Positions 1 through 64,000 of a DNA stretch of 64,000 bases are shown in pieces; within the stretch, counting starts at the first letter, position 1; each line of letters opens with the position of its first letter. The position numbers and the translations under genes were made by a program. A model generated the notes under the pieces. The model was not told where the DNA came from. It searched no databases and saw nothing but the letters and a program-made list of their open reading frames with translations. The DNA is taken from the NCBI GenBank assembly GCA_016840165.1, contig JAEOSU010000076.1, positions 1-64,000 of the forward strand. Direction: 5' to 3'. The DNA comes from Promethearchaeota archaeon (GTDB taxonomy: Archaea > Asgardarchaeota > Lokiarchaeia > Sigyniarchaeales > SOKP01).

Positions 1-142
1 AAAGGTATATTTTATATTGTATTTCTAAAAATTTAGATTTTCAAATTAATTGAAATTCTTCTTTTTAAAAAATGATAAAACTTTTTTTCTGAGAATAATT
101 TATTATAGTAATCTACCATTTGCGCTCGTAGTATAGACGTAG

Positions 143-161
143 ACATAATTAATAGGCGTAA
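143..161 (+). other. tRNA intron 1 (19 nt, D arm, about position 22/23), BHB-like
   Basis: Central helix ACGT(137-140)/GCGT(156-159) with 3-nt bulges AGA(141-143) and AAA(160-162); cuts placed after the 2nd bulge nucleotide. Confidence 0.75.
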
Positions 162-197
162 AATCGCGGCCTTCCAAGCCGTGGACGCGGGTTCAAA

Positions 198-228
198 AGA
201 TTATGTGAAATTATCACGACTCTGGGTT
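198..228 (+). other. tRNA intron 2 (31 nt, T loop, position 59/60), BHB
   Basis: Central helix TTCA(192-195)/TGGG(223-226), bulges AAA(196-198) and TTT(227-229), flanked by the T stem and an intron hairpin. Splicing restores a TTCAAAT T loop. Confidence 0.9.
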
Positions 229-262
229 TCCCGCCGAGCGCATCTAATAATTCTAAAATCCA

Positions 263-631
263 TTATGGAAAAGCATTAGGCTTGTAAAACTCATAACTAC
301 TGTACAATTTACGAAATTTCTCGTAGCATTCTTCACAGTACCACATTTTGTCTTTAGGGTTAAAGATATGGTCATTTTCTCGATCGCTACACGAAGAGCA
401 CTTACCAATAAATTCTCTCAAATCCTTTCGTAATCTGTTTTCTTCTTCTATTAGCTTTTTGTGTCTCTTATCGTTGAATTTTATACCGTGGTTTTCTTTA
501 AAGAGAAGTCTTCGTTTTTGGATCAAATTTAAGATTTCATTGTCCACAACACTAATGAGCAACTGCCTTAACCCAAATCGAATCTTGCGTAGCTTAGGAT
601 CTTTAAGTCGGACAACCCGCTTCTTATTCAT
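263..631 (-). CDS. Basic hypothetical protein with C-terminal Zn-finger-like CxxC...CxxC
   Basis: 122-aa ORF with CSSC and CEEC motifs. Confidence 0.6.
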   Translation of the reverse strand: MNKKRVVRLKDPKLRKIRFGLRQLLISVVDNEILNLIQKRRLLFKENHGIKFNDKRHKKLIEEENRLRKDLREFIGKCSSCSDRENDHIFNPKDKMWYCEECYEKFRKLYSSYEFYKPNAFP

Positions 632-702
632 CCTTAGTAACCAATTCTAGTTCATTTTTAGAACTCTTTTCTTCTTTCATACCAACTCCATCTAAATTGA
701 AT

Positions 703-1377
703 TTAGATTATATTATTAATGATTTCATAGAAGTTTATGATTTTATTTACCACTATTGAAGCATCTAATGAATATTTTGAAATTGAAATCAATTCCTTGC
801 TTAAATCTAAAATATTTTGAGAGAAAAAAGCTTTTTGAAAACCACCAATGATCACTACTTCATTTTTCAAGGATTCTTCTGGAAAGATAGTAAGGTGATG
901 CTGGATTAATTTACCTTTTGAGGTTAATAGTTTGATATTTTTCTTTTTTATACTTCTTATAAAGGTTGCAAACGGTTGCTTTATTTCAGATATAAGATTT
1001 TTCCCTTCGAAAGAGATTGAGCCATCAATTAACAGTTTAGCCATCAGTCCCTTGAATCGATTGTAATTTTTAGTAATATTTATTTCTGGATGGAACTGAA
1101 AGATTCTATTATGAATCGTGTGGATATAAATTGATAATAAACCATTCTTATTACAAGGGGAACCTAATGCATGAAGCAAACAATTATGTATAATGTCGGG
1201 CCGCCCTCTTTTTTCTCTATTCTGCAGCTTTAACATCGCAGAATGGTGTATTGCATTATCTAACAATAAAGAAGAATAATTATTCTTTACTACATTGTTC
1301 CTAACGGCAGGATGGTTCTGAATTTGCTTAGGGATTAATTCTAAGCCGCATTCAACAAGAAATATTATTAATGGCAA
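703..1377 (-). CDS. nep1: Nep1/Emg1 16S rRNA pseudouridine N1-methyltransferase (SPOUT)
   Basis: LLDxxxHHSAM, RGRPDIIH, KNYNRFKGLM and IIGGFQ motifs. Confidence 0.93.
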   Translation of the reverse strand: MPLIIFLVECGLELIPKQIQNHPAVRNNVVKNNYSSLLLDNAIHHSAMLKLQNREKRGRPDIIHNCLLHALGSPCNKNGLLSIYIHTIHNRIFQFHPEINITKNYNRFKGLMAKLLIDGSISFEGKNLISEIKQPFATFIRSIKKKNIKLLTSKGKLIQHHLTIFPEESLKNEVVIIGGFQKAFFSQNILDLSKELISISKYSLDASIVVNKIINFYEIINNII

Positions 1378-1398
1378 ATAATTTCAACTTTTTAATTA

Positions 1399-1725
1399 TT
1401 ATTTTTTGATTATATATCTGGTTGTTTTATTACATTCCAAGCAGGTCATGGAAATGTGGGATGTATTATTGCTCGAATGAATCCTAAATCTACAATTGAC
1501 ACCTGGATAAAGGAATTTCTTACATTTATGGCATATTCTTTTTCTCCATTCAAAGGGTATTTTAACTTTAGCTCTTTGGGCATAAATTCTCGCTAAACTA
1601 ACATATCTATTAGATAAATCTTTATTTTCTATGAAAATATCGTCCGCTTTTTGAAATAGATATATTATTCGTCGTTTCGCTATTGTTTTTACGAGCTTTT
1701 TATGTTTCGAGCTATATCTAGTCAT
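1399..1725 (-). CDS. rnp4: RNase P protein Rpp21
   Basis: IAKRRIxxLF, RYVxLAR, KRICHKC...CLEC Zn ribbon. Start set at the MTRY ATG. Confidence 0.93.
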   Translation of the reverse strand: MTRYSSKHKKLVKTIAKRRIIYLFQKADDIFIENKDLSNRYVSLARIYAQRAKVKIPFEWRKRICHKCKKFLYPGVNCRFRIHSSNNTSHISMTCLECNKTTRYIIKK

Positions 1726-1754
1726 TTTCTTTAAGTTAAGAATGAAATAAAAAA

Positions 1755-2021
1755 TCAAATTTTCGTTTTCAATTTGGAAAGAATTACCATTCTTCCACGG
1801 ACGTCAATTAGATGGGAATTGGTTTCATTTGAGATTTGTTTCGCTAAATTTTTAATATTTGATTGAGAGATTGCTGATTTAAGAACTTTAATTTTAATAA
1901 TTTTGTATTTCTTCAACAATTTAGACACATGGGTGATAAATTCTTCAGAAATTCCTTTTTTGCCCAAAATACAGTGCGGTTGCGATATTAGTGCCCTTTT
2001 ATATTCATTTTGATAATCCAT
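1755..2021 (-). CDS. YhbY/CRM-domain RNA-binding protein
   Basis: ILGKKGIS, IIKIKVLKS and DVRGRMVIL motifs; usual neighbour of rpp21. Confidence 0.88.
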   Translation of the reverse strand: MDYQNEYKRALISQPHCILGKKGISEEFITHVSKLLKKYKIIKIKVLKSAISQSNIKNLAKQISNETNSHLIDVRGRMVILSKLKTKI

Positions 2022-2118
2022 TGTCCCAGAATACTAAAAATACCAAAAAATTTTTAATTTATTTAATCTTTTAATTTACAATATATTAAATTAAAGAACT
2101 ATTCAATTAAAGATTACT

Positions 2119-2538
2119 ATGTCTATCTATGTTGTTGAACCTCAGAGATTGATAAGAACGATCGCAGAAAAGTTAAGAGAATTTCCAGAGATCAAACCAC
2201 CAGAAGGCATTGAGTTTTGGAAAACAGCTCACTTTAAAGAATTAGCACCCGCAGATTCTGAAAGTTTTTGGTATATGAGATGTGCCTCCATTTTAAGGAA
2301 AATTAGAAAATTTGGTCCAATAGGCGTTAATAGGTTGAGAAAGCATTATGGTGGTAGAAATAGAAAAGGATCCGGATTAAGTCACAGCTCAAAAGGAAGT
2401 GGAAAGATTATCAGAATTGCTTTACAACAACTAGAAAACGCAAATTTAATTGTAAAATTAGAAAAGAAAGGAAGAATTCTTTCTAATGATGGGATTAGCT
2501 TTTTAGAAAGAACTGCTCATGATTTATTAAGAAAGTAA
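2119..2538 (+). CDS. rps19e: 30S ribosomal protein eS19
   Basis: KTAHFKELAP, WYMRCASILRK, YGGR and GSGKIIRIALQQLE. Confidence 0.97.
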   Translation: MSIYVVEPQRLIRTIAEKLREFPEIKPPEGIEFWKTAHFKELAPADSESFWYMRCASILRKIRKFGPIGVNRLRKHYGGRNRKGSGLSHSSKGSGKIIRIALQQLENANLIVKLEKKGRILSNDGISFLERTAHDLLRK

Positions 2539-2577
2539 TATATTTAATGGTAATATCATTTGTTATAGGCGTTTAGC

Positions 2578-2916
2578 TTGAGTGACGAAGAAGAAATAGA
2601 AAGAATAAAGAAAAAAAAATTACAAGAAATAAAGCAACAAGCACTCCAGCAACAAATAGCTGAACAACAACAACAAGATTACAAAACCAAGAAATACCAA
2701 ATTATGCGTTTAATTTTAGCTCAAGAAGCACGACAGAGACTTGAAAACATAAGGATGGTCAAACCTCAATTCGCAGAACAAGTTGAATTACAATTGATTC
2801 AACTCTACCAAGCAGGTAGATTGAGAGGAGCAACTCCATTAGAAGATAGAGCCTTTAAAAAATTATTAGAGCAAATAACTTCTTCAGGTAAGAAAGAATT
2901 TAAAATTAAGAAATGA
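2578..2916 (+). CDS. PDCD5/TFAR19-family DNA-binding protein
   Basis: EARQRLENIRMVKPQFAEQVELQLIQL; conserved position after rps19e. Confidence 0.93.
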   Translation: MSDEEEIERIKKKKLQEIKQQALQQQIAEQQQQDYKTKKYQIMRLILAQEARQRLENIRMVKPQFAEQVELQLIQLYQAGRLRGATPLEDRAFKKLLEQITSSGKKEFKIKK

Positions 2917-2927
2917 GAATAAAGAAA

Positions 2928-3089
2928 ATGGCACGCAATAAAGATTTACCATCAAAATTAAGAAGAGGAAAAAAGTTAAGACAAAATCAATCGGTTCCAA
3001 GCTGGATCATCAAAAAGACGGGGGGAAAGGTCAGATATAGTCCGTATTCGAGAAGAGAGTGGAGAAATTCCCGCTTGAAGAAAGATTAA
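2928..3089 (+). CDS. rpl39e: 50S ribosomal protein eL39 (not in ORF track)
   Basis: Manual translation MARNKDLPSKLRRGKKLRQNQSVPSWIIKKTGGKVRYSPYSRREWRNSRLKKD*; syntenic position. Confidence 0.95.
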   Translation: MARNKDLPSKLRRGKKLRQNQSVPSWIIKKTGGKVRYSPYSRREWRNSRLKKD

Positions 3090-3107
3090 ATGGGGATGTG
3101 ATAAAGA

Positions 3108-3560
3108 ATGGCTAAAAAAAAATCAAAAGAAATCAGTTTGGATGAATTGGAAGAGGAACTCGTAGAAGAGGAGGAAGAAGAAGAATCAATTGAAGAAATC
3201 GATGAATTTAGCATCGAAGAAATTCCTGAAGAAGAAGAGATCAGCGAAATATTTGAAGAAGAACTCGAAGGCTATGAAGAAGAAGTAGAAGAAGCTCCTG
3301 AAGCGGAAATAATTGATGAGCGTATTTATATAGTCCCTTTAGCAAAAGCTCGTAGAGGTCCAAGAAACAAGTACAGTAAAAAGGCTGTGCGATACTTAAG
3401 AGAATATATGGAAAGACATTTCAAACCTGAATCATTAGTTATTTCTCAAGAAGTAAATGAAGCTATATGGGCTCGTGGAATTCAGAAACCACCCAGAAAA
3501 ATTAAAATTCGAGCTACTAAGAACATTGATGGGCTCGTAGTTTGCTATTTAGCGAAATAA
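3108..3560 (+). CDS. rpl31e: 50S ribosomal protein eL31 with long acidic N-terminal extension
   Basis: C-terminal ERIYIVPL...KKAVRYLRE...VNEAIWARGIQKPPRKIKIR. Confidence 0.95.
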   Translation: MAKKKSKEISLDELEEELVEEEEEEESIEEIDEFSIEEIPEEEEISEIFEEELEGYEEEVEEAPEAEIIDERIYIVPLAKARRGPRNKYSKKAVRYLREYMERHFKPESLVISQEVNEAIWARGIQKPPRKIKIRATKNIDGLVVCYLAK

Positions 3561-3676
3561 TACAATTATTACTATTTTTTAAAGATTTTAAAAGATTATT
3601 AATATTTAATCTTATTAAGGGTTCTTTTCGTTGATGAGAATGAATTACTAATAGAATTAAAGAAAAAAAATATTTT

Positions 3677-5920
3677 TTAATATGATACATGAGTAGAATC
3701 CATATTAATCAAGCGAGGTAAAATTATACTCGAGTTATATGCTGGACCAACTAATAATGTGTTATTGGCTAAATAATAATTTAAGTAATTTGTTGCTAAT
3801 GGCGCACCAGTATTCGGATTAAGACCATAACGTGGATAATTTGAACTTGAAATAGCAACTCGAATTTTATGTCCAGGAGCAAATGTATATGCGCTCGACC
3901 AACAATCAATTAGAAGCTCATACACATCGTTTGTATCCCCAGACATAAATGCTTCGGAGGTATAATTGAAACGGTGCCTCACAGTCAATGATCCGTCAGT
4001 TATAAGCATGGATCTATTGTCAGGATAGACATCAGTTAATTTAATACTAAAATCGGTGTCAGTACAATTAGATGTCACCCATAGATGTCCAAAGATACGT
4101 CCAACTACTTCAACGGCCTCAGTTAATGGCGGAGTTTCAAATAGAATCACATCGGAGCGATCTTCAATTGGTGTTTGATCCATCGGACCATTTAGATCAA
4201 ATGGTTGATTTTGACCTCCTAAGTTTGCTACGGGATTTCGAGGATCATAAATATAGCTAAAATTCTTATTTGTAGCCCCAGGTGAGGTTTTATCCAATCC
4301 TCCACCTGCCGTAAAATACCATGTATCATTAACATGATCCAAGGGCCAATCATATGCATATCTCCAATAATTCCACGTATCTGAATATGTATCTACATCA
4401 CCCATCATATAATATGCCACCCTTGCTCCAGACCAATCAGTGGGGATGCTTAAAAGAGCTTCATCAAAAACTTCAGTTTCCCAGTTAAGAATTAAATCAA
4501 ATCCATTAGAATTTTCTGGATATACCAATTCACCTTGTTTCCCACCATATACAGAGCCATGTGTCCAAGGACCCATTATAAGTTTTTGATGACCTTTTGC
4601 TCTTGAAGTTCCATTATTATCATATCCTACATAACCATCGATCGTTCCTTGAAGAAAATGATCATACCAACCCCCAACGTGTATTCCGTAGACGGAAACA
4701 TTAGAATAATGAGGTCCTAGATGAATAGAAAGCGACGTAGAATTATATAGAGTCTCATTTTTTGGATAAAATTGAAAGATCATATCTAACTGATGTTGCC
4801 AGTTATTAGGAGCAGTGCTTGTGACCCATGTTTCCACAGAGGATTTATGGTAAGAACCTTGGTAGATAGCATGATCAAATAGTTCTGGGGTTCCAAACCA
4901 TAGTTGTTGAGCTTTTAATCCACTTGGACCCATTCCTGCATAAAAATATTGATTAATACATAAAGCTGAGACACCTGCACTAGCAATATCACCGTTACAA
5001 AAGCTCTGGTTCAATATCCAATTGAGTGTATCTACACCATCCTCGTATGATTTTGTAAAGAGCAGAAAATTATTTCCCCCCTCAGAGTCGTGAGTCCCTC
5101 TGAGATCCTGGATTATTATATGATAATCTTGTATAAAATATACTTGAGAATATAAATCATAGGCCCAACCATCTTTCCCATAGGGAGTTCTTATAAGAAT
5201 TACTGGTCTTGGGCCTCCATAAGAACCAGGAGCATAGTACACATCAGTAGCTAAACGAATTCCATCGCGCATTTCTACCATAAAAGTTTGTTTGGATTGG
5301 GGATTATATATTGCGGTTGTAATAATAATAGAGCTAGGGAAAGCTATAAGAAAGATGATTAAAATATATTTTAGAATTGTTGGTAACTTCTCTAACCGAC
5401 GCCCGGAATATTTTTTCATAAGTGCCGTTAACGATAAAGAAGAATTTTTCAAACCATAAACTAAAAAGATTAATAAACTTATTGCAATAGCAGAAAGGAC
5501 ATAATAATCAAGATTTAGAAAGAGAAACCAAAGGATTCCGATAAACGGAGTCAAAATTTTAAAGAGATTTCCAAAGATAATTAAGATTTTATGATTTGTA
5601 GCCTTTCCAATGTTTATAAGATAAGCAGCGAACATTAATAACGAATAAAAGGAGATAAAAATCGTTATGGGAAAATAAATCATCCCAAATAGCACTAATA
5701 TAATCTGTTTCATTCCATAGTAGATAGTTTCTTTATTGGAAAATAACTTTTCTCCGTCTGAAGATCTTTTACTATACTTCCCATAGTAAAGAACATATCC
5801 AAAAACATATATGCCTCTACAGAGTACAACAATAATCAAGTTGTTAATAAGCATGTTTTCGATGTCTAAAAATCCGAGAGTCCCTAAAAAGTAAAAAATT
5901 GCGGTTATCCAATTTATCAT
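3677..5920 (-). CDS. Membrane-anchored CocE/NonD (peptidase S15-like) hydrolase, paralog 1
   Basis: About 200-aa multi-TM N-terminus, then MRDGIRLATDVY, RTPY, QDLRG, GVSAL, GWYD, GPWTH and SSSNYPR. Confidence 0.9.
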   Translation of the reverse strand: MINWITAIFYFLGTLGFLDIENMLINNLIIVVLCRGIYVFGYVLYYGKYSKRSSDGEKLFSNKETIYYGMKQIILVLFGMIYFPITIFISFYSLLMFAAYLINIGKATNHKILIIFGNLFKILTPFIGILWFLFLNLDYYVLSAIAISLLIFLVYGLKNSSLSLTALMKKYSGRRLEKLPTILKYILIIFLIAFPSSIIITTAIYNPQSKQTFMVEMRDGIRLATDVYYAPGSYGGPRPVILIRTPYGKDGWAYDLYSQVYFIQDYHIIIQDLRGTHDSEGGNNFLLFTKSYEDGVDTLNWILNQSFCNGDIASAGVSALCINQYFYAGMGPSGLKAQQLWFGTPELFDHAIYQGSYHKSSVETWVTSTAPNNWQHQLDMIFQFYPKNETLYNSTSLSIHLGPHYSNVSVYGIHVGGWYDHFLQGTIDGYVGYDNNGTSRAKGHQKLIMGPWTHGSVYGGKQGELVYPENSNGFDLILNWETEVFDEALLSIPTDWSGARVAYYMMGDVDTYSDTWNYWRYAYDWPLDHVNDTWYFTAGGGLDKTSPGATNKNFSYIYDPRNPVANLGGQNQPFDLNGPMDQTPIEDRSDVILFETPPLTEAVEVVGRIFGHLWVTSNCTDTDFSIKLTDVYPDNRSMLITDGSLTVRHRFNYTSEAFMSGDTNDVYELLIDCWSSAYTFAPGHKIRVAISSSNYPRYGLNPNTGAPLATNYLNYYLANNTLLVGPAYNSSIILPRLINMDSTHVSY

Positions 5921-6003
5921 AAATAATATTTGGGATATACTTATTTATTAAATTTATAAAGATCCTATCGAATTTTTCCTTGGCATTTAAAATGAACGAA
6001 AAA

Positions 6004-7530
6004 TCAAATGTTTTTATTTTTACTTTGACTTATGTTTTTGATTAATGCTATTAGGAATTTCCAAATTCTCTCAACACTACTAATTTTTAGTCGTTCATTA
6101 GGAGTATGAACATTCTCAATAGTAGCTCCAATCGCTATCATTTCCATGTCTAGATAATACTGTCTAAATTCTCCACATTCGCATCCAGCATGAACAGCTA
6201 GAATTTCAATATCTTTATTGTATAATTCTATAAAAGTATTTTTTGCAAAAATTATTAAATTAGAGTCATAATCCGGAGTCCAGCAAGGACTTTTAGCGAG
6301 TTGTATCATCTCTGAATCTAAATCAATATATCTAAATAATAACTTAATTTTTTCATCAATTATCTCCAATTCATAATCCGACATACTTCGATGGAAAAAT
6401 TCTATCTCAACAAAATCTTCTGTTGATTTTAATATCCCTAGATTTGTTGATGTAAGTACTAACTCCTTATCTTTTGGATGAAATGATATTGGTCCAGAGG
6501 GATAAACATATAATAAATCCAATAATGAATTCTTTGTCATCTCAGGGAAAACAGAGATTTCTTTGAAATTTTCTAATTGATCTATAGATATTTTAAGGTT
6601 TGACTCAATATCTTTAAAATTGTTTTTAATGTCAGTTATCATTTCTTTTATTTCGTTAAATATGCCATCAACATCTTGAATTTTAGTAAGAATTATTGCT
6701 TGAGATGCTCCAGGGATACTGTTGATGGAGGCGCCACCATCGATTGAATTGATATACAGTTCATATTTATTATTTAATTTCCATAGTACTTGAATGAGAA
6801 GTTTTATAGCATTTGCTCGACCTTTATGAATATCCAATCCGGAGTGTCCTCCTACCAACCCTGAAATTGATAGCTTTATTGGCATCAAATTATACTCATC
6901 TTGGTTTAATGAAATTCTATTAATTTTCACTTTACTTTTATACATAATGCCACCTGCAGAACCAATTACTGCTTTATCCTCTTCTTCTAAATCAAGGTTT
7001 ATCAGATAACCTCCACCAATTAAGCTTCTATCCATTAAGGTAACACCAAATGGTGGATATTCTTCGCTGGTAGTAAACAATAAATCAAATTCTAAAGGAC
7101 CAAAATTCAATTCACCACTAAAAATCTTTTTCATGAAGGTTAATTGATATGCTATTCCAACTCCATTATCTGCTCCTAATGTTGTGCCATCAGCAGTTAG
7201 CCATCTTTCATTATGATGCTCGATAATTTTTAATCTTAATGGATCCTTCGAAAAATCATGTTGTGAATTCGACTCCTTTTCGCAAACCATATCCATATGG
7301 CTTTGTAAAACAATTCTTATTTTTTTTTTATTATTGTTTATACTTGGTCTAATCCTAATAACAAGATTTTTAGGATTATCTATTTCTGTTGAATAACCAC
7401 ACTTTTCAGCTTCAGTTTTTATAAAATTTCGTATTTGATCTTCATTTTGAGAGCATCGAGGGATTTTGGAGATTTTAAAGAAATAGTCCCAAAATTCTAC
7501 TGGTGAACCCATCTCATCAAGATTTTGCAT
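6004..7530 (-). CDS. pepD: Aminoacyl-histidine dipeptidase (M20)
   Basis: LQSHMDMVCEK, TTLGADNGVG, GGHSGLDIH, HAGCECG and HTPNE. Confidence 0.92.
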   Translation of the reverse strand: MQNLDEMGSPVEFWDYFFKISKIPRCSQNEDQIRNFIKTEAEKCGYSTEIDNPKNLVIRIRPSINNNKKKIRIVLQSHMDMVCEKESNSQHDFSKDPLRLKIIEHHNERWLTADGTTLGADNGVGIAYQLTFMKKIFSGELNFGPLEFDLLFTTSEEYPPFGVTLMDRSLIGGGYLINLDLEEEDKAVIGSAGGIMYKSKVKINRISLNQDEYNLMPIKLSISGLVGGHSGLDIHKGRANAIKLLIQVLWKLNNKYELYINSIDGGASINSIPGASQAIILTKIQDVDGIFNEIKEMITDIKNNFKDIESNLKISIDQLENFKEISVFPEMTKNSLLDLLYVYPSGPISFHPKDKELVLTSTNLGILKSTEDFVEIEFFHRSMSDYELEIIDEKIKLLFRYIDLDSEMIQLAKSPCWTPDYDSNLIIFAKNTFIELYNKDIEILAVHAGCECGEFRQYYLDMEMIAIGATIENVHTPNERLKISSVERIWKFLIALIKNISQSKNKNI

Positions 7531-7802
7531 AATTTATCACTCATACTTTATTGGATTAAATTATATATAATATCTTTTACTTTTCAGTGAAAAAAACCTT
7601 TTTTTCAATCTATATTATTCCTTCACTTTTTGGCTATTTAATACTTTAAATAAAGTATTAAGGATTATAATGGGTGGTTCTCCTATTATAGTCTTGGTTC
7701 ATATATTCAATCATAGAATCAAATCACAATTAATTTTATATCTCACAAACAGAAAAAAATAAAAAAAAAATACAATTTTATTTATTTACGTGAGCTCTAA
7801 GA

Positions 7803-10025
7803 TTATGTTGGTACTGGAAGTGTTATATATGAGGGATAATCTGGACCGACCAAAATTGAATTATTAGCAATAAATCTTTGTAGGTATTGATAGGAATATG
7901 CCCTTGGCGTTTCCCCAGTATTTGGATTCACACCAAATCGGGGATAATTCGAACTGGATATCGCAATCCTCATTTTATGTCCCACGTTGAATTGATATGC
8001 AGTAGCCCATAAATCAATATCTAATTCAACATATTCGACGCTATCTAAAGGATCAGCGGTAGTATTAAATCCATCTCTTCTCATAGCATTGATAATACCG
8101 TCACTTATAAGGATAGAACGTCCATCAGGATAGACATCACTTATTTTCACAGTAAAATCGGTATTAGTACAGTTAGACTTTACATAAAGATGAGCCCACA
8201 TATTCCCTATAATCTCATAAGGTTGAGTAAAAACTGGAGAATCAAAGATTAACACATCGTCTCTACTCTCTAAAGAACTTTGATCATATGGTCCAGATGC
8301 AATTACCAAATTTGTACCACCTAAAGTAGGGACAGGATCTCGTGGATCAAATTGATACGTAAAATTATAACTTTGAATTCCAGGTCCAGTTAAATTTAAC
8401 TCATTATTCGCCATGAAATACCAAGTATCATTTGTATGGAGGATAGGCCAATCCTTTGCATAGCGATAGTCATTAGCATCTACAGAAGCATTATCCACAT
8501 CACCCATCATATAATATGCTACTCGGTTTCCTTCCCAATCAAATGGAATATCTAATAGAGCATAATCAAAAAGTTTCTGCTCCCAGTCTAGATAAAGTTC
8601 ATACCCACTCACAGATTTTGTAGGAAAGAATAATTCACCCTGCTTTCCCTCACCTGGAAAACCATGGGTGAACGGTCCCATAATTAAAAGCTGTTTTCCT
8701 CTTGCAGAGGGTAAACCCCAGTCATCATAGCCTATATAGCCATCTAATGTGCCTTTTTGAAATGTATCATACCATCCACCAATATGAATTCCCGCAACAC
8801 TTACATTTTTAAATGTTGGGCCAATATCCATAAAAAGTGAAGTGGAATTATAAAAAATATCTTTCATAGGGTGAGCAATTAATTGATCAAGCTGATATTC
8901 ATAATTATCAGGTGCGGTCATCATTACCCATTGAGTTGCTGTACTTTCTTTAAATGCACCACCTTGGTAGATCGAAGTTTTATATAGATCAGGAGTTGCG
9001 ATCATAAGTGATTGGGCTAATAATCCTGATGGATTCATACCAGCATAATAATATTGACTAATACCAAGCGCTGATGCTCCAGCAGAGGCAATCTTTCCAT
9101 TACACCAAGGTTGTTTGAGTATCCACTCAATAGTATCAACACCATCTTTATATGCTTCTATAAATAACATATAATGCTCGCCTGCAGGTGAATCAAAAGT
9201 ACCACGACAATCTTGAACTACGAGATGATAATTCTGGGTGGAATATAACATACCATATAGTCCTCCCATTCCTGATTTTCCATAGGTAGTACGTACCAAA
9301 ATCACAGGACGAGGAGCTCCAAACGAACCTGGAGCAAGATATACATCAGTTGCTAATTCAACATCATCTCGCATAGGGACCATAAATGTAATAATATCTG
9401 GCGGGGAGTATACAGTAGTTGTTATTAAAAAAGAGGTGGGAAAAGCTATTAAAATAAATAATAAGATGTATTGTAGAATCTGGGGTAATTTATGGATTCT
9501 ACGGTTAGCATATTTATCGATTAGTTGTTTTAATGAATATTTTGCAGTTTTCAGTCCATATTGGAGAAAAACAATGAGGCTGATTCCGATAGCTCCAATA
9601 GAGTAATAGTCAATATCGATAAAAGTAAACCATAAAATACTTAGTAAAGGTGTGAGGAATGTTATTAGAAACCCTAATATTTTAAAGATTCTTTCTTTCG
9701 ACCTAAAATTCCACTTTTTTATATACGAGCCACTAATCATTAATGAATAAACTGAAATAAATACTGTCAATGGAAAAAACAATATACCGAACAATATCAA
9801 ACTGATTTGTTTGATACTAAAATATGTCATTTCTTTTCTAGAAAGAATAAACGATCCCGTTCTTTCGTTGCTTTCAGCCTTTTTATAATAGTTAAGTAAG
9901 TATATAAGAATATAGATTCCTCTACTTAAGAGAAGGGTTATTAAGTTTGTAGTAAAGATTTGTTCTATTTTTACCAAGCCAAGATTATCAACAAAGTAAA
10001 AAAAAGCAATGATAAAATCAATCAT
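7803..10025 (-). CDS. Membrane-anchored CocE/NonD hydrolase, paralog 2
   Basis: Same architecture as 3677-5920: MRDDVELATDVY, GASALG, GWYD, GPFTH. Confidence 0.9.
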   Translation of the reverse strand: MIDFIIAFFYFVDNLGLVKIEQIFTTNLITLLLSRGIYILIYLLNYYKKAESNERTGSFILSRKEMTYFSIKQISLILFGILFFPLTVFISVYSLMISGSYIKKWNFRSKERIFKILGFLITFLTPLLSILWFTFIDIDYYSIGAIGISLIVFLQYGLKTAKYSLKQLIDKYANRRIHKLPQILQYILLFILIAFPTSFLITTTVYSPPDIITFMVPMRDDVELATDVYLAPGSFGAPRPVILVRTTYGKSGMGGLYGMLYSTQNYHLVVQDCRGTFDSPAGEHYMLFIEAYKDGVDTIEWILKQPWCNGKIASAGASALGISQYYYAGMNPSGLLAQSLMIATPDLYKTSIYQGGAFKESTATQWVMMTAPDNYEYQLDQLIAHPMKDIFYNSTSLFMDIGPTFKNVSVAGIHIGGWYDTFQKGTLDGYIGYDDWGLPSARGKQLLIMGPFTHGFPGEGKQGELFFPTKSVSGYELYLDWEQKLFDYALLDIPFDWEGNRVAYYMMGDVDNASVDANDYRYAKDWPILHTNDTWYFMANNELNLTGPGIQSYNFTYQFDPRDPVPTLGGTNLVIASGPYDQSSLESRDDVLIFDSPVFTQPYEIIGNMWAHLYVKSNCTNTDFTVKISDVYPDGRSILISDGIINAMRRDGFNTTADPLDSVEYVELDIDLWATAYQFNVGHKMRIAISSSNYPRFGVNPNTGETPRAYSYQYLQRFIANNSILVGPDYPSYITLPVPT

Positions 10026-10208
10026 AAATAATTATTGAGCATTATTCATTAATAAACATTACATCCTAAGTTAAGGAATCTATATTTTTATATAAGAAAA
10101 GTGCTCTTGGTGTAGGGTTTGGGCGCTTTTATAATGCTTCTGTATTAATAAAATATTTATGGTTTAAAATGTTATACTAATAAAGAAGTTTGATTTTAAA
10201 TCTATATA

Positions 10209-10889
10209 ATGTCAATTTTAAAGTACCAAATTTTCGGAAGGGATACTGTCGGGGTTTACTTAGAAGTTAATAATCTTTATGGGTTATATCCACCAACTTT
10301 ATTGAAAAGTACTTTAAAAGAATTTAAGAAAGTATTTAGTGAACCGCTCTTTCCTCTCTCGATAAATAATTCTCCTCTTATAGGGGTTTATCTTAGTAGC
10401 AATAAGAATGGAATAATAGTACCACATATCGTAAGAGATGATGAGTTAGAAAAGCTTAAATCCTATTTGAAAACAATAGACGAATCAATTAACATCGGTA
10501 TATTAAATTCAATTGATAATGCTTATGGGAATCTAATTTTATGTAACGATAAGGGAGCAATTATTAGTTCTTTTTTAAAGGATTATCGAAATAAAATTGA
10601 AGATATATTAAATGTTGAAACTATAGTATATGAATTTGCGGATCTTAATCTCCCTGGTTCTATTTCATTGGCGAACAACAAAGGATGTGTAGTACATCCT
10701 CTCAGTACGGATGATGATGTAGAGTATATTGGCTCAATCTTAAAGGTAAATGAAATTGATGTGTCTACCGTAAATAGAGGAATCCCGTATATATCCTCTG
10801 GAGCAGTTGCGAATGATAAAAGTGGAATATTTGGTTTAGCCTGTACGGGACCTGAAATGATGCGTTTAACTAATGTTTTAGGATTATAA
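10209..10889 (+). CDS. eif6: Translation initiation factor aIF6/eIF6
   Basis: GNLILCNDKG, ANNKGCVVHP and STVNRG pentein repeats; synteny. Confidence 0.95.
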   Translation: MSILKYQIFGRDTVGVYLEVNNLYGLYPPTLLKSTLKEFKKVFSEPLFPLSINNSPLIGVYLSSNKNGIIVPHIVRDDELEKLKSYLKTIDESINIGILNSIDNAYGNLILCNDKGAIISSFLKDYRNKIEDILNVETIVYEFADLNLPGSISLANNKGCVVHPLSTDDDVEYIGSILKVNEIDVSTVNRGIPYISSGAVANDKSGIFGLACTGPEMMRLTNVLGL

Positions 10890-10999
10890 GTATATTTATC
10901 TTACAAATGGTTAATTTTTTTTAGAAAAAAAGGAAAAATTTAATATTTTTATATAAATTATCTATTTTAATTTCATTGAGACTAAACACTTGATCTTTT

Positions 11000-11227
11000 A
11001 TGTCAGAGATAAAAATTTTTCGAATTATTGGCACATATACAAAGCAGTATAAAAAATATCTATTTCGAAAGGAAGTTCGAGCTTTAAAAGAGGAGGACGC
11101 TTTAGAGAAAGCTATAAGCCAAATAACCTCTATAGGAATATACCGAAGACAAATTAAAATCAAAGAGATTAAAGAGATCTCACCAGAAGAGTGCCAAGAT
11201 TATCTTATTCGTGAGTTATCTCAATAA
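11000..11227 (+). CDS. rpl18a: 50S ribosomal protein eL20 (L18a/LX)
   Basis: FRKEVRALKEEDALEK...RRQIKIKEIKEI; lies between eif6 and pfdA. Confidence 0.9.
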   Translation: MSEIKIFRIIGTYTKQYKKYLFRKEVRALKEEDALEKAISQITSIGIYRRQIKIKEIKEISPEECQDYLIRELSQ

Positions 11228-11257
11228 TTTATTAAAAATTGTTTTAGGAAATATATC

Positions 11258-11680
11258 ATGGAAAATTCTCAAAATTTTGAAAGACAATTATATCAATTTA
11301 GATATCTAAAAGAACAACGCGATATGCTTCAAGGTCAATTAGAAATCGTAAATGCATCATTAAGCAATTTAATAACTACTAGGAATACCTTGGAAAATTT
11401 GAAAGATGGTGTAACCAAGGACGATGAAATTTTAGTGCCTATAGGCGGTTTAGTGAATATTAAAGCATCTATAAAGGATACTGAGAGAGTATTGCTTTTT
11501 ATAAATCAGGATACGGTAATTGAAAAGAATGTAGCAGAATCGATCGAATTTATTGATAAATTGATGTCCCAACATAATGAACAAATAAAATTTTTAACAG
11601 AAAGAATTCAACTTATCGAATTAAATTTACAAGGGATGTCTCAAGAACTCCAAAACAGAATGGATCAAAGGAAGACTTAA
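11258..11680 (+). CDS. pfdA: Prefoldin alpha subunit
   Basis: Coiled coils around the EILVPIGG beta-hairpins; synteny. Confidence 0.93.
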   Translation: MENSQNFERQLYQFRYLKEQRDMLQGQLEIVNASLSNLITTRNTLENLKDGVTKDDEILVPIGGLVNIKASIKDTERVLLFINQDTVIEKNVAESIEFIDKLMSQHNEQIKFLTERIQLIELNLQGMSQELQNRMDQRKT

Positions 11681-12585
11681 TGCTTGAAAAATTAAAATCT
11701 ACTTTCTCAACTTTCGTCAAAAAAACTCTTTCAGAAGAGAATATGGAAAAAACTTTAGCTAACTTAAATTTATTACTTATCAGCAATGATGTCGCAACAG
11801 AAACAGCTGATCACATAACGTCAAAAATTAGAGAATCTCTCAAAAATGAGCAGATTGGCTTATTATCTTCAAAAAAAAAATATTTATTTGATATTTTAAA
11901 AGCTGTGATTACCGAGATTTTAACACCTGAAAGAGAAATTGATTTAATTGAAGAGATTAAGAAAAAAAATCAACAAGGACTTCCCTATGTTATGGTATTT
12001 CTGGGTGTAAATGGAACAGGGAAAACAACAACTATCGCAAAATTAGCATACTTTTTAAAAAAGCATAAAATTTCCTCAGTGGCTTCTGCATCAGACACAT
12101 TCCGAGCCGCTGCAATTGAACAACTTAGTTATCATATGAATAATGTAGGTATAAGAGTTATAAAGCATGAATACAAGTCAGATCCAGCAAGCGTAGCCTA
12201 TGATGCCATAAATCATGCATCTGCAAAAAATATCAACGTAGTTTTAGTAGATACTGCGGGTAGACAAGTAAGTAATAAAAACCTAATGATTGAGATGCAG
12301 AAAATTGTTAGAGTTTCAAACCCAGATTTAGTAATATTTGTTGGAGATAGCTTAGCAGGTAATGACGCATTAAACCAAGCAAAAGAATTTCATCGCAATG
12401 TTGGAATAGATGCTAATATTTTAACTAAATTAGATGCTGATAGTAAAGGAGGATCAGCTTTATCCATATCTTATGAGACAAAAAAACCCATTATTTTTGT
12501 AGGAACGGGGCAAACTTATGATGACCTTAAACCATTTAATCGTGAATTCTTCATTTCAAATATATTAGGTACCAATGATAGGTAA
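11680..12585 (+). CDS. ftsY: SRP receptor FtsY
   Basis: GVNGTGKTTT, DTFRAAA, DTAGR and TKLD motifs. Confidence 0.96.
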   Translation: MLEKLKSTFSTFVKKTLSEENMEKTLANLNLLLISNDVATETADHITSKIRESLKNEQIGLLSSKKKYLFDILKAVITEILTPEREIDLIEEIKKKNQQGLPYVMVFLGVNGTGKTTTIAKLAYFLKKHKISSVASASDTFRAAAIEQLSYHMNNVGIRVIKHEYKSDPASVAYDAINHASAKNINVVLVDTAGRQVSNKNLMIEMQKIVRVSNPDLVIFVGDSLAGNDALNQAKEFHRNVGIDANILTKLDADSKGGSALSISYETKKPIIFVGTGQTYDDLKPFNREFFISNILGTNDR

Positions 12586-12638
12586 TGAATCTAATTTAGA
12601 ACAGTTAAATTTTTTAAATATATATATTTAATTTATTT

Positions 12639-12896
12639 GTGTCTAATTCATACCCTAAATATGAAAAATATTCAACCTACGATAAAAAGAAAAAATTATC
12701 GTTATATGAGAGAATAGGAGTCTTTTTTCAGAATACTAAAAGAATCATCAAAATAGCGAACAAACCATCGAGAAAAGATTATTTTACTATTTTTAAGATC
12801 TGCATTATCGGTTTAGCCCTATTAGGCGGAGTATCGTACGTTATTCAGCTTATATTTACAATAGTTAATAATGCTCTGAATATTGGATTTGGATAA
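12639..12896 (+). CDS. secE: Translocase subunit SecE/Sec61-gamma
   Basis: RIIKIANKPSRKDY followed by a single C-terminal TM helix. Confidence 0.9.
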   Translation: MSNSYPKYEKYSTYDKKKKLSLYERIGVFFQNTKRIIKIANKPSRKDYFTIFKICIIGLALLGGVSYVIQLIFTIVNNALNIGFG

Positions 12897-12956
12897 GGGC
12901 TTATAAATATCTATTATATCAAAAACTTTTTAATTCCCTTTTTATAGAATTATTGT

Positions 12957-13376
12957 ATGAAAATCACATTAGATTATCAAGGAAATCAACAATTCAAAGC
13001 TAATGCGAGACATTTTAAAGGGATTATTATCGATGAACCTGAGGCATTCCATGGGGATAATCAAGGGCCAAGTCCAATAGAATATTTTTTAATTGGAACA
13101 GGCAGTTGTATAGCTTCTTCGCTCATTTTTTGTCTAAATAAAAATAACGCTAATTTTTATGATTTTGAAGTCGTCATAGATGGAATATTAAAACATAAGG
13201 GGCCTAAAATGCTCTTAAAATTAGTAAAGATTATAGTCACAATAAAATTTCGAATTAAAGATGAAGAATCAAAAGAAAAAGTTGTTGAGAAATGTAAATC
13301 TATTTTTCAAGCCCATTGCCCATTATCTGATTCTATTATAAATGGCATTCCTATTGAATTAAAAATTAATGAATAA
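12957..13376 (+). CDS. OsmC/Ohr-like protein
   Basis: DEP...GPSPIE...GSC and distal HCP. Confidence 0.88.
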   Translation: MKITLDYQGNQQFKANARHFKGIIIDEPEAFHGDNQGPSPIEYFLIGTGSCIASSLIFCLNKNNANFYDFEVVIDGILKHKGPKMLLKLVKIIVTIKFRIKDEESKEKVVEKCKSIFQAHCPLSDSIINGIPIELKINE

Positions 13377-13410
13377 AAAAAAAGAGTCATTTGAATTTTT
13401 AAATATGTGA

Positions 13411-14653
13411 TTAAAAGGAATATACAAATATCTGATTAGGAATTTTTAAATCCTCTTCCTTATTTTTGCATGCAATAAATTTAATTTTCATATCCAAAGC
13501 GAGGGAGATTAATCTATTGGTTAATATTCCATGAATAATGAGATATTGGATATCCTTAAATTCAGACAGATTATCATATAATTCTCCAACGGGAAGATTT
13601 AATAGTATTTCGGAATTTTTATTAAATCCTATACAGTGTCCTGGCTCTATTTCTTTAAGACTTTTAACTATAGGTTCTTGATTTTTTATTTTTAGTTTTT
13701 TTAAAGATTTTTCTAAGAATGTATCCACTTTTTTATCAGGCTTCTTTTCTTCTTCTATATAGGATTCTTCACTATAACTTTCTGCAGGCTTCTTATTCTG
13801 TAATGCCTTTATCAACTGCTTTCTTGTCAACTCTTCTACTTCATAACCTTCAGGAGCTCTAGCGATGAAATCAAGTTTAGTTAATTGCTTTAATTCATTT
13901 AAAATAATAGTTCCACCCCTATCACCATCAAGAAATGCGATTACTGTGGATTTTTTTTCTGCTAAATCAATAACAGATTTAGGAACTTGTGTTCCTTGTA
14001 CAGCGATAGAGTTTTTAATTCCAATTCGTAATAGATTTAACACATCAGCCCTTCCTTCTACGATAATTAGTTCAGGATTAGAATCAACCTCTGGACCAGC
14101 AGGTAACCCATCAGAACCCCATGAGATAATTTCTCCTAATTTAATATCTGTTTCTATTCTTTCTTCGATTTCACTGGGTTCTAACGATTTTTGATCCCAT
14201 TCTTTTAATAATTCAGCGGCTCTCTCTATTATCTTCTTACGTTTTGTTTCTCTAACGTCTTTAATCCCAAGCAGTTTGATTTCTGCCTCACAGGGACCGA
14301 CCCTAGTAACAGTTTCGACTGTTGCAGCAAGAAGAGCTGTTTCTTTTCGTGTTAGGCTACTTGGTATACTAATGAATCCCTCAGAAATTCCTTCTTTGGA
14401 TTCATTCTCAACCTCTATTCTTCCTATACGCCCCGATTTTTGTAAATCTCTTAAATCGAGATCTAATAGAAGACCTTCAGTTTAGCCGATTATGCCGATT
14501 AGGCCTTTAAGTATTTTATAATCTCTGGCCAAAAATAGCCCCAACGATATCGCTCTTCTCAACCACACCCTTAATTTTAAATTTAGTTTCAATTATATAT
14601 TTAGTTGTAAAATCAGTTTGATTATTTGTAATCTTGATCACTTCCAAATTCAT
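13411..14653 (-). CDS. dnaG: Archaeal DnaG (exosome-associated Toprim protein), two exons: 14653-14525 and 14481-13411, about 399 aa after splicing
   Basis: Exon 1 reads ...TTKYIIETKFKIKGVVEKSDIVGAIFGQ. Exon 2 reads TEGLLLDLDLRDLQKSGRIGRIEV...VEGRADV...FLDGDRGG and is open to 13411. The ORF track shows only 13411-14043. Exact start is uncertain (ATG 14653, GTG 14641 or ATT 14632). Confidence 0.93.
14482..14524 (-). other. 43-nt BHB-type mRNA intron in dnaG
   Basis: Minus strand reads GGCC-AG^A-GATTAT...ATAATC-GGCT-AA^A-CTG: a 4-bp central helix GGCC/GGCT, two 3-nt purine bulges and a 6-bp intron stem. Splicing gives TTT GGC CAG ACT GAA GGT (FGQTEG). Confidence 0.9.
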
Positions 14654-15206
14654 ATTTTTCTAATAATTTAATAAATTTAACAAGAATGATATTATAATTT
14701 GATTTAAGTTGATTAGATCTTTTTATGGTAAATTCGAATTAAATGAATCATCTTTTTATGTTTATATGTTAAAATCATCTTTTAGAGATGATTGAGTATA
14801 TGAAATATTTCATTCCATTTATTTTTTAGTAATCTCTAAAAATCGCGAAAATAAAGATAAAAATATATATTATCCCCATGAGATTTCTTTTTTTAAATCC
14901 CGCATTGATATAATCGATGATGAGTCTTTATTGGAATAATAAATTACTGAAAAAAATTTTTAATAATCAGAATAAAACAAAAATTAAATACCGGATAATA
15001 ACAGATCTCGGAAGATTTTACTTTTATTTTGAAAAAGACCCTTCCATTAAGAACGGAAACTTTTCTGGTAAATTATTGTTCTTTCCAAAAAAAAGCACTA
15101 ATTTTGATGATTAAATTGTAATTTAATTATTTCTATTTGTAAAGATATTTTATTATTGGATAATTTGTTTATTTTACTAGAATATTTTATTTTTAACTGT
15201 ACAATT

Positions 15207-16238
15207 ATGATTGAGTCAATCATTGTATTCGGTGGAAAAGGTGGTGTCGGTAAGTCTTCCATTAGCGCTGCGACTGCTGTTAAGTTAGCGAATGATCTTC
15301 CTAATAAAAAAGTATTGTTGATCTCATTTGATATTGCTCATAATATAAGTGATTTGTTTTCCATGGATGTAGGAAATAAGATAACACCATTAACAAGTAA
15401 TTTATGGGCAATTGAACCCGATCCTAATGTCTATGCCGAGGAATATACAAAGGAATTAATAGAAAAAATGAAAATCTTAATGAAGCAAATGCCAATAGTA
15501 GGTATGATCCCCCAAATCGAAAAATTCATAGATACCACCTTTACAGCAGAAAGTATTCCATTAGCTTTAAAGAATGCAATGTTCTTTCAAAAAATTTTAG
15601 ATGCAGAAGATATTAACAGTCAAGATATTCAGTTTGACATAATAGTGGCAGATTTTCCTCCAACGGGTAATATGGTGGCATTATTTGAAATTCCAGAGGA
15701 TCAAGTGAAGGTAGTTTTAAAATATTCCTTGAATTTCTATAATTCTGTTAAGGGTGCCATTCGGAATTTTTCTAAAGTTTTTAGGCAATTTATTAAACCA
15801 TTTGATGATTATGAAAAAAGAAAAGAATTAGGCAGAGAAATATTCAATATGATTGTAGAACTTGAGAAACGTGGAGAAAGAATCACTGAGCTTATTCATA
15901 ATGTCGGATCACTCCGATTGGTATCAATTGCAGAAAAACCAAGTTTCGAGGAAATCAAAAGAGCCAGAGATTTGACAGAGAGATATATTACTCTTGATGC
16001 AGTTCACATTAACATGCTAATTCCTAAAAAATATGCTAAGAAATGTAAATTCTGCGCCCAAGTTTCTTCAATCCAACAGAAATATCTAATTGATATTAAA
16101 AATGAATTTCAAGGATTTAAAGTTTGGGAATCTAACAGGTTAGAGCAAGAACCTATTGGTTTTAAAGGATTGGCGAATTTGGCAACAGAAATCTACGAAA
16201 ATACCAAGGTTTCAGAAATTTTACGTCCAAATCCATAG
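15207..16238 (+). CDS. ArsA/Get3 (TRC40)-family ATPase
   Basis: GGKGGVGKSS P-loop, DIAHNISD switch I, DFPPTG switch II and C-terminal CKFC. Start set at MIES. Confidence 0.88.
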   Translation: MIESIIVFGGKGGVGKSSISAATAVKLANDLPNKKVLLISFDIAHNISDLFSMDVGNKITPLTSNLWAIEPDPNVYAEEYTKELIEKMKILMKQMPIVGMIPQIEKFIDTTFTAESIPLALKNAMFFQKILDAEDINSQDIQFDIIVADFPPTGNMVALFEIPEDQVKVVLKYSLNFYNSVKGAIRNFSKVFRQFIKPFDDYEKRKELGREIFNMIVELEKRGERITELIHNVGSLRLVSIAEKPSFEEIKRARDLTERYITLDAVHINMLIPKKYAKKCKFCAQVSSIQQKYLIDIKNEFQGFKVWESNRLEQEPIGFKGLANLATEIYENTKVSEILRPNP

Positions 16239-16325
16239 TAAATTCATATTTTGACTTAATCCCTCGAAATTAATATTTTTTAATTCTTTTTCTTTATCTC
16301 ATTTAATTAGTAATAATTTTAATAA

Positions 16326-17396
16326 GTGAAAATAATGCTGAATAACAATTCTCTTATAGAATTAGCAAAAATAAAACCAGATGTTAAAAGAAAAAGAATC
16401 TCTAGTTATGATAAAACTGGAGCTAATAATGATTTTGTTATATTAAAGGCAAATTCTAAATATGAAATCTGCGATATTAAAAGTGCGGGTTGTATCAAGC
16501 ATATTTGGATGACACCAACATCATTAGAGCCTTACTATTTAAGAAAAGTTTTAATGCGAATGTGGTGGGATGATGAAAAAGATCCTTCGGTTGAAGTTCC
16601 ACTCGGGGATTTTTTTGGAGTAGGACATGGAAAAACAGTAAATTTTTCGAGCACACCTCTTTCAATGGGACCTGAAGAAGGTAAGAGTTTTAATTGTTTT
16701 TTCCCTATGCCTTTCTCTAAAAGAGCTAAAATTGAAATTGAAAGCGAATCCGACCGTGGAATGGGGTGTTATTTTTATATTGACTATGAGGAATATCCCG
16801 AATTAAACGATGGATATGGAAGATTTCATGCAACTTGGAATAGAGAAAATCCTTGTAAAGGTAATAATTATAATCTAGGAAGGAAAGTAGAATTAATTAT
16901 GAAAAAAAATAAATCTCATGAAGCAGATTATCTTATACTTGAAGCGGAAGGAGAAGGACATTACGTTGGATGTCACTTAGATATTCATAACCTATTAACC
17001 TCCGAGCATGTGCATAGAAAGGATAGTTATTGGCCTGGTGAAGGAGATGATTATATAGAAATTGACGATGGAGAAACAATATTATACGGAACTGGTACAG
17101 AGGATTATTTCTGTGGGGCTCATTGTCCAACGCAATTTTTTTGTTCCCCCAATTTTGGAATTACTTTACCGGGAGGAAAGAATTGGAGTGGAAAAATATC
17201 TTATTATAGGTATCATATAGAAGATCCTATTTATTTTCATAAAAATATCAAAGTAAAGATAGAACATGGTCATGCAAATCAGCGTTCTGATGATTGGTCT
17301 TCAACGGCTTATTGGTATCAGATTGAACCTCATAAAACTTTTAAACCAATTCTTCCAGTTAGCAAGAGATTGCCAAGAGAAGATCATAGTGAATAA
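16326..17396 (+). CDS. DUF2961 / glycoside hydrolase family 172 protein
   Basis: RISSYDKTGANND, VEVPLGDFFG, GEGDD, GTGTEDYF and IEHGHAN. Confidence 0.88.
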   Translation: MKIMLNNNSLIELAKIKPDVKRKRISSYDKTGANNDFVILKANSKYEICDIKSAGCIKHIWMTPTSLEPYYLRKVLMRMWWDDEKDPSVEVPLGDFFGVGHGKTVNFSSTPLSMGPEEGKSFNCFFPMPFSKRAKIEIESESDRGMGCYFYIDYEEYPELNDGYGRFHATWNRENPCKGNNYNLGRKVELIMKKNKSHEADYLILEAEGEGHYVGCHLDIHNLLTSEHVHRKDSYWPGEGDDYIEIDDGETILYGTGTEDYFCGAHCPTQFFCSPNFGITLPGGKNWSGKISYYRYHIEDPIYFHKNIKVKIEHGHANQRSDDWSSTAYWYQIEPHKTFKPILPVSKRLPREDHSE

Positions 17397-17529
17397 GAAG
17401 AATTTACTTTTTTGGAAAAAAATTAATAATTAGCAATAAAAATCCATGAATAAAATTATTATCTGACAAACTGCGTTATTATGATTTTTAACCTAAAGGT
17501 TTTTTAAGAAAATTTACATTCATAACATT

Positions 17530-17898
17530 ATGACGTTAGCAAAAAAAGATGCTCCTAAGAGCTTTATTCCAACTTTTATGATATGGATTGCTCTTTGTAA
17601 TATTGTGGCTATAATTTTGGCAGTCTTATGGTATATTTATTTCCCTGAGAGCTTTTTCTTTAATGCGATGATCTCAATGATAATCATAATTGCGATAAAT
17701 GTTCTTAGCATCATATTGTTATATCCAGTGCCAATTAGGGATCCTATAAGACCATTTTTAAAAAGCGCAATAATTTGGTATATCGTGATTTCAATAATAT
17801 ATATTATTTTAGGTGGTTTCATCGCACTAATCCCTGGAACTATACAATTATTTGGAGATCTTTGGTTTCATTGGAAGCTGAATAAGTTGACAGGATGA
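17530..17898 (+). CDS. Small integral membrane protein
   Basis: Three to four hydrophobic segments; TATA-like element upstream. Confidence 0.7.
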   Translation: MTLAKKDAPKSFIPTFMIWIALCNIVAIILAVLWYIYFPESFFFNAMISMIIIIAINVLSIILLYPVPIRDPIRPFLKSAIIWYIVISIIYIILGGFIALIPGTIQLFGDLWFHWKLNKLTG

Positions 17899-18052
17899 TT
17901 ATCAAGAGATATCATCTTTATTGGATAAAGAGCCGTATTTATAGGCTTTAATCATAAAGAATTAAAGAGTTTTTTTAAGCCAATATGCTAGCTATATTTT
18001 TAAAGAACAAATTTGGATTAATAAATTAAAAAAATAAATAAAAAATAATTAT

Positions 18053-19321
18053 TTAAGTACCTTCTTCATATCCATGGATATAATTATATTGTTCTTCAGT
18101 TAACTCGTCAATTTCGATACCCATAGATTTCAACTTTAAATAGCCTACTTGATCATCGATATCCACAGGGATTTCCATTATACCAGGTTTAAATTGGGTC
18201 CTATTCTTAACTATATATTCCGACATGAGAGATTGTAAAGCAAAGGACATATCCATAACTTCACTTGGATGACCTTCAGAAAGAACAAGATTAGCGAGTC
18301 GTCCTTTTGCGAGTAAATAGATTTTCTTCCCATCAGGAAAAATTAACTCCTCGACATTACTTCTTATAGGTTTAATCTCTTTTGCATATTCATAGAGTTG
18401 TTTAGTAGGAATTTCAATATCAAAATGCCCGAGATTACCCAGAATTGCTCCCTCCTTTAAAAGGTTAAATGCTTCTTCAGTAGGTGGGATAACATGTTTA
18501 CATCCTGTCGCAGTAAGTATAATATCGGCAATGGGTAGCGCTTCTTTAATCGGCATCACTTGATATCCAACAAACCGAGCTTGAAGTGCTTTTATAGGAT
18601 CCACTTCAGTAACTATTACATCTGCTCCAAGACCTTTTGCTCTTAAAGCCATTCCGGAGCTACAATGCCCATAGCCTCCAATTACTACTGTTTTTCCAGC
18701 AAAAAGGACATGCATCCCATAAATTGCGGATATCACACCTTGACCGGTTCCTAACTCATTATCAAATTGATTCTTACATTTCGCGTTATTTACAGGAAAC
18801 AAGGGAACTTTTAAAACACCCTTCTTGTCCATTGCTATAAATCTTTTTATTCCAGTAGTTGTTTCTTCTTGGCATCCAAATATTGTGCCATTAGCCAGTA
18901 GATCAGGATATTCTTGATGAGCAGTGACAATCATGTCTGCTCCATCATCAATTAAAATATTAGGTTTGGCATCTAAACATTGTCGAATACACCAATAAAA
19001 TTCATCATCAGTATTACCGTGCCAAGCAAAGACATTTATATCTTCTTCTACTAAAGCCGCAGAAACGTCATCTTGAGTTGATAATGGATTGCTTCCACAT
19101 AGATACACTTCAGCGCCACCTGCTTTTAAAGTTCGAGCGAGATTCCCTGTCTCTTTTGTTACATGGAGACATCCTGCGATTGTAATTCCTTGTAGAGGTT
19201 TTTCTTTAGCAAATCTGTCCCGAATTACCTTTGCGGTGACTGGCATTTTATTTTCTGCTATATATAATGCCTCTCTACCTTTTTCTGCTAATGAAATATC
19301 AGCAACTTTATAATTTACCAT
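18053..19321 (-). CDS. ahcY: Adenosylhomocysteinase
   Basis: GCLHVTKET, SNPLSTQD, DDGAD, EETTTG and GHPSEVMDMSF. Confidence 0.97.
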   Translation of the reverse strand: MVNYKVADISLAEKGREALYIAENKMPVTAKVIRDRFAKEKPLQGITIAGCLHVTKETGNLARTLKAGGAEVYLCGSNPLSTQDDVSAALVEEDINVFAWHGNTDDEFYWCIRQCLDAKPNILIDDGADMIVTAHQEYPDLLANGTIFGCQEETTTGIKRFIAMDKKGVLKVPLFPVNNAKCKNQFDNELGTGQGVISAIYGMHVLFAGKTVVIGGYGHCSSGMALRAKGLGADVIVTEVDPIKALQARFVGYQVMPIKEALPIADIILTATGCKHVIPPTEEAFNLLKEGAILGNLGHFDIEIPTKQLYEYAKEIKPIRSNVEELIFPDGKKIYLLAKGRLANLVLSEGHPSEVMDMSFALQSLMSEYIVKNRTQFKPGIMEIPVDIDDQVGYLKLKSMGIEIDELTEEQYNYIHGYEEGT

Positions 19322-19455
19322 TTTTATATTCTCACATTTTTGTGAATATTAGGATTTTTAATTTTGAGTTAAATATAAATATTTTTCTGAAAATATGTAT
19401 ATCATAGCTTATCTTTTTTAAGCAATTTACCAGTAAAAATTTCCTCAAATAAATC

Positions 19456-20409
19456 ATGCCCCAAAATAAACTTATATCTCCGCCTAAAATAATAAAAAAG
19501 CTAGAAAATACTTCCAAAATAAAATTTTCAAAAGTAGCAGAAGATTTAGATATTACAAGAGTAACTCTCCAAAATAGAATGACTAATCTAAGAGAAAAAC
19601 AAATTATTTCTGATTTTACAATTACTATTAATCCAAATATTCGACCAAACTTAAAATACGTATTTATGGAAATAAAAACAAATCCGAAAGAACCATTTTT
19701 AGTAAATGAATTATTTGAAATACCTCAGTTGAAGATATTAGATGGGATTCTTGGGGAATTCTCTTTAATTGCGATGTTTATTTTCAAGGATTTAGGAGAT
19801 TTCAATAATTCACTTAGCAAAATCGATTCTGTAATGGCGTACTCTTATTTTAAGAAATATCAATTTATTGAAACAATTAAAATATACAAAATAAATAGCT
19901 TTCGATTAAATACGGTAAAATCAATTCTAAAGGATCTTGATGAAAACGATTTTCTTATTTTAAAAATTTTACAGGACAAGCAAACTTCAAAATTACTTTC
20001 TACCTATGAGATTAAAGAAATTTTTAAGAAAGATTATAAAATTACAATTTCTCAATCAACAATTCATAAAAGAATAAAAGATATGGAGCAGGAGGGAGTA
20101 ATTCTAAATTATTCCATTAGATTTAATCCAAAGTTGATTGGTTATAAGGGAAAGTTTTATGTGAGAATAAAACCAAAAAATCCTGCAAAGTATGATACAA
20201 TCGCTGAAAACTTAGAAAATAGTGAATATATCACGGATCTATTCAGAATTGGAGAACAATATGGATTACTAGCTATAGTTAGAGTGAAAGAAATAGACGA
20301 TTATGGAACATTTATAAAAAATATTTATGACACTGAAGATATAGAAGACACATTCACAAATTTCGCCTTAGATGAGCTTAAACCATTTACTAACTTCACC
20401 CTTTTTTAA
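19456..20409 (+). CDS. Tandem (two-module) Lrp/AsnC-family regulator
   Basis: Two HTH+RAM repeats; divergent from ahcY. Confidence 0.85.
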   Translation: MPQNKLISPPKIIKKLENTSKIKFSKVAEDLDITRVTLQNRMTNLREKQIISDFTITINPNIRPNLKYVFMEIKTNPKEPFLVNELFEIPQLKILDGILGEFSLIAMFIFKDLGDFNNSLSKIDSVMAYSYFKKYQFIETIKIYKINSFRLNTVKSILKDLDENDFLILKILQDKQTSKLLSTYEIKEIFKKDYKITISQSTIHKRIKDMEQEGVILNYSIRFNPKLIGYKGKFYVRIKPKNPAKYDTIAENLENSEYITDLFRIGEQYGLLAIVRVKEIDDYGTFIKNIYDTEDIEDTFTNFALDELKPFTNFTLF

Positions 20410-20475
20410 TTCTGAGTGAAAAAATGACATTACATGAATTTATTTAATATTGAATAATTTCTTCATTTGTAGAGA

Positions 20476-22557
20476 ATGGACTTATTTTTTGATCTCAAAA
20501 GGAAAAAAATTGGATATTCCCGGATTGGGCGAATACATCTATCATCTAAGATTAAAACCTATTTTAAAACCCCCAACTTAGTCATTCCGATGACAAATAC
20601 CTTAATTAGCAATATGAATTTCTTAGAATATTTCGAAACTCATGAGGTCTTTTTTATTACTAAACAGATCTTCTTAAAAATTGGATTTCTACGCGACAAA
20701 TTCAAAAATACAAGCTTTATATATTCCCATAACGGTACGATCGCAAAGTTTAAACAAATTCTAAATAAAAATCCAAATATTTTTACCCAAGATAATGTAA
20801 TCTCGATTATTCCTTTTAATGTACCGACCACATCAATCGAAAAAGATTTTGCTACGCAAGAAATCGGAATTTATCTCAATCATGTGAAAAGTGTATTAGA
20901 GGCATACCCTAATAGCAATTTTGGATTTACTATCAGGATTTTTGATTATTCCGAGTTAATAGATTTGTATATTCCATTAATAAAAGCAAATAATAATATT
21001 AAAATATTAAATTTTGCTGATTTGTTTGATAGTTTTAAAAATTTTAGGGCAATTCTTAGAATTATTAATAATGTTAAGCTCGAACTCAACAATAATCTCG
21101 TTTTAATGGCTTCAGGCCGATTAATTCCTAAGTATTACCCATTCTTAATATATTTGGGATTTGATCTGATTGATAGTTCTTATATGATGTACCTTTCCGC
21201 AGAGAATTTTTATAATACAACTGAAGATTTATTACCTATATATAAACTTAAAGATTTACCTTGTCCGTGTATTGCATGTTCAGGAAAATTAAAAAATCTC
21301 TTACAGGATAAATATTCGCAAGAGAAGATATTACTACTTACACTCCACAATTTAATTTCGGCAAAAATATATATGAATAAAATTAAGCAATTTTTAGATA
21401 CTGAAGATTATAGGTCATTCTTAGAAAAGACAACTCATGATGATACTTTATTATATTCAAGTTTAAAGACATTAGATAAAGAGTTTTTTGAAAGTCTCAG
21501 ATTAGAGACTCCATTATTATCAACAAGCACACTAGTTAAATGTATTGGTCCAATTTCATATCATAGACCCGATTTTAAGGAGTTTAGAGACAGAGTTGTA
21601 AATAACTTCATACCAGAGCCATGGACGAAATTAATAATAATTTTACCGTGTTCTGCGAAAAAACCTTATTCTGAGTCTAAGTCGCATAAAAAATTTTATA
21701 AGGTTATAAGAAAATTTCCTGAATTTCCTGATTTTCAAGAATTTATTTTAACTTCTCCTTTAGGAGCAATTCCAAGGCAATTAGAAAACATATACCCTGT
21801 CAACTCTTATGATATTCCGGTTACAGGAGATTGGGATCAAGAGGAGATATATATTTCCGCAGAGATGTTAACCAGCTTATTAAAGAAATACGATAATGCA
21901 ATCCCAATAATCTGTCACTTAAAGGAAGGAGGATATTCCTCAATTATAGAAGAAGTAATCAAAAAAGTTGATCACAAGTTTTATTTTACTGAATCTGATG
22001 ATAATCTTACCTCTAAGAATGCTTTAAAATCATTAGAAGAGAAGATAGAAACTTTAAAAAATAGCAAAATTGATGTCTTAAATCCTTCAACTCTCCAGCC
22101 TCTTATTACCAATTCATGGACAAGAAAATTTATTAAAATTGCGGATTATCAGTACGGGGCAGACTCTGGTATGAAACTTTTTGCCAATGGAGTAAAAATG
22201 AGAAGAAATCGGGCTAAAACGAAAATTGAAATCATCGATCAAAAAAGTAATGAATCTATCGGGAAATTTGACTTGAATAAGGGTCAAATTGAATTGACAA
22301 TAGCTGGTGCTGAACAATTATTCCCGTATAGAAGTGATGGTAATTATCTCGTGTTTGATGGTGAAAAAGTTAAAGGAAGTAATCTATTTAGACCAGGAGT
22401 AATTGAATTTAGTCCTAATATATTACCCCAAAGTAACATTGCTATATTAGACAAAAATAAACAAAAAATCATAGCCGTTGGAAATGCAATTATTGGTTCG
22501 AATAATATTAGAAATATTAAAAAAGGATTAGTAGCTGAAATCTATGAGAAGCTCTAA
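20476..22557 (+). CDS. arcS: Archaeosine synthase ArcS (TGT-like, DUF5591, PUA)
   Basis: SRIGRI..KTP, CPCIAC Zn site, LPCSAKKPYSESKSH, TSPLGAIPRQLE, YDIPVTGDW and C-terminal PUA. Confidence 0.92.
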   Translation: MDLFFDLKRKKIGYSRIGRIHLSSKIKTYFKTPNLVIPMTNTLISNMNFLEYFETHEVFFITKQIFLKIGFLRDKFKNTSFIYSHNGTIAKFKQILNKNPNIFTQDNVISIIPFNVPTTSIEKDFATQEIGIYLNHVKSVLEAYPNSNFGFTIRIFDYSELIDLYIPLIKANNNIKILNFADLFDSFKNFRAILRIINNVKLELNNNLVLMASGRLIPKYYPFLIYLGFDLIDSSYMMYLSAENFYNTTEDLLPIYKLKDLPCPCIACSGKLKNLLQDKYSQEKILLLTLHNLISAKIYMNKIKQFLDTEDYRSFLEKTTHDDTLLYSSLKTLDKEFFESLRLETPLLSTSTLVKCIGPISYHRPDFKEFRDRVVNNFIPEPWTKLIIILPCSAKKPYSESKSHKKFYKVIRKFPEFPDFQEFILTSPLGAIPRQLENIYPVNSYDIPVTGDWDQEEIYISAEMLTSLLKKYDNAIPIICHLKEGGYSSIIEEVIKKVDHKFYFTESDDNLTSKNALKSLEEKIETLKNSKIDVLNPSTLQPLITNSWTRKFIKIADYQYGADSGMKLFANGVKMRRNRAKTKIEIIDQKSNESIGKFDLNKGQIELTIAGAEQLFPYRSDGNYLVFDGEKVKGSNLFRPGVIEFSPNILPQSNIAILDKNKQKIIAVGNAIIGSNNIRNIKKGLVAEIYEKL

Positions 22558-23635
22558 TGAGAATGATTCATTAATCGTGAAGATTAAACAAAATAGAAAG
22601 AAATTTATTCAAAATAGAACCAAATCGTCAAGCATAGTACTCGATAAACCCGTCAGTTTTTGGATCAAAGAGGACCGATTATTAAATAAGAAAGGTAAAG
22701 AATTTACAATAATATTACGAACCAGAGGTTGCAGTTGGGCTTTAGGAGATTCGGGGGGGTGTTCGATGTGTGGATATATAGGAGATTCGAACATTGATCC
22801 AGTCGATCCTGAGCAAATTCTCCATCAGTTTGAATATGCTATGAAAGCTAAAGAACATGAAATTATTTCATCCAAGGATGATTTTGTGCTTAAAATTTTT
22901 AACTCAGGCAGTTTTTTCGATGATGAGGAGATTCCAGAGAATATTAGAGCCAAAATATATGATAAGATTAAAAATTACGATAAAATTAAGGAAGTTGTTA
23001 TCGAATCTCGTGCTGAATATTTAACAGAATCTAAATTAGATGCTATACAGAATGCTTTGCAAGATAAATATGTGGAAGTAGCAATTGGTCTTGAAAGTGT
23101 TGATGATCATATTCGAAATAATTATATTAATAAAGGATTACTATACGATGATTTTTTAAAAGCAGTAGAGTTATGTAAAGAATTTAATTTAGGGATAAGA
23201 GTTTATTTACTTTTTAAACCACCATTTCTCAACGAACAAGCAGCTATTGATGACTGTATCAATTCGGTAAATACTTTAATCAATCTACACGTGAACACTA
23301 TCTCAATTAATCCAGTAAATATCCAAAAAGGATCATATGTAGAATATCTTTGGTACCAAAACCGATATCGACCACCCTGGTTTTATTCTCTTATCAAAGC
23401 TTTAAAAAAAATACTTTTAAGTAGAAGAGATGAAATTTCTACTCGTATTATTTCTGATCCGTCTGGAGCAGGCACAAAGCGAGGGATTCATAACTGCCTC
23501 AAGAGAGAATGTAATGAAAATATGCTATCCTTATTAAGAAACTTTGTTATCACTCAAAATGTTGAAGATTTATTAAAAGACGTTCCTAAATGTGATTGTA
23601 AATTAGAATATAAATTAAAAAAATTGTATATGTGA
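22544..23635 (+). CDS. raSEA: Archaeosine biosynthesis radical SAM enzyme RaSEA
   Basis: LRTRGCSW...GGCSMCGY, FNSGSFFD, KPPFL, YRPPW and RGIHNC; overlaps arcS. Confidence 0.92.
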   Translation: MRSSNENDSLIVKIKQNRKKFIQNRTKSSSIVLDKPVSFWIKEDRLLNKKGKEFTIILRTRGCSWALGDSGGCSMCGYIGDSNIDPVDPEQILHQFEYAMKAKEHEIISSKDDFVLKIFNSGSFFDDEEIPENIRAKIYDKIKNYDKIKEVVIESRAEYLTESKLDAIQNALQDKYVEVAIGLESVDDHIRNNYINKGLLYDDFLKAVELCKEFNLGIRVYLLFKPPFLNEQAAIDDCINSVNTLINLHVNTISINPVNIQKGSYVEYLWYQNRYRPPWFYSLIKALKKILLSRRDEISTRIISDPSGAGTKRGIHNCLKRECNENMLSLLRNFVITQNVEDLLKDVPKCDCKLEYKLKKLYM

Positions 23636-23902
23636 TCCATTGATAAAGAAACACTTGATATTTTTTTGGCTTTTATAAAGAATGTCTAAAATTTAACATC
23701 AAATTAACGAATATAATAAAAAATTCTTGAATAATATTCTAATCTGAGCATTTGGTTATCAAATTTTACACTAAGAAGAAAAATTTTGTCAATTCTTGCT
23801 CAATCGCATTCAAAAATGTAAAATACACATGGAAAAAAGTTATATTTAAATAGTAGGTTTCAATGTTCTATTTTAAATTTTAATAATTAGTTAGGGTAAA
23901 CC

Positions 23903-24151
23903 TTGAAAAACTGGGTCAAATTAAGCTTGTTCTACCTCGGGGACTCTAAAAAGAACCGTATTTTTAGAGCGAAAAGATGGAATAAAAATCTTGAAAAAGT
24001 AACTCATAAACCCATTTTTACCGAGGAATATGAAGAAATCGGTATAATAAAAGAGATTTTTGGTCCTATTAATTTACCATTTATTTCAGTTAAAGCTCAT
24101 CATAAGACCCAGATAAATTCTAATAGTAATTATTATGTAAAAATTCACTAA
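23903..24151 (+). CDS. gar1: Gar1/Naf1-family H/ACA RNP protein
   Basis: [19 protein letters not shown]; conserved position upstream of tfb. Confidence 0.82.
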
Positions 24152-24183
24152 GAATTATTGAATTCCCCGATAACCATTCTAAG

Positions 24184-25149
24184 GTGAAAAATATTTCAAG
24201 CTGGAATGATATAAAATTAATCCCACCCGAAAGAATAAAGAGTGAAAATAATATTTGTTCTGAATGTGGAAAAAATATTCTTTTCGATGAAAATAGAGGG
24301 TTATTGGTATGTGAAGAGTGTGGTTTGGTGCATTCAGAAAATCATATTGATCATGGCCCTGAATGGCGAGCTTTTGATGCGGATCAGAAGAAAAAACGAA
24401 CCCGAACAGGAGCCCCAATGACATATATGATCCATGATAAGGGCTTATCAACCATGATCGATTGGAAAAACAGAGATATTTTTGGTAAAGAGATTCCTGC
24501 AAAATTGCGAGGGCAGATCTATCGACTTCGTAAGTGGCAGAGTCGAATTAGAGTTTCCGATGCTACTGAACGTAATCTTACTTTTGCTTTGAGTGAATTA
24601 GATAGAATGGCCTCAAATTTAGATCTGCATAAAAATATTCGTGAATGCTCAGCAAAGATATATAGAGACGCAGTAGAAGCTCATTTAATCCGTGGTAGAA
24701 GTATTGAAGGAGTAGCTGCAGCAAGTCTATATGCTGCCTGTCGCATGTATAAAATTCCTCGTACTCTCAATGAAATTGCTGAAGTAGCAAGAGTAGATAA
24801 AAAAGAAATTGGTAGATCATTTCGATTCATTTCCAATGAATTAATGCTTAATCTAAATCCCACAAAAGCCTTAGATTTTCTTACACGATTTATTTCTGAG
24901 CTTGAATTATCTCCATATTGCCATAAAATGGCTAAAAAAGTAATTAAGATGGCTGAATTACGTGGCTTAACCTCGGGTAGAGGCCCCACGGGAGTGTGTG
25001 CAGCAGCAATTTATGCCGCTTCGATTTTAACAAAAGAGAGAAGAACTCAACGAAAAATTGCGAAAATTAGTCAAGTCACAGAAGTGACTGTGAGAAATAG
25101 ATTTTCTGAATTAATTGATAATTTGGATTTAGGGATAAAAAGTAAATAA
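24184..25149 (+). CDS. tfb: Transcription initiation factor IIB
   Basis: CSEC/CEEC Zn ribbon, GPEWRAF B-reader and two cyclin repeats. Confidence 0.97.
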
Positions 25150-25318
25150 CCCAAATATTCTTTTTTTTTATTTAATACTTTTATAAATTCTCTTGCCAAA
25201 ACGATAATATTATCTACTAAGAATAAGAGCAGTAATAATATCTTCATATCACACCATTTAAAGATTGCATTTTTATTCATTTATTTTATCTATTATTCAA
25301 TTTGATAGGTTAAATCAT

Positions 25319-25669
25319 ATGAAGTCAGAAAGCCCAAGATTGATTAATCAGACGGACGTTAATTATTTTTTGCATCGTGTTAAAAAAAATTTTCCGAATT
25401 TTGTGGCGGGAGTGATTACAGATCGTAATGGATTTCCAATAGGATCTCATATCTCGAAACGACTTTGGGTTCATGAAAATACTTTAGCACTCTGGGCAAT
25501 TTCTAAAAATAAAGAGTTGGTGATAAGAGAACCCAATTTAGTCCAGTTGAAGTTTGATATTGATAAGAGGAAGAAATATAAACTTTATATATTAATTGAA
25601 AAATCAAAAAACCATAAAGCAAAACTGAAAGTACTAAAGCAGATGATTAAATCTCAAGAGTTATTCTAG
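25319..25669 (+). CDS. Divergent roadblock/LC7-like protein
   Basis: FVAGVITDRNGFPIGS motif. Start set at MKSE. Confidence 0.6.
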   Translation: MKSESPRLINQTDVNYFLHRVKKNFPNFVAGVITDRNGFPIGSHISKRLWVHENTLALWAISKNKELVIREPNLVQLKFDIDKRKKYKLYILIEKSKNHKAKLKVLKQMIKSQELF

Positions 25670-25813
25670 TGAGAATTGGGTAGTCTTTATGTAATATTTC
25701 AAATTATTAGGATAACCTTAAATTAATTAATGTGTCTCATTAAATTTTTATAGATAAAAGGTTATTTTTATACTATATTCGCTATTATTTGTTGAAGATT
25801 TTGAATATAATAT

Positions 25814-26314
25814 GTGGATTCATTGAGAAAATTGGTGAACCTATTGAGTTATTCTGAAGATGAGGCAAAATTAAAGGGAATTATTAAGGAGATTATCAAT
25901 AGCACCCCAGGGTTAAAAAACGTTATAATCATCGATGATACAGGTATCACCATTTTGAGTGAGTCAAAATTCAATTTTCCCTCGGATGATGATATTTCTG
26001 TAGAAAAGATCGGAGCTATTGGAGGTGCTGTATTTACTGCGGGTCAGGAACAAGGACACATTTTAGGGTATGGAAATATAAGTCTGCAAATCACCGAATA
26101 TGATAAGGGATTTTTGTTTTCATTAAAAATTGGAAAAGGAGTTCTATGTATTGCTACTGATACAAATATTCAGATTGGGTATATTCGAGCATTAATGAAA
26201 AGATGGGCACCAATAATCGCTAAAATCTTAAATAGTTATCTCCAAACAAATCAAGAAGATATAAACAAGGAACTAAAAGATTTATTTAGTTCCGATACTA
26301 TTGGCATGTATTGA
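25814..26314 (+). CDS. Roadblock/LC7 (MglB/LAMTOR-like) protein
   Basis: TPGLKNVIIIDDTGITI, EKIGAIGG, TEYDKG and NIQIGYIR fit the roadblock fold. Confidence 0.85.
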   Translation: MDSLRKLVNLLSYSEDEAKLKGIIKEIINSTPGLKNVIIIDDTGITILSESKFNFPSDDDISVEKIGAIGGAVFTAGQEQGHILGYGNISLQITEYDKGFLFSLKIGKGVLCIATDTNIQIGYIRALMKRWAPIIAKILNSYLQTNQEDINKELKDLFSSDTIGMY

Positions 26315-26325
26315 TGGAATTTAGA

Positions 26326-26641
26326 GGAAATTCAGCATATATTGTAGCCTAAAACACTAACTCCTTTTGTTCATTTTTTGGTTACACCATTAAAATCAAA
26401 AAAGTTCTCTCGTGTTAGGCAATAATTTCTATGCCTTTTTGGGAACATAATCATGTCTTCCATCTGGGTACTGACTCTGACTTCATCGCTTTGGTATTCA
26501 CCTTTGCTAAATCAAGAGCCCATTTGTCTGGAAATGTGTTGATTATTAAATTCTGGATGTAAGCATTATTTTGCACAATTACTCATCGATTTTCATAATT
26601 GTCCTCGAAAATGCTCTGGTTATTCCTTCATCATTTTCCCA
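26326..26641 (-). ncRNA. Putative composite box C/D - H/ACA guide RNA (three H/ACA hairpins)
   Basis: 5' GGAAA-ATGATGA (box C, 26634-26628) and 3' CTGA-ATTTCC (box D, 26335-26332) with a terminal stem. Three pocketed hairpins (26614-26563, 26534-26457, 26420-26347) are each followed by ACA. TATA-like element about 25 nt upstream. Confidence 0.8.
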
Positions 26642-26660
26642 GTATTATTATATAATATCT

Positions 26661-26676
26661 TATTAAAAATTTTTAC
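26661..26676 (-). promoter_or_regulatory. BRE/TATA-like promoter of the guide RNA
   Basis: Minus strand TAAAAATTTTTAATA about 20-30 nt upstream of the predicted RNA 5' end. Confidence 0.5.
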
Positions 26677-26892
26677 CATTTGGTAAAATATGCAATAAAT
26701 TTCTACAGAATTCGATAATGGGAAAAAATTAATATAAAAAAGAAAAGAAAAAAATAATTATTTTGTATTTAATCTAATTGAAATTACACTTAATATAGTT
26801 GCAGTTATAAATTAATTATATCTTCATCTGGAAATTAACACAAGTTTAGGTTAATCTAAATAAAATAGAGAAGGTTTTTTAGGGTCAATATA

Positions 26893-27492
26893 ATGAGTAT
26901 CGTATTTATTATCCAATCTAGCACAATAGAACTTAAAAACTATACTATTAAGGATATTCCTGGTTCTTCTGGCAGATTAGATGTTATTTCAAGAGCAATT
27001 TTAGCAGCACTCATGGGAGAGAATGGAATAGAGCAAAATGTTGAAATATGGGTATTTTTAGATAATTATGGTACTTTTATATTTAAATCAAATAATTTAG
27101 ATGAAAATACCTTTCCTAAAAATGAAATTTTACTCTCAGATTACTTTGTAAAGATTATTCTGAAAGGTAGTGATCCAAAATCTCTAGATAAAAATCCATT
27201 AAATATGGTTGAGCATGTACATCTAAATGTAATTGATGCAATCGAGAATTTTAAGGAATGTAATTACCAGATATTAATATTACATGAGGAGGGGGAAGAT
27301 TTTTATCCTTTGTTTACTAATCTTGATAAGCAAAGTAAATTGCTATTTATTATCGGAAATCAAATTGGTGAGATGTTAAATTCAGAAGATCTGATGCACT
27401 TTGACTTTAAAAGAATTAGTTTAGGAAAGCAAAAATATTTAGCATCCTCGGTTATTCGGTTATTAAAGCTGAATTTAAGGTTAATATTATGA
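26893..27492 (+). CDS. trmY: tRNA (pseudouridine54-N1)-methyltransferase
   Basis: DIPGSSGRLDVISR, PKNE, LHEEGED, FIIGNQIG and ISLGKQKYLASSVI. Confidence 0.9.
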   Translation: MSIVFIIQSSTIELKNYTIKDIPGSSGRLDVISRAILAALMGENGIEQNVEIWVFLDNYGTFIFKSNNLDENTFPKNEILLSDYFVKIILKGSDPKSLDKNPLNMVEHVHLNVIDAIENFKECNYQILILHEEGEDFYPLFTNLDKQSKLLFIIGNQIGEMLNSEDLMHFDFKRISLGKQKYLASSVIRLLKLNLRLIL

Positions 27493-27538
27493 AAAGTTTT
27501 TTATTACTAAACATTTTACCTTTATAATATCACTAGCG

Positions 27539-28240
27539 TTGAAATCTGCGATAACTTTGAGTGAAAAAGAAGAAATAAACGAGAAGAGAGAGAATCAGAG
27601 GAAATTTTTATTAAAATTTATCGACTTACCGGTCAATTATTTAATAAAACACAATGTTTCTCCTAATCTTCTTTCATTATTCGGTTTAATGTGTTCACTT
27701 ATACTTGCATTTTTAATTGCAATCAATGGATTACATTTTCCTATTTGGTTAGCTTGGATAGTCCCCTTTTTTCTATTCTGGGCAGGGGCATTTGATGTTT
27801 TTGATGGAGAAGTTGCGCGAAGAACTCATCAAATTTCAAAAGCGGGAGCATTTTTAGATTCAAACTTAGATAGGCTTTCTGACGCAGTTATAATTATTGG
27901 TTTAATTTTAGGCAATTATATTGATTATTATATAGGCTATTTGCTTTTATTTCTAATAATTATGATTTCTTATATACGAGCTAAAGCGGAAAAAGAAAAT
28001 ATAGAAATGAAAGGTGTAGGATTTATGGAGAGAGCTGAAAGATTGATAATATTATGGTTTGCATTTATTATTGAATTTTGGGTTTATTACTTATCAAATT
28101 TATTTTTTGGAATTAGTATAAACTTTTTTTTCCCCGCTTTTATCGTTCTCTATATTTTCTTGTTATTATTAACCATAATACAGAGAATAACTTTTTCTGT
28201 TAAATGTTTAAGGAAGATAGATACTCAAGAAAACAGTTAA
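27539..28240 (+). CDS. CDP-alcohol phosphatidyltransferase (archaetidylinositol-phosphate synthase-like)
   Basis: DVFDGEVAR...GAFLDSNLDRLSD, SYIRAKAE and GFMERAER. Confidence 0.9.
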   Translation: MKSAITLSEKEEINEKRENQRKFLLKFIDLPVNYLIKHNVSPNLLSLFGLMCSLILAFLIAINGLHFPIWLAWIVPFFLFWAGAFDVFDGEVARRTHQISKAGAFLDSNLDRLSDAVIIIGLILGNYIDYYIGYLLLFLIIMISYIRAKAEKENIEMKGVGFMERAERLIILWFAFIIEFWVYYLSNLFFGISINFFFPAFIVLYIFLLLLTIIQRITFSVKCLRKIDTQENS

Positions 28241-28384
28241 GGTAAAAAAAAGTAGACTATAAATGAAATCTAATGCATAAGTTCAGTTTAAATGTTATTA
28301 AGAATAAATTTTTTAAGGTTTGTATTATTTAAATATTTTGATTTAAAGAATAGACTTAAAAAATATAATTAAAAGCTGATTTTT

Positions 28385-28657
28385 ATTCCAAAGAAAAGAA
28401 AAAGTGGCGGAAAAAGCGGTTCTAGTAAAGGCCATTATTCCAGAGTTCAATGTGCTAAATGTGGAAGGTTTGTTCCTCGAAGTAAGGCAAAAGCTGTCAC
28501 AAAAAAGGTTTCATTAGTGGATGGACGCATGTATTCGGAGTTAAAGAAATCAGGAACAATTATCCAGGCACCTGTTAAAACAAAATATTATTGTATTAGC
28601 TGTGCAGTTCATGGTCATCAAATTAGCCAAAGAGATAAGAGTTTAAGAAAAGGGTAA
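28385..28657 (+). CDS. rps26e: 30S ribosomal protein eS26 (not in ORF track; ATT start)
   Basis: Manual translation (M)PKKRKSGGKSGSSKGHYSRVQCAKCGRFVPRSKAK...KYYCISCAVHGHQISQR...*; in-frame TAA at 28370-28372. Confidence 0.95.
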   Translation: MPKKRKSGGKSGSSKGHYSRVQCAKCGRFVPRSKAKAVTKKVSLVDGRMYSELKKSGTIIQAPVKTKYYCISCAVHGHQISQRDKSLRKG

Positions 28658-28679
28658 CTCTTATTTTAATTTAAGATTG

Positions 28680-30677
28680 TTAAATATTAAGAGTTTTGAA
28701 AAAGGAAGGCAGAGAATATATTACTTCACATCCATTCTTATTAGTTATTTCGATTATTGCTCTAATCAAATAAATATCCTTTAAGTCTTCACTTGGTTTA
28801 TATATTTTTACTTTAGATGTGGGTTTTAATTTTAATGTATAATTTTCTGCTATGCCTGTTATATTCTCGTCTGTAGTTAATTTAATACCTAATAATCCTA
28901 ATTCATAATGCGAGACAATAAAGAGATACTCATCTACTTTCTTATCTTTTAGTTTCTCGAAATGGACGACCTCTAAGGAATCATTCTGAAGCTCCTTTGG
29001 TAATTTTGAAAAGGGAATAACTTTCTTTTTTCCTGAAATATAAGGAAAATCGGTATAAAAGAGTAAATTGAAACTAGAAATTTTTTTAATTTGTTCATTA
29101 TATTTTTCAACATCTTTAACAGAATAAGCCTTATCAAGTAAAATATCCAATTTATCGACCATAATATCTTCAGCAGAATAACCATTTAGCACTGTAGCGA
29201 TATAAGCTCGCTTTAGTTTTTCAATTAATATATCACTTCTAACTTTTAGATTATAATCAATACTCAATTCAAGAGCTTCATTATAAAGATTTGCTGCTAT
29301 TTGAGAGTGCCCTAAAGCCAAGAAATAATCACCTAGCTCACTAAAAACAACAATCGCATCCAAGAAATCTTTTTCAAAGTTCAGATTTGAAATCTCTTCC
29401 ATAATTGCGATGGCAGTTTCAGTTTCTTTACCCTGAATATATAAAGAAATAGCTTTTCCTATTAGACATTTCAATTTGAGCTTATCATCATGATATATAT
29501 CAGATAATTCTTCTGTAAAATTGTAGGCCATAATCGCACTATCGTAAAGTCCATGAAAGAGTAAAATCAACGCTTTTACATAATTAAGAGTTAGGCATGT
29601 TTGTCGATTGAGAATGATGGTAGAAAATAGAGCCGCTCTTTCAATTGAATCTATTGCTGAATTCACTCTTCCTAAGGATACTAAAATGAATGCTCGAAGA
29701 AATTCCATCTTACTAATTTCCGAACATATTAATTTCTCGACGATTTCATAATTTTTTTTATTTGTTAATTGTCCTGCAGCTAATTGAAGTAAAGAAATTA
29801 AAAATCCATTTCCTTTTTTTAAAAATTTAGCAGCATCCTTAGGATCATTTTTAATGATGGACTCACGGGCTCTTTTTAAATATTCACGAGAGATTTTTAA
29901 ATTTTCAAGAAAGTTTGTAAGATCTTGAATAAGTTCCTCTTCTTTTGAGGAGAGCATTTTCTCTTCTATGTAATTATCTGCAATCCTGATTTCTTTTTCA
30001 TATTTTTTTATCCCTACTTGAAATTTAACTTTAGTCGATTTTTCATCTATGGTATGAGCATCTTTAGTTAGAATAGAACTCTCTGTAACGCTAATAGCTT
30101 TTTCAAGTAACCAAGTGATCTTTGATTCAGCAGGATAGATTTTTGACCTTTGGAGCATATAGGAAAGGGTATAATTTAGACTTTTTTTCCATAAATTGTT
30201 AAAATAGTTCCTTAATTGTTTATTAGGAACAGATCTTTGGATTTTTAATAGAAAACTTGAAAGAGAGAGGGTTTCTACTTTTCCACTGAATATAAGATTT
30301 GTATTCTTTATAAGTTTAAAATCATCAGATACCAAAAAAATAGATTTATCTTCATTATCCATTAAACGATCTGCAAGTACGATAAGTGATAAATCAGGGT
30401 CTTGAGCGGGGAATCGTATATTATGGTCTATAAGTTCTGATTTAATATTGTCAATTTCAGAATTAAGTATCTTTTCAACGTTTATTATTTTTGCTAATTT
30501 TTCTTTGTATGTATGGGGTGCTTTTATTTCATTAAACACTACTTCAGAAATGTAATATTCAAAACCAAGTTGCTCAGCAACTTTTTCTAAATTATCTATT
30601 GTATGCCGTACTCTAACAGATAGTAGCATTATGAAGAAGTTGGCATCGAAAATAATTGATTCTTTCTTTTTAGACAT
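28680..30677 (-). CDS. PIN-domain protein with helical-repeat (TPR-like) region
   Basis: IIFDANFF, ISEVVFNEI, QDPDLSL and LVSDDF acidic PIN motifs; TPR-like central part. Confidence 0.75.
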   Translation of the reverse strand: MSKKKESIIFDANFFIMLLSVRVRHTIDNLEKVAEQLGFEYYISEVVFNEIKAPHTYKEKLAKIINVEKILNSEIDNIKSELIDHNIRFPAQDPDLSLIVLADRLMDNEDKSIFLVSDDFKLIKNTNLIFSGKVETLSLSSFLLKIQRSVPNKQLRNYFNNLWKKSLNYTLSYMLQRSKIYPAESKITWLLEKAISVTESSILTKDAHTIDEKSTKVKFQVGIKKYEKEIRIADNYIEEKMLSSKEEELIQDLTNFLENLKISREYLKRARESIIKNDPKDAAKFLKKGNGFLISLLQLAAGQLTNKKNYEIVEKLICSEISKMEFLRAFILVSLGRVNSAIDSIERAALFSTIILNRQTCLTLNYVKALILLFHGLYDSAIMAYNFTEELSDIYHDDKLKLKCLIGKAISLYIQGKETETAIAIMEEISNLNFEKDFLDAIVVFSELGDYFLALGHSQIAANLYNEALELSIDYNLKVRSDILIEKLKRAYIATVLNGYSAEDIMVDKLDILLDKAYSVKDVEKYNEQIKKISSFNLLFYTDFPYISGKKKVIPFSKLPKELQNDSLEVVHFEKLKDKKVDEYLFIVSHYELGLLGIKLTTDENITGIAENYTLKLKPTSKVKIYKPSEDLKDIYLIRAIIEITNKNGCEVIYSLPSFFKTLNI

Positions 30678-30873
30678 TTTTTTCTTTCATTAGTACGTTA
30701 GTAGTTCTATTATTAGATGGATACGATTTATTTGCTTATATTATATTTTTATTATTTTTATTGTTTTGTTAATTAATATCGATTATACAAAATCTATAAC
30801 TTTAGGATTATTATAGACCCATATCTTAATTAATTATAGCGAAAATGAATTTTAACTTTTAAACTGGTATATA

Positions 30874-31377
30874 ATGAAATTAATAAGCCTTATCGGATAT
30901 TCTGGTTCCGGAAAAACACATTTTATTACTAGCGCGATAAAGAAATTGAAATCAGAGTTAGACCTTACTATTTTAGTAATTAAAAATGTAGACACTCATA
31001 ATATTGATACTGAGGGAAAAGATTCATTTGAATTCTCTAAAGCAGGAGCAGATTTTTCAATTATAAAAAATAAATATCATGAAGTAGCTGTTTATTTCAA
31101 AAAAGAGTTAGATTTTGATGAATTAATAGATTGGATTTCAAAATTTTCCGAAAATATTGATTTAGCATTTATTGAAGGATTTCGAGGTCTTGAAGTTCCA
31201 GAAATCCTCTGTGTTGAGAATTTTAAGGATATAACCCCCCAATTAGATTTAAATATTAAAATGATCTCTGGTATCATTTCTACCAAGACTGAAAAAGATA
31301 CAAGCGTAAAAGATATACCCATTATTAATATCGAAAAGCAGTTTCAAAGATTTTTAGAAATTTTTGATATTCGATAA
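30874..31377 (+). CDS. mobB: Molybdopterin-guanine dinucleotide biosynthesis protein B
   Basis: GYSGSGKT, DTEGKDS..F..AGA and IEGFR. Confidence 0.9.
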   Translation: MKLISLIGYSGSGKTHFITSAIKKLKSELDLTILVIKNVDTHNIDTEGKDSFEFSKAGADFSIIKNKYHEVAVYFKKELDFDELIDWISKFSENIDLAFIEGFRGLEVPEILCVENFKDITPQLDLNIKMISGIISTKTEKDTSVKDIPIINIEKQFQRFLEIFDIR

Positions 31378-31398
31378 AAATGATTTAAAATATTTTAA

Positions 31399-33321
31399 TT
31401 ACTTATTCTTCATGAAAAATAGAGCTAATTGGCGTAAGGTGAGTTCCAATTTTTCATTCAATTCTTTTTTAATATTTGTGCTTAAGAAATATTGATTTAA
31501 AACTTTTAAGATGTCATCAAGAGAGGCTTCCTTATCAACAGATTTTCGAATTGAATTTAAAAATTTTGTGAGTGGAACGATGATTTCAGTAATTAACCAT
31601 TCCTCAAAGAGTTGTTGATCACTAGATGACTTAAAATTATAGGTAACAACAAACCTTATAATATCATGAAAACCATAAAAATACTTGTCTGGAATATTTA
31701 CGTTATATGGTTCTAGTTCCTTTCTTAAGGCATCTTTTTGAAGGCTTATAAGGTAATCTGGCCATACATCATCAGAAACATTTAAATCTTGAAAGATGAA
31801 TAACTCTAAGACTCTTAACGCAATATTTTTACCAATATATCGGCTTCTGGGGTCAATAAAATTACTAGATGCTTGTTCTGGCATTTTTCTGATGAAAATT
31901 TTATCAATTAAGGTATATAACATACGACATATATGATCAATTATTACATTGAAAGTAAGAGGGGTATTTTTAGGATTTTCAGATAAAATTTCATTCTCTT
32001 TTTCTATAAGCATTGAGAGATTTAAATTAAGACTATGTAAAAATGTTTTAAAAAAATCATAATTAACGTGAGGTAGTTCTAAACGAAAAATCTTTTCAAA
32101 AATTATATTTAAAACTTCCATATTTGATATGAACGAAAAATTGTCCATGAAATTTTGGATATCTTTAATTGAATTTGCGTTAATCTCGATATCGGAAGTT
32201 TTATTATGATTATTTAATACGCTCTTAAATTTTTCAGGTATTAATAATAATTCTCCCACTTCCAAGTTTTCAAGACTTCCTCCACCAAAATAATATTTCA
32301 TATATAATAGAAAGAGATTAAATTGATTTTTAGTCGTTGGTAAGTTATTAGCTTGGAATGTTGAATACAAAGTAGATTTCCTGTCTAATACATCAAAAAA
32401 TCTGAGTAAAGAATTTTTCTTTTCCTCAGTATAATTGAAATTAGCTAAAAATTCTTTTTTAATAACCTCTAATTTTGAATAAATAGAATCCTCAACCCGT
32501 GAACAGACAAAGTTAAGAAAGTCTAAGATTGGAGAGAAGTTTTGTAATAGATTACACTTTTTATAAAAATAATACAATAAATCTACAAGTTTTTCTTTTG
32601 CGAATGGATATTGCTCTAATGCTAATTGATATAGTTTTTCTCTACCTAGTAATAATTTTTCATTATAATTGTCTGGAATATTCTTAAAGATTTTAAGAAA
32701 GTAAAAAAGAAACATGTAATAATAATTTTGAAAAGTTTCATCCTTGCTATTTTTAATAACAATGAAAAAACTAATGGTTTTTCCTTCCTCTCCATTGTTA
32801 ACAACTGCTCCGTCTAATATGATGAATAATTTTTCTTGTAATAATTTTCTGATTATCACCCCTAAAATTGATATAATCAAATATAGGTAGCCAAAAGGAG
32901 AGGTGATTCCATTGAGTTTATCTCCTAGGGCTTTTGAAAAGATTTCAAATTGTGATATTTCTTCATTGGATAAATAATAAATATATTCAAAAAATAAATT
33001 ATCATCAGATATTTTCTCTCGATTCAACAATTCTAACTGTTCTGAATTAAATCCACAAAACTCATTGATATAATTCTCAAAATATTTGTGAAACGTCTGG
33101 TAAAAAAAGGTAGTATATGATTTCTTTATTAATCGTTTGTTATTTTTATTTTGGAATTCTTGCCATTCTGATATTATAATACTCTTAAATTTACTGAAGT
33201 TAATACTATTTTCATTTAAAATTTCAAAAAAGATGTTAGAATTAAATTTTAGCGTTAAACCATTATTTTTTGCCGTATTACCTATAATATCTAAGACATC
33301 TTTAAGATTCTTCTTGACCAC
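31399..33321 (-). CDS. Large helical hypothetical protein
   Basis: 640-aa uninterrupted ORF; no recognised motif. Confidence 0.75.
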   Translation of the reverse strand: MVKKNLKDVLDIIGNTAKNNGLTLKFNSNIFFEILNENSINFSKFKSIIISEWQEFQNKNNKRLIKKSYTTFFYQTFHKYFENYINEFCGFNSEQLELLNREKISDDNLFFEYIYYLSNEEISQFEIFSKALGDKLNGITSPFGYLYLIISILGVIIRKLLQEKLFIILDGAVVNNGEEGKTISFFIVIKNSKDETFQNYYYMFLFYFLKIFKNIPDNYNEKLLLGREKLYQLALEQYPFAKEKLVDLLYYFYKKCNLLQNFSPILDFLNFVCSRVEDSIYSKLEVIKKEFLANFNYTEEKKNSLLRFFDVLDRKSTLYSTFQANNLPTTKNQFNLFLLYMKYYFGGGSLENLEVGELLLIPEKFKSVLNNHNKTSDIEINANSIKDIQNFMDNFSFISNMEVLNIIFEKIFRLELPHVNYDFFKTFLHSLNLNLSMLIEKENEILSENPKNTPLTFNVIIDHICRMLYTLIDKIFIRKMPEQASSNFIDPRSRYIGKNIALRVLELFIFQDLNVSDDVWPDYLISLQKDALRKELEPYNVNIPDKYFYGFHDIIRFVVTYNFKSSSDQQLFEEWLITEIIVPLTKFLNSIRKSVDKEASLDDILKVLNQYFLSTNIKKELNEKLELTLRQLALFFMKNK

Positions 33322-33495
33322 AATAATTCCTACATGCTTTAATTGAAATTATAACCTTGTTCTAAAAAACCCTATTATTCTTAAATACAGATATATATTT
33401 AATTAAATTGAGGAAATAAAAATATTAGCTACAATTTAATAATTTTTCAAAAATTTGCTTATATAGAAAAAAATTACCTTATTGATGATGACCCG

Positions 33496-34533
33496 TCAGA
33501 AAATCTTTATGATTTCGTCTTTTTCTGAGTAGATCAACGGTTTAATCTTTCCATTCTTATCTTTCACCAGTAGATTTTCATGATTTGTAATAGTTCCAAT
33601 TTTTTCACATACAATTTTATTTTTTCTCAAGTATTCTAATAACTCTAAACAATTATTATTCTCTATTGTTATTATTAATGACCCTGATGAGATTGTATTC
33701 ATTGGATTCAGTTTAAATATATTACTTAATTCAAGGGGTTCTGGTAATATTGTAATCTTTTGTTGATCTATAGTCGCTCCATGTTTTGAGGCAATACATA
33801 TTTCTGCAATTCCGCAATATAGCCCTCCTTCAGTAGGATCATGCATAGAGTGAATATCAAATTTAGAATTAGCTAGATCGGCTTCTTTGTAAACACTTAT
33901 ACCAGGATCAAAGAGATAGTTCTTACATTTATCAATAAAAGCCGAATCATAACCCATTTTAAAGAGAAAATCTTCTTTTTCTCGGCCAATAATTGATGTA
34001 CCTTCTATAAAAATTCCCTTTGTAAGGATTATTGCATCTCCTGCTCTTGCTCCTGATGTTAGAACCAGTTTATCCTTCTCTACTTCACCCATTAATGATC
34101 CTACGACAATTGGTCTATTTAATCCACTTGTGACCTCTGTATGCCCCCCAATTACGCTTATACCATATTCTCTACAGGTATCATGGATGTTTTTAAATAT
34201 TGATTCTATTAATTCATCGTTTGTGTCCTTCTCAGGTAATAAAATCGTTGACTGAAACCATTTCGGTTTCGCTCCCATACAAATAACGTCATTGACATTA
34301 ACATTGACTACATAATATCCAATAGAATCTGTTGCAAAGGTGATAGGATCGGTCTTACTGACGAGATACTTATCTCCCATATCAATAACTGCTGCATCTT
34401 CTCCGATTTTAGAACCTTGTATTACTCGTGAATCTTTTATTTCCAGATCAGAAATATAATTTTCTATGATTTTCGCTATTTTGTCGTGTCTGAGTTTTCC
34501 AACTTTAAAATTTTGATCTTTCTGGTTATTCAT
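33496..34533 (-). CDS. AIR-synthase-related (HypE/ThiL-like) protein
   Basis: GKL, GEDAAVID, KTDPIT, IGGHTEVT and MHDPTEGG. Start set at MNNQ. Confidence 0.88.
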   Translation of the reverse strand: MNNQKDQNFKVGKLRHDKIAKIIENYISDLEIKDSRVIQGSKIGEDAAVIDMGDKYLVSKTDPITFATDSIGYYVVNVNVNDVICMGAKPKWFQSTILLPEKDTNDELIESIFKNIHDTCREYGISVIGGHTEVTSGLNRPIVVGSLMGEVEKDKLVLTSGARAGDAIILTKGIFIEGTSIIGREKEDFLFKMGYDSAFIDKCKNYLFDPGISVYKEADLANSKFDIHSMHDPTEGGLYCGIAEICIASKHGATIDQQKITILPEPLELSNIFKLNPMNTISSGSLIITIENNNCLELLEYLRKNKIVCEKIGTITNHENLLVKDKNGKIKPLIYSEKDEIIKIF

Positions 34534-34687
34534 ACTCTTCAATAATGGGCTAATTATTACTGAATATTCGAAATAATTATAAAAAAATGACTTAAACTTA
34601 ATAACTTTAAATATCTTTAAATAAATAATCTTTTCTAGTATATACATAAGAATAGAAAAATAAGAATTTTAACAACTATTACCGAGT

Positions 34688-35221
34688 TTGAAAAAAATGG
34701 GATTTGGAAAAGCATTTGGATTTAGTTTAGTTACGTTTATTGGTATAAATTTCCTTTTTGTGATAATTACAGAGACAATCACGGGTGATCTTAATACTTT
34801 ATTTTCGGATATCACAACCAATCCATTAGTTTTATTCTTTGTCTTTTTTGGTCCAATTGTTTATATGCCTGGGCAGGTTGTGCAGTTAATTTATTTTTCA
34901 CTTTCTGGTGGTGTATATGATATCAACTTTATTGGATTGATTCTAACACTCATCGGAAGTATCATTGCACCATTAATAGCTTCCTTGATAGCGGGGAAAA
35001 CGGGTGAAAATAAAATGGGAAGTTTAGGGGGATGGTTTCTTACGGCAATTGTTTCTGGTTTGGCTATTGGTTTATTAGTATTTATTAATCCTGCGGTTTT
35101 AGCATATTATGGTTTGGCACCTACGATAGATACTTTTGTTCTTTCTTTACTAGGCGGTGTTGTGAACGGCATATTCTATGGAACATTCGCTTTGCTATTT
35201 GCGAGTATAGAACCTTATTAA
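34688..35221 (+). CDS. Integral membrane hypothetical protein
   Basis: Several Gly-rich TM segments. Confidence 0.75.
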   Translation: MKKMGFGKAFGFSLVTFIGINFLFVIITETITGDLNTLFSDITTNPLVLFFVFFGPIVYMPGQVVQLIYFSLSGGVYDINFIGLILTLIGSIIAPLIASLIAGKTGENKMGSLGGWFLTAIVSGLAIGLLVFINPAVLAYYGLAPTIDTFVLSLLGGVVNGIFYGTFALLFASIEPY

Positions 35222-35274
35222 AAACCATCTAAATATAAACTTTTTTTATTTCCTTTTTTAAAATCGATTTAGTA

Positions 35275-36303
35275 CTATTTATTAGGAGACTTATATTTGT
35301 GAGCAAAAATGCTATATATACCAAATAAAAGTGTGAAGAACATAAAGATTAAAAATAAACCCGCTTCTTGAAATAGTAGAAAATCATTTATATCTGCTTT
35401 ATCAAATATTTTTGACACTTGAACATATAATTTCATAATAATTAAAAAAATCGTAATCGTGTCAGCTCGAAATAATTTTAATTTCTTCTTCAAATAATCT
35501 ACCTTATCATAGATTGAGCCAATAATATAGAAAAATAAAAAGAGATCGAGAAAAAAGGATCCAATCACATAGAGTGGGGCTTCGGATTCAGTACCATAGA
35601 GTTTACCAAATAAAAAGTCAAAAATAATATAGATTACATAGAAAAAAGTTAATAGGAAAAACAAAGTAATATATGCAGAAAATTTTTTAGTAACTAACAA
35701 TCTCACTATAACAATTATTATTAAAAAGATATTAGTCCATAGGATAATGCGTAAGATATTAATTGCTACTTGGGTAAAGGGAGTAATGTTGATAGTGAAA
35801 AAGCGCACAAATAATACTCCTATTATCCAATAAATTAAACCGAACAATAAGAATCCGAGAACTCTAAGAACTTTACCTATTTTTTTTTTGGAGTATAAAT
35901 AATCATCTACTTTAGTGGAAGAATCCATACATAGCTTAAATGCGAAAAAAGCAGTGAAAAAAAGATTCACATTAATGGAGATCAAATAAAATAAAGTAAA
36001 AGTTGGAAGAAATATGGATTCTCTAAAGAAAACAGCAATTAAAAGAGCGAGAATGAGGGCAACAATAAAATAGATTTTCTTTATTTTTTCAAATGGTTTA
36101 AAAAAGGAGAAAATGAATAAGATTATGTTAAATCCAATCAATAAAGCCCCAAAAAAGACTAATATGTTGCTTAAAATGAGATTATGGATCATTTCTCTCT
36201 CAAGCAGAATACCAATCCATATAGTGATAAATGAAAAAATGATGATTATATAAATTGGGCGTTTAAAAATCCCTTTTAATCCTGAGATAAAGCTCAAAAT
36301 CAT
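35275..36303 (-). CDS. Polytopic membrane hypothetical protein
   Basis: About 9-10 hydrophobic segments. Confidence 0.75.
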   Translation of the reverse strand: MILSFISGLKGIFKRPIYIIIIFSFITIWIGILLEREMIHNLILSNILVFFGALLIGFNIILFIFSFFKPFEKIKKIYFIVALILALLIAVFFRESIFLPTFTLFYLISINVNLFFTAFFAFKLCMDSSTKVDDYLYSKKKIGKVLRVLGFLLFGLIYWIIGVLFVRFFTINITPFTQVAINILRIILWTNIFLIIIVIVRLLVTKKFSAYITLFFLLTFFYVIYIIFDFLFGKLYGTESEAPLYVIGSFFLDLFLFFYIIGSIYDKVDYLKKKLKLFRADTITIFLIIMKLYVQVSKIFDKADINDFLLFQEAGLFLIFMFFTLLFGIYSIFAHKYKSPNK

Positions 36304-36601
36304 TTCCTTTTTTTTTTATTAAATTGAATATTTGCTAAATTCTATTTTAATCTTTTCTTCTTTTTAATAATCTAATATTACAGCTTGGTATTAAGGGGTT
36401 AATAATTATAAAACTCCCAGTTTAATAATAGAAAAATAATACTATATGTAAAATTTGAGAAAGAAGCTGGAAATACTCTCAAAAATGTATAAAAAACCGT
36501 AAGATATTGCTATTTTCGACAAAATTATAAGAGGATAGCTAAGATCGGGAACTTTAAATATATAATTTAATGGAACAAAATCAGTTTACGAGATTAAGAA
36601 A

Positions 36602-36904
36602 TTGAGCTCTGGAAAATTAGATTTTAGTGCAAGTGTGAGAAATGATAAATTTAATTCAACTTTAGTTTATTCAGATATCCCTTATCCAATAATTGATTTG
36701 GAAGCTACTTGGGATCCAATTTTTACCAATTTCATGCGAATAAACCATGAACTTAATGAATTCTACTATAAAGCTGTTAAAATTCATTTATTGTTATTAA
36801 GAAATGAAAATTTATCAAATCAGGAAAAACTGGAGTTATGTAAAATTGAAAGAAATTATATTAAATTATATTTAAAAGCGATAATGAAGAAAAATTATAT
36901 CTAA
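36602..36904 (+). pseudogene. Hypothetical ORF, possibly a 5'-decayed gene remnant
   Basis: The frame continues upstream with protein-like sequence (FNGTKSVYEIKK) but is broken by stops at 36563 and 36536. Confidence 0.3.
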
Positions 36905-36911
36905 GCTGTAA

Positions 36912-38339
36912 TTATAGTTTCCTTATTTTATGTAAGAAATCAGCATAATCACAAAACAATGATAAACTCTTAGCTGCATCTCTCAAATTGAAATAATAAA
37001 GAATTCTGTCTTTATGTAAATGCTTTTTAGCTGTAGAAAATCTTTGAGCAAGTTCAATAGAGTCTGAGATACTGGGTATACATATAATGAGTGGTTTTTG
37101 GGTTGTTTTCTGTAACTCTGCTAACCTTTTAAATACATGGCTATAAATGAAGTGAGGCCATAAAGGAAGGATAATAATATCAATATTTGGATCTTCTTTA
37201 ACAACGTTAATACAATCCACAAACACATCTACCACAAATCCTAATGCCCCTAAATCTACGGGATTTCTAATATTTACATTTTCATAGGGTAAAATTTGGC
37301 TAATTTTTTCTTGTGATTCTTTACTCAGTTCAGGAACGATTAATTGATGAGAATTGAATAAATCCGTGGTATTTACGGAAGACCCGCCTCCAGGAGTTAC
37401 AATACCGAATCTTCTATCATTTGGTAAATACTTTGGATAAAGTAACTCAAAAGTTTTTATTGTATTCCAAAATTCCTCATTATCTCTGACAATCACAGCT
37501 CCAGTTTGTTTTATCATGCTATTCCATAAACGCAAATCACTAGAGATTGCGCCCGTATGGGAAAAAGCAGCACGCAATCCATCTTTAGTATAACCACCTT
37601 TCCAAATAATAACTGGCTTGAGTCTAGTGGTTTTTTTAAGTTCATTATAAAATTCATACCCACTACCAGAACCAAAAGATTCCAAATAAGCTGCTATAAC
37701 TTTTGTTTGTTCATCTTTTCGATATAATTTCAGAAAATCAATAGCATTCAAATCAATTTGGTTTCCAAATGAAATACCATATCTGAATCGGATATCACGT
37801 TTAAATCCTGCATCTATTAATTGATTTAAATGTCCTCCGGATTGAGACATGAAAGAAACATTTCCTGGTATTCCTTTAAAAGTGTTAAAAGAAAAAGCCA
37901 TCCCGGTTGATCCATTAAAAGGGCCTAAGCAATTAGGACCAATTACTCGTGTTTTAGAATTCTTGATGATATCTTTTATGACACCTTCTAATCTTAACCC
38001 TTCCTCATCTCCTGTCTCAGAAAAACCAGAAGAGAAAATAATAACCCATTTAATATTTTTCTCGACACATTCCTTAAGGACTTGAGGGATAAATTCAGTT
38101 TTAACAGAGATATAGGCAGTATCTACGGAATAAGGAATATCCAAAACTGAAGGATAACATTTCCAATCGAGTATGAAGTCATATTTAGGATTTACTGGGT
38201 AAAATGTATTTGCCCAGATCGATTCTTTGAATGCTGGAAGATAAAGCATTGCTCCAAATCTAGATTTCTCAGATGCTCCTATAAAAGCAATGTGTTTTGG
38301 ATGAAAAAGGGAATCAAAATCAGATAATATAGTATCCAT
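36912..38339 (-). CDS. ADP-forming acyl-CoA synthetase alpha-like (CoA-binding) protein
   Basis: IAFIGAS, YPVNPK, SSGFSE, GPNCLG, SQSGG, SHTG phospho-His and NPVDL. Confidence 0.9.
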   Translation of the reverse strand: MDTILSDFDSLFHPKHIAFIGASEKSRFGAMLYLPAFKESIWANTFYPVNPKYDFILDWKCYPSVLDIPYSVDTAYISVKTEFIPQVLKECVEKNIKWVIIFSSGFSETGDEEGLRLEGVIKDIIKNSKTRVIGPNCLGPFNGSTGMAFSFNTFKGIPGNVSFMSQSGGHLNQLIDAGFKRDIRFRYGISFGNQIDLNAIDFLKLYRKDEQTKVIAAYLESFGSGSGYEFYNELKKTTRLKPVIIWKGGYTKDGLRAAFSHTGAISSDLRLWNSMIKQTGAVIVRDNEEFWNTIKTFELLYPKYLPNDRRFGIVTPGGGSSVNTTDLFNSHQLIVPELSKESQEKISQILPYENVNIRNPVDLGALGFVVDVFVDCINVVKEDPNIDIIILPLWPHFIYSHVFKRLAELQKTTQKPLIICIPSISDSIELAQRFSTAKKHLHKDRILYYFNLRDAAKSLSLFCDYADFLHKIRKL

Positions 38340-38515
38340 TATTTTAGAAAATATGAGAGTTATTATATGTTTTTTGAAATGAATTCTCTGAGAAAAACGA
38401 CATATATGGCTATTCTTAAAAAAGTAATTTATCTCCTTTCACAAATTTTTAATGTAAAATACAATTAGACTATTTATAATTATATTAAACAATTTAGTAT
38501 TTAGGAGAATTTGAA

Positions 38516-39970
38516 ATGGCTAGACCAAGCCCGTTAGAAATTTATGCGCTTCTTGATAAATCTAATTGTAAAGACTGCGGTTATGATACTTGTATGGCTT
38601 TTGCTACAGATCTTCTCGAAAGAAAAATAAAAGTAACGGATTGTACTCATTTAATGCAAGAGCCGAAACAGGCAAAAAACCGAGAGAAACTCAAAAAAAT
38701 TACTATGCCTCCTCAAAAGCCAGTTGTAATAGGGGTGGGAGATCGTGCATGCACTGTTGGAGGAGAAGAAGTCCTTTATCGCCATCAGCTTACTTATTAT
38801 AATGAAACAGCTATCTTCGTCGAATTAGAGGATGATGATCCCGATTTGGAAAATTTTGCCAAGTATCTGACAGATTTAAAAGTCGAAAGAATTGGAGAAG
38901 TCCTTCTCATCAATGGATTAGCATTAAGAAATGTATCCAGCGATCAAGAACAATTTAAATTAGCAGCTAAAAAGCTTTCTAGTATCTCTAATTTACCAAT
39001 AATGTTATGTTCCTTCAATTCTGAAAATTTAATAGCAGCAGCGGGAGAAATTAAAGATAAAAAACCCTTACTATATGCTATAACAAAAGATAATTGGGAA
39101 CAGATCGGAAAATATGCTGTTGAAAATCGATTACCCGTGGTAGCAACTTCGAGTGATATAGATGAGCTAATATCATTGAGTGCAACTTTACAGAAATTAG
39201 GTATACAAGAGATGATATTAGATGCAGGAACATATTACGGTCCAGGAAATCTCTCAGTTACCCACAATAATATAATGCAATTAAGAATCGCGGGAATAGA
39301 TAGAGATGATCCAAATGCTGGATGGCCGGTTATGGGTGTTCCAGCTGCCTATTGGAGTCAAGTAGACAGTGATGACGGAAAAGAACCCTGGGAACATAAA
39401 TATCAAGAACTAATTATGGCCGCAATAATGGAATCAATTGACACTAATTTAATTGTATTACATACAGGAAAAAAGAAAGAGGATGTGTGGGCAATGTTAG
39501 CATTAATGACATTAAGGCAAAGTATTTTCAGTGATCCTCGAATATATCCCACAGTTGACCCAGGAATATATGAAATTGGGGAACCTAAAGATATGTCTCC
39601 TATATTTGTCACCTCAAATTATAGATTGACTAAAATACCTGTTGAAATAGATATTAAAGGTGCAAATCTAGATGCATTACTCTTAGTAGTCGACTCTGAA
39701 GGAATTGGAATTGAGTCTGCTGTTGCGGGAGGGCAATTCAGTGCTGGTGCTATTGCAGAAGCGGTTAAAGAATTTAAAGTGTTTGATAGGGTTAAACATA
39801 GGATCCTTATAATTCCAGGAATGGCTGCGCGTTTGAGTGGTGCTTTAGAAGATGAAGCGGATGCGTTTGTTATTGTTGGACCCAGAGATAGTTCAGGAAT
39901 CGGTAAATTTATTAAAGAACAATGGAAACCAGAAGAATATATGAAACAATATGAGGAAATGAAAGAGTAA
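38516..39970 (+). CDS. cdhE: Corrinoid Fe-S protein large subunit (ACDS gamma)
   Basis: NCKDCGYDTCMAFA, GGEEVLYRHQ, TLRQSIFSDP, VTSNY and VGPRDSSGI. Confidence 0.92.
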   Translation: MARPSPLEIYALLDKSNCKDCGYDTCMAFATDLLERKIKVTDCTHLMQEPKQAKNREKLKKITMPPQKPVVIGVGDRACTVGGEEVLYRHQLTYYNETAIFVELEDDDPDLENFAKYLTDLKVERIGEVLLINGLALRNVSSDQEQFKLAAKKLSSISNLPIMLCSFNSENLIAAAGEIKDKKPLLYAITKDNWEQIGKYAVENRLPVVATSSDIDELISLSATLQKLGIQEMILDAGTYYGPGNLSVTHNNIMQLRIAGIDRDDPNAGWPVMGVPAAYWSQVDSDDGKEPWEHKYQELIMAAIMESIDTNLIVLHTGKKKEDVWAMLALMTLRQSIFSDPRIYPTVDPGIYEIGEPKDMSPIFVTSNYRLTKIPVEIDIKGANLDALLLVVDSEGIGIESAVAGGQFSAGAIAEAVKEFKVFDRVKHRILIIPGMAARLSGALEDEADAFVIVGPRDSSGIGKFIKEQWKPEEYMKQYEEMKE

Positions 39971-40027
39971 AGAATTAATATTTCTTCTTTTTTTACTTAT
40001 TTTATTATTTTATTTGGACATATCATC

Positions 40028-40684
40028 TCAAATTAGTGAATTGATTATATTCACGTTTAATTCTTTAACACTATTCAGAATAAGAGTCTTAGTAATACTT
40101 CCTTTTTGTAATTCTTCCGCAGAGTGTCCTCCGGTAAGTACCCCGATAAAAGGCGCTCCAAGATTTTCAGCTAAAGCTCTATCTTTCGGATGATCTCCAA
40201 TAATTATAAACTGATGATTTGGATACTTTTTATTTAGGTGTTCTACAAGATTTAAGTCCATCTTCGTTTTCATTATATTTCCCTCTCCGATTACATATTC
40301 GAAAATATGAGAAATACCAAGAATTTCAACTACTTGGCGTGCCATTTCCTCTTTTTTAGAAGTGATAATTCCTAAGAGAAAAGATTTATCTCTCAGTTCT
40401 TCTAATTTATCTCTTACACCTGGTAAAAGCTCTACTTGATAAATACCTTTAGCTCGATAATATTCCCGAAATGCGGATACTAACTCATCAGAGTTCAGAT
40501 TGGTAACTCTTTGGAACATATCTGCCAAGGGTATTCCTATCATTCTAAAAATCTCCGTTCTGTCTAATCGTGATAAATTATACTTATCCAAAGCATAATT
40601 AAATGATTTTATTATTCCTTCTTGGTTATTTATTAAAGTAAAATCAAGATCAAAACTCAAAATTATTTTTCTTAAATTTCTCAT
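40028..40684 (-). CDS. HAD-family hydrolase (phosphoglycolate phosphatase-like)
   Basis: FDLDFTL, ITSK and IGDHPKD. Confidence 0.88.
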   Translation of the reverse strand: MRNLRKIILSFDLDFTLINNQEGIIKSFNYALDKYNLSRLDRTEIFRMIGIPLADMFQRVTNLNSDELVSAFREYYRAKGIYQVELLPGVRDKLEELRDKSFLLGIITSKKEEMARQVVEILGISHIFEYVIGEGNIMKTKMDLNLVEHLNKKYPNHQFIIIGDHPKDRALAENLGAPFIGVLTGGHSAEELQKGSITKTLILNSVKELNVNIINSLI

Positions 40685-40766
40685 CTGATTACTTAGATTA
40701 AAGAGCTTAAATTAATAAGATAATAGTAATTAGAAAATAAAAATTTTAAAAATAATTTAATAGTAG

Positions 40767-41903
40767 TTAAATAATGGTTAAAAGGGGGTCACCTAATAGT
40801 GTCATTCCCATTGACTCGTTGTCGCTTGGACCATGTAAAGGATTCCAATACCATAATCTCATAGATTCACCAAATATCTTTCCTTGACTCAAAGGATTGT
40901 AGAAATAGCTGTTCATGGTCATACCACCGATTTTTGAAGAGCCTATGACTGCTAATGTATTATTAGAAAAGAGGTATTGTGTTCCCATATTGGCTGTATA
41001 TTCGAAATTGCATGCGGAGCAAGCATATAAATTATAAAATAATGCTTTAGTATTAATATTTAAGATATCAGTGTAATTTACTTTCCCTTCCGTACCATAA
41101 CCTCCTGAACCGAAAAGATGTTCATAAGGCCAAGAATGGACAAAAACATGGATAAATTCATAAATATGAGTTAGGCGATTTTTATAATCAGCGGCAGTAG
41201 TAATACTATTAGTACTAATACATGTAATATTAGAATAAGCGGTCATATCTCCAAGCCATTCACTAGTCCAAGCGGACCAATCATCATCAATATAGACTAG
41301 CTGTGAATGAGGACGCGATAATTGACCGGTTCTATATGCATGATTCCGAGAAAAATAATTATAGTAGGCATTTAAATGGTTAGTATTATTAAGAGATTCT
41401 GGACATATACGACCCACCCAAATCTCGGGGAATTTATCACCTGTCCCGTTGTTATGTGAGTCAAAAAGCCCATCGGAAGGGTCTAAATCAACCCATTCTC
41501 CATCTAAATCAGTAAGGTATAAATCGATTGGATAAGTTCTCCATAGTGCCCAAGAAGAATCATAATATCGCATTATTGCAGAGGGCAAATCTCCTATTAA
41601 TACAGCGCCCTCTAAACCTCTTGGTTGTAAACTAGCATTAATTAAATCATCTCTAAGTGAAGTCACATTCGTATCAGACCAATTTACGATATCGACTAAA
41701 TATCCTTGAGAAATTATATCCTGTTCATATTGATTTACTTGGCTATAGATATTACTTGCAATGGTTGAATTAACATAAATTCTCACTACTCCAAAAGAAG
41801 TTTGATTTGTTGGTTTAAGGTAAGGAAGAATAACTGCCAGAATCCCCATAGTTGCAACTAATATTACTGCTATTATAATTGCAGCTTTATATTCTTTTTT
41901 CAA
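40767..41903 (-). CDS. Membrane-anchored/secreted peptidase C25 (gingipain)-like protein
   Basis: N-terminal TM, VLIGDLP, DLYLTDLDG, PEIWVGRI, His (VHSW) and Cys (ACS) pair, LLGDP. Confidence 0.75.
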   Translation of the reverse strand: MKKEYKAAIIIAVILVATMGILAVILPYLKPTNQTSFGVVRIYVNSTIASNIYSQVNQYEQDIISQGYLVDIVNWSDTNVTSLRDDLINASLQPRGLEGAVLIGDLPSAIMRYYDSSWALWRTYPIDLYLTDLDGEWVDLDPSDGLFDSHNNGTGDKFPEIWVGRICPESLNNTNHLNAYYNYFSRNHAYRTGQLSRPHSQLVYIDDDWSAWTSEWLGDMTAYSNITCISTNSITTAADYKNRLTHIYEFIHVFVHSWPYEHLFGSGGYGTEGKVNYTDILNINTKALFYNLYACSACNFEYTANMGTQYLFSNNTLAVIGSSKIGGMTMNSYFYNPLSQGKIFGESMRLWYWNPLHGPSDNESMGMTLLGDPLLTII

Positions 41904-42013
41904 TCTTAACCCTCAATGAGATAATTTGATTAGTAATTGAATTTAGTAATAATATAAGAATAGAGGTATATATTTGTATCCTTTTAGAGAGGATTCTTTA
42001 TTAATATGATATT

Positions 42014-43630
42014 TTATACTTTAACCTTGTAACCCTTGAACAAATGTAAGAGATATGAGATTTCCTCGGAGCCATTTACAATTCTTTGAATATGGTAAGG
42101 TAAAGAGTTAAAGTCCACAGATTTTCCTTCTATAACACGTTCTATAATCATTTCTACTAATTCAACATATCGTTTAGCTGTATTTCCTTTTATTTCTATT
42201 TCCGAAAGGATTTTTTGTGCTTTTTTAATACGACCATTAAGCACAGAAGATATTGCTGCTAAAATATAGGACTGAACAATATGAGAATAACCGATCTTTT
42301 TAATATTCGCAGCACGATAATAATATTTATACACGTTTTTTACCATTTCATTTACTAAGAAATCTTTCGCCGTATCTAATTGCTGGTAAAACTTAATACT
42401 TTCTAATATTAAGGTAGCTGCGGTAAAAAACTGTTTACTCTTCAATCCTTCTTTAGCGATAATATTAAGCCCCCTAATAATTTGATTAAAAATTCCGAAG
42501 CGATTGTATTCGAGGTTTGCTTCAACTGCGATATCATAAGCATTTAGATAACTTTCCGTTGAGTCATTAACATTTCCTATTTTCCAATAGCAATCTCCTG
42601 CTTTAACGAAATGCTTATAAGAGAGTTCATTATTATTCAGTTCTCTAAAGGTGACTGCAGCATTATAAAAGTTGGCTCCTGCCTCATTATAATCTTCAAT
42701 TTTTTCAGTGTAGTTACCAGCTAAAATAAAACACGAAGCAGACTCAATTATATTTTTGTTTATTTCTTGATAGCATAAAGCGGCGCCGCGATAATATCCA
42801 GCAATTTTTTGATAATTATCTTCGTTCTTTATTATCCTTTCCGCTAAATTTATGTAGGATCCCGCTTCCTTTTTCGAAAAGTTGATGAATTGATCCTCAT
42901 CATCTATTAATTTATATAAATTTTTTAATACATGAAAAATTTGAGACAATGCGAGGTGATCATTTTTCTTGTCATATTTTTCATAGATTTCATTAAAAAT
43001 TTCTATTCCATCCGAGATTAGATCGTTTGCTTTTTTTATCTCCCCTAAATCTTGATAAGATTTGGCGATTTGTTGGTATGAGTATGAGAGTAAGTCGAAG
43101 AAAAGATATTCTTTAGCAATGTCAATAACCAAACTAAAATATCGTATAGCTTTTTTATAATACGAAATTCGCAGATACAATTCCGCAATATTTTGATAGT
43201 TTTGAAGTAATTTTCGAATCTCATTAAATTCTTTTAGAAGTTTGCTTTCTTGTCGCATATAGCTTATTGCATTTAAAATGTACTTCTTTTCTAATTTCTT
43301 ATTCTTGAATTTTTCAGAATATAGATCAGCTAACCTTTTATAAATTTCTGCAATCTCATGAAATTTAGCTTGTAATTTATAGGAATTTATTTGCTTTTCC
43401 CAGAAATCAATAGAAAGTTTGTATAGCTTATATGCTTGAGAAGAATTTAATTCTTCAATGATTTCCGCCACAGAACATAAAAATTCTCCCGCTTCTTCGA
43501 ATTCTTTTGATTCAGCTAAATCTTTAGCAAAGATTCTTGCATCTTCTACGATGGTTAAAATTAAACCAAATTTTTCTCTTAAATTTTTGATATTCTCTAC
43601 TTTTGAGATCTTGATACTTAGGTGCTCCAA
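42014..43630 (-). CDS. TPR / alpha-SNAP-like helical repeat protein
   Basis: Repeats such as EAGEFLCSVAE, ESASCFILAGNY, EAGANFYNAA and KHFVKAGDCY. The frame is open to an ATA at 43669. Confidence 0.7.
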   Translation of the reverse strand: MEHLSIKISKVENIKNLREKFGLILTIVEDARIFAKDLAESKEFEEAGEFLCSVAEIIEELNSSQAYKLYKLSIDFWEKQINSYKLQAKFHEIAEIYKRLADLYSEKFKNKKLEKKYILNAISYMRQESKLLKEFNEIRKLLQNYQNIAELYLRISYYKKAIRYFSLVIDIAKEYLFFDLLSYSYQQIAKSYQDLGEIKKANDLISDGIEIFNEIYEKYDKKNDHLALSQIFHVLKNLYKLIDDEDQFINFSKKEAGSYINLAERIIKNEDNYQKIAGYYRGAALCYQEINKNIIESASCFILAGNYTEKIEDYNEAGANFYNAAVTFRELNNNELSYKHFVKAGDCYWKIGNVNDSTESYLNAYDIAVEANLEYNRFGIFNQIIRGLNIIAKEGLKSKQFFTAATLILESIKFYQQLDTAKDFLVNEMVKNVYKYYYRAANIKKIGYSHIVQSYILAAISSVLNGRIKKAQKILSEIEIKGNTAKRYVELVEMIIERVIEGKSVDFNSLPYHIQRIVNGSEEISYLLHLFKGYKVKV

Positions 43631-43947
43631 ATATTCTCTAGTATCACTGTAGATATCTTCTTGAAGTATCTAAAATCAACTCTTCTTGAAAAAGTTAAGA
43701 TTTATGCAGTAAAATTAATTAATACATAAAAATTATGGTTTTTTGAACATAAAGTTCAAAAGTTATTATTTTTCTTATCCCTAATTCAATCTACTTAAAA
43801 AATAAATAACATAGGAATGAATTTACATGTTTATAAACTGACTAAATAATCAAAGCGACACTTTTAGAATTATAGAAATAGTTTTAAATATTAAAAGAGT
43901 TTTAATTATATTAATTCTAATTAATTAAATTGTAGAAAAATTTATAG

Positions 43948-44166
43948 GTGGTTTTAATTAAACAAATTGCTGAATTATTAGAAACGGGTTTGTACGAGAC
44001 ATTTAAGACCGAAAAGCAAATAATGGTAAAAGATTTACTTAAAGAATTGAACTTAGAAGGAAAATATTTTGGAATCCTTGTTGATGGCAAGAAAGCAGAT
44101 GAGAACACTTTAATCAATGAAGATTCGGACGTTTTAATATTACCTCATATCGCCGGAGGGCTATAG
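43948..44166 (+). CDS. MoaD/ThiS/SAMP ubiquitin-like protein
   Basis: ILVDG...DVLILPHIAGG beta-grasp C-terminus with one extra Leu. Confidence 0.88.
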   Translation: MVLIKQIAELLETGLYETFKTEKQIMVKDLLKELNLEGKYFGILVDGKKADENTLINEDSDVLILPHIAGGL

Positions 44167-44218
44167 TTATATTTTTTTTAATTCCTATTTTATAAAGTAA
44201 TTTTATCACTAAACTTGG

Positions 44219-45199
44219 TTATTTAAGCTCAATACGAAGAAGATCCTTTGCCAATAAGCTATTTGGAAATATTTCTTTGGCTTCGTTTAACAATTCTACC
44301 GCATCTTCTTGATATCTAGAAGAGATATGTGTTAAGATCAATTGCTTTGCATTCATTTTTACTGCACTATTCGCAGCATCTACAGAGGTAGAATGTTTTT
44401 TTTCAATAGCAACATCAGCCAAACTTTTTGAAAATGTTGCTTCATGTACCAAAATATCAGAGTTCTTGCCTAACTCTATTAAATTTTCACTTGGAGCAGT
44501 ATCTCCGGAATAAGTGATTTTTCTTCCCAATCTTTTTGGTCCCACAATTCCTTCCTTCAAAGGATCGATTTTTTTTCCTTGGAATTCAATTATTTGACCT
44601 TCATGTAATTTCTTCCAGATTCTACTTTCTGGTATTCCAATTTCTCTTGCCCGATCAGGGTTAAACTTTCCATTTCGTGGTTTTTCTATAAAACTATAAC
44701 CATAGGTTAGTACTGAATGATTTACTAATGTATATTTAAGTTGATATTTATCATCTTCAAAAATGATGTTATTTCTTAATCGAATTTCACTTTGAGCTTG
44801 ATCGGAATCTAAGCCGTCAAACATTATTAATTTATTATTGGTATGATGGATTTCAAAAATTCTAAGTGGATAAGTTGCTTTAAGTCCTAATATTTTTTTG
44901 TGGAGAAATAGATATAGAAAAAGATTTGGAGGTCCAAAAATAGATAAGGGAGCATTTCTGTCGATTAGTCCGAAACGAAATAAGAGCCCCGGAAGACCAA
45001 TGATATGATCTCCGTGAAAATGAGATATTAGAATTTTTAAAGGTTTATTGAATTTTAAACCAGCGTTAATAATTCCTCTTTGAATATCCTCTCCACAATC
45101 GAAAATAATAAGTTCATTCTTATATTTTAATGCGATAGCGGGTAAATTTCGTTCTTGTACGGGTATCGCGGCAGATGACCCTAAAATAATTAGTTCCAT
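44219..45199 (-). CDS. rnz: Ribonuclease Z
   Basis: FDCGE, SHFHGDH, exosite arm, YSGDT, HEATF, HST and HISSRY. Confidence 0.96.
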   Translation of the reverse strand: MELIILGSSAAIPVQERNLPAIALKYKNELIIFDCGEDIQRGIINAGLKFNKPLKILISHFHGDHIIGLPGLLFRFGLIDRNAPLSIFGPPNLFLYLFLHKKILGLKATYPLRIFEIHHTNNKLIMFDGLDSDQAQSEIRLRNNIIFEDDKYQLKYTLVNHSVLTYGYSFIEKPRNGKFNPDRAREIGIPESRIWKKLHEGQIIEFQGKKIDPLKEGIVGPKRLGRKITYSGDTAPSENLIELGKNSDILVHEATFSKSLADVAIEKKHSTSVDAANSAVKMNAKQLILTHISSRYQEDAVELLNEAKEIFPNSLLAKDLLRIELK

Positions 45200-45213
45200 T
45201 AAAAATCATTATA

Positions 45214-46506
45214 TTAAGTACTTTTTCTTAGCTGGGATATTTCTAATCTTTGTTGGATATTCTGTTTTTTCAGATCTTCAATTATACTTTTAAGTTCTTC
45301 AATTCTTAAGAAAGTATCTGGATTTTCTTCTGATATGCTCCCGTTTGGGGTTAGATTCTTTGCTTTTAGCACACTTAATTCATTTTTTAAATCGAAAATG
45401 AATTGATCCTTTTGTTTTAATTGATTTTCTAGGATCTCATAGCTCTTCTTAATTCGAATAGCCTCATTTTTTATAGTTGCAACCTCCTCATCCTTAATGC
45501 TTAAATTTCTTTGTGCCTCATCTAATTTCTGTTGTAGGAAACCAGCCATTTCTCTCTGGATTTTTAATTTTTCATTAATATTTCTGGGAGCAGTGGTATT
45601 GTCAGATAAATTTTGTGTATGGGGTCCATTAGATTGAGTTTCTAAAAGTTGGATTCGTGTTTTTGCCTTGTTAAGTTTATTTTGTAATTCTTCTACAACT
45701 TGATCTAATGGTTGGGATTGTTTTGATTGCTTCAATGTTGCTATTAGTTCATTTAACTCTTTAATCTGTTTATTTTTCGAATCTAACTCTTGGGTTAAAG
45801 AAGCGATTGCTACCCCATCTTTTCCACTAGAACTAGCTTTTTCATATTTTTTTATTTTCTTTTTTAAATCTTCATTTTGTCGTTTAACTTTAGTCAAGGT
45901 TTCTTGAAGATCCTCTAATAAGACTTTTGTAACATTCTCTGAGGATTTACTTTCATTAATAGAAGGAACCTCTTCTATTCGTTTATTTAGAATTGAGATT
46001 TCTTCTTTGAGACTTTCAATTTCTTTATTTTTCTCCTCAACCACATCAGAATAATCATCAAGCTCTCCTTTTCCCGTTCTTTTTAATCTTTTAATCAAGG
46101 ATTCCTGCTTGTTAATTTTATCTTGTAGTTCCTTAACTAAAATATTAAGTGGTTGCTTATCTCTTAAATCTTCAACCCTTATAACGGAAGAGGACCCATT
46201 TTCTGCACTTTTTATCGTTTCTAATTCTTTTTGGGCATCAATCTTTTCTTTTCTCAAAAAACCCATACGATCTTTTAAATCTCGTATTTCTTTCTCTTTT
46301 ACATCCAACTCAATTTCTAATCTAGTTTGTTTTACTTTTTTCGAATGTTTTTTTGATTTTTTATTTGGAATCAATTCCTCTAATTTCATAATCTCATCTT
46401 CTAAATATTCGATTTTATCGAGATATTCAGAGATTTCACTGTCTTTTTTATTTATTTCCAGTTGTAACCTTTCAAGTTGCTTTTTCAGATTATTCTCTTC
46501 CGTCAT
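45214..46506 (-). CDS. Long coiled-coil protein
   Basis: K/E/L/Q-rich heptads throughout; no ATPase motifs. Confidence 0.8.
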   Translation of the reverse strand: MTEENNLKKQLERLQLEINKKDSEISEYLDKIEYLEDEIMKLEELIPNKKSKKHSKKVKQTRLEIELDVKEKEIRDLKDRMGFLRKEKIDAQKELETIKSAENGSSSVIRVEDLRDKQPLNILVKELQDKINKQESLIKRLKRTGKGELDDYSDVVEEKNKEIESLKEEISILNKRIEEVPSINESKSSENVTKVLLEDLQETLTKVKRQNEDLKKKIKKYEKASSSGKDGVAIASLTQELDSKNKQIKELNELIATLKQSKQSQPLDQVVEELQNKLNKAKTRIQLLETQSNGPHTQNLSDNTTAPRNINEKLKIQREMAGFLQQKLDEAQRNLSIKDEEVATIKNEAIRIKKSYEILENQLKQKDQFIFDLKNELSVLKAKNLTPNGSISEENPDTFLRIEELKSIIEDLKKQNIQQRLEISQLRKST

Positions 46507-46593
46507 GTTTGATTTATAGGAAAAATTTTGAAATTATCTTTATATAAGTTACATCTTTAACTATATTTTTAATCTTTTTCATAAAAATATGTT

Positions 46594-48510
46594 CTAATAC
46601 ATTTCGAAATCCTTGATTGTAAATTTCCTTAGTTTTTTCATAATTGGATAAAGACTTAATGTATTAAATAACCCATAAGCAAGAAATAATATCATTATAA
46701 ACAGAAAAGGTACTAAAATATTGGGTAGATAAACTCTTTCAAATATAAAAATAGAATTTAATATCATTCCTACTCCCAAACTTAACCCAAGAGAGGGAAT
46801 TATGACATACATTGCTTCTAAAAATAATACTTTTCTTATGATTTTACTCTTAGCGCCTATCGCCCTCATAACTAAGAAGTCTTTTACTTTCTCCATGATA
46901 CTTCCTTTTTGATAATTATAAAGAGAGAGAATCGCAACTAAGCTCATTATCACTATTAAAATCGTAGGAAAGAAACCTAAATTTGAGACAAAATTAAGAT
47001 TCTTTTCAAATATCGGAGCCAGTTGAAGATAACTAAATTCTTGCCCTAAAGAATTATTAATTACGGTTTCTAATTCATATTGAATATTATTGATTGCCTC
47101 TGGTTTTATTTGAATAAATGCTAAATTGACTTGATTTGAAGTTAAGTTCATGCTTTCCCGAAATTTGTTAATATCAATATAACTTGCATAACCACTATAC
47201 AAACTATCGATAATTACACCAGAAATATCAAAAGCATAATCTAATTCATCAAAAAAGATAGCTTGGTCAAAAGAAAAATCAAAAAAGTTATATGCCAAAC
47301 CATCTCCAATCACTGCATAATAACTTGATGTTCCTTTTTTTGTTGTGAATTCTCCTTCAATTTCAAAATTTTGGAGTACATTTGTATCATTAACTCCAAT
47401 AACGGGGAAAACACCTTTTCTATTCTGACCTATAGAGATATATCCACCCTCTGGAGTAATATGAATTCCAGATAATTCTTGAGCTTCTATGAAGTTAATT
47501 AGACGAAATTCTTTGGACTGTATTTCTGATATCGAGTTTAATCCATCAAGAGAAGTGAAATTAAATAAATAATCTTGTTGCAAAAAGTCTATATTATTAT
47601 TCACCACAAGATCTGGATTATGAAACATTTCATACATTAAAGAATAGTTATAAACAACATCTTGATGTCCTATGACTATAAGGTTTTCTGTTTGTGATTT
47701 TTTTACCCAATTATATGAGGAGTTACTTAATACAATGGTTCCCAGCCCTAATGTAAAGAGTATCAATGAGATAATAGAAAATACTATAATATACCTCTTA
47801 AACTCTCCCTTCTTTCTGATAGTGTTGATAACTGAAATTTTAAAATTCAACCCAATTGATGATAACCATTTAGGAATTAATTTTAGACTTTTAGATGCGC
47901 TATAATTATATGGAATATCCTTAGAAAAATTTCTAACAATTTTTTGATTCCCTATTTTTCTTAATAAATATCCAGGTATAATGAAAATACCCGCTATACA
48001 GGATGCGAATAAAATAGGAGTATAGATAAGATCCAACTGAAATGTGAGCGCAAAATCATTTAATATCAATATATATGCGAAAATGGAAAAGAATAATATA
48101 CCTATAATAATTCCTATGAAAAACGCTATAATAAAGATGACATATATCTCAGTTAAATAAAAACCATACAATTTATGAGGTAATGAGCCTAGTGCTCTCA
48201 TTATAGCAATATCGCGTTTCTTAGAAATAACCAAAGTACAACTTATTATAATAACGACAGTAAACGCTAAAATCATCATTAAGACTATAATTAAATTATT
48301 AAAGTCGGTATAAATTATGTTAATTCCACCTGAAAAGAAGTAGGTATTTGTGAAACTATATTGAATAAAGTTATTCAATCCTATAGAGGATCCAAAGTAA
48401 ATTGAAAACTCTGTGGCCGAAATAATTAATATTAAAATAAATAGATAAGGATAAGACATATCTTTTTTCCGAGAAATATCTTTAATCGCAAAATCGAGTG
48501 AAATTGGCAA
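46594..48510 (-). CDS. ABC transporter permease (FtsX/MacB-like, duplicated)
   Basis: KKRDIAIMRALG and KDFLVMRAIGA motifs with multiple TMs. Confidence 0.88.
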   Translation of the reverse strand: MPISLDFAIKDISRKKDMSYPYLFILILIISATEFSIYFGSSIGLNNFIQYSFTNTYFFSGGINIIYTDFNNLIIVLMMILAFTVVIIISCTLVISKKRDIAIMRALGSLPHKLYGFYLTEIYVIFIIAFFIGIIIGILFFSIFAYILILNDFALTFQLDLIYTPILFASCIAGIFIIPGYLLRKIGNQKIVRNFSKDIPYNYSASKSLKLIPKWLSSIGLNFKISVINTIRKKGEFKRYIIVFSIISLILFTLGLGTIVLSNSSYNWVKKSQTENLIVIGHQDVVYNYSLMYEMFHNPDLVVNNNIDFLQQDYLFNFTSLDGLNSISEIQSKEFRLINFIEAQELSGIHITPEGGYISIGQNRKGVFPVIGVNDTNVLQNFEIEGEFTTKKGTSSYYAVIGDGLAYNFFDFSFDQAIFFDELDYAFDISGVIIDSLYSGYASYIDINKFRESMNLTSNQVNLAFIQIKPEAINNIQYELETVINNSLGQEFSYLQLAPIFEKNLNFVSNLGFFPTILIVIMSLVAILSLYNYQKGSIMEKVKDFLVMRAIGAKSKIIRKVLFLEAMYVIIPSLGLSLGVGMILNSIFIFERVYLPNILVPFLFIMILFLAYGLFNTLSLYPIMKKLRKFTIKDFEMY

Positions 48511-48541
48511 TCACCATTAGGTTTTTTAGAGATTTTTTCTA

Positions 48542-49300
48542 TTACGGAACATAATTTTCATTAATAATTTTTCCATCTTCAAAACTTATGATTCTATTGG
48601 CAAGTTCAATTAAAAATTCGTCATGAGTAGCAATAATAATAGTTTTATCTTGTTCTTTCATATTTTTGAATAAATCTCGTATGAAAATGCTGGTCTCCTT
48701 ATCTAAATTAGCCGTTGGTTCATCTGCTAAAATTAAGGGAGGATCATTTGCTAACGCTCGAGCAATTGCAACTCTTTGTTGTTCCCCGGCAGAAAGTTGA
48801 AAAGGAAGATGTTCTCGACGGGATCCGAGTCCAATTTCTTTTAAAAGAGAAACTGCTTTTTCCCTTTGAGTTTTAAGACCTAAACCAGTTAAACTCATAG
48901 GGAACATGATGTTCTCTTCAGCGGTTAAGGTGCTAATAAGGTTGTAATTTTGAAAGATAAAACCTGAATTGATCAATCTAAAGGTTGATAGACTCTCTTC
49001 GTCCATATCTGTAATTTTCACTCCACTTGAGATAATAGTACCAGAATTTGGACTATCTAATGCACCTAAAAGGTTTAATAATGTGGTCTTGCCCGCGCCT
49101 GATGGTCCTTTTATTACAACAAAATCGTTGAGCATAAATTCTAAGGAGACATTATCTACTGCTCGGACAACATACTCTCCTATTTCATAATCTTTCGTAA
49201 CATTTTGTGCTACAATTATCATATTTTTATCATATATGATTTCGGATGTTTCTTTTAGGGCTAGATCATCTATCTCTCTTTTTGACATTTTACAATTCAC
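48542..49300 (-). CDS. ABC transporter ATP-binding protein (LolD/MacB-like)
   Basis: GPSGAGKT, LSAGEQQRVAIARAL and ADEPT. Confidence 0.93.
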   Translation of the reverse strand: MNCKMSKREIDDLALKETSEIIYDKNMIIVAQNVTKDYEIGEYVVRAVDNVSLEFMLNDFVVIKGPSGAGKTTLLNLLGALDSPNSGTIISSGVKITDMDEESLSTFRLINSGFIFQNYNLISTLTAEENIMFPMSLTGLGLKTQREKAVSLLKEIGLGSRREHLPFQLSAGEQQRVAIARALANDPPLILADEPTANLDKETSIFIRDLFKNMKEQDKTIIIATHDEFLIELANRIISFEDGKIINENYVP

Positions 49301-49441
49301 ATATTATTCATAGCATGATTCTTTTCTAAATAATAATAATTCCTTTAAATTGTTAATTATACATTTTCAAATAAACCAGAATATCATTAATAAAAAATTT
49401 GGGAAAAAAAGTTTATATACAACCTTGTCATATATGTGATC

Positions 49442-49586
49442 AGAGGGAAGCGTGAAAATAGCACGATATTTTTCGTGTAAAAATATAATATCCCCTAATT
49501 TCCTAATTAAAAATGGTAAAAATACCTAAATTTTATCCCAAAATCTTAAACCTGCACTTAGGTTTTTGATTTTCTCGCTTCCTTCT
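49442..49586 (+). ncRNA. Putative structured ncRNA (about 145 nt)
   Basis: Terminal stem AGAGGGAAGCG/CGCTTCCTTCT with internal hairpins, upstream AAAAAAAG-TTTATATA promoter and downstream T-tract. Confidence 0.5.
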
Positions 49587-49792
49587 ACTCTTATTTTTGA
49601 ACAAATATAAATAATTCAATTCTATAACTATTTCTATCCATTTAATTCTTGAATTTAGATAAATTATACTCATTTCTTTACCAAAAATGTCAAATTTTCA
49701 ATTAATTCTATAAAAAAAATTTAAACAACTTCAAGATTTATAATATCTAAAGTATAATTTTAAGTAATATATTTAAAATGGGGTAAATTTTA

Positions 49793-50428
49793 GTGGATTT
49801 TGAAAAATTAACAGAACTAATTATTGAATTAGAAGTTGATGATATCGCAGATGCCGTTAAAGAGGCTTTAGAACAAGATGGAAAGGATCCATTTGAGATC
49901 TTAAATGCATTGACTAAGGGAATGGATGAGGTTGGGAAGCGTTACGAAGAGAAGGAGTATTATCTCACAGAGCTCGTATTAGCCGGGGAGACTATGAAAG
50001 AAGCATTTAATGTTTTACAACCCGCTTTAGCAGCTGCTGACACATCACAAGAGAAGGTTAAGATTATTATGGGTACGGTTAAAGGTGACAATCATGATAT
50101 TGGAAAAAATATCCTCGCATCCTTACTTTTGAGTTCAGGATTTGAACTATATGACCTTGGAATGGACGTAGATGAAAATACGATAGTTGAAAAGGTGAAA
50201 GAAACTGGGGCAAAAATTATCGCGCTTAGCTCTCTTTTAACTATGACAGTAGAGCAAATTAAGGTGGTAGATGAGGCGTTGAAATCAGCAGGTCTAAGAG
50301 ACAAAGTTAAATTAATTGTGGGTGGAGCTCCCCTAAATATGGAATTGGCAAAGAAGCTAGGAGCTGATGACTTTGCAGAAGATGCTGTGGATGGAGTAAA
50401 GCATATTAAAAAATTAGCCGGTATTTAA
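49793..50428 (+). CDS. Corrinoid (B12-binding) protein, MtaC/MttC-like
   Basis: Cap domain, GTVKGDNHDIGKNI, SSLLT and IVGGAP. Confidence 0.92.
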   Translation: MDFEKLTELIIELEVDDIADAVKEALEQDGKDPFEILNALTKGMDEVGKRYEEKEYYLTELVLAGETMKEAFNVLQPALAAADTSQEKVKIIMGTVKGDNHDIGKNILASLLLSSGFELYDLGMDVDENTIVEKVKETGAKIIALSSLLTMTVEQIKVVDEALKSAGLRDKVKLIVGGAPLNMELAKKLGADDFAEDAVDGVKHIKKLAGI

Positions 50429-50660
50429 TCTTTCTTCCTTTTTTTAAATATACTATTTCTTGCTTTAATCAAGAAACAACTTAATAGAGTTTATAATTTA
50501 TAATGCTGATTTGTAATCTATTTAATTTTCAGTTTAAGTTAAATGAGATTTGTTGTTAAATTATAATCAGAATCTTTAATTGTTTAATGCGAGTTATAAC
50601 TATTAGAAACATTTATGAAATATTATTAACCCAGAGCTGTGCTCAGTTTTGGGTGAGTAT

Positions 50661-50933
50661 ATGTCAAAGGAGGTATTAAATTTGACTGATAATAAAAAAG
50701 AGATAGACTATGATGAAGAGTTAGATACAAGAGGTTTGTTTTGCCCTGAACCGCTTTTTGAGGTACGAAATTTTTCCGAATCACTTGAAGTAGGGCAATG
50801 CTTAAAAGTAATAGCAGATGATCCTGCTGCAGAGGAAGATTTAACTCGATGGGCTAAAAGAACTGATACTGAAATTGTAGAGTTCTTTAAAGATGGTGAT
50901 GACCTAGTTTTCTACTTTAAGAAAAAAAAATAA
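50661..50933 (+). CDS. tusA: Sulfur carrier TusA/SirA
   Basis: LDTRGLFCPEP and ADDPAAEEDL. Confidence 0.9.
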   Translation: MSKEVLNLTDNKKEIDYDEELDTRGLFCPEPLFEVRNFSESLEVGQCLKVIADDPAAEEDLTRWAKRTDTEIVEFFKDGDDLVFYFKKKK

Positions 50934-50959
50934 TGAATAAGATAAAAGAGGTAAATTTG

Positions 50960-52141
50960 ATGAGTTATTATTTAGATAATCAAGCCGCAAAACCCGTCGA
51001 TGAACGTGTTATTAAAGAAATGATGCCGTATTTCAGAGAAAAGTATGCTAATCCTGCTTCACTTCATTGCGATGGTGATATTGCGACTGATGTTTTAGAA
51101 AAATCTCGAAAAAAAGTTGCTGATTTTATTAACGCTCCAAATGCATCTGACATTATATTTACTTCAGGAGCCACCGAATCAAATAATTTAGCTTTAATTG
51201 GTGCTGCGTTAAGATATCAAAAAAAGGGGAAACATATAATTATATCAGAAATCGAGCATATTTCAATCCATAATATTGCAAAATACTTAGAAAGGCAAGG
51301 ATTCAGAGTCAGTAGAGTTGCTGTTGATCAATATGGTATAATTAATTTAGATAAATTAGAGAAATTAATCTCAGATGATACCATTCTGGTTTCAATAACA
51401 ACAGCAAGTAATGAAGTGGGTTCATTACAACCAATTGAAGAAATTAGTAAAATAACTAAGCAGAGAGACATATTATTTCATACAGACGCAGTCCCTAGTT
51501 TGAGTGTCATTCCGATTGATGTCCAAAAAACGCCTTTAGACTTAGTTACCCTCTCTTCAAATGACATTTATGGTCCTAGAGGAGTTGGTGCATTATATAT
51601 AAGGAAAGGAGTTCGAGTAAATCCTATACTTATTGGTGGTGGTCAAGAAAGAGGATTAAGATCAGGTTCTGAAAATATTCCAGGAATTGTAGGATTTGCC
51701 AAGGCTGCAGAAATAGCAAAACGTGAAATGGAAAGTGAAGCTAAGAGATTACAAATATTACGAGATAAGTTAATAAAAAATGTTTTGGAGTCTATTCCAA
51801 ATTCTCATTTAAATGGACACCCCGAAAAAAGATTACCAAATAATGCACATTTTCGATTTGACTATATAGAGGGAGAATCATTGATTTTGGGATTAAAAGA
51901 AAACAATATTGCGGCAGCTACGGGTTCTGCGTGCAGTTCAAAAACGCTAGAAGCTTCTCATACATTGATTTCTTTAGGTTTGCTCCATGAAGAAGCGCAC
52001 GGAAGTCTATTAATCTCATTAGGGAGAACTACTAAGGAATCAGATATCGATAAATTGCTAGAAACCTTGCCTGGAATTGTAAAAAGATTACGAAAATTAT
52101 CTCCGTTAACGCCTCCTGAGATGTTAAAGAAATTAAATTAA
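50960..52141 (+). CDS. iscS: Cysteine desulfurase IscS-like
   Basis: YLDNQA, FTSGATESNN, HTDAV, GGGQERGLRSG and GSACSS. The usual PLP motif SxHK reads SSND here. Confidence 0.88.
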   Translation: MSYYLDNQAAKPVDERVIKEMMPYFREKYANPASLHCDGDIATDVLEKSRKKVADFINAPNASDIIFTSGATESNNLALIGAALRYQKKGKHIIISEIEHISIHNIAKYLERQGFRVSRVAVDQYGIINLDKLEKLISDDTILVSITTASNEVGSLQPIEEISKITKQRDILFHTDAVPSLSVIPIDVQKTPLDLVTLSSNDIYGPRGVGALYIRKGVRVNPILIGGGQERGLRSGSENIPGIVGFAKAAEIAKREMESEAKRLQILRDKLIKNVLESIPNSHLNGHPEKRLPNNAHFRFDYIEGESLILGLKENNIAAATGSACSSKTLEASHTLISLGLLHEEAHGSLLISLGRTTKESDIDKLLETLPGIVKRLRKLSPLTPPEMLKKLN

Positions 52142-52155
52142 GGTGAGAAAAAAAA

Positions 52156-52959
52156 GTGAAATCAACTCAATATTCAGATAAAGTATTGGACCATTTTAGG
52201 AATCCAAGAAATGTAGGGGAGATAGAAGATGCTGACGGTGTTGGGAAGGTCGGTAACCCAGTTTGCGGTGATCTGATGTGGATTTACATTAAAGTGGGGA
52301 AAAATGATAAAGGTCAAGAAATAATTGATGATATAAAGTTCAAAACCTTTGGATGTGGCTCAGCAATTTCCACATCATCAATGATAACCGAGATGGTTAA
52401 AGGAATGACTTTGGATGATGCTTATAAGGTGAGTCGACAAGACGTTGCGGATGAGTTAGAAGGATTACCTCCGATTAAGATGCATTGTTCTAATTTAGCA
52501 GCGGATGCACTAAAAGCTGCGATCGACAATTATAGAACGGGAGAATCACCTGAAATAGAAATTGCTACTTCGTGTCAACTAGATGTACGTGTGATCTTAG
52601 GTGTTGATGAGTTTCTAGGTAAAGGTGTCTATAAAGAAATACCATCAGACTTAGAAGAATTACGTGACAAGAGAGTTTTAATAGTAGATTCAGGAGATAC
52701 TTCTTTAGAACTTGCTCTAAAATTGAAAGATTATACTGGCAGAGTAGTAGTTGTAACTTCAGCAAAAACTGTCCCTGGAACTGTAGAGATCAAAAAGAAA
52801 TTAAAACATTCTCCAGTAAAAATTTTACTCGACTCAGAACTTGTAGAAATAAAGGGAGAATTGGATGAAGTTGAAAAAGTTGTTATCCATGATTATGATG
52901 AAGACGAGAAATATGAGCTATTCGTTGACGTAGTAATAATCTTAGATTATAGAGGTTAA
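52156..52959 (+). CDS. iscU: Fe-S scaffold IscU/NifU fused to a TrxR-like Rossmann domain
   Basis: YSDKVLDHFRNPRNVG, GNPVCGD, FGCGSA and KMHCSNLA, plus about 130 extra C-terminal residues. Confidence 0.92.
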   Translation: MKSTQYSDKVLDHFRNPRNVGEIEDADGVGKVGNPVCGDLMWIYIKVGKNDKGQEIIDDIKFKTFGCGSAISTSSMITEMVKGMTLDDAYKVSRQDVADELEGLPPIKMHCSNLAADALKAAIDNYRTGESPEIEIATSCQLDVRVILGVDEFLGKGVYKEIPSDLEELRDKRVLIVDSGDTSLELALKLKDYTGRVVVVTSAKTVPGTVEIKKKLKHSPVKILLDSELVEIKGELDEVEKVVIHDYDEDEKYELFVDVVIILDYRG

Positions 52960-53180
52960 AATTTTTACATTTCTTTTCAATACTTTTCAATATTTAGTTC
53001 AATTTAATTTTGTAGTTAATTTTATTATTGGTTTTGGATTAAAAAGCTCTTTTAAAAAACATCAAATTTAAATGGATTTTTAATTCATAAGAATGAAATT
53101 TAAATGAAATTTATAATTTTGATTATTAAAAGTAGTGATGTAGTGTATCACGATCACACAACTTAACTAATGATGAAAAG

Positions 53181-55580
53181 ATGAAAAAAGTATTAATAGT
53201 TGGCGGAGTTGCTGGTGGTGCATCAGCGGCAGCTCGTTTAAGAAGGTTAATGGAAAATATAGAAATCATCGTATTTGAGAAAGGTTCTTTTGTCTCATTT
53301 GCTAATTGCGGTTTACCTTATTACGTTGGAAATGTAATAAAAGAACGTGATCAGCTAGAACTGATGACCCCGAAAGATTTTTATGATCGATTTAATATCG
53401 ATGTCAGAATAAATCAAGAAGTAATTTCGATTAATCGTAGTCAAAAGACAGTGAACATCATAGATTTAGAGAAAGATAGTGAATATTATTTAGAATATGA
53501 TTATTTAATACTCTCTCCTGGTGCCTCTCCTATCATACCCCCCTTCAAGGGTTTGAAAGATGTTCCAACTTTTACACTTCGGACTATTCCTGATTCTGTA
53601 AAAATAAGAGAATTTGCTGAAGAGAATAAAGTAAAACATGCAACTATCATTGGAGGAGGATATATTGGATTAGAAATGGCAGAAAATCTCAAAGAAAAAG
53701 GAATTCGAGTTAAGATTGTTGAAATGCTTGATCAAGTTTTAGCACCTTTAGATAAAGAAATGGCCCAGTTTATTCATCAAGAATTAATCTTAAATGGAGT
53801 ATGTCTTCAATTAGGAGATGCTGTCGACTCTTTTATGTGCGATGAGAACCAGTGCAACTATGTTATTCCAAAGAGTGGTAAAAAGATTAAAACTGATATG
53901 ATAATTATGGCAATAGGTGTAAAACCGGAGAATAAGTTAGCTATAGATTCAGGTTTAAAAGTTGGTCCGAAAGGACATATCATAGTTGATAATCATATGA
54001 GAACATCTGATCCTTACATTTATGCCGTAGGGGATGCGGTTCAAACTAATAATTATATTACAGACCAATCTGCAGCTATCCCACTTGCGGGTCCAGCAAA
54101 CAAACAAGGTAGAATTGCAGCCGACAACATAGCGGGAAGAAATTCGATATATAGAGGAATCTTAGGAGCTTCTGTACTTAAAGTTTTTGACCTTACAGTT
54201 GCATTTGTTGGATTAAGTGAGAAACAGTTAAAGGGGATGGATATTGATTATGAAAAAATTTATGTTCATCCAAATAATCATGCTGGTTATTATCCTGGTG
54301 CTATTCCGATTACACTTAAATTATTGTTTGAAAAAACAAGTGGTAAAATACTAGGAGCTCAAGCCGTTGGAGGGCCTGGTACTGAAAAACGCATAGATGT
54401 GATATCAACTGCAATAAAGTTTAAGGGAACAGTCTTTGATTTGGAAGAACTAGAGCTTACATATGCTCCCCCTTATGGATCAGCAAAGGATCCGGTCAAT
54501 ATGGCAGGATTTGTGGCATCAAATGTACTACGGGGAGATCATCCTATATGGCAATGGGAAGACTTACCAGAAATTCAACAAAATAATAGTGCATTTATAG
54601 ATGTAAGGACCCCCGAAGAATTTGAAGTTGGGTCGATTGAAAACGCATTGAATATCAATGATTTAGAATTACGACAGAGGTTAAATGAGATTCCAAAAGA
54701 TAAAAATATCTATGTATTTTGTGAAGTGGGTTTTCGTGGTTATTTAGCAACGAGATTATTGCTTCAAGAGGGTTTTGAAAAAGTTCGGAATCTTACAGGA
54801 GGTTATAAACTTTTAAAAACAGCCCAAGCGACTACGCAAGAATTAGCTGAAGCTTGCGGACCACCAGAAGAAATAATGGAAGAGATGATTCAAGAAAAAA
54901 CCACCGAAACTGATGAATTTATGGAAGTTGATGCTTGTGGAATTTCATGTCCAGGTCCTTTAAATGCTCTTATCCAAGGACTTGACAATCTGCCTGAAGG
55001 TAAAAAACTTAAAATATATACGACTGATCCTGGTTTTAAATCAAGTGTAGAAGCATATGTAAAACTCAACGAGGCTGTGAAGTTATTATACTTAGGAAAA
55101 GAAAAGGGAAAGCTAATGGCTATTCTCGAAAAAGGAATCATATCAAAAGAAGAAGTTAAAGCCCCTATTAAAGTGAAAAAGAAAACACGTTCTGAATTAA
55201 GAGGACCAGAAGCACCGCCCTTATCAGAGATAAATGCAACCGAATTATATGACAGAATGGGTACTGAAGATTCACCCGCATTAGTAGTGGATGTTCGAAC
55301 ACCCTCTGAATACCATGAAACAGGTTATATAAAAGACTCAGAGTTGATACCATTAGGAGAGTTAATGAGAGATTTAGGAAAATTAGAGGAGTATAAAGAT
55401 AAAGAAGTCGTAGTCTTATGTGCAGTAGGGGGTCGTTCTTTCATGGCAGCACAGCTTTTAGTGAGGGAGGGTTTTAGAGACGTAAGAAACCTAGTCGGAG
55501 GAATAAAAGCTTGGATAAGACTCGGTTACCCAGTAACTGGAGGCGTGATAGATTCAACCGTAAAATATCTTAAAACCTAA
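53181..55580 (+). CDS. CoA-disulfide/persulfide reductase fused to rhodanese, TusA and a second rhodanese
   Basis: GGVAGG, SFANCGLPY, YAPPY; DVRTPEE..CEVGFRG; DACGISCPGP; DVRTPSE..CAVGGRS. Confidence 0.9.
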   Translation: MKKVLIVGGVAGGASAAARLRRLMENIEIIVFEKGSFVSFANCGLPYYVGNVIKERDQLELMTPKDFYDRFNIDVRINQEVISINRSQKTVNIIDLEKDSEYYLEYDYLILSPGASPIIPPFKGLKDVPTFTLRTIPDSVKIREFAEENKVKHATIIGGGYIGLEMAENLKEKGIRVKIVEMLDQVLAPLDKEMAQFIHQELILNGVCLQLGDAVDSFMCDENQCNYVIPKSGKKIKTDMIIMAIGVKPENKLAIDSGLKVGPKGHIIVDNHMRTSDPYIYAVGDAVQTNNYITDQSAAIPLAGPANKQGRIAADNIAGRNSIYRGILGASVLKVFDLTVAFVGLSEKQLKGMDIDYEKIYVHPNNHAGYYPGAIPITLKLLFEKTSGKILGAQAVGGPGTEKRIDVISTAIKFKGTVFDLEELELTYAPPYGSAKDPVNMAGFVASNVLRGDHPIWQWEDLPEIQQNNSAFIDVRTPEEFEVGSIENALNINDLELRQRLNEIPKDKNIYVFCEVGFRGYLATRLLLQEGFEKVRNLTGGYKLLKTAQATTQELAEACGPPEEIMEEMIQEKTTETDEFMEVDACGISCPGPLNALIQGLDNLPEGKKLKIYTTDPGFKSSVEAYVKLNEAVKLLYLGKEKGKLMAILEKGIISKEEVKAPIKVKKKTRSELRGPEAPPLSEINATELYDRMGTEDSPALVVDVRTPSEYHETGYIKDSELIPLGELMRDLGKLEEYKDKEVVVLCAVGGRSFMAAQLLVREGFRDVRNLVGGIKAWIRLGYPVTGGVIDSTVKYLKT

Positions 55581-55708
55581 ATAGTTCTATTTAAGCAAAA
55601 AAAACTCTTATCTTTAATTTATAAATGAAAGGATTATTATTAAATAGGCATATATAGTTATTTAGATTCAATTCAATAAAATACAAATATTCAAAAAATG
55701 GTGAAAAT

Positions 55709-56293
55709 ATGAAAGAAACACCAAAAAAGCTATTCGCCGCTTATGTTGGTGAATCTCAAGCACGTAATCGATATACATTCTTCTCTAAAATCGCGAAGAA
55801 GGAAGGTTATGCTTTAATTGCAAAGATTTTTGAAGAGACAGCGGAACAAGAACTTCAACATGGTTCATGGTTCTATAAGATGCTTCAAGATTTCAAAAAG
55901 GAAGAAGCATTTGATGATTTTAAAGTATGTGAAGAATATCCAACAACTTATAGCAATACTAGAGAGAATTTGAAATCAGCTGTTAAAGGAGAGACTATGG
56001 AGTGGCAAACACTTTATCCAGATTTAGCCGATACTGCTGAAAAAGAGGGTTATCCTGATATAGCAAAAAGAACAAGGGCAATTGCACGAGCTGAACAACA
56101 TCATTCAGAACGCTATGGAAAATTATTAAAATTAGTGGGTGATGATGCTTTCTTTAAACGTGGTAAAAAAGTAGTCTGGGTTTGTTTGGAATGTGGTTAC
56201 GAGGTTGAGATGGATGAACTACCTGAAAATTGGATATGTCCAAGTTGTTCTCATCCCAGAGCTTATTTCATGAAGAAATGTGAAGATTTCTAA
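55709..56293 (+). CDS. rbr: Rubrerythrin
   Basis: GESQARNRY, ExxH motifs and C-terminal CLEC/CPSC. Confidence 0.93.
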   Translation: MKETPKKLFAAYVGESQARNRYTFFSKIAKKEGYALIAKIFEETAEQELQHGSWFYKMLQDFKKEEAFDDFKVCEEYPTTYSNTRENLKSAVKGETMEWQTLYPDLADTAEKEGYPDIAKRTRAIARAEQHHSERYGKLLKLVGDDAFFKRGKKVVWVCLECGYEVEMDELPENWICPSCSHPRAYFMKKCEDF

Positions 56294-56400
56294 ATAAATT
56301 AAACTTTTTTATATTGGCAAATTGTAGTGGTTTAGTTTTAATTTTATTTGTTATCTTATTATAATAGCTTTCAAATAAATTGGAATAGGAGTATAAAAAA

Positions 56401-57759
56401 ATGATGGAACTGGTATTACAAATTATCGTTTTATCTTGTTTCGTAGTAGTTATTATTGCTTTGTTTAGAGAAAAATCTGACTTTTTATTTTTTTCAATAG
56501 CAGCTATGCTTATATCAGCAACATCCACTTACTTTTTATCTCCCGTTCCAGTTTCAATGGAGGAGATATTTCTCTCGGTTGACTGGGAGGTTATATTTTT
56601 CTTGATATCCTTATTCACAATAGTGGCTGTATTAGAAGAAAATCATATTTTCCAAGAGCTTGCAAGAAGAATCACCACGAAATTTAGCACGAATACAAGG
56701 AAATTTTTTTGGGTGATTTGTTTGACTTCTACCATAACTGCAGCTTTTATAGAGGATGTCTCAGTGGCAATCATATTTATTCCAATGATTATTAACACCA
56801 GCGAAAAAATGAGAATCAATCCTGCGCCTATTTTATTAGGAATGACAATTTGCATTAATTTAGCTTCCACATTAACTCCTTTTGGTTCTGCAGAAAATAT
56901 ATTAATTGCTAATCAATTTTTTCTCTCATCTCAGTGGTTTTTTATTAATATGGGATTATATTTCTTAATCGCAACTTTAACTACTCTATTTTTATTGGAC
57001 AAGTTTATACTTCAGAAACATTTAAAAGATATTTGGACTCCTGAATGCCTCGAAAAAGAAATTCCTATAGATAAAAATTATATTAAAGAACATGAACTTG
57101 TAATAGTCGAAAAACCGATACCGCGAAAAATTTTCAATAAAAATATGGTGAGTCTTTTAATTTTCTTCGGGTTTCTAATTTTTATTCCAAATATTCTATT
57201 TATTGGATTAATAGGGATGCTATTATTTGTATTCCTTAACCCCCGTCGAGGAGAATCGGGTAAAAAATATCCCGACATCTCATATTATCTCAAACAAGTT
57301 GATTTTAAGTTAATATTTTTCTTTATTAGTTTGTTTATACTCGTCTTTTCTTTTGAAAAGGCGGGAATAATCCAATTATTAGAAGATTTCGTATTGAATA
57401 TTGCGCCTACGAATATTTTTCTATTAAGCGTATTGATCTTGATTGTTACATCCCTATTATCTGGGTTCCTCGATAACGTTCCTGTAACCGTACTCTTTAT
57501 TCCCATCATACAGGCTCTTTCCGACAATGGTTTTGCCTCTATCCCGATGTTGGTTGCATTTATTTTAGGGATAAATCTGGGGGGTAACTTCCTTCCACAG
57601 GGGAGCGCCGCGGATATGATGACCTTAGAATTATCAAAAAAATATTGTGCAGATGATCTTAATTATAAACGATTGCTAAAGGTAGGAGGAATTTTTGCGG
57701 CTTATCACATTGTATTAGGAATTGGATATCTCGCTTTACAAACATTTTTCTTTTTATAG
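56401..57759 (+). CDS. SLC13/ArsB/NhaD-family permease
   Basis: TPFGSAENILI, SGFLDNVP and NLGGNFLPQGSAA. Confidence 0.87.
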   Translation: MMELVLQIIVLSCFVVVIIALFREKSDFLFFSIAAMLISATSTYFLSPVPVSMEEIFLSVDWEVIFFLISLFTIVAVLEENHIFQELARRITTKFSTNTRKFFWVICLTSTITAAFIEDVSVAIIFIPMIINTSEKMRINPAPILLGMTICINLASTLTPFGSAENILIANQFFLSSQWFFINMGLYFLIATLTTLFLLDKFILQKHLKDIWTPECLEKEIPIDKNYIKEHELVIVEKPIPRKIFNKNMVSLLIFFGFLIFIPNILFIGLIGMLLFVFLNPRRGESGKKYPDISYYLKQVDFKLIFFFISLFILVFSFEKAGIIQLLEDFVLNIAPTNIFLLSVLILIVTSLLSGFLDNVPVTVLFIPIIQALSDNGFASIPMLVAFILGINLGGNFLPQGSAADMMTLELSKKYCADDLNYKRLLKVGGIFAAYHIVLGIGYLALQTFFFL

Positions 57760-57801
57760 AAAATAATTAAACCTTTAATTTTTCAGAATATTTTTAATCC
57801 T

Positions 57802-58353
57802 ATGAGGAAGAAGAAAGCGATAATTTTAGATAGAGACGGTGTTTTAATTGAAGATAAGGATTATTCTTATAAGATAGAAGATTTGGAGATATTACCGGGT
57901 GTAATCGAAGGATTAAAACTATTGCAGACTAAATTTGTATTCTTTATTGTTACTAATCAATCTGGGATTGGACGGGGTTTTTATACTGTAAATGATTTTC
58001 TTAAATATAATAACCATTTGATTTCAGAATTACAAGGAGAAGGGATAAGAATCGAGAAAACATTTTATTGTCCTCATTTAAGGGAGGATCGATGCGAATG
58101 CAGAAAACCTAATCCCAAATATTTATTTGATATACGGGATGGTTGGGATATTGACCTGAAACTTTCTTGGATGATAGGCGATCATCCATCTGACATAGAG
58201 TTTGGCATAAATGGTGGATGCCAGACTGTTTATATGAGTACGGGTCATGGAAAGAAACATCTGAATGAGCTTGAAGAACTAAATATCAAACCAACTTTCA
58301 TAAGTTCTAATTTTTTTCATGCCGCAGAATCTATACTCAAATTATCTTCATAA
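57802..58353 (+). CDS. gmhB: GmhB/HisB-N-like HAD phosphatase
   Basis: LDRDGVL, VTNQSGIGRG and CPH..CECRKP. Confidence 0.85.
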   Translation: MRKKKAIILDRDGVLIEDKDYSYKIEDLEILPGVIEGLKLLQTKFVFFIVTNQSGIGRGFYTVNDFLKYNNHLISELQGEGIRIEKTFYCPHLREDRCECRKPNPKYLFDIRDGWDIDLKLSWMIGDHPSDIEFGINGGCQTVYMSTGHGKKHLNELEELNIKPTFISSNFFHAAESILKLSS

Positions 58354-58442
58354 TTCGCTTTATTAAGTACTTAAATCAAGATATAAATAATATCAACAAA
58401 AAAGTAGATGACAATACTTAATAAAAAAATAAAAATTTTATT

Positions 58443-59621
58443 TTAATCCCTCTTTTTCGCAAGATACGGCATGGCATGCTCATACCTATTTAATACAAAT
58501 CGGGATATAATAATTCTTTGCACTTCGCTTGTTCCTTCATAAATTTGATAGAGTTTTGCATCTCTAAATAGCTTTTCCACAGGATATGTTCTTAAATATC
58601 CATATCCTCCAAAGATTTGGATGGCTTCGGTAGTAACATTCATGGCAACATCCGATGCGAATGCTTTTGCGATAGCAGAACTAAGGTTATTATCTTTACC
58701 TTGGTCTGCCTCCCAAGCCGCTCTATACGTTAATAATCGAGCTGCTTCGATATCTTTATACATATTAGCGATTTTTTCCTGTATCATTTGATATTTTTCA
58801 ATTGGTCTACCAAAAGCTTCTCGTTTCTTGGCATAATCTATGCTGTACTCCATAGCAGATCTTGCACATCCGACAGCAAAAGCACCAATGGCAGGTCGAG
58901 TATGAGCAAAAGTCTGCATCGCTAGGACAAATCCTCTACCAGGTTTTGCCAAGACATTTTCTTTTGGGATTCTCACGTCTTTTAAACCCACCGAAACAGT
59001 ATTGGAAGCTCTCTGACCTAATTTGGGTATATGCTTCCCTAATCTAACTCCCTCGCTTTTTGTATCAACAATAAACGCTGCTATTCCTTTGTGTTTCTTC
59101 TCTGGATCTGTAGTAGCAAAAACAGTAACGTAATTAGCATGTCCACCATTAGTAATCCAAAATTTATTACCATTGAGAATATATTCATCTCCATCTTGTT
59201 CTGCTCTACATTTCATGCCAGCGACGTCAGATCCCATAGTAGGCTCAGAAGTGGCGAATGCTATTAATTTAAATTCATTTGTAAGTTCTCCTAATATTCT
59301 TTGTTTTTGCTCCTCATTACCACCAATAACAATCGGTTCTGCTCCTAAATTATTATCAAATATTGAGGTCGCTATGCCTGGACAAGCGGAGGAGATTTCC
59401 TCAACGACAATGCAAGCATCCATTAACCCATAGCCGGGGCCACCATATTGTTTAGGAATCCCTAAATTAAGCAATCCTATCTCCCAGGCTTTTTTAATGA
59501 CGGGTAATGGAAATTCTTCAGATTCATCATATTTTTGAGCAACAGGTAGTACTTCATTTACAGCAAATTCTCGTGCTTTTTTTTGTAATGCAATTTGTTC
59601 TTCCATTAATTTAAAATCCAT
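58443..59621 (-). CDS. Acyl-CoA dehydrogenase
   Basis: SEPTMGSD, LNGNKFWITNG, REAFG and QIYEGTSEVQR. Confidence 0.95.
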   Translation of the reverse strand: MDFKLMEEQIALQKKAREFAVNEVLPVAQKYDESEEFPLPVIKKAWEIGLLNLGIPKQYGGPGYGLMDACIVVEEISSACPGIATSIFDNNLGAEPIVIGGNEEQKQRILGELTNEFKLIAFATSEPTMGSDVAGMKCRAEQDGDEYILNGNKFWITNGGHANYVTVFATTDPEKKHKGIAAFIVDTKSEGVRLGKHIPKLGQRASNTVSVGLKDVRIPKENVLAKPGRGFVLAMQTFAHTRPAIGAFAVGCARSAMEYSIDYAKKREAFGRPIEKYQMIQEKIANMYKDIEAARLLTYRAAWEADQGKDNNLSSAIAKAFASDVAMNVTTEAIQIFGGYGYLRTYPVEKLFRDAKLYQIYEGTSEVQRIIISRFVLNRYEHAMPYLAKKRD

Positions 59622-59635
59622 TATTTTCCCTCGTT

Positions 59636-60844
59636 TTACCCCATTTTTTCAACTAATTTATCAACAATATTTTTGAAATCTAAATCCTCAGGTCTAGGGA
59701 CAAATCGAATTTCGATTTTCTCTTCCATAACATCTATTTTAGTTTCTTCTAATTCCTTTATGATCTCTTTCACTGCGCCCCCTCCCCATCCATAAGAACC
59801 AAAAGCCATTCCTACCTTATTCATTGGTTTAAGACCCTTTTGATAACTTAAATATTCAGCAACTAAGGGATAAAGCCCATTATTTAATGTTGGACTGCCT
59901 ACTAAAATAGCTTTTGCTTTCATTGCTTCAGTTATTACATCCGAATAATCAGCATTGGTCAATCGAAACCGTTTTGCAGAAATCCCTCGATGAATAATCT
60001 CTTTATATAAAGCTTTCGCGATTTTTTCGGTACTACCCCACATTGTATCATATACGATTAAAACACTTTTACCATCAGTTTTACCAGCAGACCATTTTGT
60101 ATATGCTTCAAGTATTTTTCCAATGTGAGTTCTCCAGCACACGCCATGAGAAGGACAGATAATATCGATAGCTAATGCACCTACTTTCGGTATGGCTTTT
60201 GTTATTAATCCTGATAAATGAAGTAAGATATTAGCATAATATTTCTCTGCTTCCCACATAATTTCAGCAATATCATTCTCATCATCCCACCGTTTAGAAG
60301 TGGCAAAATGTTGTCCAAAAGCATCATTTGAGAAAAGAATATTCTTGCCATTTTCGTCGGACATAAATGAAACCATCGAATCAGGCCAATGAATCATTGG
60401 AATGGGGACAAACGTAAATTGTTTCCCGTTTCCTATTTCTAATGTGTCTCCTTCCTTTACAGCTCTAATATTCTCAAAATGCTTTTTATCGAGTTCTTCA
60501 TGATAATGGGCTTCAAGTATTTCTTTACCTCGTGTAGATGCAATAATCTCCGCATTTGGTAAATGTTTTAAGATCAAGGGAAAAGAGCCTGAATGATCGG
60601 GTTCTACATGGTTGACAATGAAGTAGTCAATTTCGCTTGGATCACAAACATGTTTTATGTTGCTTAAGAAATATTCATAGTAAGGACGCTTTACTGCGTC
60701 GATTAAGACAGTTTTTTCTCCCGATTTAACAATATATGCATTATAAGAAGATCCTTTATGGGTAGAGTATCCATGGAAATTACGAACCTCAAAATCTACA
60801 TAGCCAACATAATAAACATCTTTCATTAATTCTAAATGTGTCAT
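59636..60844 (-). CDS. fprA: Flavodiiron protein (A-type flavoprotein)
   Basis: NHVEPDHSG, HWPD, SNDAFG, PSHG and flavodoxin DTMWGST / FGSYGW. Confidence 0.94.
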   Translation of the reverse strand: MTHLELMKDVYYVGYVDFEVRNFHGYSTHKGSSYNAYIVKSGEKTVLIDAVKRPYYEYFLSNIKHVCDPSEIDYFIVNHVEPDHSGSFPLILKHLPNAEIIASTRGKEILEAHYHEELDKKHFENIRAVKEGDTLEIGNGKQFTFVPIPMIHWPDSMVSFMSDENGKNILFSNDAFGQHFATSKRWDDENDIAEIMWEAEKYYANILLHLSGLITKAIPKVGALAIDIICPSHGVCWRTHIGKILEAYTKWSAGKTDGKSVLIVYDTMWGSTEKIAKALYKEIIHRGISAKRFRLTNADYSDVITEAMKAKAILVGSPTLNNGLYPLVAEYLSYQKGLKPMNKVGMAFGSYGWGGGAVKEIIKELEETKIDVMEEKIEIRFVPRPEDLDFKNIVDKLVEKMG

Positions 60845-60955
60845 TCACTAATTCATCTTTTTTTAGGATTAGTACTTTAATTTTGTTTAATTTCATTAGG
60901 ATTATAAATTTAATTTCTATGATTTATAAAATTTGGAAAGAATCTAGATATTTCA

Positions 60956-61843
60956 TTATTTTTTTTCGAGTGGCCATTCCAATAGAGACATTATTAAATT
61001 CTGATTAGAAAGACCCCCTCTGGTTAATTTTCCTATAAAATTTTCTTTACCAAACATTTTTCGCGTTATATATTTTAAAAATCGTTTACCATCAAGGCCT
61101 TTATCTTGTGCTTCCTTTTGGAATTTAAATGCTTTTTCATGTAAATCTTCGATTTCCTCAATTTTTTCCTTGATTATCGAACGATTTTTAAATACACCTC
61201 GTCCTGCAGTAAAAATGACTAAATTATCCATATTTTTAGTGATTTCTTCAATTTTTCTCAGAGATTCATAAATCTGGAAGATATCTTCAGGTATATCCGT
61301 AGTTTTACCAAAAATCATAGTATATTTCGGCATTATACCATCAGCAATAATGGCCCATTCTTGCGTTCTTTCAAGTAATGCGATTTCTTCCATAGCATGA
61401 CCAGGAATTTCGATTATATCAAATCTATATTTGTTCTTGCAAGTTAAAATAGAAGTTTCTACGGCTTTTGCGTTAAAGGGGCGATAAGGAAAACCCCATG
61501 TAATCCTTCTATAATCAGGATAATTTTTCTTTTTTTTGAGATGTGGTAATGCCTTTTTGCTCGCATAAATAGGTATATTAAATTCAGATTGAAGCATCGC
61601 TGCTCCTCCGCAATGATCTTCGTGAGAATGCGTGATAACACACTTCTTTACTTTATGATCGTCATCAAGCGAAAGAATAAACTTTCTTAAATCCTCTACA
61701 CTTCCAGGAGCTCCTGAATCGATTAACAACCCGTCTATCAAAAAGCATGAGGTCCAGAAAGGAGCAGGTAGAAGCTTGCTATCTGAGGACCATTTCCATT
61801 CTATTATCTCTCCACTGCAATGATATTTAATATCTACAACCAT
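60956..61843 (-). CDS. Metallo-beta-lactamase-fold hydrolase
   Basis: IDSG, THSHEDHCGG and PGH. Confidence 0.88.
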   Translation of the reverse strand: MVVDIKYHCSGEIIEWKWSSDSKLLPAPFWTSCFLIDGLLIDSGAPGSVEDLRKFILSLDDDHKVKKCVITHSHEDHCGGAAMLQSEFNIPIYASKKALPHLKKKKNYPDYRRITWGFPYRPFNAKAVETSILTCKNKYRFDIIEIPGHAMEEIALLERTQEWAIIADGIMPKYTMIFGKTTDIPEDIFQIYESLRKIEEITKNMDNLVIFTAGRGVFKNRSIIKEKIEEIEDLHEKAFKFQKEAQDKGLDGKRFLKYITRKMFGKENFIGKLTRGGLSNQNLIMSLLEWPLEKK

Positions 61844-61979
61844 TTTTATATCATGAAAATAGGTTTCAATAAAGGAAAAGAAGCAGAAAAATAAGAGACT
61901 TTTGAAAAAAGTAGTATAATAAACTTGGAATAAAATTTAAAAATTTTAAAAAAAAAGAATTATGAGATATTGGTTTATC

Positions 61980-62120
61980 TTAATCTGATATTTTTGTAAA
62001 AAAACTTTTATCCACGCCACAAACAGGACAAACCCAATCATCTGGGAGATCCTCAAATTTAGTTCCTTCTGCAGCTTCGTCATAAACATATCCACATGCA
62101 GAACACTCGTATTTTGCCAT
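61980..62120 (-). CDS. Rubredoxin (not in ORF track)
   Basis: [46 protein letters not shown]. Confidence 0.95.
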
Positions 62121-62293
62121 TTAAAGTCACTCTTTATGTTTGTATAATTTGAGTTTTTAAATTAGATATTAATTAAAAATAATTGTGTAATAATTTATAA
62201 AACTTATAATCTGAAAGGGATGAAATAAATGCAAAATTGAGATTTATATGTTTATAAATAATGTTTGGCTTATGTAAGGATGAAATTTTTAAA

Positions 62294-62443
62294 TTAATTA
62301 AGTCCTATTGATTTTTTAACAAAGAATTGCCGCGATGCCCTACATTTGGGGCATTTATATTCATCCTTTAGCTTATCAAAGGAGATTTCATTCTCATCAT
62401 CAACGTAAAGATAATTACATCTTTTACATCGGTAGATTGCTAT
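62294..62443 (-). CDS. Rubredoxin-like protein (probable ATA start)
   Basis: (M)AIYRCKRCNYLY...YKCPKCRASRQFF aligns to the neighbouring rubredoxin from the ATA at 62443; GGTGA lies 7 nt upstream. Confidence 0.8.
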   Translation of the reverse strand: MAIYRCKRCNYLYVDDENEISFDKLKDEYKCPKCRASRQFFVKKSIGLN

Positions 62444-62454
62444 AAATTTTTCAC

Positions 62455-63804
62455 CTATATTTTTAGTTTGAAATCTTTTTTCGTAGCACGGCAATCTGGA
62501 TTCGGACATTTAAAAGTGTCTGGTAAATCCTCAAAAGGTACTTCCATTTTTGCTTCATCATACACAGCACCACAGTTGACACATGCATATTCGTGTATAT
62601 CCAATAACTTTCTTAATTCTTTAGGATCGACATCTTGTTCCATTTTATTAGTAACATATTGCATCGCGGTATTGTCTCCAAATAATATTGCTCCCTTTAG
62701 TTTATTATCTTTAAGAACAATTTTCTCATAACAGCAATCTTTTTTATCTGCTTTTCTTAAGATGTCCCATCCTCCACCCTGTTCACTGCTAGGATCAAAA
62801 ATTCCTATAGAAGTCAAATCTAAACCTACGATTTTCAATGTATTTTTTGGAGTGGTTCCAGCATATTTTTTGGTTTTCTTTTCAAGAACAGAAGCAGAAA
62901 TTATTTTAGATTGTTCCATACACGCTGGAATAATGCCCCATGTCTGATTTTTATATTCAATACAATCTCCTACAGCATATACATCTTTTTCACTTGTTTC
63001 CAAGAATTCATTTACAATTATACCTCGATTAGTTTCAATACCTGCATTTTTTGCTAACGTAATTTCTGGACTAATTCCTGCTTGGATAAGAACAATATCA
63101 GCATTGAATACTCTCCCATCTTTAAGTTTGATACCCTCAACATGATTATTTCCAAGAATAGCTTCTGTGGCAGCGCTTAAGACAACATTTATTCCTCTTC
63201 CTTTGATCTCTTCTTTCAACATTAAACTGCATTCATCATCCAATTGTTTTGGTAATAATCGGGGAAAAAATTCAACCACAGTAGTGTCGAGATCTAATTG
63301 ATTAATTTGATTAGCTAATTCTAAACCAAGTAAACCCCCACCAATGATGACTGCTTTAGATTTTATGTTAAGTTTGGCAATATATTCTTTAATCTCTAGC
63401 GCATCTTTGATATTACGAAGAGTAAAAAGTCCTTTATGCTCCATCTCGGGTGCGTTTTCGATTGGAGGGATATTTGGATTGCTTCCAGTGGCAATGATAA
63501 GCTTATCATAAGAAAGAGGGCCGGGAGACTTATCGGTATAGATTTTCTTTTCCTTTGGAAGAATTTTTACTACTTTCTCCTCTAAGTGAAGTGATATCTT
63601 ATTAGTATGGTACCAATTTTCCTTAAAAACAATAAAATCATCGATAGAAACTTTATCGGATATAAATTCCGGTAATTTAATTCGGGTATAATAAGGGTAT
63701 TTTTCTTCAGTAAAAATCTCAATATCCACACCATCATTGAGATTACGGATATTCTGAGCACTAAACGTTCCCGCAACATTGTTTCCGATAATTATTATCT
63801 TCAT
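62455..63804 (-). CDS. NAD(P)H:rubredoxin oxidoreductase-like flavoprotein with C-terminal rubredoxin domain
   Basis: IGNNVAG, ATGS, GGGLLGLE and YAVGD; C-terminal CVNCGAVYD...FEDLPDTFKCPNPDC. Confidence 0.9.
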   Translation of the reverse strand: MKIIIIGNNVAGTFSAQNIRNLNDGVDIEIFTEEKYPYYTRIKLPEFISDKVSIDDFIVFKENWYHTNKISLHLEEKVVKILPKEKKIYTDKSPGPLSYDKLIIATGSNPNIPPIENAPEMEHKGLFTLRNIKDALEIKEYIAKLNIKSKAVIIGGGLLGLELANQINQLDLDTTVVEFFPRLLPKQLDDECSLMLKEEIKGRGINVVLSAATEAILGNNHVEGIKLKDGRVFNADIVLIQAGISPEITLAKNAGIETNRGIIVNEFLETSEKDVYAVGDCIEYKNQTWGIIPACMEQSKIISASVLEKKTKKYAGTTPKNTLKIVGLDLTSIGIFDPSSEQGGGWDILRKADKKDCCYEKIVLKDNKLKGAILFGDNTAMQYVTNKMEQDVDPKELRKLLDIHEYACVNCGAVYDEAKMEVPFEDLPDTFKCPNPDCRATKKDFKLKI

Positions 63805-64000
63805 AGAAATAAAACGCTTTTCATAATATTTTAAGATTGTTATTATAGAATGAAAAAATTATTTTTTCTAAAAAGTATTGGATAAAGATATTCCTAACAT
63901 TGAAACATGTTCGTGTCTAATTTTAAATTAAGTAAAACAAATCATTCATTTGATTTATAAATATTACATTTATTAATCCAATATTCTTAAAAGAAAATAC

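What the first reader, a model, noticed from the sequence alone, without database searches (positions are those of the whole stretch)
14482..14524. BHB intron inside a protein-coding gene (dnaG): tRNA-type mRNA splicing in an Asgard archaeon
Seen: the conserved archaeal DnaG motif GAIFGQ|TEGLL is interrupted by 43 nt that add in-frame stops and shift the frame. The junctions fold as GGCC-AGA-GATTAT...ATAATC-GGCT-AAA, a 4-bp helix with two 3-nt bulges and a perfect 6-bp intron stem. The exon-side helix is weak, so the motif is relaxed. Cutting after the second nucleotide of each bulge, the EndA rule, restores CAG ACT exactly and gives a ~399-aa protein with both exons intact. Established: archaeal splicing endonuclease plus RtcB ligase act on BHB motifs, and mRNA introns are best known from crenarchaeal cbf5. 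Inference: dnaG expression depends on splicing, which ties the exosome-associated DnaG to EndA activity. Such genes would be mis-annotated as truncated or pseudogenes.
Basis: partly seen in the sequence, partly recalled or inferred. Interest (0 to 1): 0.95.

Follow-up and report, generated by a model that had tools for sequence, protein, structure and literature searches.

The report
Spliced tRNA-type mini-intron in Asgard dnaG
The only dnaG gene of this Loki-type (Asgard) archaeon is broken by a 43-base insert shaped like a tRNA intron. Environmental RNA contigs from two studies carry the exact exon-exon joint, so this is a rare case of archaeal mRNA splicing seen in RNA data.

Summary
On the minus strand, dnaG is split into exon 1 (14653-14525, 43 codons, ends GAIFGQ) and exon 2 (14481-13411, 356 codons, starts TEGLL). 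A 43-nt insert (14524-14482) carries stops and shifts the frame. The two pieces match positions 1-26 and 27-279 of the archaeal DnaG model, so the join is exact.

The insert folds as a relaxed bulge-helix-bulge motif: GGCC/GGCU central helix, AGA and AAA bulges, and a 6-bp intron stem. There is no supported exon-exon outer helix.

About 40 other genomes and metagenome contigs carry a 29-43-nt insert at the same site. The central helix and intron stem pair in every one, with compensatory changes. Sister species lack the insert precisely. Exon 1 stays under purifying selection (pN/pS 0.06-0.11).

The genome encodes a two-subunit EndA with the broad-specificity loop, and RtcB.

Metatranscriptome contigs from two studies (95-98% identical) carry the exact spliced junction. 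A third stops at the exon boundary. No intronless DNA allele of this clade was found.

This is a new member of a known kind, the crenarchaeal cbf5 mRNA intron, in a new gene and phylum. This scan has already noted similar mRNA introns in this and other Asgard genomes. The proposed exosome link is untested.

The parts
14525..14653 (-). dnaG exon 1. It has 43 codons, from ATG at 14653 to CAG at 14527-14525, and ends GAIFGQ.
   Evidence: It matches NF003108 positions 1-26. pN/pS is 0.06-0.11 among intron-bearing lineages.
14482..14524 (-). 43-nt BHB-type intron. It contains in-frame stops and shifts the frame by 1.
   Evidence: RNA contigs skip exactly these 43 nt.
13411..14481 (-). dnaG exon 2. 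It has 356 codons plus a stop, starts TEGLL, and carries the Toprim domain.
   Evidence: Pfam Toprim_4, Toprim and Toprim_2 match. NF003108 gives 366.7 bits at positions 27-279.
14527..14530 (-). 5' strand of the central helix H. It is exonic GGCC: the Gly codon plus the first base of the Gln codon.
   Evidence: It pairs with 14484-14487. The helix is 100% paired in 13 distinct introns, with one compensatory change and four U.G changes. It pairs in 30 of 30 further genomes.
14524..14526 (-). 5' bulge A-G|A. The 5' splice site lies between 14525 and 14524.
   Evidence: Sequence. The joint is seen in RNA contigs.
14518..14523 (-). 5' strand of the intron helix h' (GAUUAU).
   Evidence: It pairs with 14488-14493. 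The first 3 bp are 100% paired across relatives, with one compensatory change and one G.U change.
14494..14504 (-). Apical hairpin GCC-UAAUC-GGC inside the intron.
   Evidence: It appears in the minimum-energy fold. It is 100% paired in the relatives that have it aligned and recurs in the introns.
14488..14493 (-). 3' strand of the intron helix h' (AUAAUC).
14484..14487 (-). 3' strand of the central helix H (intronic GGCU).
14481..14483 (-). 3' bulge or loop A-A|A. The 3' splice site lies between 14482 and 14481. It is not closed by a supported outer helix.

Best explanation
The 43 nt at 14524-14482 (minus strand) are an archaeal bulge-helix-bulge intron inside the coding sequence of the genome's only dnaG gene.

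Proposed mechanism:
1. In the pre-mRNA, the exonic GGCC (Gly codon plus the C of the Gln codon) pairs with the intronic GGCU to form the 4-bp central helix.
2. An intron stem (GAUUAU/AUAAUC, capped by a small GCC/GGC hairpin) closes the 5' bulge.
3. The 3' splice site sits in a 3-nt bulge or loop that is closed on one side only. This is a relaxed motif of the HBh' type.
4. The host's two-subunit (alpha-beta)2 splicing endonuclease, which carries the broad-specificity loop, cuts after the second nucleotide of each bulge.
5. RtcB joins the exons, giving ...UUUGGCCAG|ACUGAAGG... and a 399-aa DnaG.

Shown here: the anatomy, the exact colinear junction, conservation with compensatory changes, selection on exon 1, presence of the enzymes, and RNA-library contigs with the exact joint.

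Inferred: that EndA and RtcB are the enzymes acting, that the excised intron is circularised, and that DnaG production depends fully on splicing.
For: 1. The junction is exact. Exon 1 matches profile positions 1-26 and exon 2 matches positions 27-279 of NF003108. Intronless congeners read ...GAIFGQTEGLL... without a break.

2. The BHB geometry is in the right register. Chance for this junction is 6e-4 to 1e-3, or 2.5e-5 to 7.5e-5 with the 6-bp stem.

3. Same-site inserts of 29-43 nt occur widely: in 10 of 24 sampled congeneric genomes and one genome of another family, in 5 independent assemblies of close relatives, and in 30 species-level genomes.

4. Across 13 distinct introns, the central helix and the first 3 bp of the intron stem are 100% paired. 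One compensatory change occurs in each (GGCC/GGCU to GGGC/GCCU; GAU/AUC to GAC/GUC), along with U.G and G.U changes. Slid controls pair in only 12-46% of cells.

5. Exon 1 stays open in every intron-bearing locus. Its pN/pS is 0.06-0.11, against 0.116 for exon 2.

6. The intron is more conserved than synonymous sites: 81-84% identity against 60-70% third-position identity.

7. The enzymes are present. The EndA alpha subunit has Tyr, His and Lys, and a K-P-R that aligns to K44/R46 of the A. pernix specificity loop. Its best solved match is 3P1Z_B. The beta subunit lacks the His. PMC3241643 gives the role of K44. PMC5829648 reports that Asgard archaea have (alpha-beta)2 EndA with this loop. RtcB is present.

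8. In metatranscriptome X20, two contigs (about 95% and 89% identical) skip exactly 43 nt, with 67-87 nt on the shorter side. In metatranscriptome X18, from another study, a 97.7%-identical contig runs to 14481 and continues with 14 letters identical to 14525-14538. These include the CAG codon, where most relatives have CAA. As a weak hint, a 99%-identical contig in a third study (X19) stops aligning exactly at 14481.

9. No intronless DNA allele of this clade was found. All database proteins at 86% identity or more are truncated calls of 344-347 aa, and every intact DnaG is at most 76% identical. JGI metagenome contigs hold 0 intronless junctions of this clade against 4 intron-bearing ones.

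10. This is the only dnaG locus in a 99.7%-complete genome.
Against: - The RNA evidence consists of assembled contigs from metatranscriptome libraries, not raw reads. Such libraries can contain DNA. The contigs are 89-98% identical to the window rather than identical, so an unsampled intronless strain cannot be strictly excluded.
- The 3' splice site is not in a closed bulge. The candidate outer helix is no better than slid controls, and in the minimum-energy fold the AAA pairs with UUU.
- The fold energy is no better than shuffles (z = 0.01).
- Unconstrained RNAalifold prefers an alternative GGCC:GGUC exon-exon helix. That helix shows no covariation and is broken in two sequences.
- Genome-wide, BHB-like motifs that join open frames are as common as decoys, so the structure carries weight only together with the other evidence.
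- No enzyme assay exists for any Asgard EndA on an mRNA substrate.
Confidence: 0.9

Rival explanations
1. The gene is split or truncated, and no splicing occurs. The insert is a fixed insertion. Exon 2 is translated alone from an internal start, as gene callers predict (344-347 aa). Exon 1 is either a separate 45-aa peptide or a relic. The junction-bearing RNA contigs come from unsampled intronless strains, or from their DNA carried into the RNA libraries.
For: - Gene callers produce 344-347-aa products for all close relatives.
- The metatranscriptome contigs are 89-98% identical rather than 100%.
- Intronless alleles do exist in other species of the genus. One 88%-identical allele is seen in DNA run X5.
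Against: - Exon 1 is under the same purifying selection as exon 2 and is never broken in about 40 intron-bearing loci.
- The insert boundaries are conserved to the nucleotide while its length varies from 29 to 43 nt.
- The BHB pairs are kept by compensatory changes. A dead insertion has no reason to keep them.
- No intronless DNA allele above 76% protein identity was found in 5.8 billion proteins or in JGI contigs.
- The X18 contig carries the CAG codon typical of the 43-nt clade.
Confidence: 0.05
2. The break is read through during translation. Ribosomes bypass or frameshift across the 43 nt, as in T4 gene 60 hopping, so the mRNA keeps the insert.
For: The insert is short and contains a stem-loop, and a stop follows soon after the break.
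Against: - RNA contigs lack the 43 nt. Bypassing leaves the RNA unchanged.
- There are no matched take-off and landing codons (CAG against UAA/ACU).
- Insert length varies from 29 to 43 nt among relatives while the BHB register is kept.
Confidence: 0.02
3. It is a decaying pseudogene or an assembly artefact.
For: The frame is interrupted, and MAG assemblies can contain errors.
Against: - The same insert is found in independent assemblies from at least five JGI and NCBI samples, and in 30 species genomes.
- This is the only dnaG copy in a 99.7%-complete genome.
- pN/pS is about 0.1 in both exons.
- The Toprim motifs are intact.
Confidence: 0.01

Closest known systems
cbf5 (pseudouridine synthase) pre-mRNA intron of Crenarchaeota (Watanabe 2002; Yoshinari 2006; Yokobori 2009, PMC2738675)
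   Same: - A short BHB intron inside a coding sequence.
- The motif is often relaxed.
- The cut falls between the second and third bulge residues.
- The host has a hetero-oligomeric EndA with broad specificity.
- Presence is patchy among relatives, with precise intronless alleles.
- The gene is mis-annotated as truncated or frameshifted.
   Different: - A different gene: dnaG, at the GAIFGQ|TEGLL motif.
- A different phylum: Asgard (Promethearchaeota).
- The organisms are mesophilic and uncultured.
- The evidence here is comparative plus metatranscriptome contigs, not cDNA or in vitro cleavage.
BHB intron in the 5' UTR of Haloferax volcanii HVO_1309 (PMC7714728)
   Same: An mRNA substrate of the archaeal splicing endonuclease. 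Its size is similar (46 nt), and it is removed as a unit.
   Different: That intron lies in a UTR and does not interrupt the reading frame. The Haloferax enzyme is a homodimer with strict BHB preference. That case was shown by circRNA-seq and in vitro assay, which are lacking here.
Non-canonical tRNA introns of archaea with (alpha-beta)2 EndA, including the heavily interrupted tRNA genes of Asgard archaea (PMC5829648; bioRxiv 10.64898/2026.10.13.758758)
   Same: The same motif (hBHBh' and its relaxed forms), the same size range, the same presumed enzymes, and the same pattern of repeated gain and loss.
   Different: The host RNA here is an mRNA. [quoted passage not shown] The preprint reports no mRNA introns.
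HAC1/XBP1 unconventional mRNA splicing (IRE1 endonuclease plus tRNA ligase or RtcB) in eukaryotes
   Same: Non-spliceosomal, protein-catalysed removal of a short intron from an mRNA. It changes the reading frame and uses RtcB-type ligation in metazoa (from my own knowledge, and the abstract of PMC8718801).
   Different: The endonuclease is IRE1, not EndA/TSEN. The recognition elements are twin stem-loops, not a BHB. That splicing is regulated by stress. No regulation is shown here.

Membership tests
Archaeal BHB (EndA/RtcB-spliced) intron | A 4-bp central helix flanked by two 3-nt bulges on opposite strands | tested here: met
   GGCC/GGCU with the AG|A and AA|A bulges. The helix is 100% paired in 13 distinct introns and in 30 of 30 further genomes, with one compensatory change.
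Archaeal BHB (EndA/RtcB-spliced) intron | Outer helix h' (intron side) of at least 2 bp | tested here: met
   The stem is 6 bp in the window and 3-6 bp in relatives. The first 3 bp are 100% paired, with one compensatory change and one G.U change.
Archaeal BHB (EndA/RtcB-spliced) intron | Outer helix h (exon-exon side) closing the 3' bulge, as required by the strict hBHBh' form | tested here: not met
   The best candidate (U.G, U-A, U-A/G after two mismatches) pairs no better than controls slid by +1 or +2. The motif is therefore the relaxed HBh'-like form, which is known for cbf5 and for non-canonical tRNA introns.
Archaeal BHB (EndA/RtcB-spliced) intron | Cutting after the second nucleotide of each bulge yields a functional, colinear product | tested here: met
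   Exon 1 matches profile positions 1-26 and exon 2 matches 27-279. The result is identical to the intronless alleles.
Archaeal BHB (EndA/RtcB-spliced) intron | The host encodes a splicing endonuclease able to cut relaxed motifs, and an RtcB ligase | tested here: met
   The alpha subunit (Tyr/His/Lys, with K-P-R in the specificity loop) and the His-less beta subunit are present. RtcB is present.
Archaeal BHB (EndA/RtcB-spliced) intron | The spliced RNA exists | tested here: met
   Two contigs of RNA run X20 skip exactly 43 nt. One contig of RNA run X18 crosses the junction with a 14-nt overhang. These are contig-level data from metatranscriptomes, not raw reads of an isolate.
Archaeal BHB (EndA/RtcB-spliced) intron | Cleavage by EndA leaves 2',3'-cyclic phosphate and 5'-OH ends, and the excised intron is circularised | not testable with these tools
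   This needs an in vitro assay, circRNA-seq or 5'-OH-seq.
Group I or group II self-splicing intron, or another curated RNA family | A match to a ribozyme or other Rfam model | tested here: not met
   Rfam 15 gives no match at E <= 1 in 14350-14700. At 43 nt the insert is far too short for a ribozyme.
Translational bypass (T4 gene 60 type) | The mRNA retains the gap, and take-off and landing codons match | tested here: not met
   RNA contigs lack the 43 nt. There are no matched codons.

The most novel reading that the evidence does not exclude
The dnaG intron may not be an isolated oddity. It could be one of a genome-wide set of old, selectively maintained EndA/RtcB-spliced mRNA introns in Lokiarchaeia-type Asgard archaea.

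Support for this: same-site dnaG introns occur in at least 30 species, with a conserved internal hairpin. RNase HII and EF-2 of this same genome also carry short stop-bearing inserts.

If so, expression of core replication, RNA-decay and translation genes would depend on the tRNA-splicing machinery, and could be tuned by it. That would be a protein-enzyme form of mRNA splicing in the closest prokaryotic relatives of eukaryotes.
Probability: 0.4. Interest if true: 0.85.

Novelty: new member of a known kind. Interest (0 to 1): 0.7.

Why it matters
In the papers I could search, splicing of an archaeal coding sequence by the tRNA-splicing enzymes is documented for a single gene, crenarchaeal cbf5. 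One further case is a 5'-UTR intron in Haloferax.

This finding matters for four reasons:
- It adds a second, unrelated core gene, in Asgard archaea, supported by comparative covariation and by RNA-derived contigs with the exact joint.
- It shows that standard annotation truncates such genes. All close relatives are called at 344-347 aa instead of about 399.
- It provides a concrete substrate for testing Asgard EndA and RtcB on mRNA.
- It bears on how introns could live in protein genes before, or beside, the spliceosome in the lineage nearest to eukaryotes.

Tried and rejected
1. Genome-wide scan for BHB motifs (4-bp central helix, 3-bp intron stem, 16-150 nt) that merge two open frames. It gave 23087 hits against 22999-23276 in wrong-register decoys, with no enrichment at any helix-strength cut-off. 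This method cannot find further mRNA introns and shows the motif alone is not evidence. My check for the dnaG hit in that list printed nothing, because I used the wrong contig length (64000 instead of 162663). I did not repeat it.

2. nhmmer with the intron alignment, and simple patterns, against the whole genome. Only the dnaG intron itself was found (E = 3.8e-10; the next hit had E = 6). There is no detectable paralogous intron family, so I found no sequence support for recent transposition between tRNA and mRNA.

3. Minimum-energy folding gave z = 0.01 against shuffles. Unconstrained RNAalifold returned an alternative exon-exon helix without covariation, which I rejected.

4. An exon-exon outer helix is not supported.

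5. Rfam gave no family in the region.

6. Reads:
   - RNA runs X18 and X19 have no contig over the intron itself. Missing cover is not evidence.
   - DNA run X5 gave only fragments here. One came from an intronless species at 88% identity, so it could not serve as the same-strain DNA control.
   - Raw reads were not available for any run.

7. ARAGORN on the window and Rfam on bases 1-600 found no tRNA.

8. The DnaG tree leaves the backbone of the genus unresolved. The number of gains and losses (minimum 3 changes) and the homology of the insert in the other family remain open.

9. Literature searches found no paper reporting mRNA BHB introns in Asgard archaea. The held library lacks most subscription journals.

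Full report
**1. What is in the sequence**

The feature lies on the minus strand. An ATG at 14653 opens 43 codons that end GAIFGQ, with CAG at 14527-14525. From 14481 a second frame opens with TEGLL and runs for 356 codons to the stop at 13413-13411.

The 43 nt between them (14524-14482) shift the frame. Read-through ends after GQRL.

Exon 2 carries Toprim domains and scores 366.7 bits on the archaeal DnaG equivalog NF003108, whose cut-off is 300. Exon 1 residues 18-43 cover profile positions 1-26, and exon 2 starts at position 27. Removing exactly these 43 nt therefore restores the protein with no residue missing or added, giving 399 aa.

This is the only dnaG locus in a genome scored 99.7% complete.

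**2. The fold**

- Exonic GGCC (14530-14527) pairs with intronic GGCU (14487-14484).
- The 5' bulge is AG|A.
- The 6-bp stem is GAUUAU/AUAAUC.
- A small GCC-N5-GGC hairpin sits at the tip.
- The 3' bulge is AA|A.

Cutting after the second nucleotide of each bulge gives CAG|ACU. PMC2738675 states this same rule for cbf5.

The minimum-energy fold contains the central helix, the 5' bulge and the stem. It pairs the 3' AAA with upstream UUU, however, and its energy is no better than shuffles. A candidate exon-exon outer helix is indistinguishable from slid controls. The motif is therefore the relaxed, HBh'-like form.

**3. Is it more than chance?**

The structure alone is not. A genome-wide scan for BHB-like motifs that fuse two open frames found as many hits in wrong-register decoys as in the true register.

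For this particular junction the answer is different, because homology fixes the boundaries. Only 0.06-0.1% of shuffled or random genomic 43-mers form the central helix plus at least 3 bp of stem in a splice-equivalent register. Only 0.0025-0.0075% form a 6-bp stem.

**4. Comparative evidence**

Of 24 sampled genomes of the same genus, 11 read ...FGQTEGLL... without a break. Ten carry an insert of 34-39 nt at exactly this site. One genome of another family carries a 29-nt insert there.

The closest database relatives (86-96% protein identity) are all annotated as 344-347-aa truncated proteins. Every intact DnaG is at most 76% identical. Their DNA comes from four JGI samples and one NCBI MAG, and it holds a 43-nt insert like the window's.

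A pattern scan of species-level genomes found 30 more with a same-site intron of 34-43 nt. Most are labelled Promethearchaeota.

Across 13 distinct introns, the central helix and the first three stem pairs are paired in every sequence:
- The Gly third position varies C, U or G, while its intron partner reads G, G or C.
- GAU/AUC becomes GAC/GUC in the other family.
- Slid controls pair in only 12-46% of cells.

Exon 1 is open in every intron-bearing locus. Its pN/pS is 0.06-0.11, the same as exon 2 at 0.116.

The intron is itself more conserved than synonymous sites, mainly at its two ends.

On a DnaG tree the intron state is clustered and needs at least three changes. The backbone is unresolved, so I cannot say whether the pattern reflects one gain with losses or repeated gains.

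**5. The machinery**

The genome has two EndA homologues.

The 201-aa protein on contig C14 keeps the catalytic Tyr, His and Lys. It aligns best to the catalytic subunit of the Aeropyrum pernix heterotetramer (3P1Z_B, E = 3e-38). Its K-P-R aligns to K44/R46 of the Crenarchaea-specific loop. PMC3241643 shows that this loop confers broad substrate specificity.

The 205-aa protein on contig C4 lacks the His, as a structural beta subunit would.

PMC5829648 had already inferred an (alpha-beta)2 EndA with this loop in Asgard archaea. RtcB is present.

**6. RNA evidence**

Twenty public runs hold parts of the locus, and three are metatranscriptomes from three different studies. I laid their contigs on 13411-14760.
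- **X20 (wetland):** two contigs skip exactly 43 nt at 14481/2-14523/4, with 67 and 87 nt on the shorter side. They are about 95% and 89% identical to the window.
- **X18 (rhizosphere):** a 97.7%-identical contig runs to 14481 and continues with 14 letters that equal 14525-14538. This is the predicted joint. It includes the CAG codon seen in the window and in most of the 43-nt clade, where most other relatives have CAA.
- **X19 (sediment):** a 99%-identical contig stops aligning exactly at 14481. This is only a weak hint.

These are assembled contigs from libraries that may contain DNA, and they are not identical to the window. An intronless strain is the formal alternative.

Against that alternative, no intronless allele above 76% protein identity exists in the 5.8-billion-protein collection. 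JGI metagenome contigs hold 0 intronless junctions of this clade against 4 intron-bearing ones.

**7. Rivals**

- **Split or truncated gene without splicing.** This does not explain selection on exon 1, nucleotide-exact boundaries despite length variation, or compensatory changes.
- **Translational bypass.** This is contradicted by RNA contigs that lack the insert and by the absence of matched codons.
- **Pseudogene or assembly artefact.** This is excluded by the many independent assemblies and by pN/pS.
- **Ribozyme or other curated RNA family.** Rfam finds none.

**8. Context and novelty**

The searchable literature documents coding-sequence BHB splicing only for crenarchaeal cbf5, plus a 5'-UTR intron in Haloferax. 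A 2026 preprint on Asgard tRNA introns reports no mRNA introns. I found no paper on Asgard mRNA introns.

Earlier notes of this scan report similar mini-introns in other genes of this genome and in other Asgard genomes. I checked two of them. The RNase HII match holds two TAA codons in a 30-nt insert inside GIDEAGR|GPV. The aEF-2 match holds one TAA in a short insert.

The dnaG intron has no detectable paralogue in the genome.

The genome does encode two adjacent RNase PH-domain proteins.

**Verdict**

This is a genuine BHB-type mRNA intron with a probability of about 0.9. It is a new member of a known kind, in a new gene and phylum, with RNA-level support.

Noticed in passing
L039:1528-1557 (G000 contig C100, RNase HII): The only RNase HII match of the genome has a 30-nt insert with two TAA codons. 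It sits between GIDEAGR and GPVIGP, inside the catalytic motif. It looks like another mRNA mini-intron. I did not work out its BHB register.
   Followed up: partly
L040 near 1642 (G000 contig C1, aEF-2): The aEF-2 match has one TAA inside a short extra stretch (...DSDLE*ELLLLLKDEEQERGITI...).
   Followed up: partly
window 14484-14501 (minus strand): The 3' part of the intron is a near-tandem repeat (UAAUCGGC twice; UCGGCU-NAA twice in the 37-40-nt versions). One copy forms the tip hairpin with an internal GCC. The other pairs with the exonic GGCC. This suggests origin by a small duplication, or an alternative unproductive 3' site.
   Followed up: no
window 14917-15114 (+): A 65-aa ORF between dnaG and the ArsA/Get3-like ATPase gene is also called as a 65-aa gene, with no Pfam hit, at the same place in three relatives. 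It may be a conserved small protein.
   Followed up: no
window 1-64000; 122-242: ARAGORN finds no tRNA in the whole 64-kb window, and Rfam finds none in bases 1-600. A first-reader note places a tRNA-Gly with two non-canonical introns at 122-242. If that note is right, standard tools miss the gene.
   Followed up: partly
window 14465-14468 with 14527-14530 (minus strand): The exon-2 GGUC (Gly codon plus the C of Leu) can pair with the exonic GGCC that forms the central helix. RNAalifold prefers this alternative. It could compete with BHB formation, but it shows no covariation.
   Followed up: partly
L046, L054, L058, L067, L069 (genome contigs): Genomes carrying the same dnaG intron type are labelled variously as Hodarchaeota, Hermodarchaeota and Odinarchaeota, as well as Promethearchaeota. 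Several of these submitter labels probably do not match the actual lineage.
   Followed up: no

What the first reader, a model, noticed from the sequence alone, without database searches (positions are those of the whole stretch)
26326..26641. Unannotated composite box C/D + triple H/ACA guide RNA (scaRNA-like architecture)
Seen on the minus strand: box C (AUGAUGA) and box D (CUGA) are brought together by a GGAAA/UUUCC terminal stem. They enclose three hairpins with lower stem, pocket and upper stem, each followed by ACA about 14, 16 and 13-14 nt from the pocket top. Hairpins 1 and 2 carry GAUGA kink-turn/K-loop-like motifs. A TATA-like element sits upstream. Established: archaeal H/ACA guides have one to three hairpins with L7Ae K-turns and the 14-16 nt rule, and H/ACA domains nested inside a C/D frame are typical of eukaryotic U85-type scaRNAs. 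Inference: this is a hybrid guide RNA in the lineage closest to eukaryotes, 2 kb from gar1 and divergent from trmY.
Basis: partly seen in the sequence, partly recalled or inferred. Interest (0 to 1): 0.88.

Follow-up and report, generated by a model that had tools for sequence, protein, structure and literature searches.

The report
Asgard three-hairpin pseudouridine guide RNA
This is a real, conserved and expressed RNA gene of about 305 bases, but not a methylation/pseudouridylation hybrid: it is the Asgard version of a known archaeal guide RNA (Pab40/HgcG) that most likely marks three uridines of the large ribosomal RNA for conversion to pseudouridine, with extra helices closing off each hairpin.

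Summary
The three H/ACA hairpins are real. Homologues occur in 78/84 genomes of the family and in 12 further Asgard family codes. The stems covary, and four metatranscriptomes cover essentially only 26386-26624.

The terminal C/D frame is not real: both boxes survive in 13/49 homologues, boxes plus the 5-bp stem in 1/49 (this genome), and no D-type box has a conserved antisense element. Instead, a C/D-type K-turn closes hairpin 1 alone (49/49), and plain helices close hairpins 2 and 3 directly after their ACA boxes.

The pockets predict 23S U2496, U2554 (U2585/2586 as second, ancestral register) and U1915(/1917), E. coli numbering. Motif order and targets 1 and 3 match Pab40/Pf7/Afu4 (Rfam HgcG), with guide-target covariation for both. 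The four Thermococcales HgcG copies checked lack the closing helices. The link to trmY is local (4/50 loci).

Verdict: a new structural variant of a known guide, not a scaRNA-like hybrid. This scan has reported the same RNA from at least 15 other genomes; I reached my reading before looking. No Psi, protein binding or RNA end has been measured.

The parts
26334..26640 (-). Three-motif H/ACA guide RNA gene, about 305 nt; ends inferred from conservation and promoter position, not mapped
   Evidence: metatranscriptome contigs 26386-26624
26663..26675 (-). BRE + TATA-like promoter element (A-rich run, then TTTTTAA), -30 to -25 from the first G
   Evidence: position-specific conservation in 49 homologues
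26638..26640 (-). 5' GGG, pairing with CCC at 26441-26443; closes motifs 1 and 2 into a three-way junction (3 bp, invariant, so no covariation support)
26624..26636 (-). Bulged, box-C-like strand of the basal K-turn: 4-nt stem, 3-nt bulge, GA, N, GGA
   Evidence: present in 49/49; both flanking stems covary (helices 2 and 3)
26562..26615 (-). H/ACA hairpin 1; guides 26603-26608 and 26571-26574; K-loop 26582-26596; predicted target 23S U2496
   Evidence: best site among 1014 U; target in own 23S on contig C64; Thermococcus guide and target change together
26558..26560 (-). ACA box 1, 14 nt from the pocket top
   Evidence: 47/49 at 14 nt
26548..26557 (-). Non-bulged, box-D-like strand of the basal K-turn (CAGA here, CUGA in 29/49), starting directly after ACA1
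   Evidence: tandem G.A in 46/49
26540..26546 (-). 5' strand of the helix closing motif 2 (partner 26447-26453)
   Evidence: 95.7% of cells paired, compensatory changes; unrelated sequences with the same pairing in other Asgard families
26458..26533 (-). H/ACA hairpin 2; guides 26518-26524 and 26464-26473; K-turn 26506-26510 with 26481-26489; predicted target U2554, second register U2585/2586
26454..26456 (-). ACA box 2 (ACA 30, AUA 17, AAA 2 of 49)
26447..26453 (-). 3' strand of the helix closing motif 2, directly after ACA2
26441..26443 (-). CCC pairing with the 5' GGG
26430..26435 (-). 5' strand of the helix closing motif 3 (partner 26334-26339); optional within the family
   Evidence: present in 42/49; in the other 7 both strands are lost together; compensatory changes
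26347..26420 (-). H/ACA hairpin 3; guides 26407-26411 and 26358-26361; K-turn 26387-26399 with 26369-26375; predicted target 23S helix 69 U1915, possibly also U1917
   Evidence: guide GAGAG/GAGAC covaries with 23S C1920/G1920
26343..26345 (-). ACA box 3
   Evidence: ACA in 48/49, AAA in 1
26334..26339 (-).
26326..26335 (-).
   Evidence: CUGA 23/49; boxes plus full stem 1/49

Best explanation
This is the Lokiarchaeia/Asgard orthologue of the three-motif archaeal H/ACA sRNA Pab40/Pf7/Afu4 (Rfam HgcG). It is transcribed from its own TATA promoter as one RNA of about 305 nt. Each hairpin binds L7Ae at its apical K-turn/K-loop and Cbf5-Nop10-Gar1 at its lower stem and ACA box, and presents a 23S uridine for isomerisation. 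Motif 1 targets U2496 beside the peptidyl-transferase centre. Motif 3 targets U1915, perhaps also U1917, in helix 69, with five unpaired target bases. Motif 2 mainly targets U2554 in the A-loop in this lineage, with the ancestral U2585/2586 register still formable in most copies. Unlike Thermococcales HgcG, every motif is closed by an outer helix starting 0-2 nt after ACA, and the helix under motif 1 carries a fourth, C/D-type K-turn. These additions are most likely structural (end protection, independent folding of each motif, an extra L7Ae site), not a methylation guide. SHOWN: conservation, covariation, complementarity, presence in RNA libraries, presence of the protein genes. INFERRED: protein binding, Psi formation, which register motif 2 uses, RNA ends, the role of the closing helices.
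For: Conserved in 54/60 and 78/84 family genomes. Structure: 92.9% of cells paired and 26/42 pairs with double changes, 0/500 shuffles as high, slid controls at most 43% paired. Motif 1: U2496 scores 26 against a next best of 17 among 1014 U; motif 2 CAG register: U2554 scores 35 against 24. Thermococcus HgcG has the same motif order and the same spacing of guides and K-loop in motif 1, with guide GCGAGG against target CCUCGC where this RNA has UCGAGG against CCUCGA. Pab40 motifs 1 and 3 modify P. abyssi 2588 and 2016 in vitro; motif 2 was assigned to 2647 or 2678 (PMC2377435). Counting on the Thermococcus 23S puts these at E. coli 2496, 2555 and 2586. Family f12 has G1920 in 24 of 25 helix-69 sequences and its guides read GAGAC instead of GAGAG. 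ACCC is lost while CAGC and the 5' guide are kept in L130, L135 and L208; L208's 5' guide has become a canonical match for U2554. Four metatranscriptomes from four studies hold near-identical contigs inside the RNA and next to nothing on the flanking ORFs. Motif matches for cbf5, nop10 and l7ae are in the genome and gar1 is in the window.
Against: No match to RF00064 at this locus, even at E 10, so orthology rests on motif order, guides and targets rather than a profile score. Motif 3's pairing is short (4+5 bp) and only ties for first in the scan; it leans on orthology and the f12 covariation. Motif 2's U2554 register needs a 1-3 nt guide bulge, three unpaired target bases and 16-19 nt to ACA. 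Five copies have a C.A mismatch there that fits the U2586 register better. The own genome's 23S fragment lacks helix 69, so relatives were used. RNA contigs give neither strand nor ends, and the runs were chosen because they hold this stretch.
Confidence: 0.87

Rival explanations
1. True composite guide: terminal boxes C and D enclose all three H/ACA motifs and direct 2'-O-methylation, as in U85-type scaRNAs.
For: In this genome AUGAUGA, CUGA and a 5-bp terminal stem are all present. Motif matches for fibrillarin and Nop5 are in the genome.
Against: Both boxes in 13/49 homologues, with the full stem in 1/49. The G of the box C G.A pair is often A. The terminal CUGA overlaps the covarying helix that closes motif 3. 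The best complementarity to rRNA before any D-type box is 8-9 nt with 3-4 G.U pairs, the level of shuffled guides (mode 8). The 12 nt before the basal D-like box are hairpin stem plus ACA and vary with the stem.
Confidence: 0.02
2. The H/ACA reading holds, but the basal K-turn around motif 1 is a functional box C/D core that loads L7Ae plus Nop5 (with or without fibrillarin) without guiding methylation, giving a hybrid particle or a link between the two machineries.
For: The motif reads mostly AUGAUGG/CUGA (27/49 and 29/49), with a U.U pair next to the G.A pairs as in box C/D. It recurs by eye in families f2, f7, f15, f18, f22, f27 and f30. Rfam's best weak hit is a C/D snoRNA model spanning exactly this domain (E = 2, chance level).
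Against: The position next to the G.A pairs varies freely (U, A, C on one side; U, A, C, G on the other), as in an ordinary K-turn. Family f12 replaces it by a plain helix and L198 (f9) has none, so it is dispensable. A plain L7Ae site explains all the conservation.
Confidence: 0.08
3. The unit is a precursor, and the closing helices are processing signals that release separate single-motif guides.
For: Each motif has its own closing helix. L197 (f30) lacks motif 2 entirely, and G030 and G279 carry separate partial copies of motif 3.
Against: RNA contigs of 205-241 nt run across motif borders in three studies, although contigs cannot prove a mature species. I saw no bulge-helix-bulge in the closing helices inspected. 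Pab40 was detected by northern blot (PMC2377435) and Haloferax sR-h45 is a single RNA (PMC7075261).
Confidence: 0.06

Closest known systems
Pab40 / Pf7 / Pho40 / Afu4 / Tko1 three-motif H/ACA sRNA, Rfam HgcG RF00064 (PMC2377435, PMC6138745)
   Same: Three motifs in the same order; motif 1 guides for U2496 with the same K-loop spacing; motif 3 GUUA guide for helix 69 U1915; motif 2 retains ACCC for 2586; own TATA promoter.
   Different: Thermococcales copies have 0-5 nt linkers and no closing helices. This RNA closes each motif with an outer helix, adds a basal K-turn and a three-way junction, has a motif-3 5' guide leaving 5 target bases unpaired instead of 2, and a CAGY element that makes U2554 the better motif-2 target. 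It is too diverged for the Rfam model.
Haloferax volcanii sR-h45 (PMC7075261, PMC2584109)
   Same: Homologue of motifs 2 and 3; its 3' motif makes both helix-69 Psi residues from an enlarged unpaired target segment, the model for motif 3 here.
   Different: Two motifs only, separated by a 56-nt spacer proposed to form a pseudoknot; motif 2 acts at the 2586 equivalent.
Pab21 / snoR9 (Rfam RF00065; PMC4652768, PMC2377435)
   Same: Shows that an archaeal transcript can carry both an H/ACA motif and a C/D motif.
   Different: Tandem, not nested; it has an annotated C/D sRNA part, which this RNA lacks.
U85-type composite C/D-H/ACA scaRNAs (PMC4041459)
   Same: An H/ACA domain with its ACA box inside a closed structure; here motif 1 lies inside a C/D-type K-turn.
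   Different: U85 has a terminal C/D core that works on its own, CAB boxes, and (own knowledge) a methylation guide for U5 snRNA. Here there is no conserved terminal C/D core, no antisense element, the targets are rRNA, and there is no evidence of homology.

Membership tests
Archaeal box H/ACA sRNA | Stem - internal loop - stem hairpin followed by ANA | tested here: met
   three motifs; ANA in 49/49 for each; covarying stems
Archaeal box H/ACA sRNA | 14-16 nt from pocket top to ANA | tested here: met
   motif 1: 14 nt in 47/49; motif 3: 16-18 nt including a variable bulge (26 in two copies with an inserted hairpin); motif 2: 15-19 nt, mostly 16 after discounting the bulge
Archaeal box H/ACA sRNA | Apical K-turn or K-loop about 10 layers above the pocket | tested here: met
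   hand count on alignments A1, A3, A4 against the rule in PMC4652768; motif 2 has A.U or A.A in place of the second G.A
Archaeal box H/ACA sRNA | Bipartite complementarity around a conserved rRNA uridine | tested here: met
Archaeal box H/ACA sRNA | Cbf5/L7Ae/Nop10/Gar1 binding and Psi formation | not testable with these tools
   only the genes were found, by motif or Pfam
HgcG / Pab40 / Afu4 (RF00064) | Three motifs in the order U2496, (2555/2586), U1915 | tested here: met
HgcG / Pab40 / Afu4 (RF00064) | Score above the Rfam gathering threshold (77 bits) | tested here: not met
   no hit at this locus; Thermococcales copies score 196-213 bits. Filed as a diverged orthologue by guides and order, not as an Rfam member
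Box C/D methylation guide | Conserved terminal boxes C and D with a closing stem | tested here: not met
   both boxes 13/49; with full stem 1/49
Box C/D methylation guide | Conserved 10-12 nt antisense element before D or D' | tested here: not met
   best 8-9 nt with G.U pairs, equal to shuffles, against rRNA (tRNA not scanned); region varies among homologues
Box C/D methylation guide | Nop5/fibrillarin binding | not testable with these tools
   genes present by motif
U85-type composite scaRNA | H/ACA domain nested in a functional C/D guide | tested here: not met
   only motif 1 is nested, in a K-turn without guide element
U85-type composite scaRNA | CAB boxes and snRNA targets | not tested
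   apical loops are K-loop/K-turn type and the predicted targets are 23S rRNA; no CAB search was run

The most novel reading that the evidence does not exclude
The C/D-type K-turn that encloses motif 1 in many Asgard lineages loads Nop5 as well as L7Ae. The RNA would then be a natural archaeal particle with an H/ACA motif nested inside a box C/D core, a structural forerunner or analogue of U85-type composite RNAs. Together with the inferred move of motif 2 from U2586 to U2554 it would record steps towards the eukaryotic modification map.
Probability: 0.08. Interest if true: 0.75.

Novelty: new variant of a known kind. Interest (0 to 1): 0.4.

Why it matters
It gives testable pseudouridine predictions for Asgard ribosomes, for which I found no guide RNA in the library searched (the library is incomplete). 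The predicted sites are modified in eukaryotes too: helix 69 by yeast snR191/human U19 (PMC7075261), the 2588 site per PMC2377435, and U2554 = yeast Psi2923 from my own knowledge. The helices closing each motif right after ACA keep their pairing across Asgard families with unrelated sequences. That conflicts with the usual picture of a free ACA tail and raises a concrete structural question for Cbf5's PUA domain. Motif 2 offers a traceable case of guide retargeting. It does not support an archaeal origin of scaRNA-like methylation/pseudouridylation hybrids.

Tried and rejected
Rfam at gathering and E-value thresholds: nothing significant; RF00064 does not find the locus.

Terminal C/D frame: rejected. 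Methylation targets for the terminal D, basal D-like and apical D'-like boxes: chance level against rRNA. A by-eye resemblance of the segment after box C to the 16S 5' end (U3-like pairing) was dropped because that segment is variable in homologues.

Motif 3 aimed at U1921 (canonical two-base gap, score 17): disfavoured because f12 lacks the second UAAC and its guide covaries with position 1920. Motif 2 with the upper stem extended over GGCUC/GAGUC and a short 5' guide: no good target in this family.

Functional link to trmY: adjacency not conserved.

No homologue found with my patterns and models in the single-contig f2 genomes G068 and G074, in f8, f13, f17, f24, f25, or (above chance) in f10; these are misses, not absences. 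A motif-1 pattern in 121 genomes of the Nitrosotalea phylum gave 5 hits against 5 control hits; the one inspected (L258) reads as coding sequence. So whether non-Asgard archaea other than Thermococcales have the closing helices is untested.

Rfam rRNA searches of the own genome returned nothing although rRNA fragments are present at contig ends. The sigma-70 promoter scan is not applicable. Searches failed for technical or format reasons. Absence of flanking cover in RNA contigs is only a weak hint.

Full report
1. What is in the sequence. The interval 26326-26641 lies between a roadblock-like ORF (25814-26314, +) and trmY (26893-27492, +), downstream of gar1 and tfb. On the minus strand it folds with z = -2.34 and has no Rfam match. 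The three hairpins, the three ACA boxes, AUGAUGA near the 5' end, CUGA near the 3' end and a GGAAA/UUUCC complement are all present in this genome.

2. It is a conserved and expressed gene. BLAST finds it in 54 of 60 family genomes, and a covariance model of motifs 1-2 in 78 of 84. A T-rich TATA element with an A-rich BRE is conserved at -30 to -25 from an invariant GGG. The conserved neighbour is the convergent roadblock gene (47/50 loci) with orf134 and tfb beyond it; trmY is adjacent in only 4/50. Four metatranscriptomes from four studies contain contigs of 169-241 nt with 0-3 differences inside 26386-26624. The only other cover is one diverged 69-nt piece on the roadblock gene. These are contigs, so strand, ends and level are not shown, and the runs were selected for holding this stretch.

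3. The terminal C/D frame fails. In 49 homologues RUGAUGA is kept in 19, the terminal CUGA in 23, both in 13, and both with the 5-bp stem in one, this genome. The G that would form the first sheared pair of box C is often A. Scanning rRNA with the 13 nt before each D-type box gives at best 8-9 nt with several G.U pairs, the same as shuffled guides.

4. The architecture that is conserved. The invariant GA three bases further on belongs to a K-turn whose partner strand begins directly after ACA1. It is present in 49/49 (46 with tandem G.A), and both flanking stems show compensatory changes such as GGA/UCC to AGA/UCU and GAA/UUC. It reads like a box C/D motif (mostly AUGAUGG with CUGA) but encloses hairpin 1 only. 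A 7-bp helix closes motif 2 directly after ACA2. The 5' GGG pairs with CCC behind it, giving a three-way junction; those 3 bp are invariant and so unproven by covariation. A 5-8 bp helix closes motif 3. It is present in 42/49, and in the other seven both strands are lost together. Counted on alignment A3, the structure has 92.9% of cells paired and 26 of 42 pairs with double changes, against at most 43% paired when slid.

5. Targets (E. coli numbering, aligned by hand from conserved landmarks).
- Motif 1 pairs UUGC and CCUCGA around U2496-U2497. This is the best of 1014 uridines (26 versus 17) and is present in the genome's own 23S fragment.
- Motif 3 pairs UAAC (1911-1914) and CUCUC (1920-1924), leaving U1915-A1919 open. 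The register is fixed by covariation: family f12 has C1910/G1920 in 24 of 25 helix-69 sequences and its guides read GAGAC. By analogy with Haloferax sR-h45, where the most 5' open U is converted first and a second follows (PMC7075261), I infer Psi1915 and possibly Psi1917.
- Motif 2 has two registers: U2554 (7 bp on the 5' guide; CAGY plus CCC on the 3' guide; score 35 versus 24) and U2585/2586 (ACCCAG with one mismatch on the 5' guide; score 28 versus 24). CAG is kept in 48/49 and ACCC in 45/49. L130, L135 and L208 have lost the ACCC/CCC element but kept CAGC. Several 23S copies have C at 2586. Only the U2554 register gives a near-symmetric upper stem of about 10 layers. I therefore favour U2554 in this lineage (about 65%), possibly with dual use.

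6. Orthology. Thermococcales HgcG copies (196-213 bits) have the same three motifs in the same order. Their motif-1 guide GCGAGG matches their target CCUCGC, where this RNA has UCGAGG and CCUCGA. Pab40 motifs 1 and 3 modify P. abyssi 2588 and 2016 in vitro; motif 2 of Afu4/Pf7 was assigned first to the 2647 and then to the 2678 equivalent (PMC2377435). Counting from the motif-1 target on a Thermococcus 23S (by hand), +59 is U2555 and +90 is U2586, which reproduces those numbers. Psi at the 2588 equivalent depends on cbf5, nop10 and gar1 in T. kodakarensis (PMC6138745). Haloferax keeps motifs 2 and 3 (PMC2584109). In the four Thermococcales copies the hairpins follow each other with 0-5 nt linkers and there are no closing helices (by inspection).

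7. Spread in the phylum. Models and patterns found homologues in families f2, f5, f6, f7 (same class) and f9, f12, f15, f18, f22, f27, f30, f31; the tools give codes, not names. All inspected copies outside the family close motif 3, and nearly all close motif 2, with helices of unrelated sequence. Motif 1 is closed by the K-turn in f2, f7, f15, f18, f22, f27 and f30, by a plain helix in f12, and by nothing obvious in f9. Outside f1, f2 and f7, motif 2 has ACCC directly below the upper stem and no CAG, which fits 2585/2586. The U2554 register therefore looks like a gain within the class. This is an inference from distribution; no tree was built.

8. Mechanism. Shown: gene, structure, complementarity, presence in RNA libraries, and motif matches for cbf5, nop10, l7ae, fibrillarin and nop5 in the genome. 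Inferred from the family (PMC7075261, PMC4652768): L7Ae on each apical K-turn, Cbf5 on the lower stem and ACA, and U-to-Psi conversion about 14-16 nt above ACA. Inferred without direct precedent: the closing helices protect the ends and let each motif fold on its own, and the basal K-turn is a fourth L7Ae site. Nop5 loading there is not excluded (8%).

9. Verdict. A real, uncatalogued, structurally elaborated orthologue of a known archaeal guide. The headline claim of a scaRNA-like C/D + H/ACA hybrid is not supported, and archaeal H/ACA + C/D co-transcripts are already known (Pab21/snoR9). Earlier notes of this scan reached the same identification in at least 15 other genomes. My reading was recorded before I saw them, and they are not independent evidence. 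Interest 0.40.

Noticed in passing
G000:C40 about 212-290 (L260), + strand: A second, unannotated single-hairpin H/ACA candidate: 10-bp lower stem, K-turn, ACA at 14 nt, guides fitting 23S U1911 in helix 69. Similar DNA in 14/24 genomes of the genus. No obvious closing helix, so the stalks may be specific to the HgcG orthologue.
   Followed up: partly
G000:C64 near 53190-53230 (L051); also L037, L039 and the helix-91 tip in L035, L036, L041-L050, L052, L055, L057: 23S rRNA genes of this family carry 30-40 nt hairpin insertions at about position 2477 and at the tip of helix 91, and others near helix 69 (L062, L067); they look like small archaeal rRNA introns or expansion elements. They may explain why the Rfam rRNA search missed the own fragment.
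   Followed up: no
L184 (G030:C17:42369-42470) and L243 (G279:C251, second match): Partial second copies of motif 3 about 0.5-0.9 kb from the full RNA, one with a degraded guide.
   Followed up: partly
L197 (G226:C13, about 54340-54560): Two-motif version lacking motif 2: motif 1 inside a textbook-looking AUGACGA/CUGA K-turn with terminal stem, and motif 3 on a long closing helix. It is the best test object for Nop5 binding.
   Followed up: partly
L138 (G053): Only family member without the CAG element; AACCC sits directly below the upper stem at 14 nt, the arrangement seen outside the family.
   Followed up: partly
L020, L027 (genus g5): A 10-nt hairpin is inserted in the 3' strand of motif 3's lower stem, lengthening the count to ACA to 26 nt.
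   Followed up: no
window 26269-26293 (- strand): Terminator-like hairpin followed by a U-rich run 40 nt downstream of the RNA, overlapping the end of the convergent roadblock ORF.
   Followed up: no
window 23903-26314 (+): Conserved gar1 - tfb - unknown 134-aa ORF - roadblock-like ORF cluster. The 134-aa ORF has no Pfam hit; gar1 and tfb are called with TTG and GTG starts.
   Followed up: no
window 20476-23635 (+): Archaeosine synthase-like gene (TGT, DUF5591, PUA) next to a radical SAM gene, a tRNA-modification pair just upstream of gar1.
   Followed up: no

What the first reader, a model, noticed from the sequence alone, without database searches (positions are those of the whole stretch)
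26558..26614. Hairpin 1 pocket predicts a pseudouridine in the 23S peptidyl-transferase loop
Seen: pocket strands UUCGAGG (5') and GCAAAAU (3') predict a target UUUGC-U-N-CCUCGA with exactly 14 nt to ACA. Recalled, to be verified: the archaeal 23S domain V reads ...UUGCUACCUCGAUGUCG..., which places the target U at the E. coli 2496 equivalent, a site pseudouridylated in yeast (about 2865). More tentatively, the hairpin 3 pocket (GAGAG / UAGU) could fit helix 69 (ACUA-U...CUCUC). No target was recognised for hairpin 2.
Basis: partly seen in the sequence, partly recalled or inferred. Interest (0 to 1): 0.7.

Follow-up and report, generated by a model that had tools for sequence, protein, structure and literature searches.

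The report
Asgard three-hairpin pseudouridine guide RNA
This hairpin is the first of three in a real, roughly 305-base guide RNA of an Asgard archaeon that most likely tells the enzyme Cbf5 to turn one uridine beside the ribosome's catalytic centre into pseudouridine; the same site and a related guide were already shown in Pyrococcus, so it is an old shared feature, here with an extra folding element.

Summary
The hairpin is real: minus strand 26615-26558, pocket UCGAGG/GCAA, 8-bp upper stem with a K-loop, exactly 14 nt to ACA, stems covarying. The recalled target sequence is wrong for this organism: its own 23S reads CUUGC-UU-CCUCGA. The pocket still pairs (4+6 bp), is the single best site in 16S+23S (0/400 shuffles), and points at the E. 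coli 2496 equivalent (yeast Psi2865). The hairpin is motif 1 of a ~305-nt, three-motif H/ACA RNA (26640-26334) seen in at least ten Asgard families. Intermediate homologues link it to Pab40/Afu4/HgcG, whose motif 1 was shown to make this same pseudouridine in Pyrococcus abyssi (Psi2588). It is therefore not a special Asgard-eukaryote link. Hairpin 3 fits helix 69 (1915/1917). Hairpin 2 is not orphan: it covaries with helix 92 and points at U2554 (yeast Psi2923), possibly also U2586. I found no description of a second K-turn closing the base of hairpin 1 (23/26 Asgard, 0/5 Halobacteriota homologues). Modification itself was not testable. The scan has reported this RNA before in other Asgard genomes.

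The parts
26334..26640 (-). Whole three-motif box H/ACA RNA, about 305 nt; ends inferred from where conservation stops
26661..26669 (-). TATA-like box about 21-29 nt upstream of the conserved 5' GGG (inferred promoter)
   Evidence: sequence; inference, not tested
26558..26615 (-). Hairpin 1 (the finding): lower stem, pocket, 8-bp upper stem, K-loop, ACA; guide for 23S U2496 (E. coli numbering; G000:C64:53191, minus strand)
26603..26608 (-). Hairpin 1 5' pocket strand UCGAGG, pairs with 23S 2498-2503
   Evidence: invariant in 32 Asgard copies
26571..26574 (-). Hairpin 1 3' pocket strand GCAA, pairs with 23S 2492-2495; starts 14 nt before ACA
26624..26636 (-). Outer K-turn, bulged (box C-like) strand: AAAU, GAU bulge, GA, AGGA
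26548..26557 (-). Outer K-turn, partner (box D-like) strand directly after the ACA of hairpin 1
26454..26533 (-). Hairpin 2 with K-turn and ACA (26456-26454); pocket AUGGGC (26523-26518) / CAGU (26473-26470) fits helix 92 U2554; ACCCAG (26469-26464) fits 2579-2584
26447..26546 (-). Outer helix enclosing hairpin 2 (26546-26540 with 26453-26447); conserved but almost without covariation
26343..26420 (-). Hairpin 3 with K-turn and ACA (26345-26343); pocket GAGAG (26411-26407) / GUUAGU (26361-26356) fits helix 69, U1915 and U1917
26335..26434 (-). Outer helix enclosing hairpin 3 (26434-26430 with 26339-26335); both arms lost together in four homologues
23903..24151 (+). gar1, one of the four H/ACA proteins, 2.2 kb from the RNA (context)
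   Evidence: Pfam PF04410, E 2e-7

Best explanation
The hairpin is motif 1 of a three-motif archaeal box H/ACA guide RNA, a divergent Asgard relative of Pab40/Afu4/HgcG. L7Ae binds the K-loop, Cbf5 with Nop10 and Gar1 docks on the lower stem and ACA, the two pocket strands pair with 23S 2492-2495 and 2498-2503, and U2496 is left unpaired 14 nt from ACA and is isomerised to pseudouridine. Shown here: structure, covariation, pairing with the cognate 23S, numbering, presence of the four protein genes, homology through intermediates. Inferred: protein binding and the modification. Hairpin 3 likely guides helix 69 (1915 and/or 1917; about 0.8) and hairpin 2 helix 92 U2554 (about 0.6), perhaps also U2586. 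The outer K-turn most likely binds a further L7Ae and protects or organises the 5' end (inference).
For: Cognate 23S gives 4+6 Watson-Crick pairs and the best score in 16S+23S, 26 against 14 for the next site; 0/400 shuffled pockets do as well; no comparable tRNA site, and the only other genomic match with U in place is antisense to an ORF. Geometry equals the productive 10/5/9 K-loop fold listed for Pa40.1-L2588 (PMC4652768). Pocket invariant and stems covarying in 32 copies from 11 Asgard families (128 double changes against 50). A homologue from family f27 matches Rfam HgcG over its full length (46.2 bits, E 3.4e-10) and ANME homologues at 31.5-35.4 bits, with the same motif order and pockets. 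P. abyssi Psi2588 was mapped by CMC and made in vitro by Pab40 motif 1 (PMC2377435); spacing 2549-2588-2603 equals yeast 2826-2865-2880 (39 and 15 nt), and yeast 2826 is E. coli 2457, which gives 2496. Cbf5 over the NCBIfam cut-off, Gar1, Nop10 and L7Ae by motif. RNA libraries of four studies hold 169-235-nt pieces at 98.6-100% identity within 26386-26624.
Against: No modification data exist for this organism. The 3' duplex is only 4 bp. The locus itself has no Rfam HgcG hit even at E 10. No guide-target covariation could be shown for hairpin 1, since the target is nearly invariant. In Archaeoglobus motif 1 was also assigned to a 16S site (PMC4652768), so motif 1 can change target. The outer helix starts right after ACA and could hinder Cbf5. 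RNA contigs show neither strand nor ends, and the runs were chosen because they hold this stretch.
Confidence: 0.88

Rival explanations
1. The RNA pairs with 23S at these sites as a folding chaperone during large-subunit assembly, and hairpin 1 does not catalyse, because the outer K-turn helix buries its ACA.
For: The outer helix begins immediately after ACA. In genus g2 of family f2 the pockets and outer K-turn persist while the ACA is gone. The three targets are all functional centres.
Against: ACA and the 14-nt spacing are kept in nearly all copies, which only catalysis requires. Guides without ACA or lower stem still work in Sulfolobus and Haloferax (PMC11077068, PMC7075261).
Confidence: 0.06
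2. Hairpin 1 is an active H/ACA guide, but its main target is another RNA or another site, or it has several targets.
For: Archaeal motifs can guide up to three sites (PMC2377435). The genome's rRNA and tRNA set is incomplete (only the 3' parts of 16S and 23S; 13 tRNA calls).
Against: Full-length 16S and 23S of a same-genus genome give one clear site; the pocket is invariant across the phylum, as expected for an invariant rRNA target.
Confidence: 0.04
3. The RNA is a composite box C/D plus H/ACA (scaRNA-like) guide whose 5' box C pairs with a 3'-terminal box D and also guides 2'-O-methylation or acts like U3.
For: AUGAUGA near the 5' end and CUGA near the 3' end are present in this copy (earlier notes e1-5517469, e1-5517471).
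Against: The 3' CUGA is present in only 17 of 29 same-genus copies; the segment after the box C-like element is short and variable. The box C-like element covaries instead with the strand just after hairpin 1's ACA, leaving no free 10-21 nt guide before a box D.
Confidence: 0.02

Closest known systems
Pab40 / Pf7 / Pho40 / Afu4 three-motif H/ACA sRNA (Rfam HgcG, RF00064; PMC2377435, PMC4652768)
   Same: Three motifs in the same order; motif 1 is a K-loop hairpin with CGAGG / GC(A/G)A pocket aimed at the 2496 site; motif 2 carries ACCC; motif 3 carries GUUA for helix 69; homologues of this RNA match the Rfam model over its full length.
   Different: A+U-rich and too divergent to score on RF00064 itself; an outer K-turn caps motif 1 and outer helices enclose motifs 2 and 3, whereas 27 Halobacteriota HgcG hits have the hairpins joined directly; motif 2 has GGCU instead of GGUC and an added CAGY, fitting U2554 better than 2555 or 2586.
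Haloferax volcanii sR-h45 (PMC7075261)
   Same: Its two stem-loops guide Psi2605 (E. coli 2586) and Psi1940/1942 (1915/1917), the sites that fit motifs 2 and 3.
   Different: Only two stem-loops, no 2496 guide. Sequence homology to this RNA was not tested.
Yeast snR46 (Psi2865), snR10 (Psi2923), snR191 (Psi2258/2260) (PMC8307265)
   Same: Same rRNA positions, all also modified in human.
   Different: Separate two-hairpin snoRNAs without K-turns (own knowledge); no homology test was run, so shared target is not shared descent.
Pab21 / snoR9 (RF00065), H/ACA motif on one transcript with a C/D box RNA
   Same: H/ACA motif and box C/D-like sequences in one RNA.
   Different: In Pab21 the two modules are in tandem; here the C- and D-like strands enclose the H/ACA hairpin as a single K-turn and no methylation guide is evident.

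Membership tests
Archaeal box H/ACA guide RNA (hairpin 1) | Lower stem, internal-loop pocket, upper stem | tested here: met
Archaeal box H/ACA guide RNA (hairpin 1) | ANA box 14-15 nt from the top of the pocket | tested here: met
   14 nt; rule from PMC2377435
Archaeal box H/ACA guide RNA (hairpin 1) | K-turn or K-loop, 8 bp plus two sheared GA pairs above the pocket | tested here: met
   descriptor in PMC4652768 supplement
Archaeal box H/ACA guide RNA (hairpin 1) | Bipartite pairing with a cognate RNA leaving U-N unpaired | tested here: met
   4+6 bp with own 23S
Archaeal box H/ACA guide RNA (hairpin 1) | Cbf5, Nop10, Gar1, L7Ae encoded | tested here: met
   by profile; Nop10 and L7Ae by motif only
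Archaeal box H/ACA guide RNA (hairpin 1) | Expressed as a discrete RNA | tested here: inconclusive
   present in RNA libraries of four studies; contigs give no strand, ends or level
Archaeal box H/ACA guide RNA (hairpin 1) | Binds the proteins and makes pseudouridine | not testable with these tools
   needs mapping or reconstitution
Rfam HgcG / Pab40 (RF00064) | Score at or above the gathering cut-off of 77 bits | tested here: not met
   no hit at the locus; best Asgard homologue tested 46.2 bits. Not filed as an RF00064 member; called a divergent relative
Rfam HgcG / Pab40 (RF00064) | Three motifs in the order 2496 site, helix 92/2586, helix 69 | tested here: met
Rfam HgcG / Pab40 (RF00064) | Motif 2 pocket GGUC / AACCC for U2586 | tested here: not met
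   ACCC kept at 13 nt from ANA, but the 5' strand reads GGCU
Box C/D methylation guide | Terminal box C/box D pair with a 10-21 nt guide upstream of a D or D' box | tested here: not met
   3' CUGA in 17/29; box C-like strand pairs next to hairpin 1 instead

The most novel reading that the evidence does not exclude
In Asgard archaea motif 2 of this ancient RNA has shifted from the euryarchaeal sites (2555/2586) to U2554, so that one RNA, capped by an extra L7Ae-binding K-turn, installs pseudouridine at 2496, 2554 and 1915/1917, all of them sites that yeast and human modify with separate snoRNAs (snR46, snR10, snR191); it would then be the best candidate for the archaeal forerunner of those snoRNAs.
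Probability: 0.25. Interest if true: 0.6.

Novelty: new variant of a known kind. Interest (0 to 1): 0.33.

Why it matters
The hairpin 1 prediction itself adds an Asgard example to a guide-site pair proven in Pyrococcus in 2008, so it shows that Psi2496 and its guide are at least as old as the split between Asgard and euryarchaeal lineages. No paper in the library describes an Asgard H/ACA RNA and Rfam misses it, so it is a usable annotation and gives three to five concrete rRNA positions to test in cultured Asgard strains. The parts that could surprise a specialist are the extra K-turn enclosing hairpin 1 and the likely shift of hairpin 2 to U2554, next to the A-loop, a site so far associated with eukaryotes in the papers read here.

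Tried and rejected
Rfam scans of the window and locus: no H/ACA family hit; the weak snoR31 C/D hit (E 2) reflects the box C/D-like K-turn only. Rfam rRNA models did not find the genome's own rRNA, which survives only as contig-end fragments; helix 69 is not assembled, so hairpin 3 was tested on same-genus 23S. Test for guide-target covariation at hairpin 1: families f10 and f11 have G at 2495; a search for a CCAA-pocket version found only unpaired, apparently coding matches, so inconclusive. A loosened descriptor in 251 Halobacteriota genomes gave mostly noise. The phylum descriptor (143/400 genomes against about 29 for the reversed control) includes chance matches and misses true copies, so it is no census. 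The U2586 register for hairpin 2 in this genome has 6 bp on the 3' side but a broken 5' side; not rejected, not supported. An idea that loss of ACCC tracks a U2586C change failed: G207 lost ACCC but keeps U2586. U3-like and terminal C/D readings rejected. Lack of RNA cover on flanking genes is not used as evidence. Pab40 and Afu4 sequences were illegible in the paper supplement; the Rfam consensus was used instead. The sigma-70 promoter scan does not apply to archaea.

Full report
Observation. The interval 26558-26614 lies in the gap between a roadblock-type gene and a trmY-like methyltransferase gene of a Promethearchaeia (Loki-type Asgard) genome bin; homologous records are titled Promethearchaeota. 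On the minus strand it reads as a textbook archaeal H/ACA hairpin: lower stem 26615-26610/26567-26562, pocket strands UUCGAGG and GCAAAAU, an 8-bp upper stem closed by GA/GA and an 8-nt loop, and ACA at 26560-26558, exactly 14 nt from the top of the pocket. This matches the published productive geometry (8 bp, RA, loop, UGA, 5-nt 3' guide, 9 nt, ANA; PMC4652768). Folding energy is unremarkable (z -1.42), but conservation is not: 30 of 36 same-genus genomes hold the region, pockets and ACA are invariant while stems change in pairs, and pair counts exceed all 500 shuffles and all slid controls.

Target of hairpin 1. The genome's own 23S is assembled only in its 3' part, at the end of contig C64. 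It reads CUUGC-UU-CCUCGA, as do the other same-genus 23S genes. On full 16S and 23S of a same-genus genome this is the top site by a wide margin (26 against 14), and 0 of 400 shuffled pockets reach that score. No tRNA site compares, and the one other genomic match is antisense to an ORF. Alignment to an annotated E. coli 23S places the first unpaired U at 2496. Yeast Um2921 is E. coli 2552, so yeast Psi2865 (snR46, also in human) is the same position (PMC8307265).

The larger RNA. The hairpin is the first of three in an RNA of about 305 nt (26640-26334). A descriptor for hairpin 1 alone found it across the phylum, and reading on from those hits showed the same three motifs in families f1, f2, f6, f7, f16, f19, f26, f27, f28 and f31, motifs 1 and 3 in f30, and motif 1 alone in f15. 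A scan of all genome contigs also returned Methanosarcinales (ANME) copies with all three motifs. Cbf5, Gar1, Nop10 and L7Ae are encoded, gar1 only 2.2 kb away. RNA libraries from four studies contain near-identical pieces within 26386-26624; this shows presence, not strand, ends or level.

Hairpin 3. GAGAG/UAGU fits helix 69 with U1917 at 14 nt from ACA, and the invariant GUUA fits the 1915 register. The pairing alone is weak (81/400 shuffles). The ANME copies have GAGGG where the Asgard copies have GAGAG, in line with the CCCUC of euryarchaeal helix 69 (own knowledge) against CUCUC in Asgard. The related motifs Pab40.3 and H. volcanii SL2 are proven helix 69 guides.

Hairpin 2. It is not orphan. 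AUGGGC pairs with 2557-2562 and CAGU with 2550-2553, leaving U2554 and two further bases open (score 27, 5/400 shuffles with the register chosen by hand). Guide and helix 92 change together between lineages: ACAGGC with GCCUGU in f19, AUAGGU with GCCUAU in f27; on the 3' side CAG faces C2551 here, UAAC or CAAC faces U2551 in f27 and f28, and CAC faces G2551 in f31 (guide and 23S from two species of one genus); f19 keeps one mismatch there. Position 2555 is A in this genome, so the site reported for Afu4 motif 2 (A. fulgidus 2601, E. coli 2555 by the paper's offsets) cannot be modified, yet the pairing is kept, which points to U2554 (yeast Psi2923). The spacing is long here (17 nt), which Haloferax work shows to be tolerated (PMC7075261); in genus g23 the ACCC element is lost and CAGC sits at exactly 14 nt from an AUA box. 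ACCCAG, held at 13 nt from ACA, also fits 2579-2584 for Psi2586, the target of the euryarchaeal motif, but the 5' strand has changed from GGUC to GGCU and pairs poorly. I put U2554 at about 0.6 and added U2586 activity at about 0.3.

Extra scaffold. The box C-like sequence at 26636-26624 pairs with the strand directly after hairpin 1's ACA (26557-26548) as a standard K-turn with a 3-nt bulge; its canonical stem covaries (U-A, U-G, C-G in the genus; AGC/GCU in other families). It was found in 23 of 26 Asgard copies and 0 of 5 Halobacteriota copies scored, and 27 Halobacteriota HgcG hits begin at the first hairpin with hairpins joined directly. Short outer helices enclose hairpins 2 and 3; both arms of the latter are lost together in four copies. 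This explains the box C and box D look-alikes without a methylation guide: the 3'-terminal CUGA is in only 17 of 29 copies and the supposed U3-like segment is not conserved.

Comparison with what is known. Pab40, Pf7, Pho40 and Afu4 (Rfam HgcG) have three motifs; motif 1 makes Psi2588 of P. abyssi 23S, seen by CMC and in vitro, and motif 3 the helix 69 site (PMC2377435). The spacing 2549-2588-2603 equals yeast 2826-2865-2880, so 2588 is E. coli 2496. It works like Pab40 and is very probably descended from the same gene.

Verdict. Observation confirmed; interpretation right on site, wrong on the recalled sequence and on hairpin 2. The 2496 guide is a new copy of a proven guide-site pair and not an Asgard-eukaryote peculiarity. 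The outer K-turn and the likely U2554 target make the whole RNA a variant that I did not find described. Other agents of this scan reached the same reading on other Asgard genomes; I read those notes after my own tests and do not count them as support. Interest 0.33.

Noticed in passing
L279, L314, L315 (family f2, genus g2; one is a single-contig 4.4 Mb genome): Motif 1 keeps both pocket strands and the outer K-turn but has lost its ACA box and most of the lower stem, resembling the atypical H/ACA-like guides of Crenarchaea; matters for choosing a cultured test strain.
   Followed up: partly
L319-L333 (Halobacteriota HgcG hits over or near the Rfam cut-off): Motif 1 has a different 5' pocket (GGGGAGG-type) from the CGAGG of L334-L345 and of Asgards, in line with the reported 16S target of Afu4 motif 1; the guide appears to have switched target in that group.
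   Followed up: no
L106 (family f30), L088 and L089 (family f15), L275 (family f2): Motif loss: f30 has motifs 1 and 3 only; f15 has motif 1 alone, upstream of a gene; L275 has motifs 1 and 3 with an unrelated structured insert.
   Followed up: no
G000:C6:29313 and 28065, minus strand: Two copies, 1.25 kb apart, of a 20-nt sequence resembling the helix 69 loop of 23S, each followed by similar downstream sequence; probably a duplicated coding segment.
   Followed up: no
window 20476-24151: RNA-modification neighbourhood: TGT/DUF5591/PUA protein, radical SAM protein (archaeosine pathway by own knowledge), gar1 and tfb, with a trmY-like gene at 26893-27492 on the other side of the RNA.
   Followed up: partly
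L043 (G015:C263): The 23S in this same-genus bin is bacterial in sequence, a binning contaminant; excluded from target analysis.
   Followed up: yes
G000:C64 23S fragment, about 500-540 and 850-1010 nt from the contig end: A+U-rich insertions in domains V and VI of the 23S, in keeping with the expansion segments known for Lokiarchaeota rRNA.
   Followed up: no
L263 (G307, family f28): The 23S match spans 4.8 kb and has an extra segment in helix 91/92 region and after 2595, suggesting introns or large insertions.
   Followed up: no
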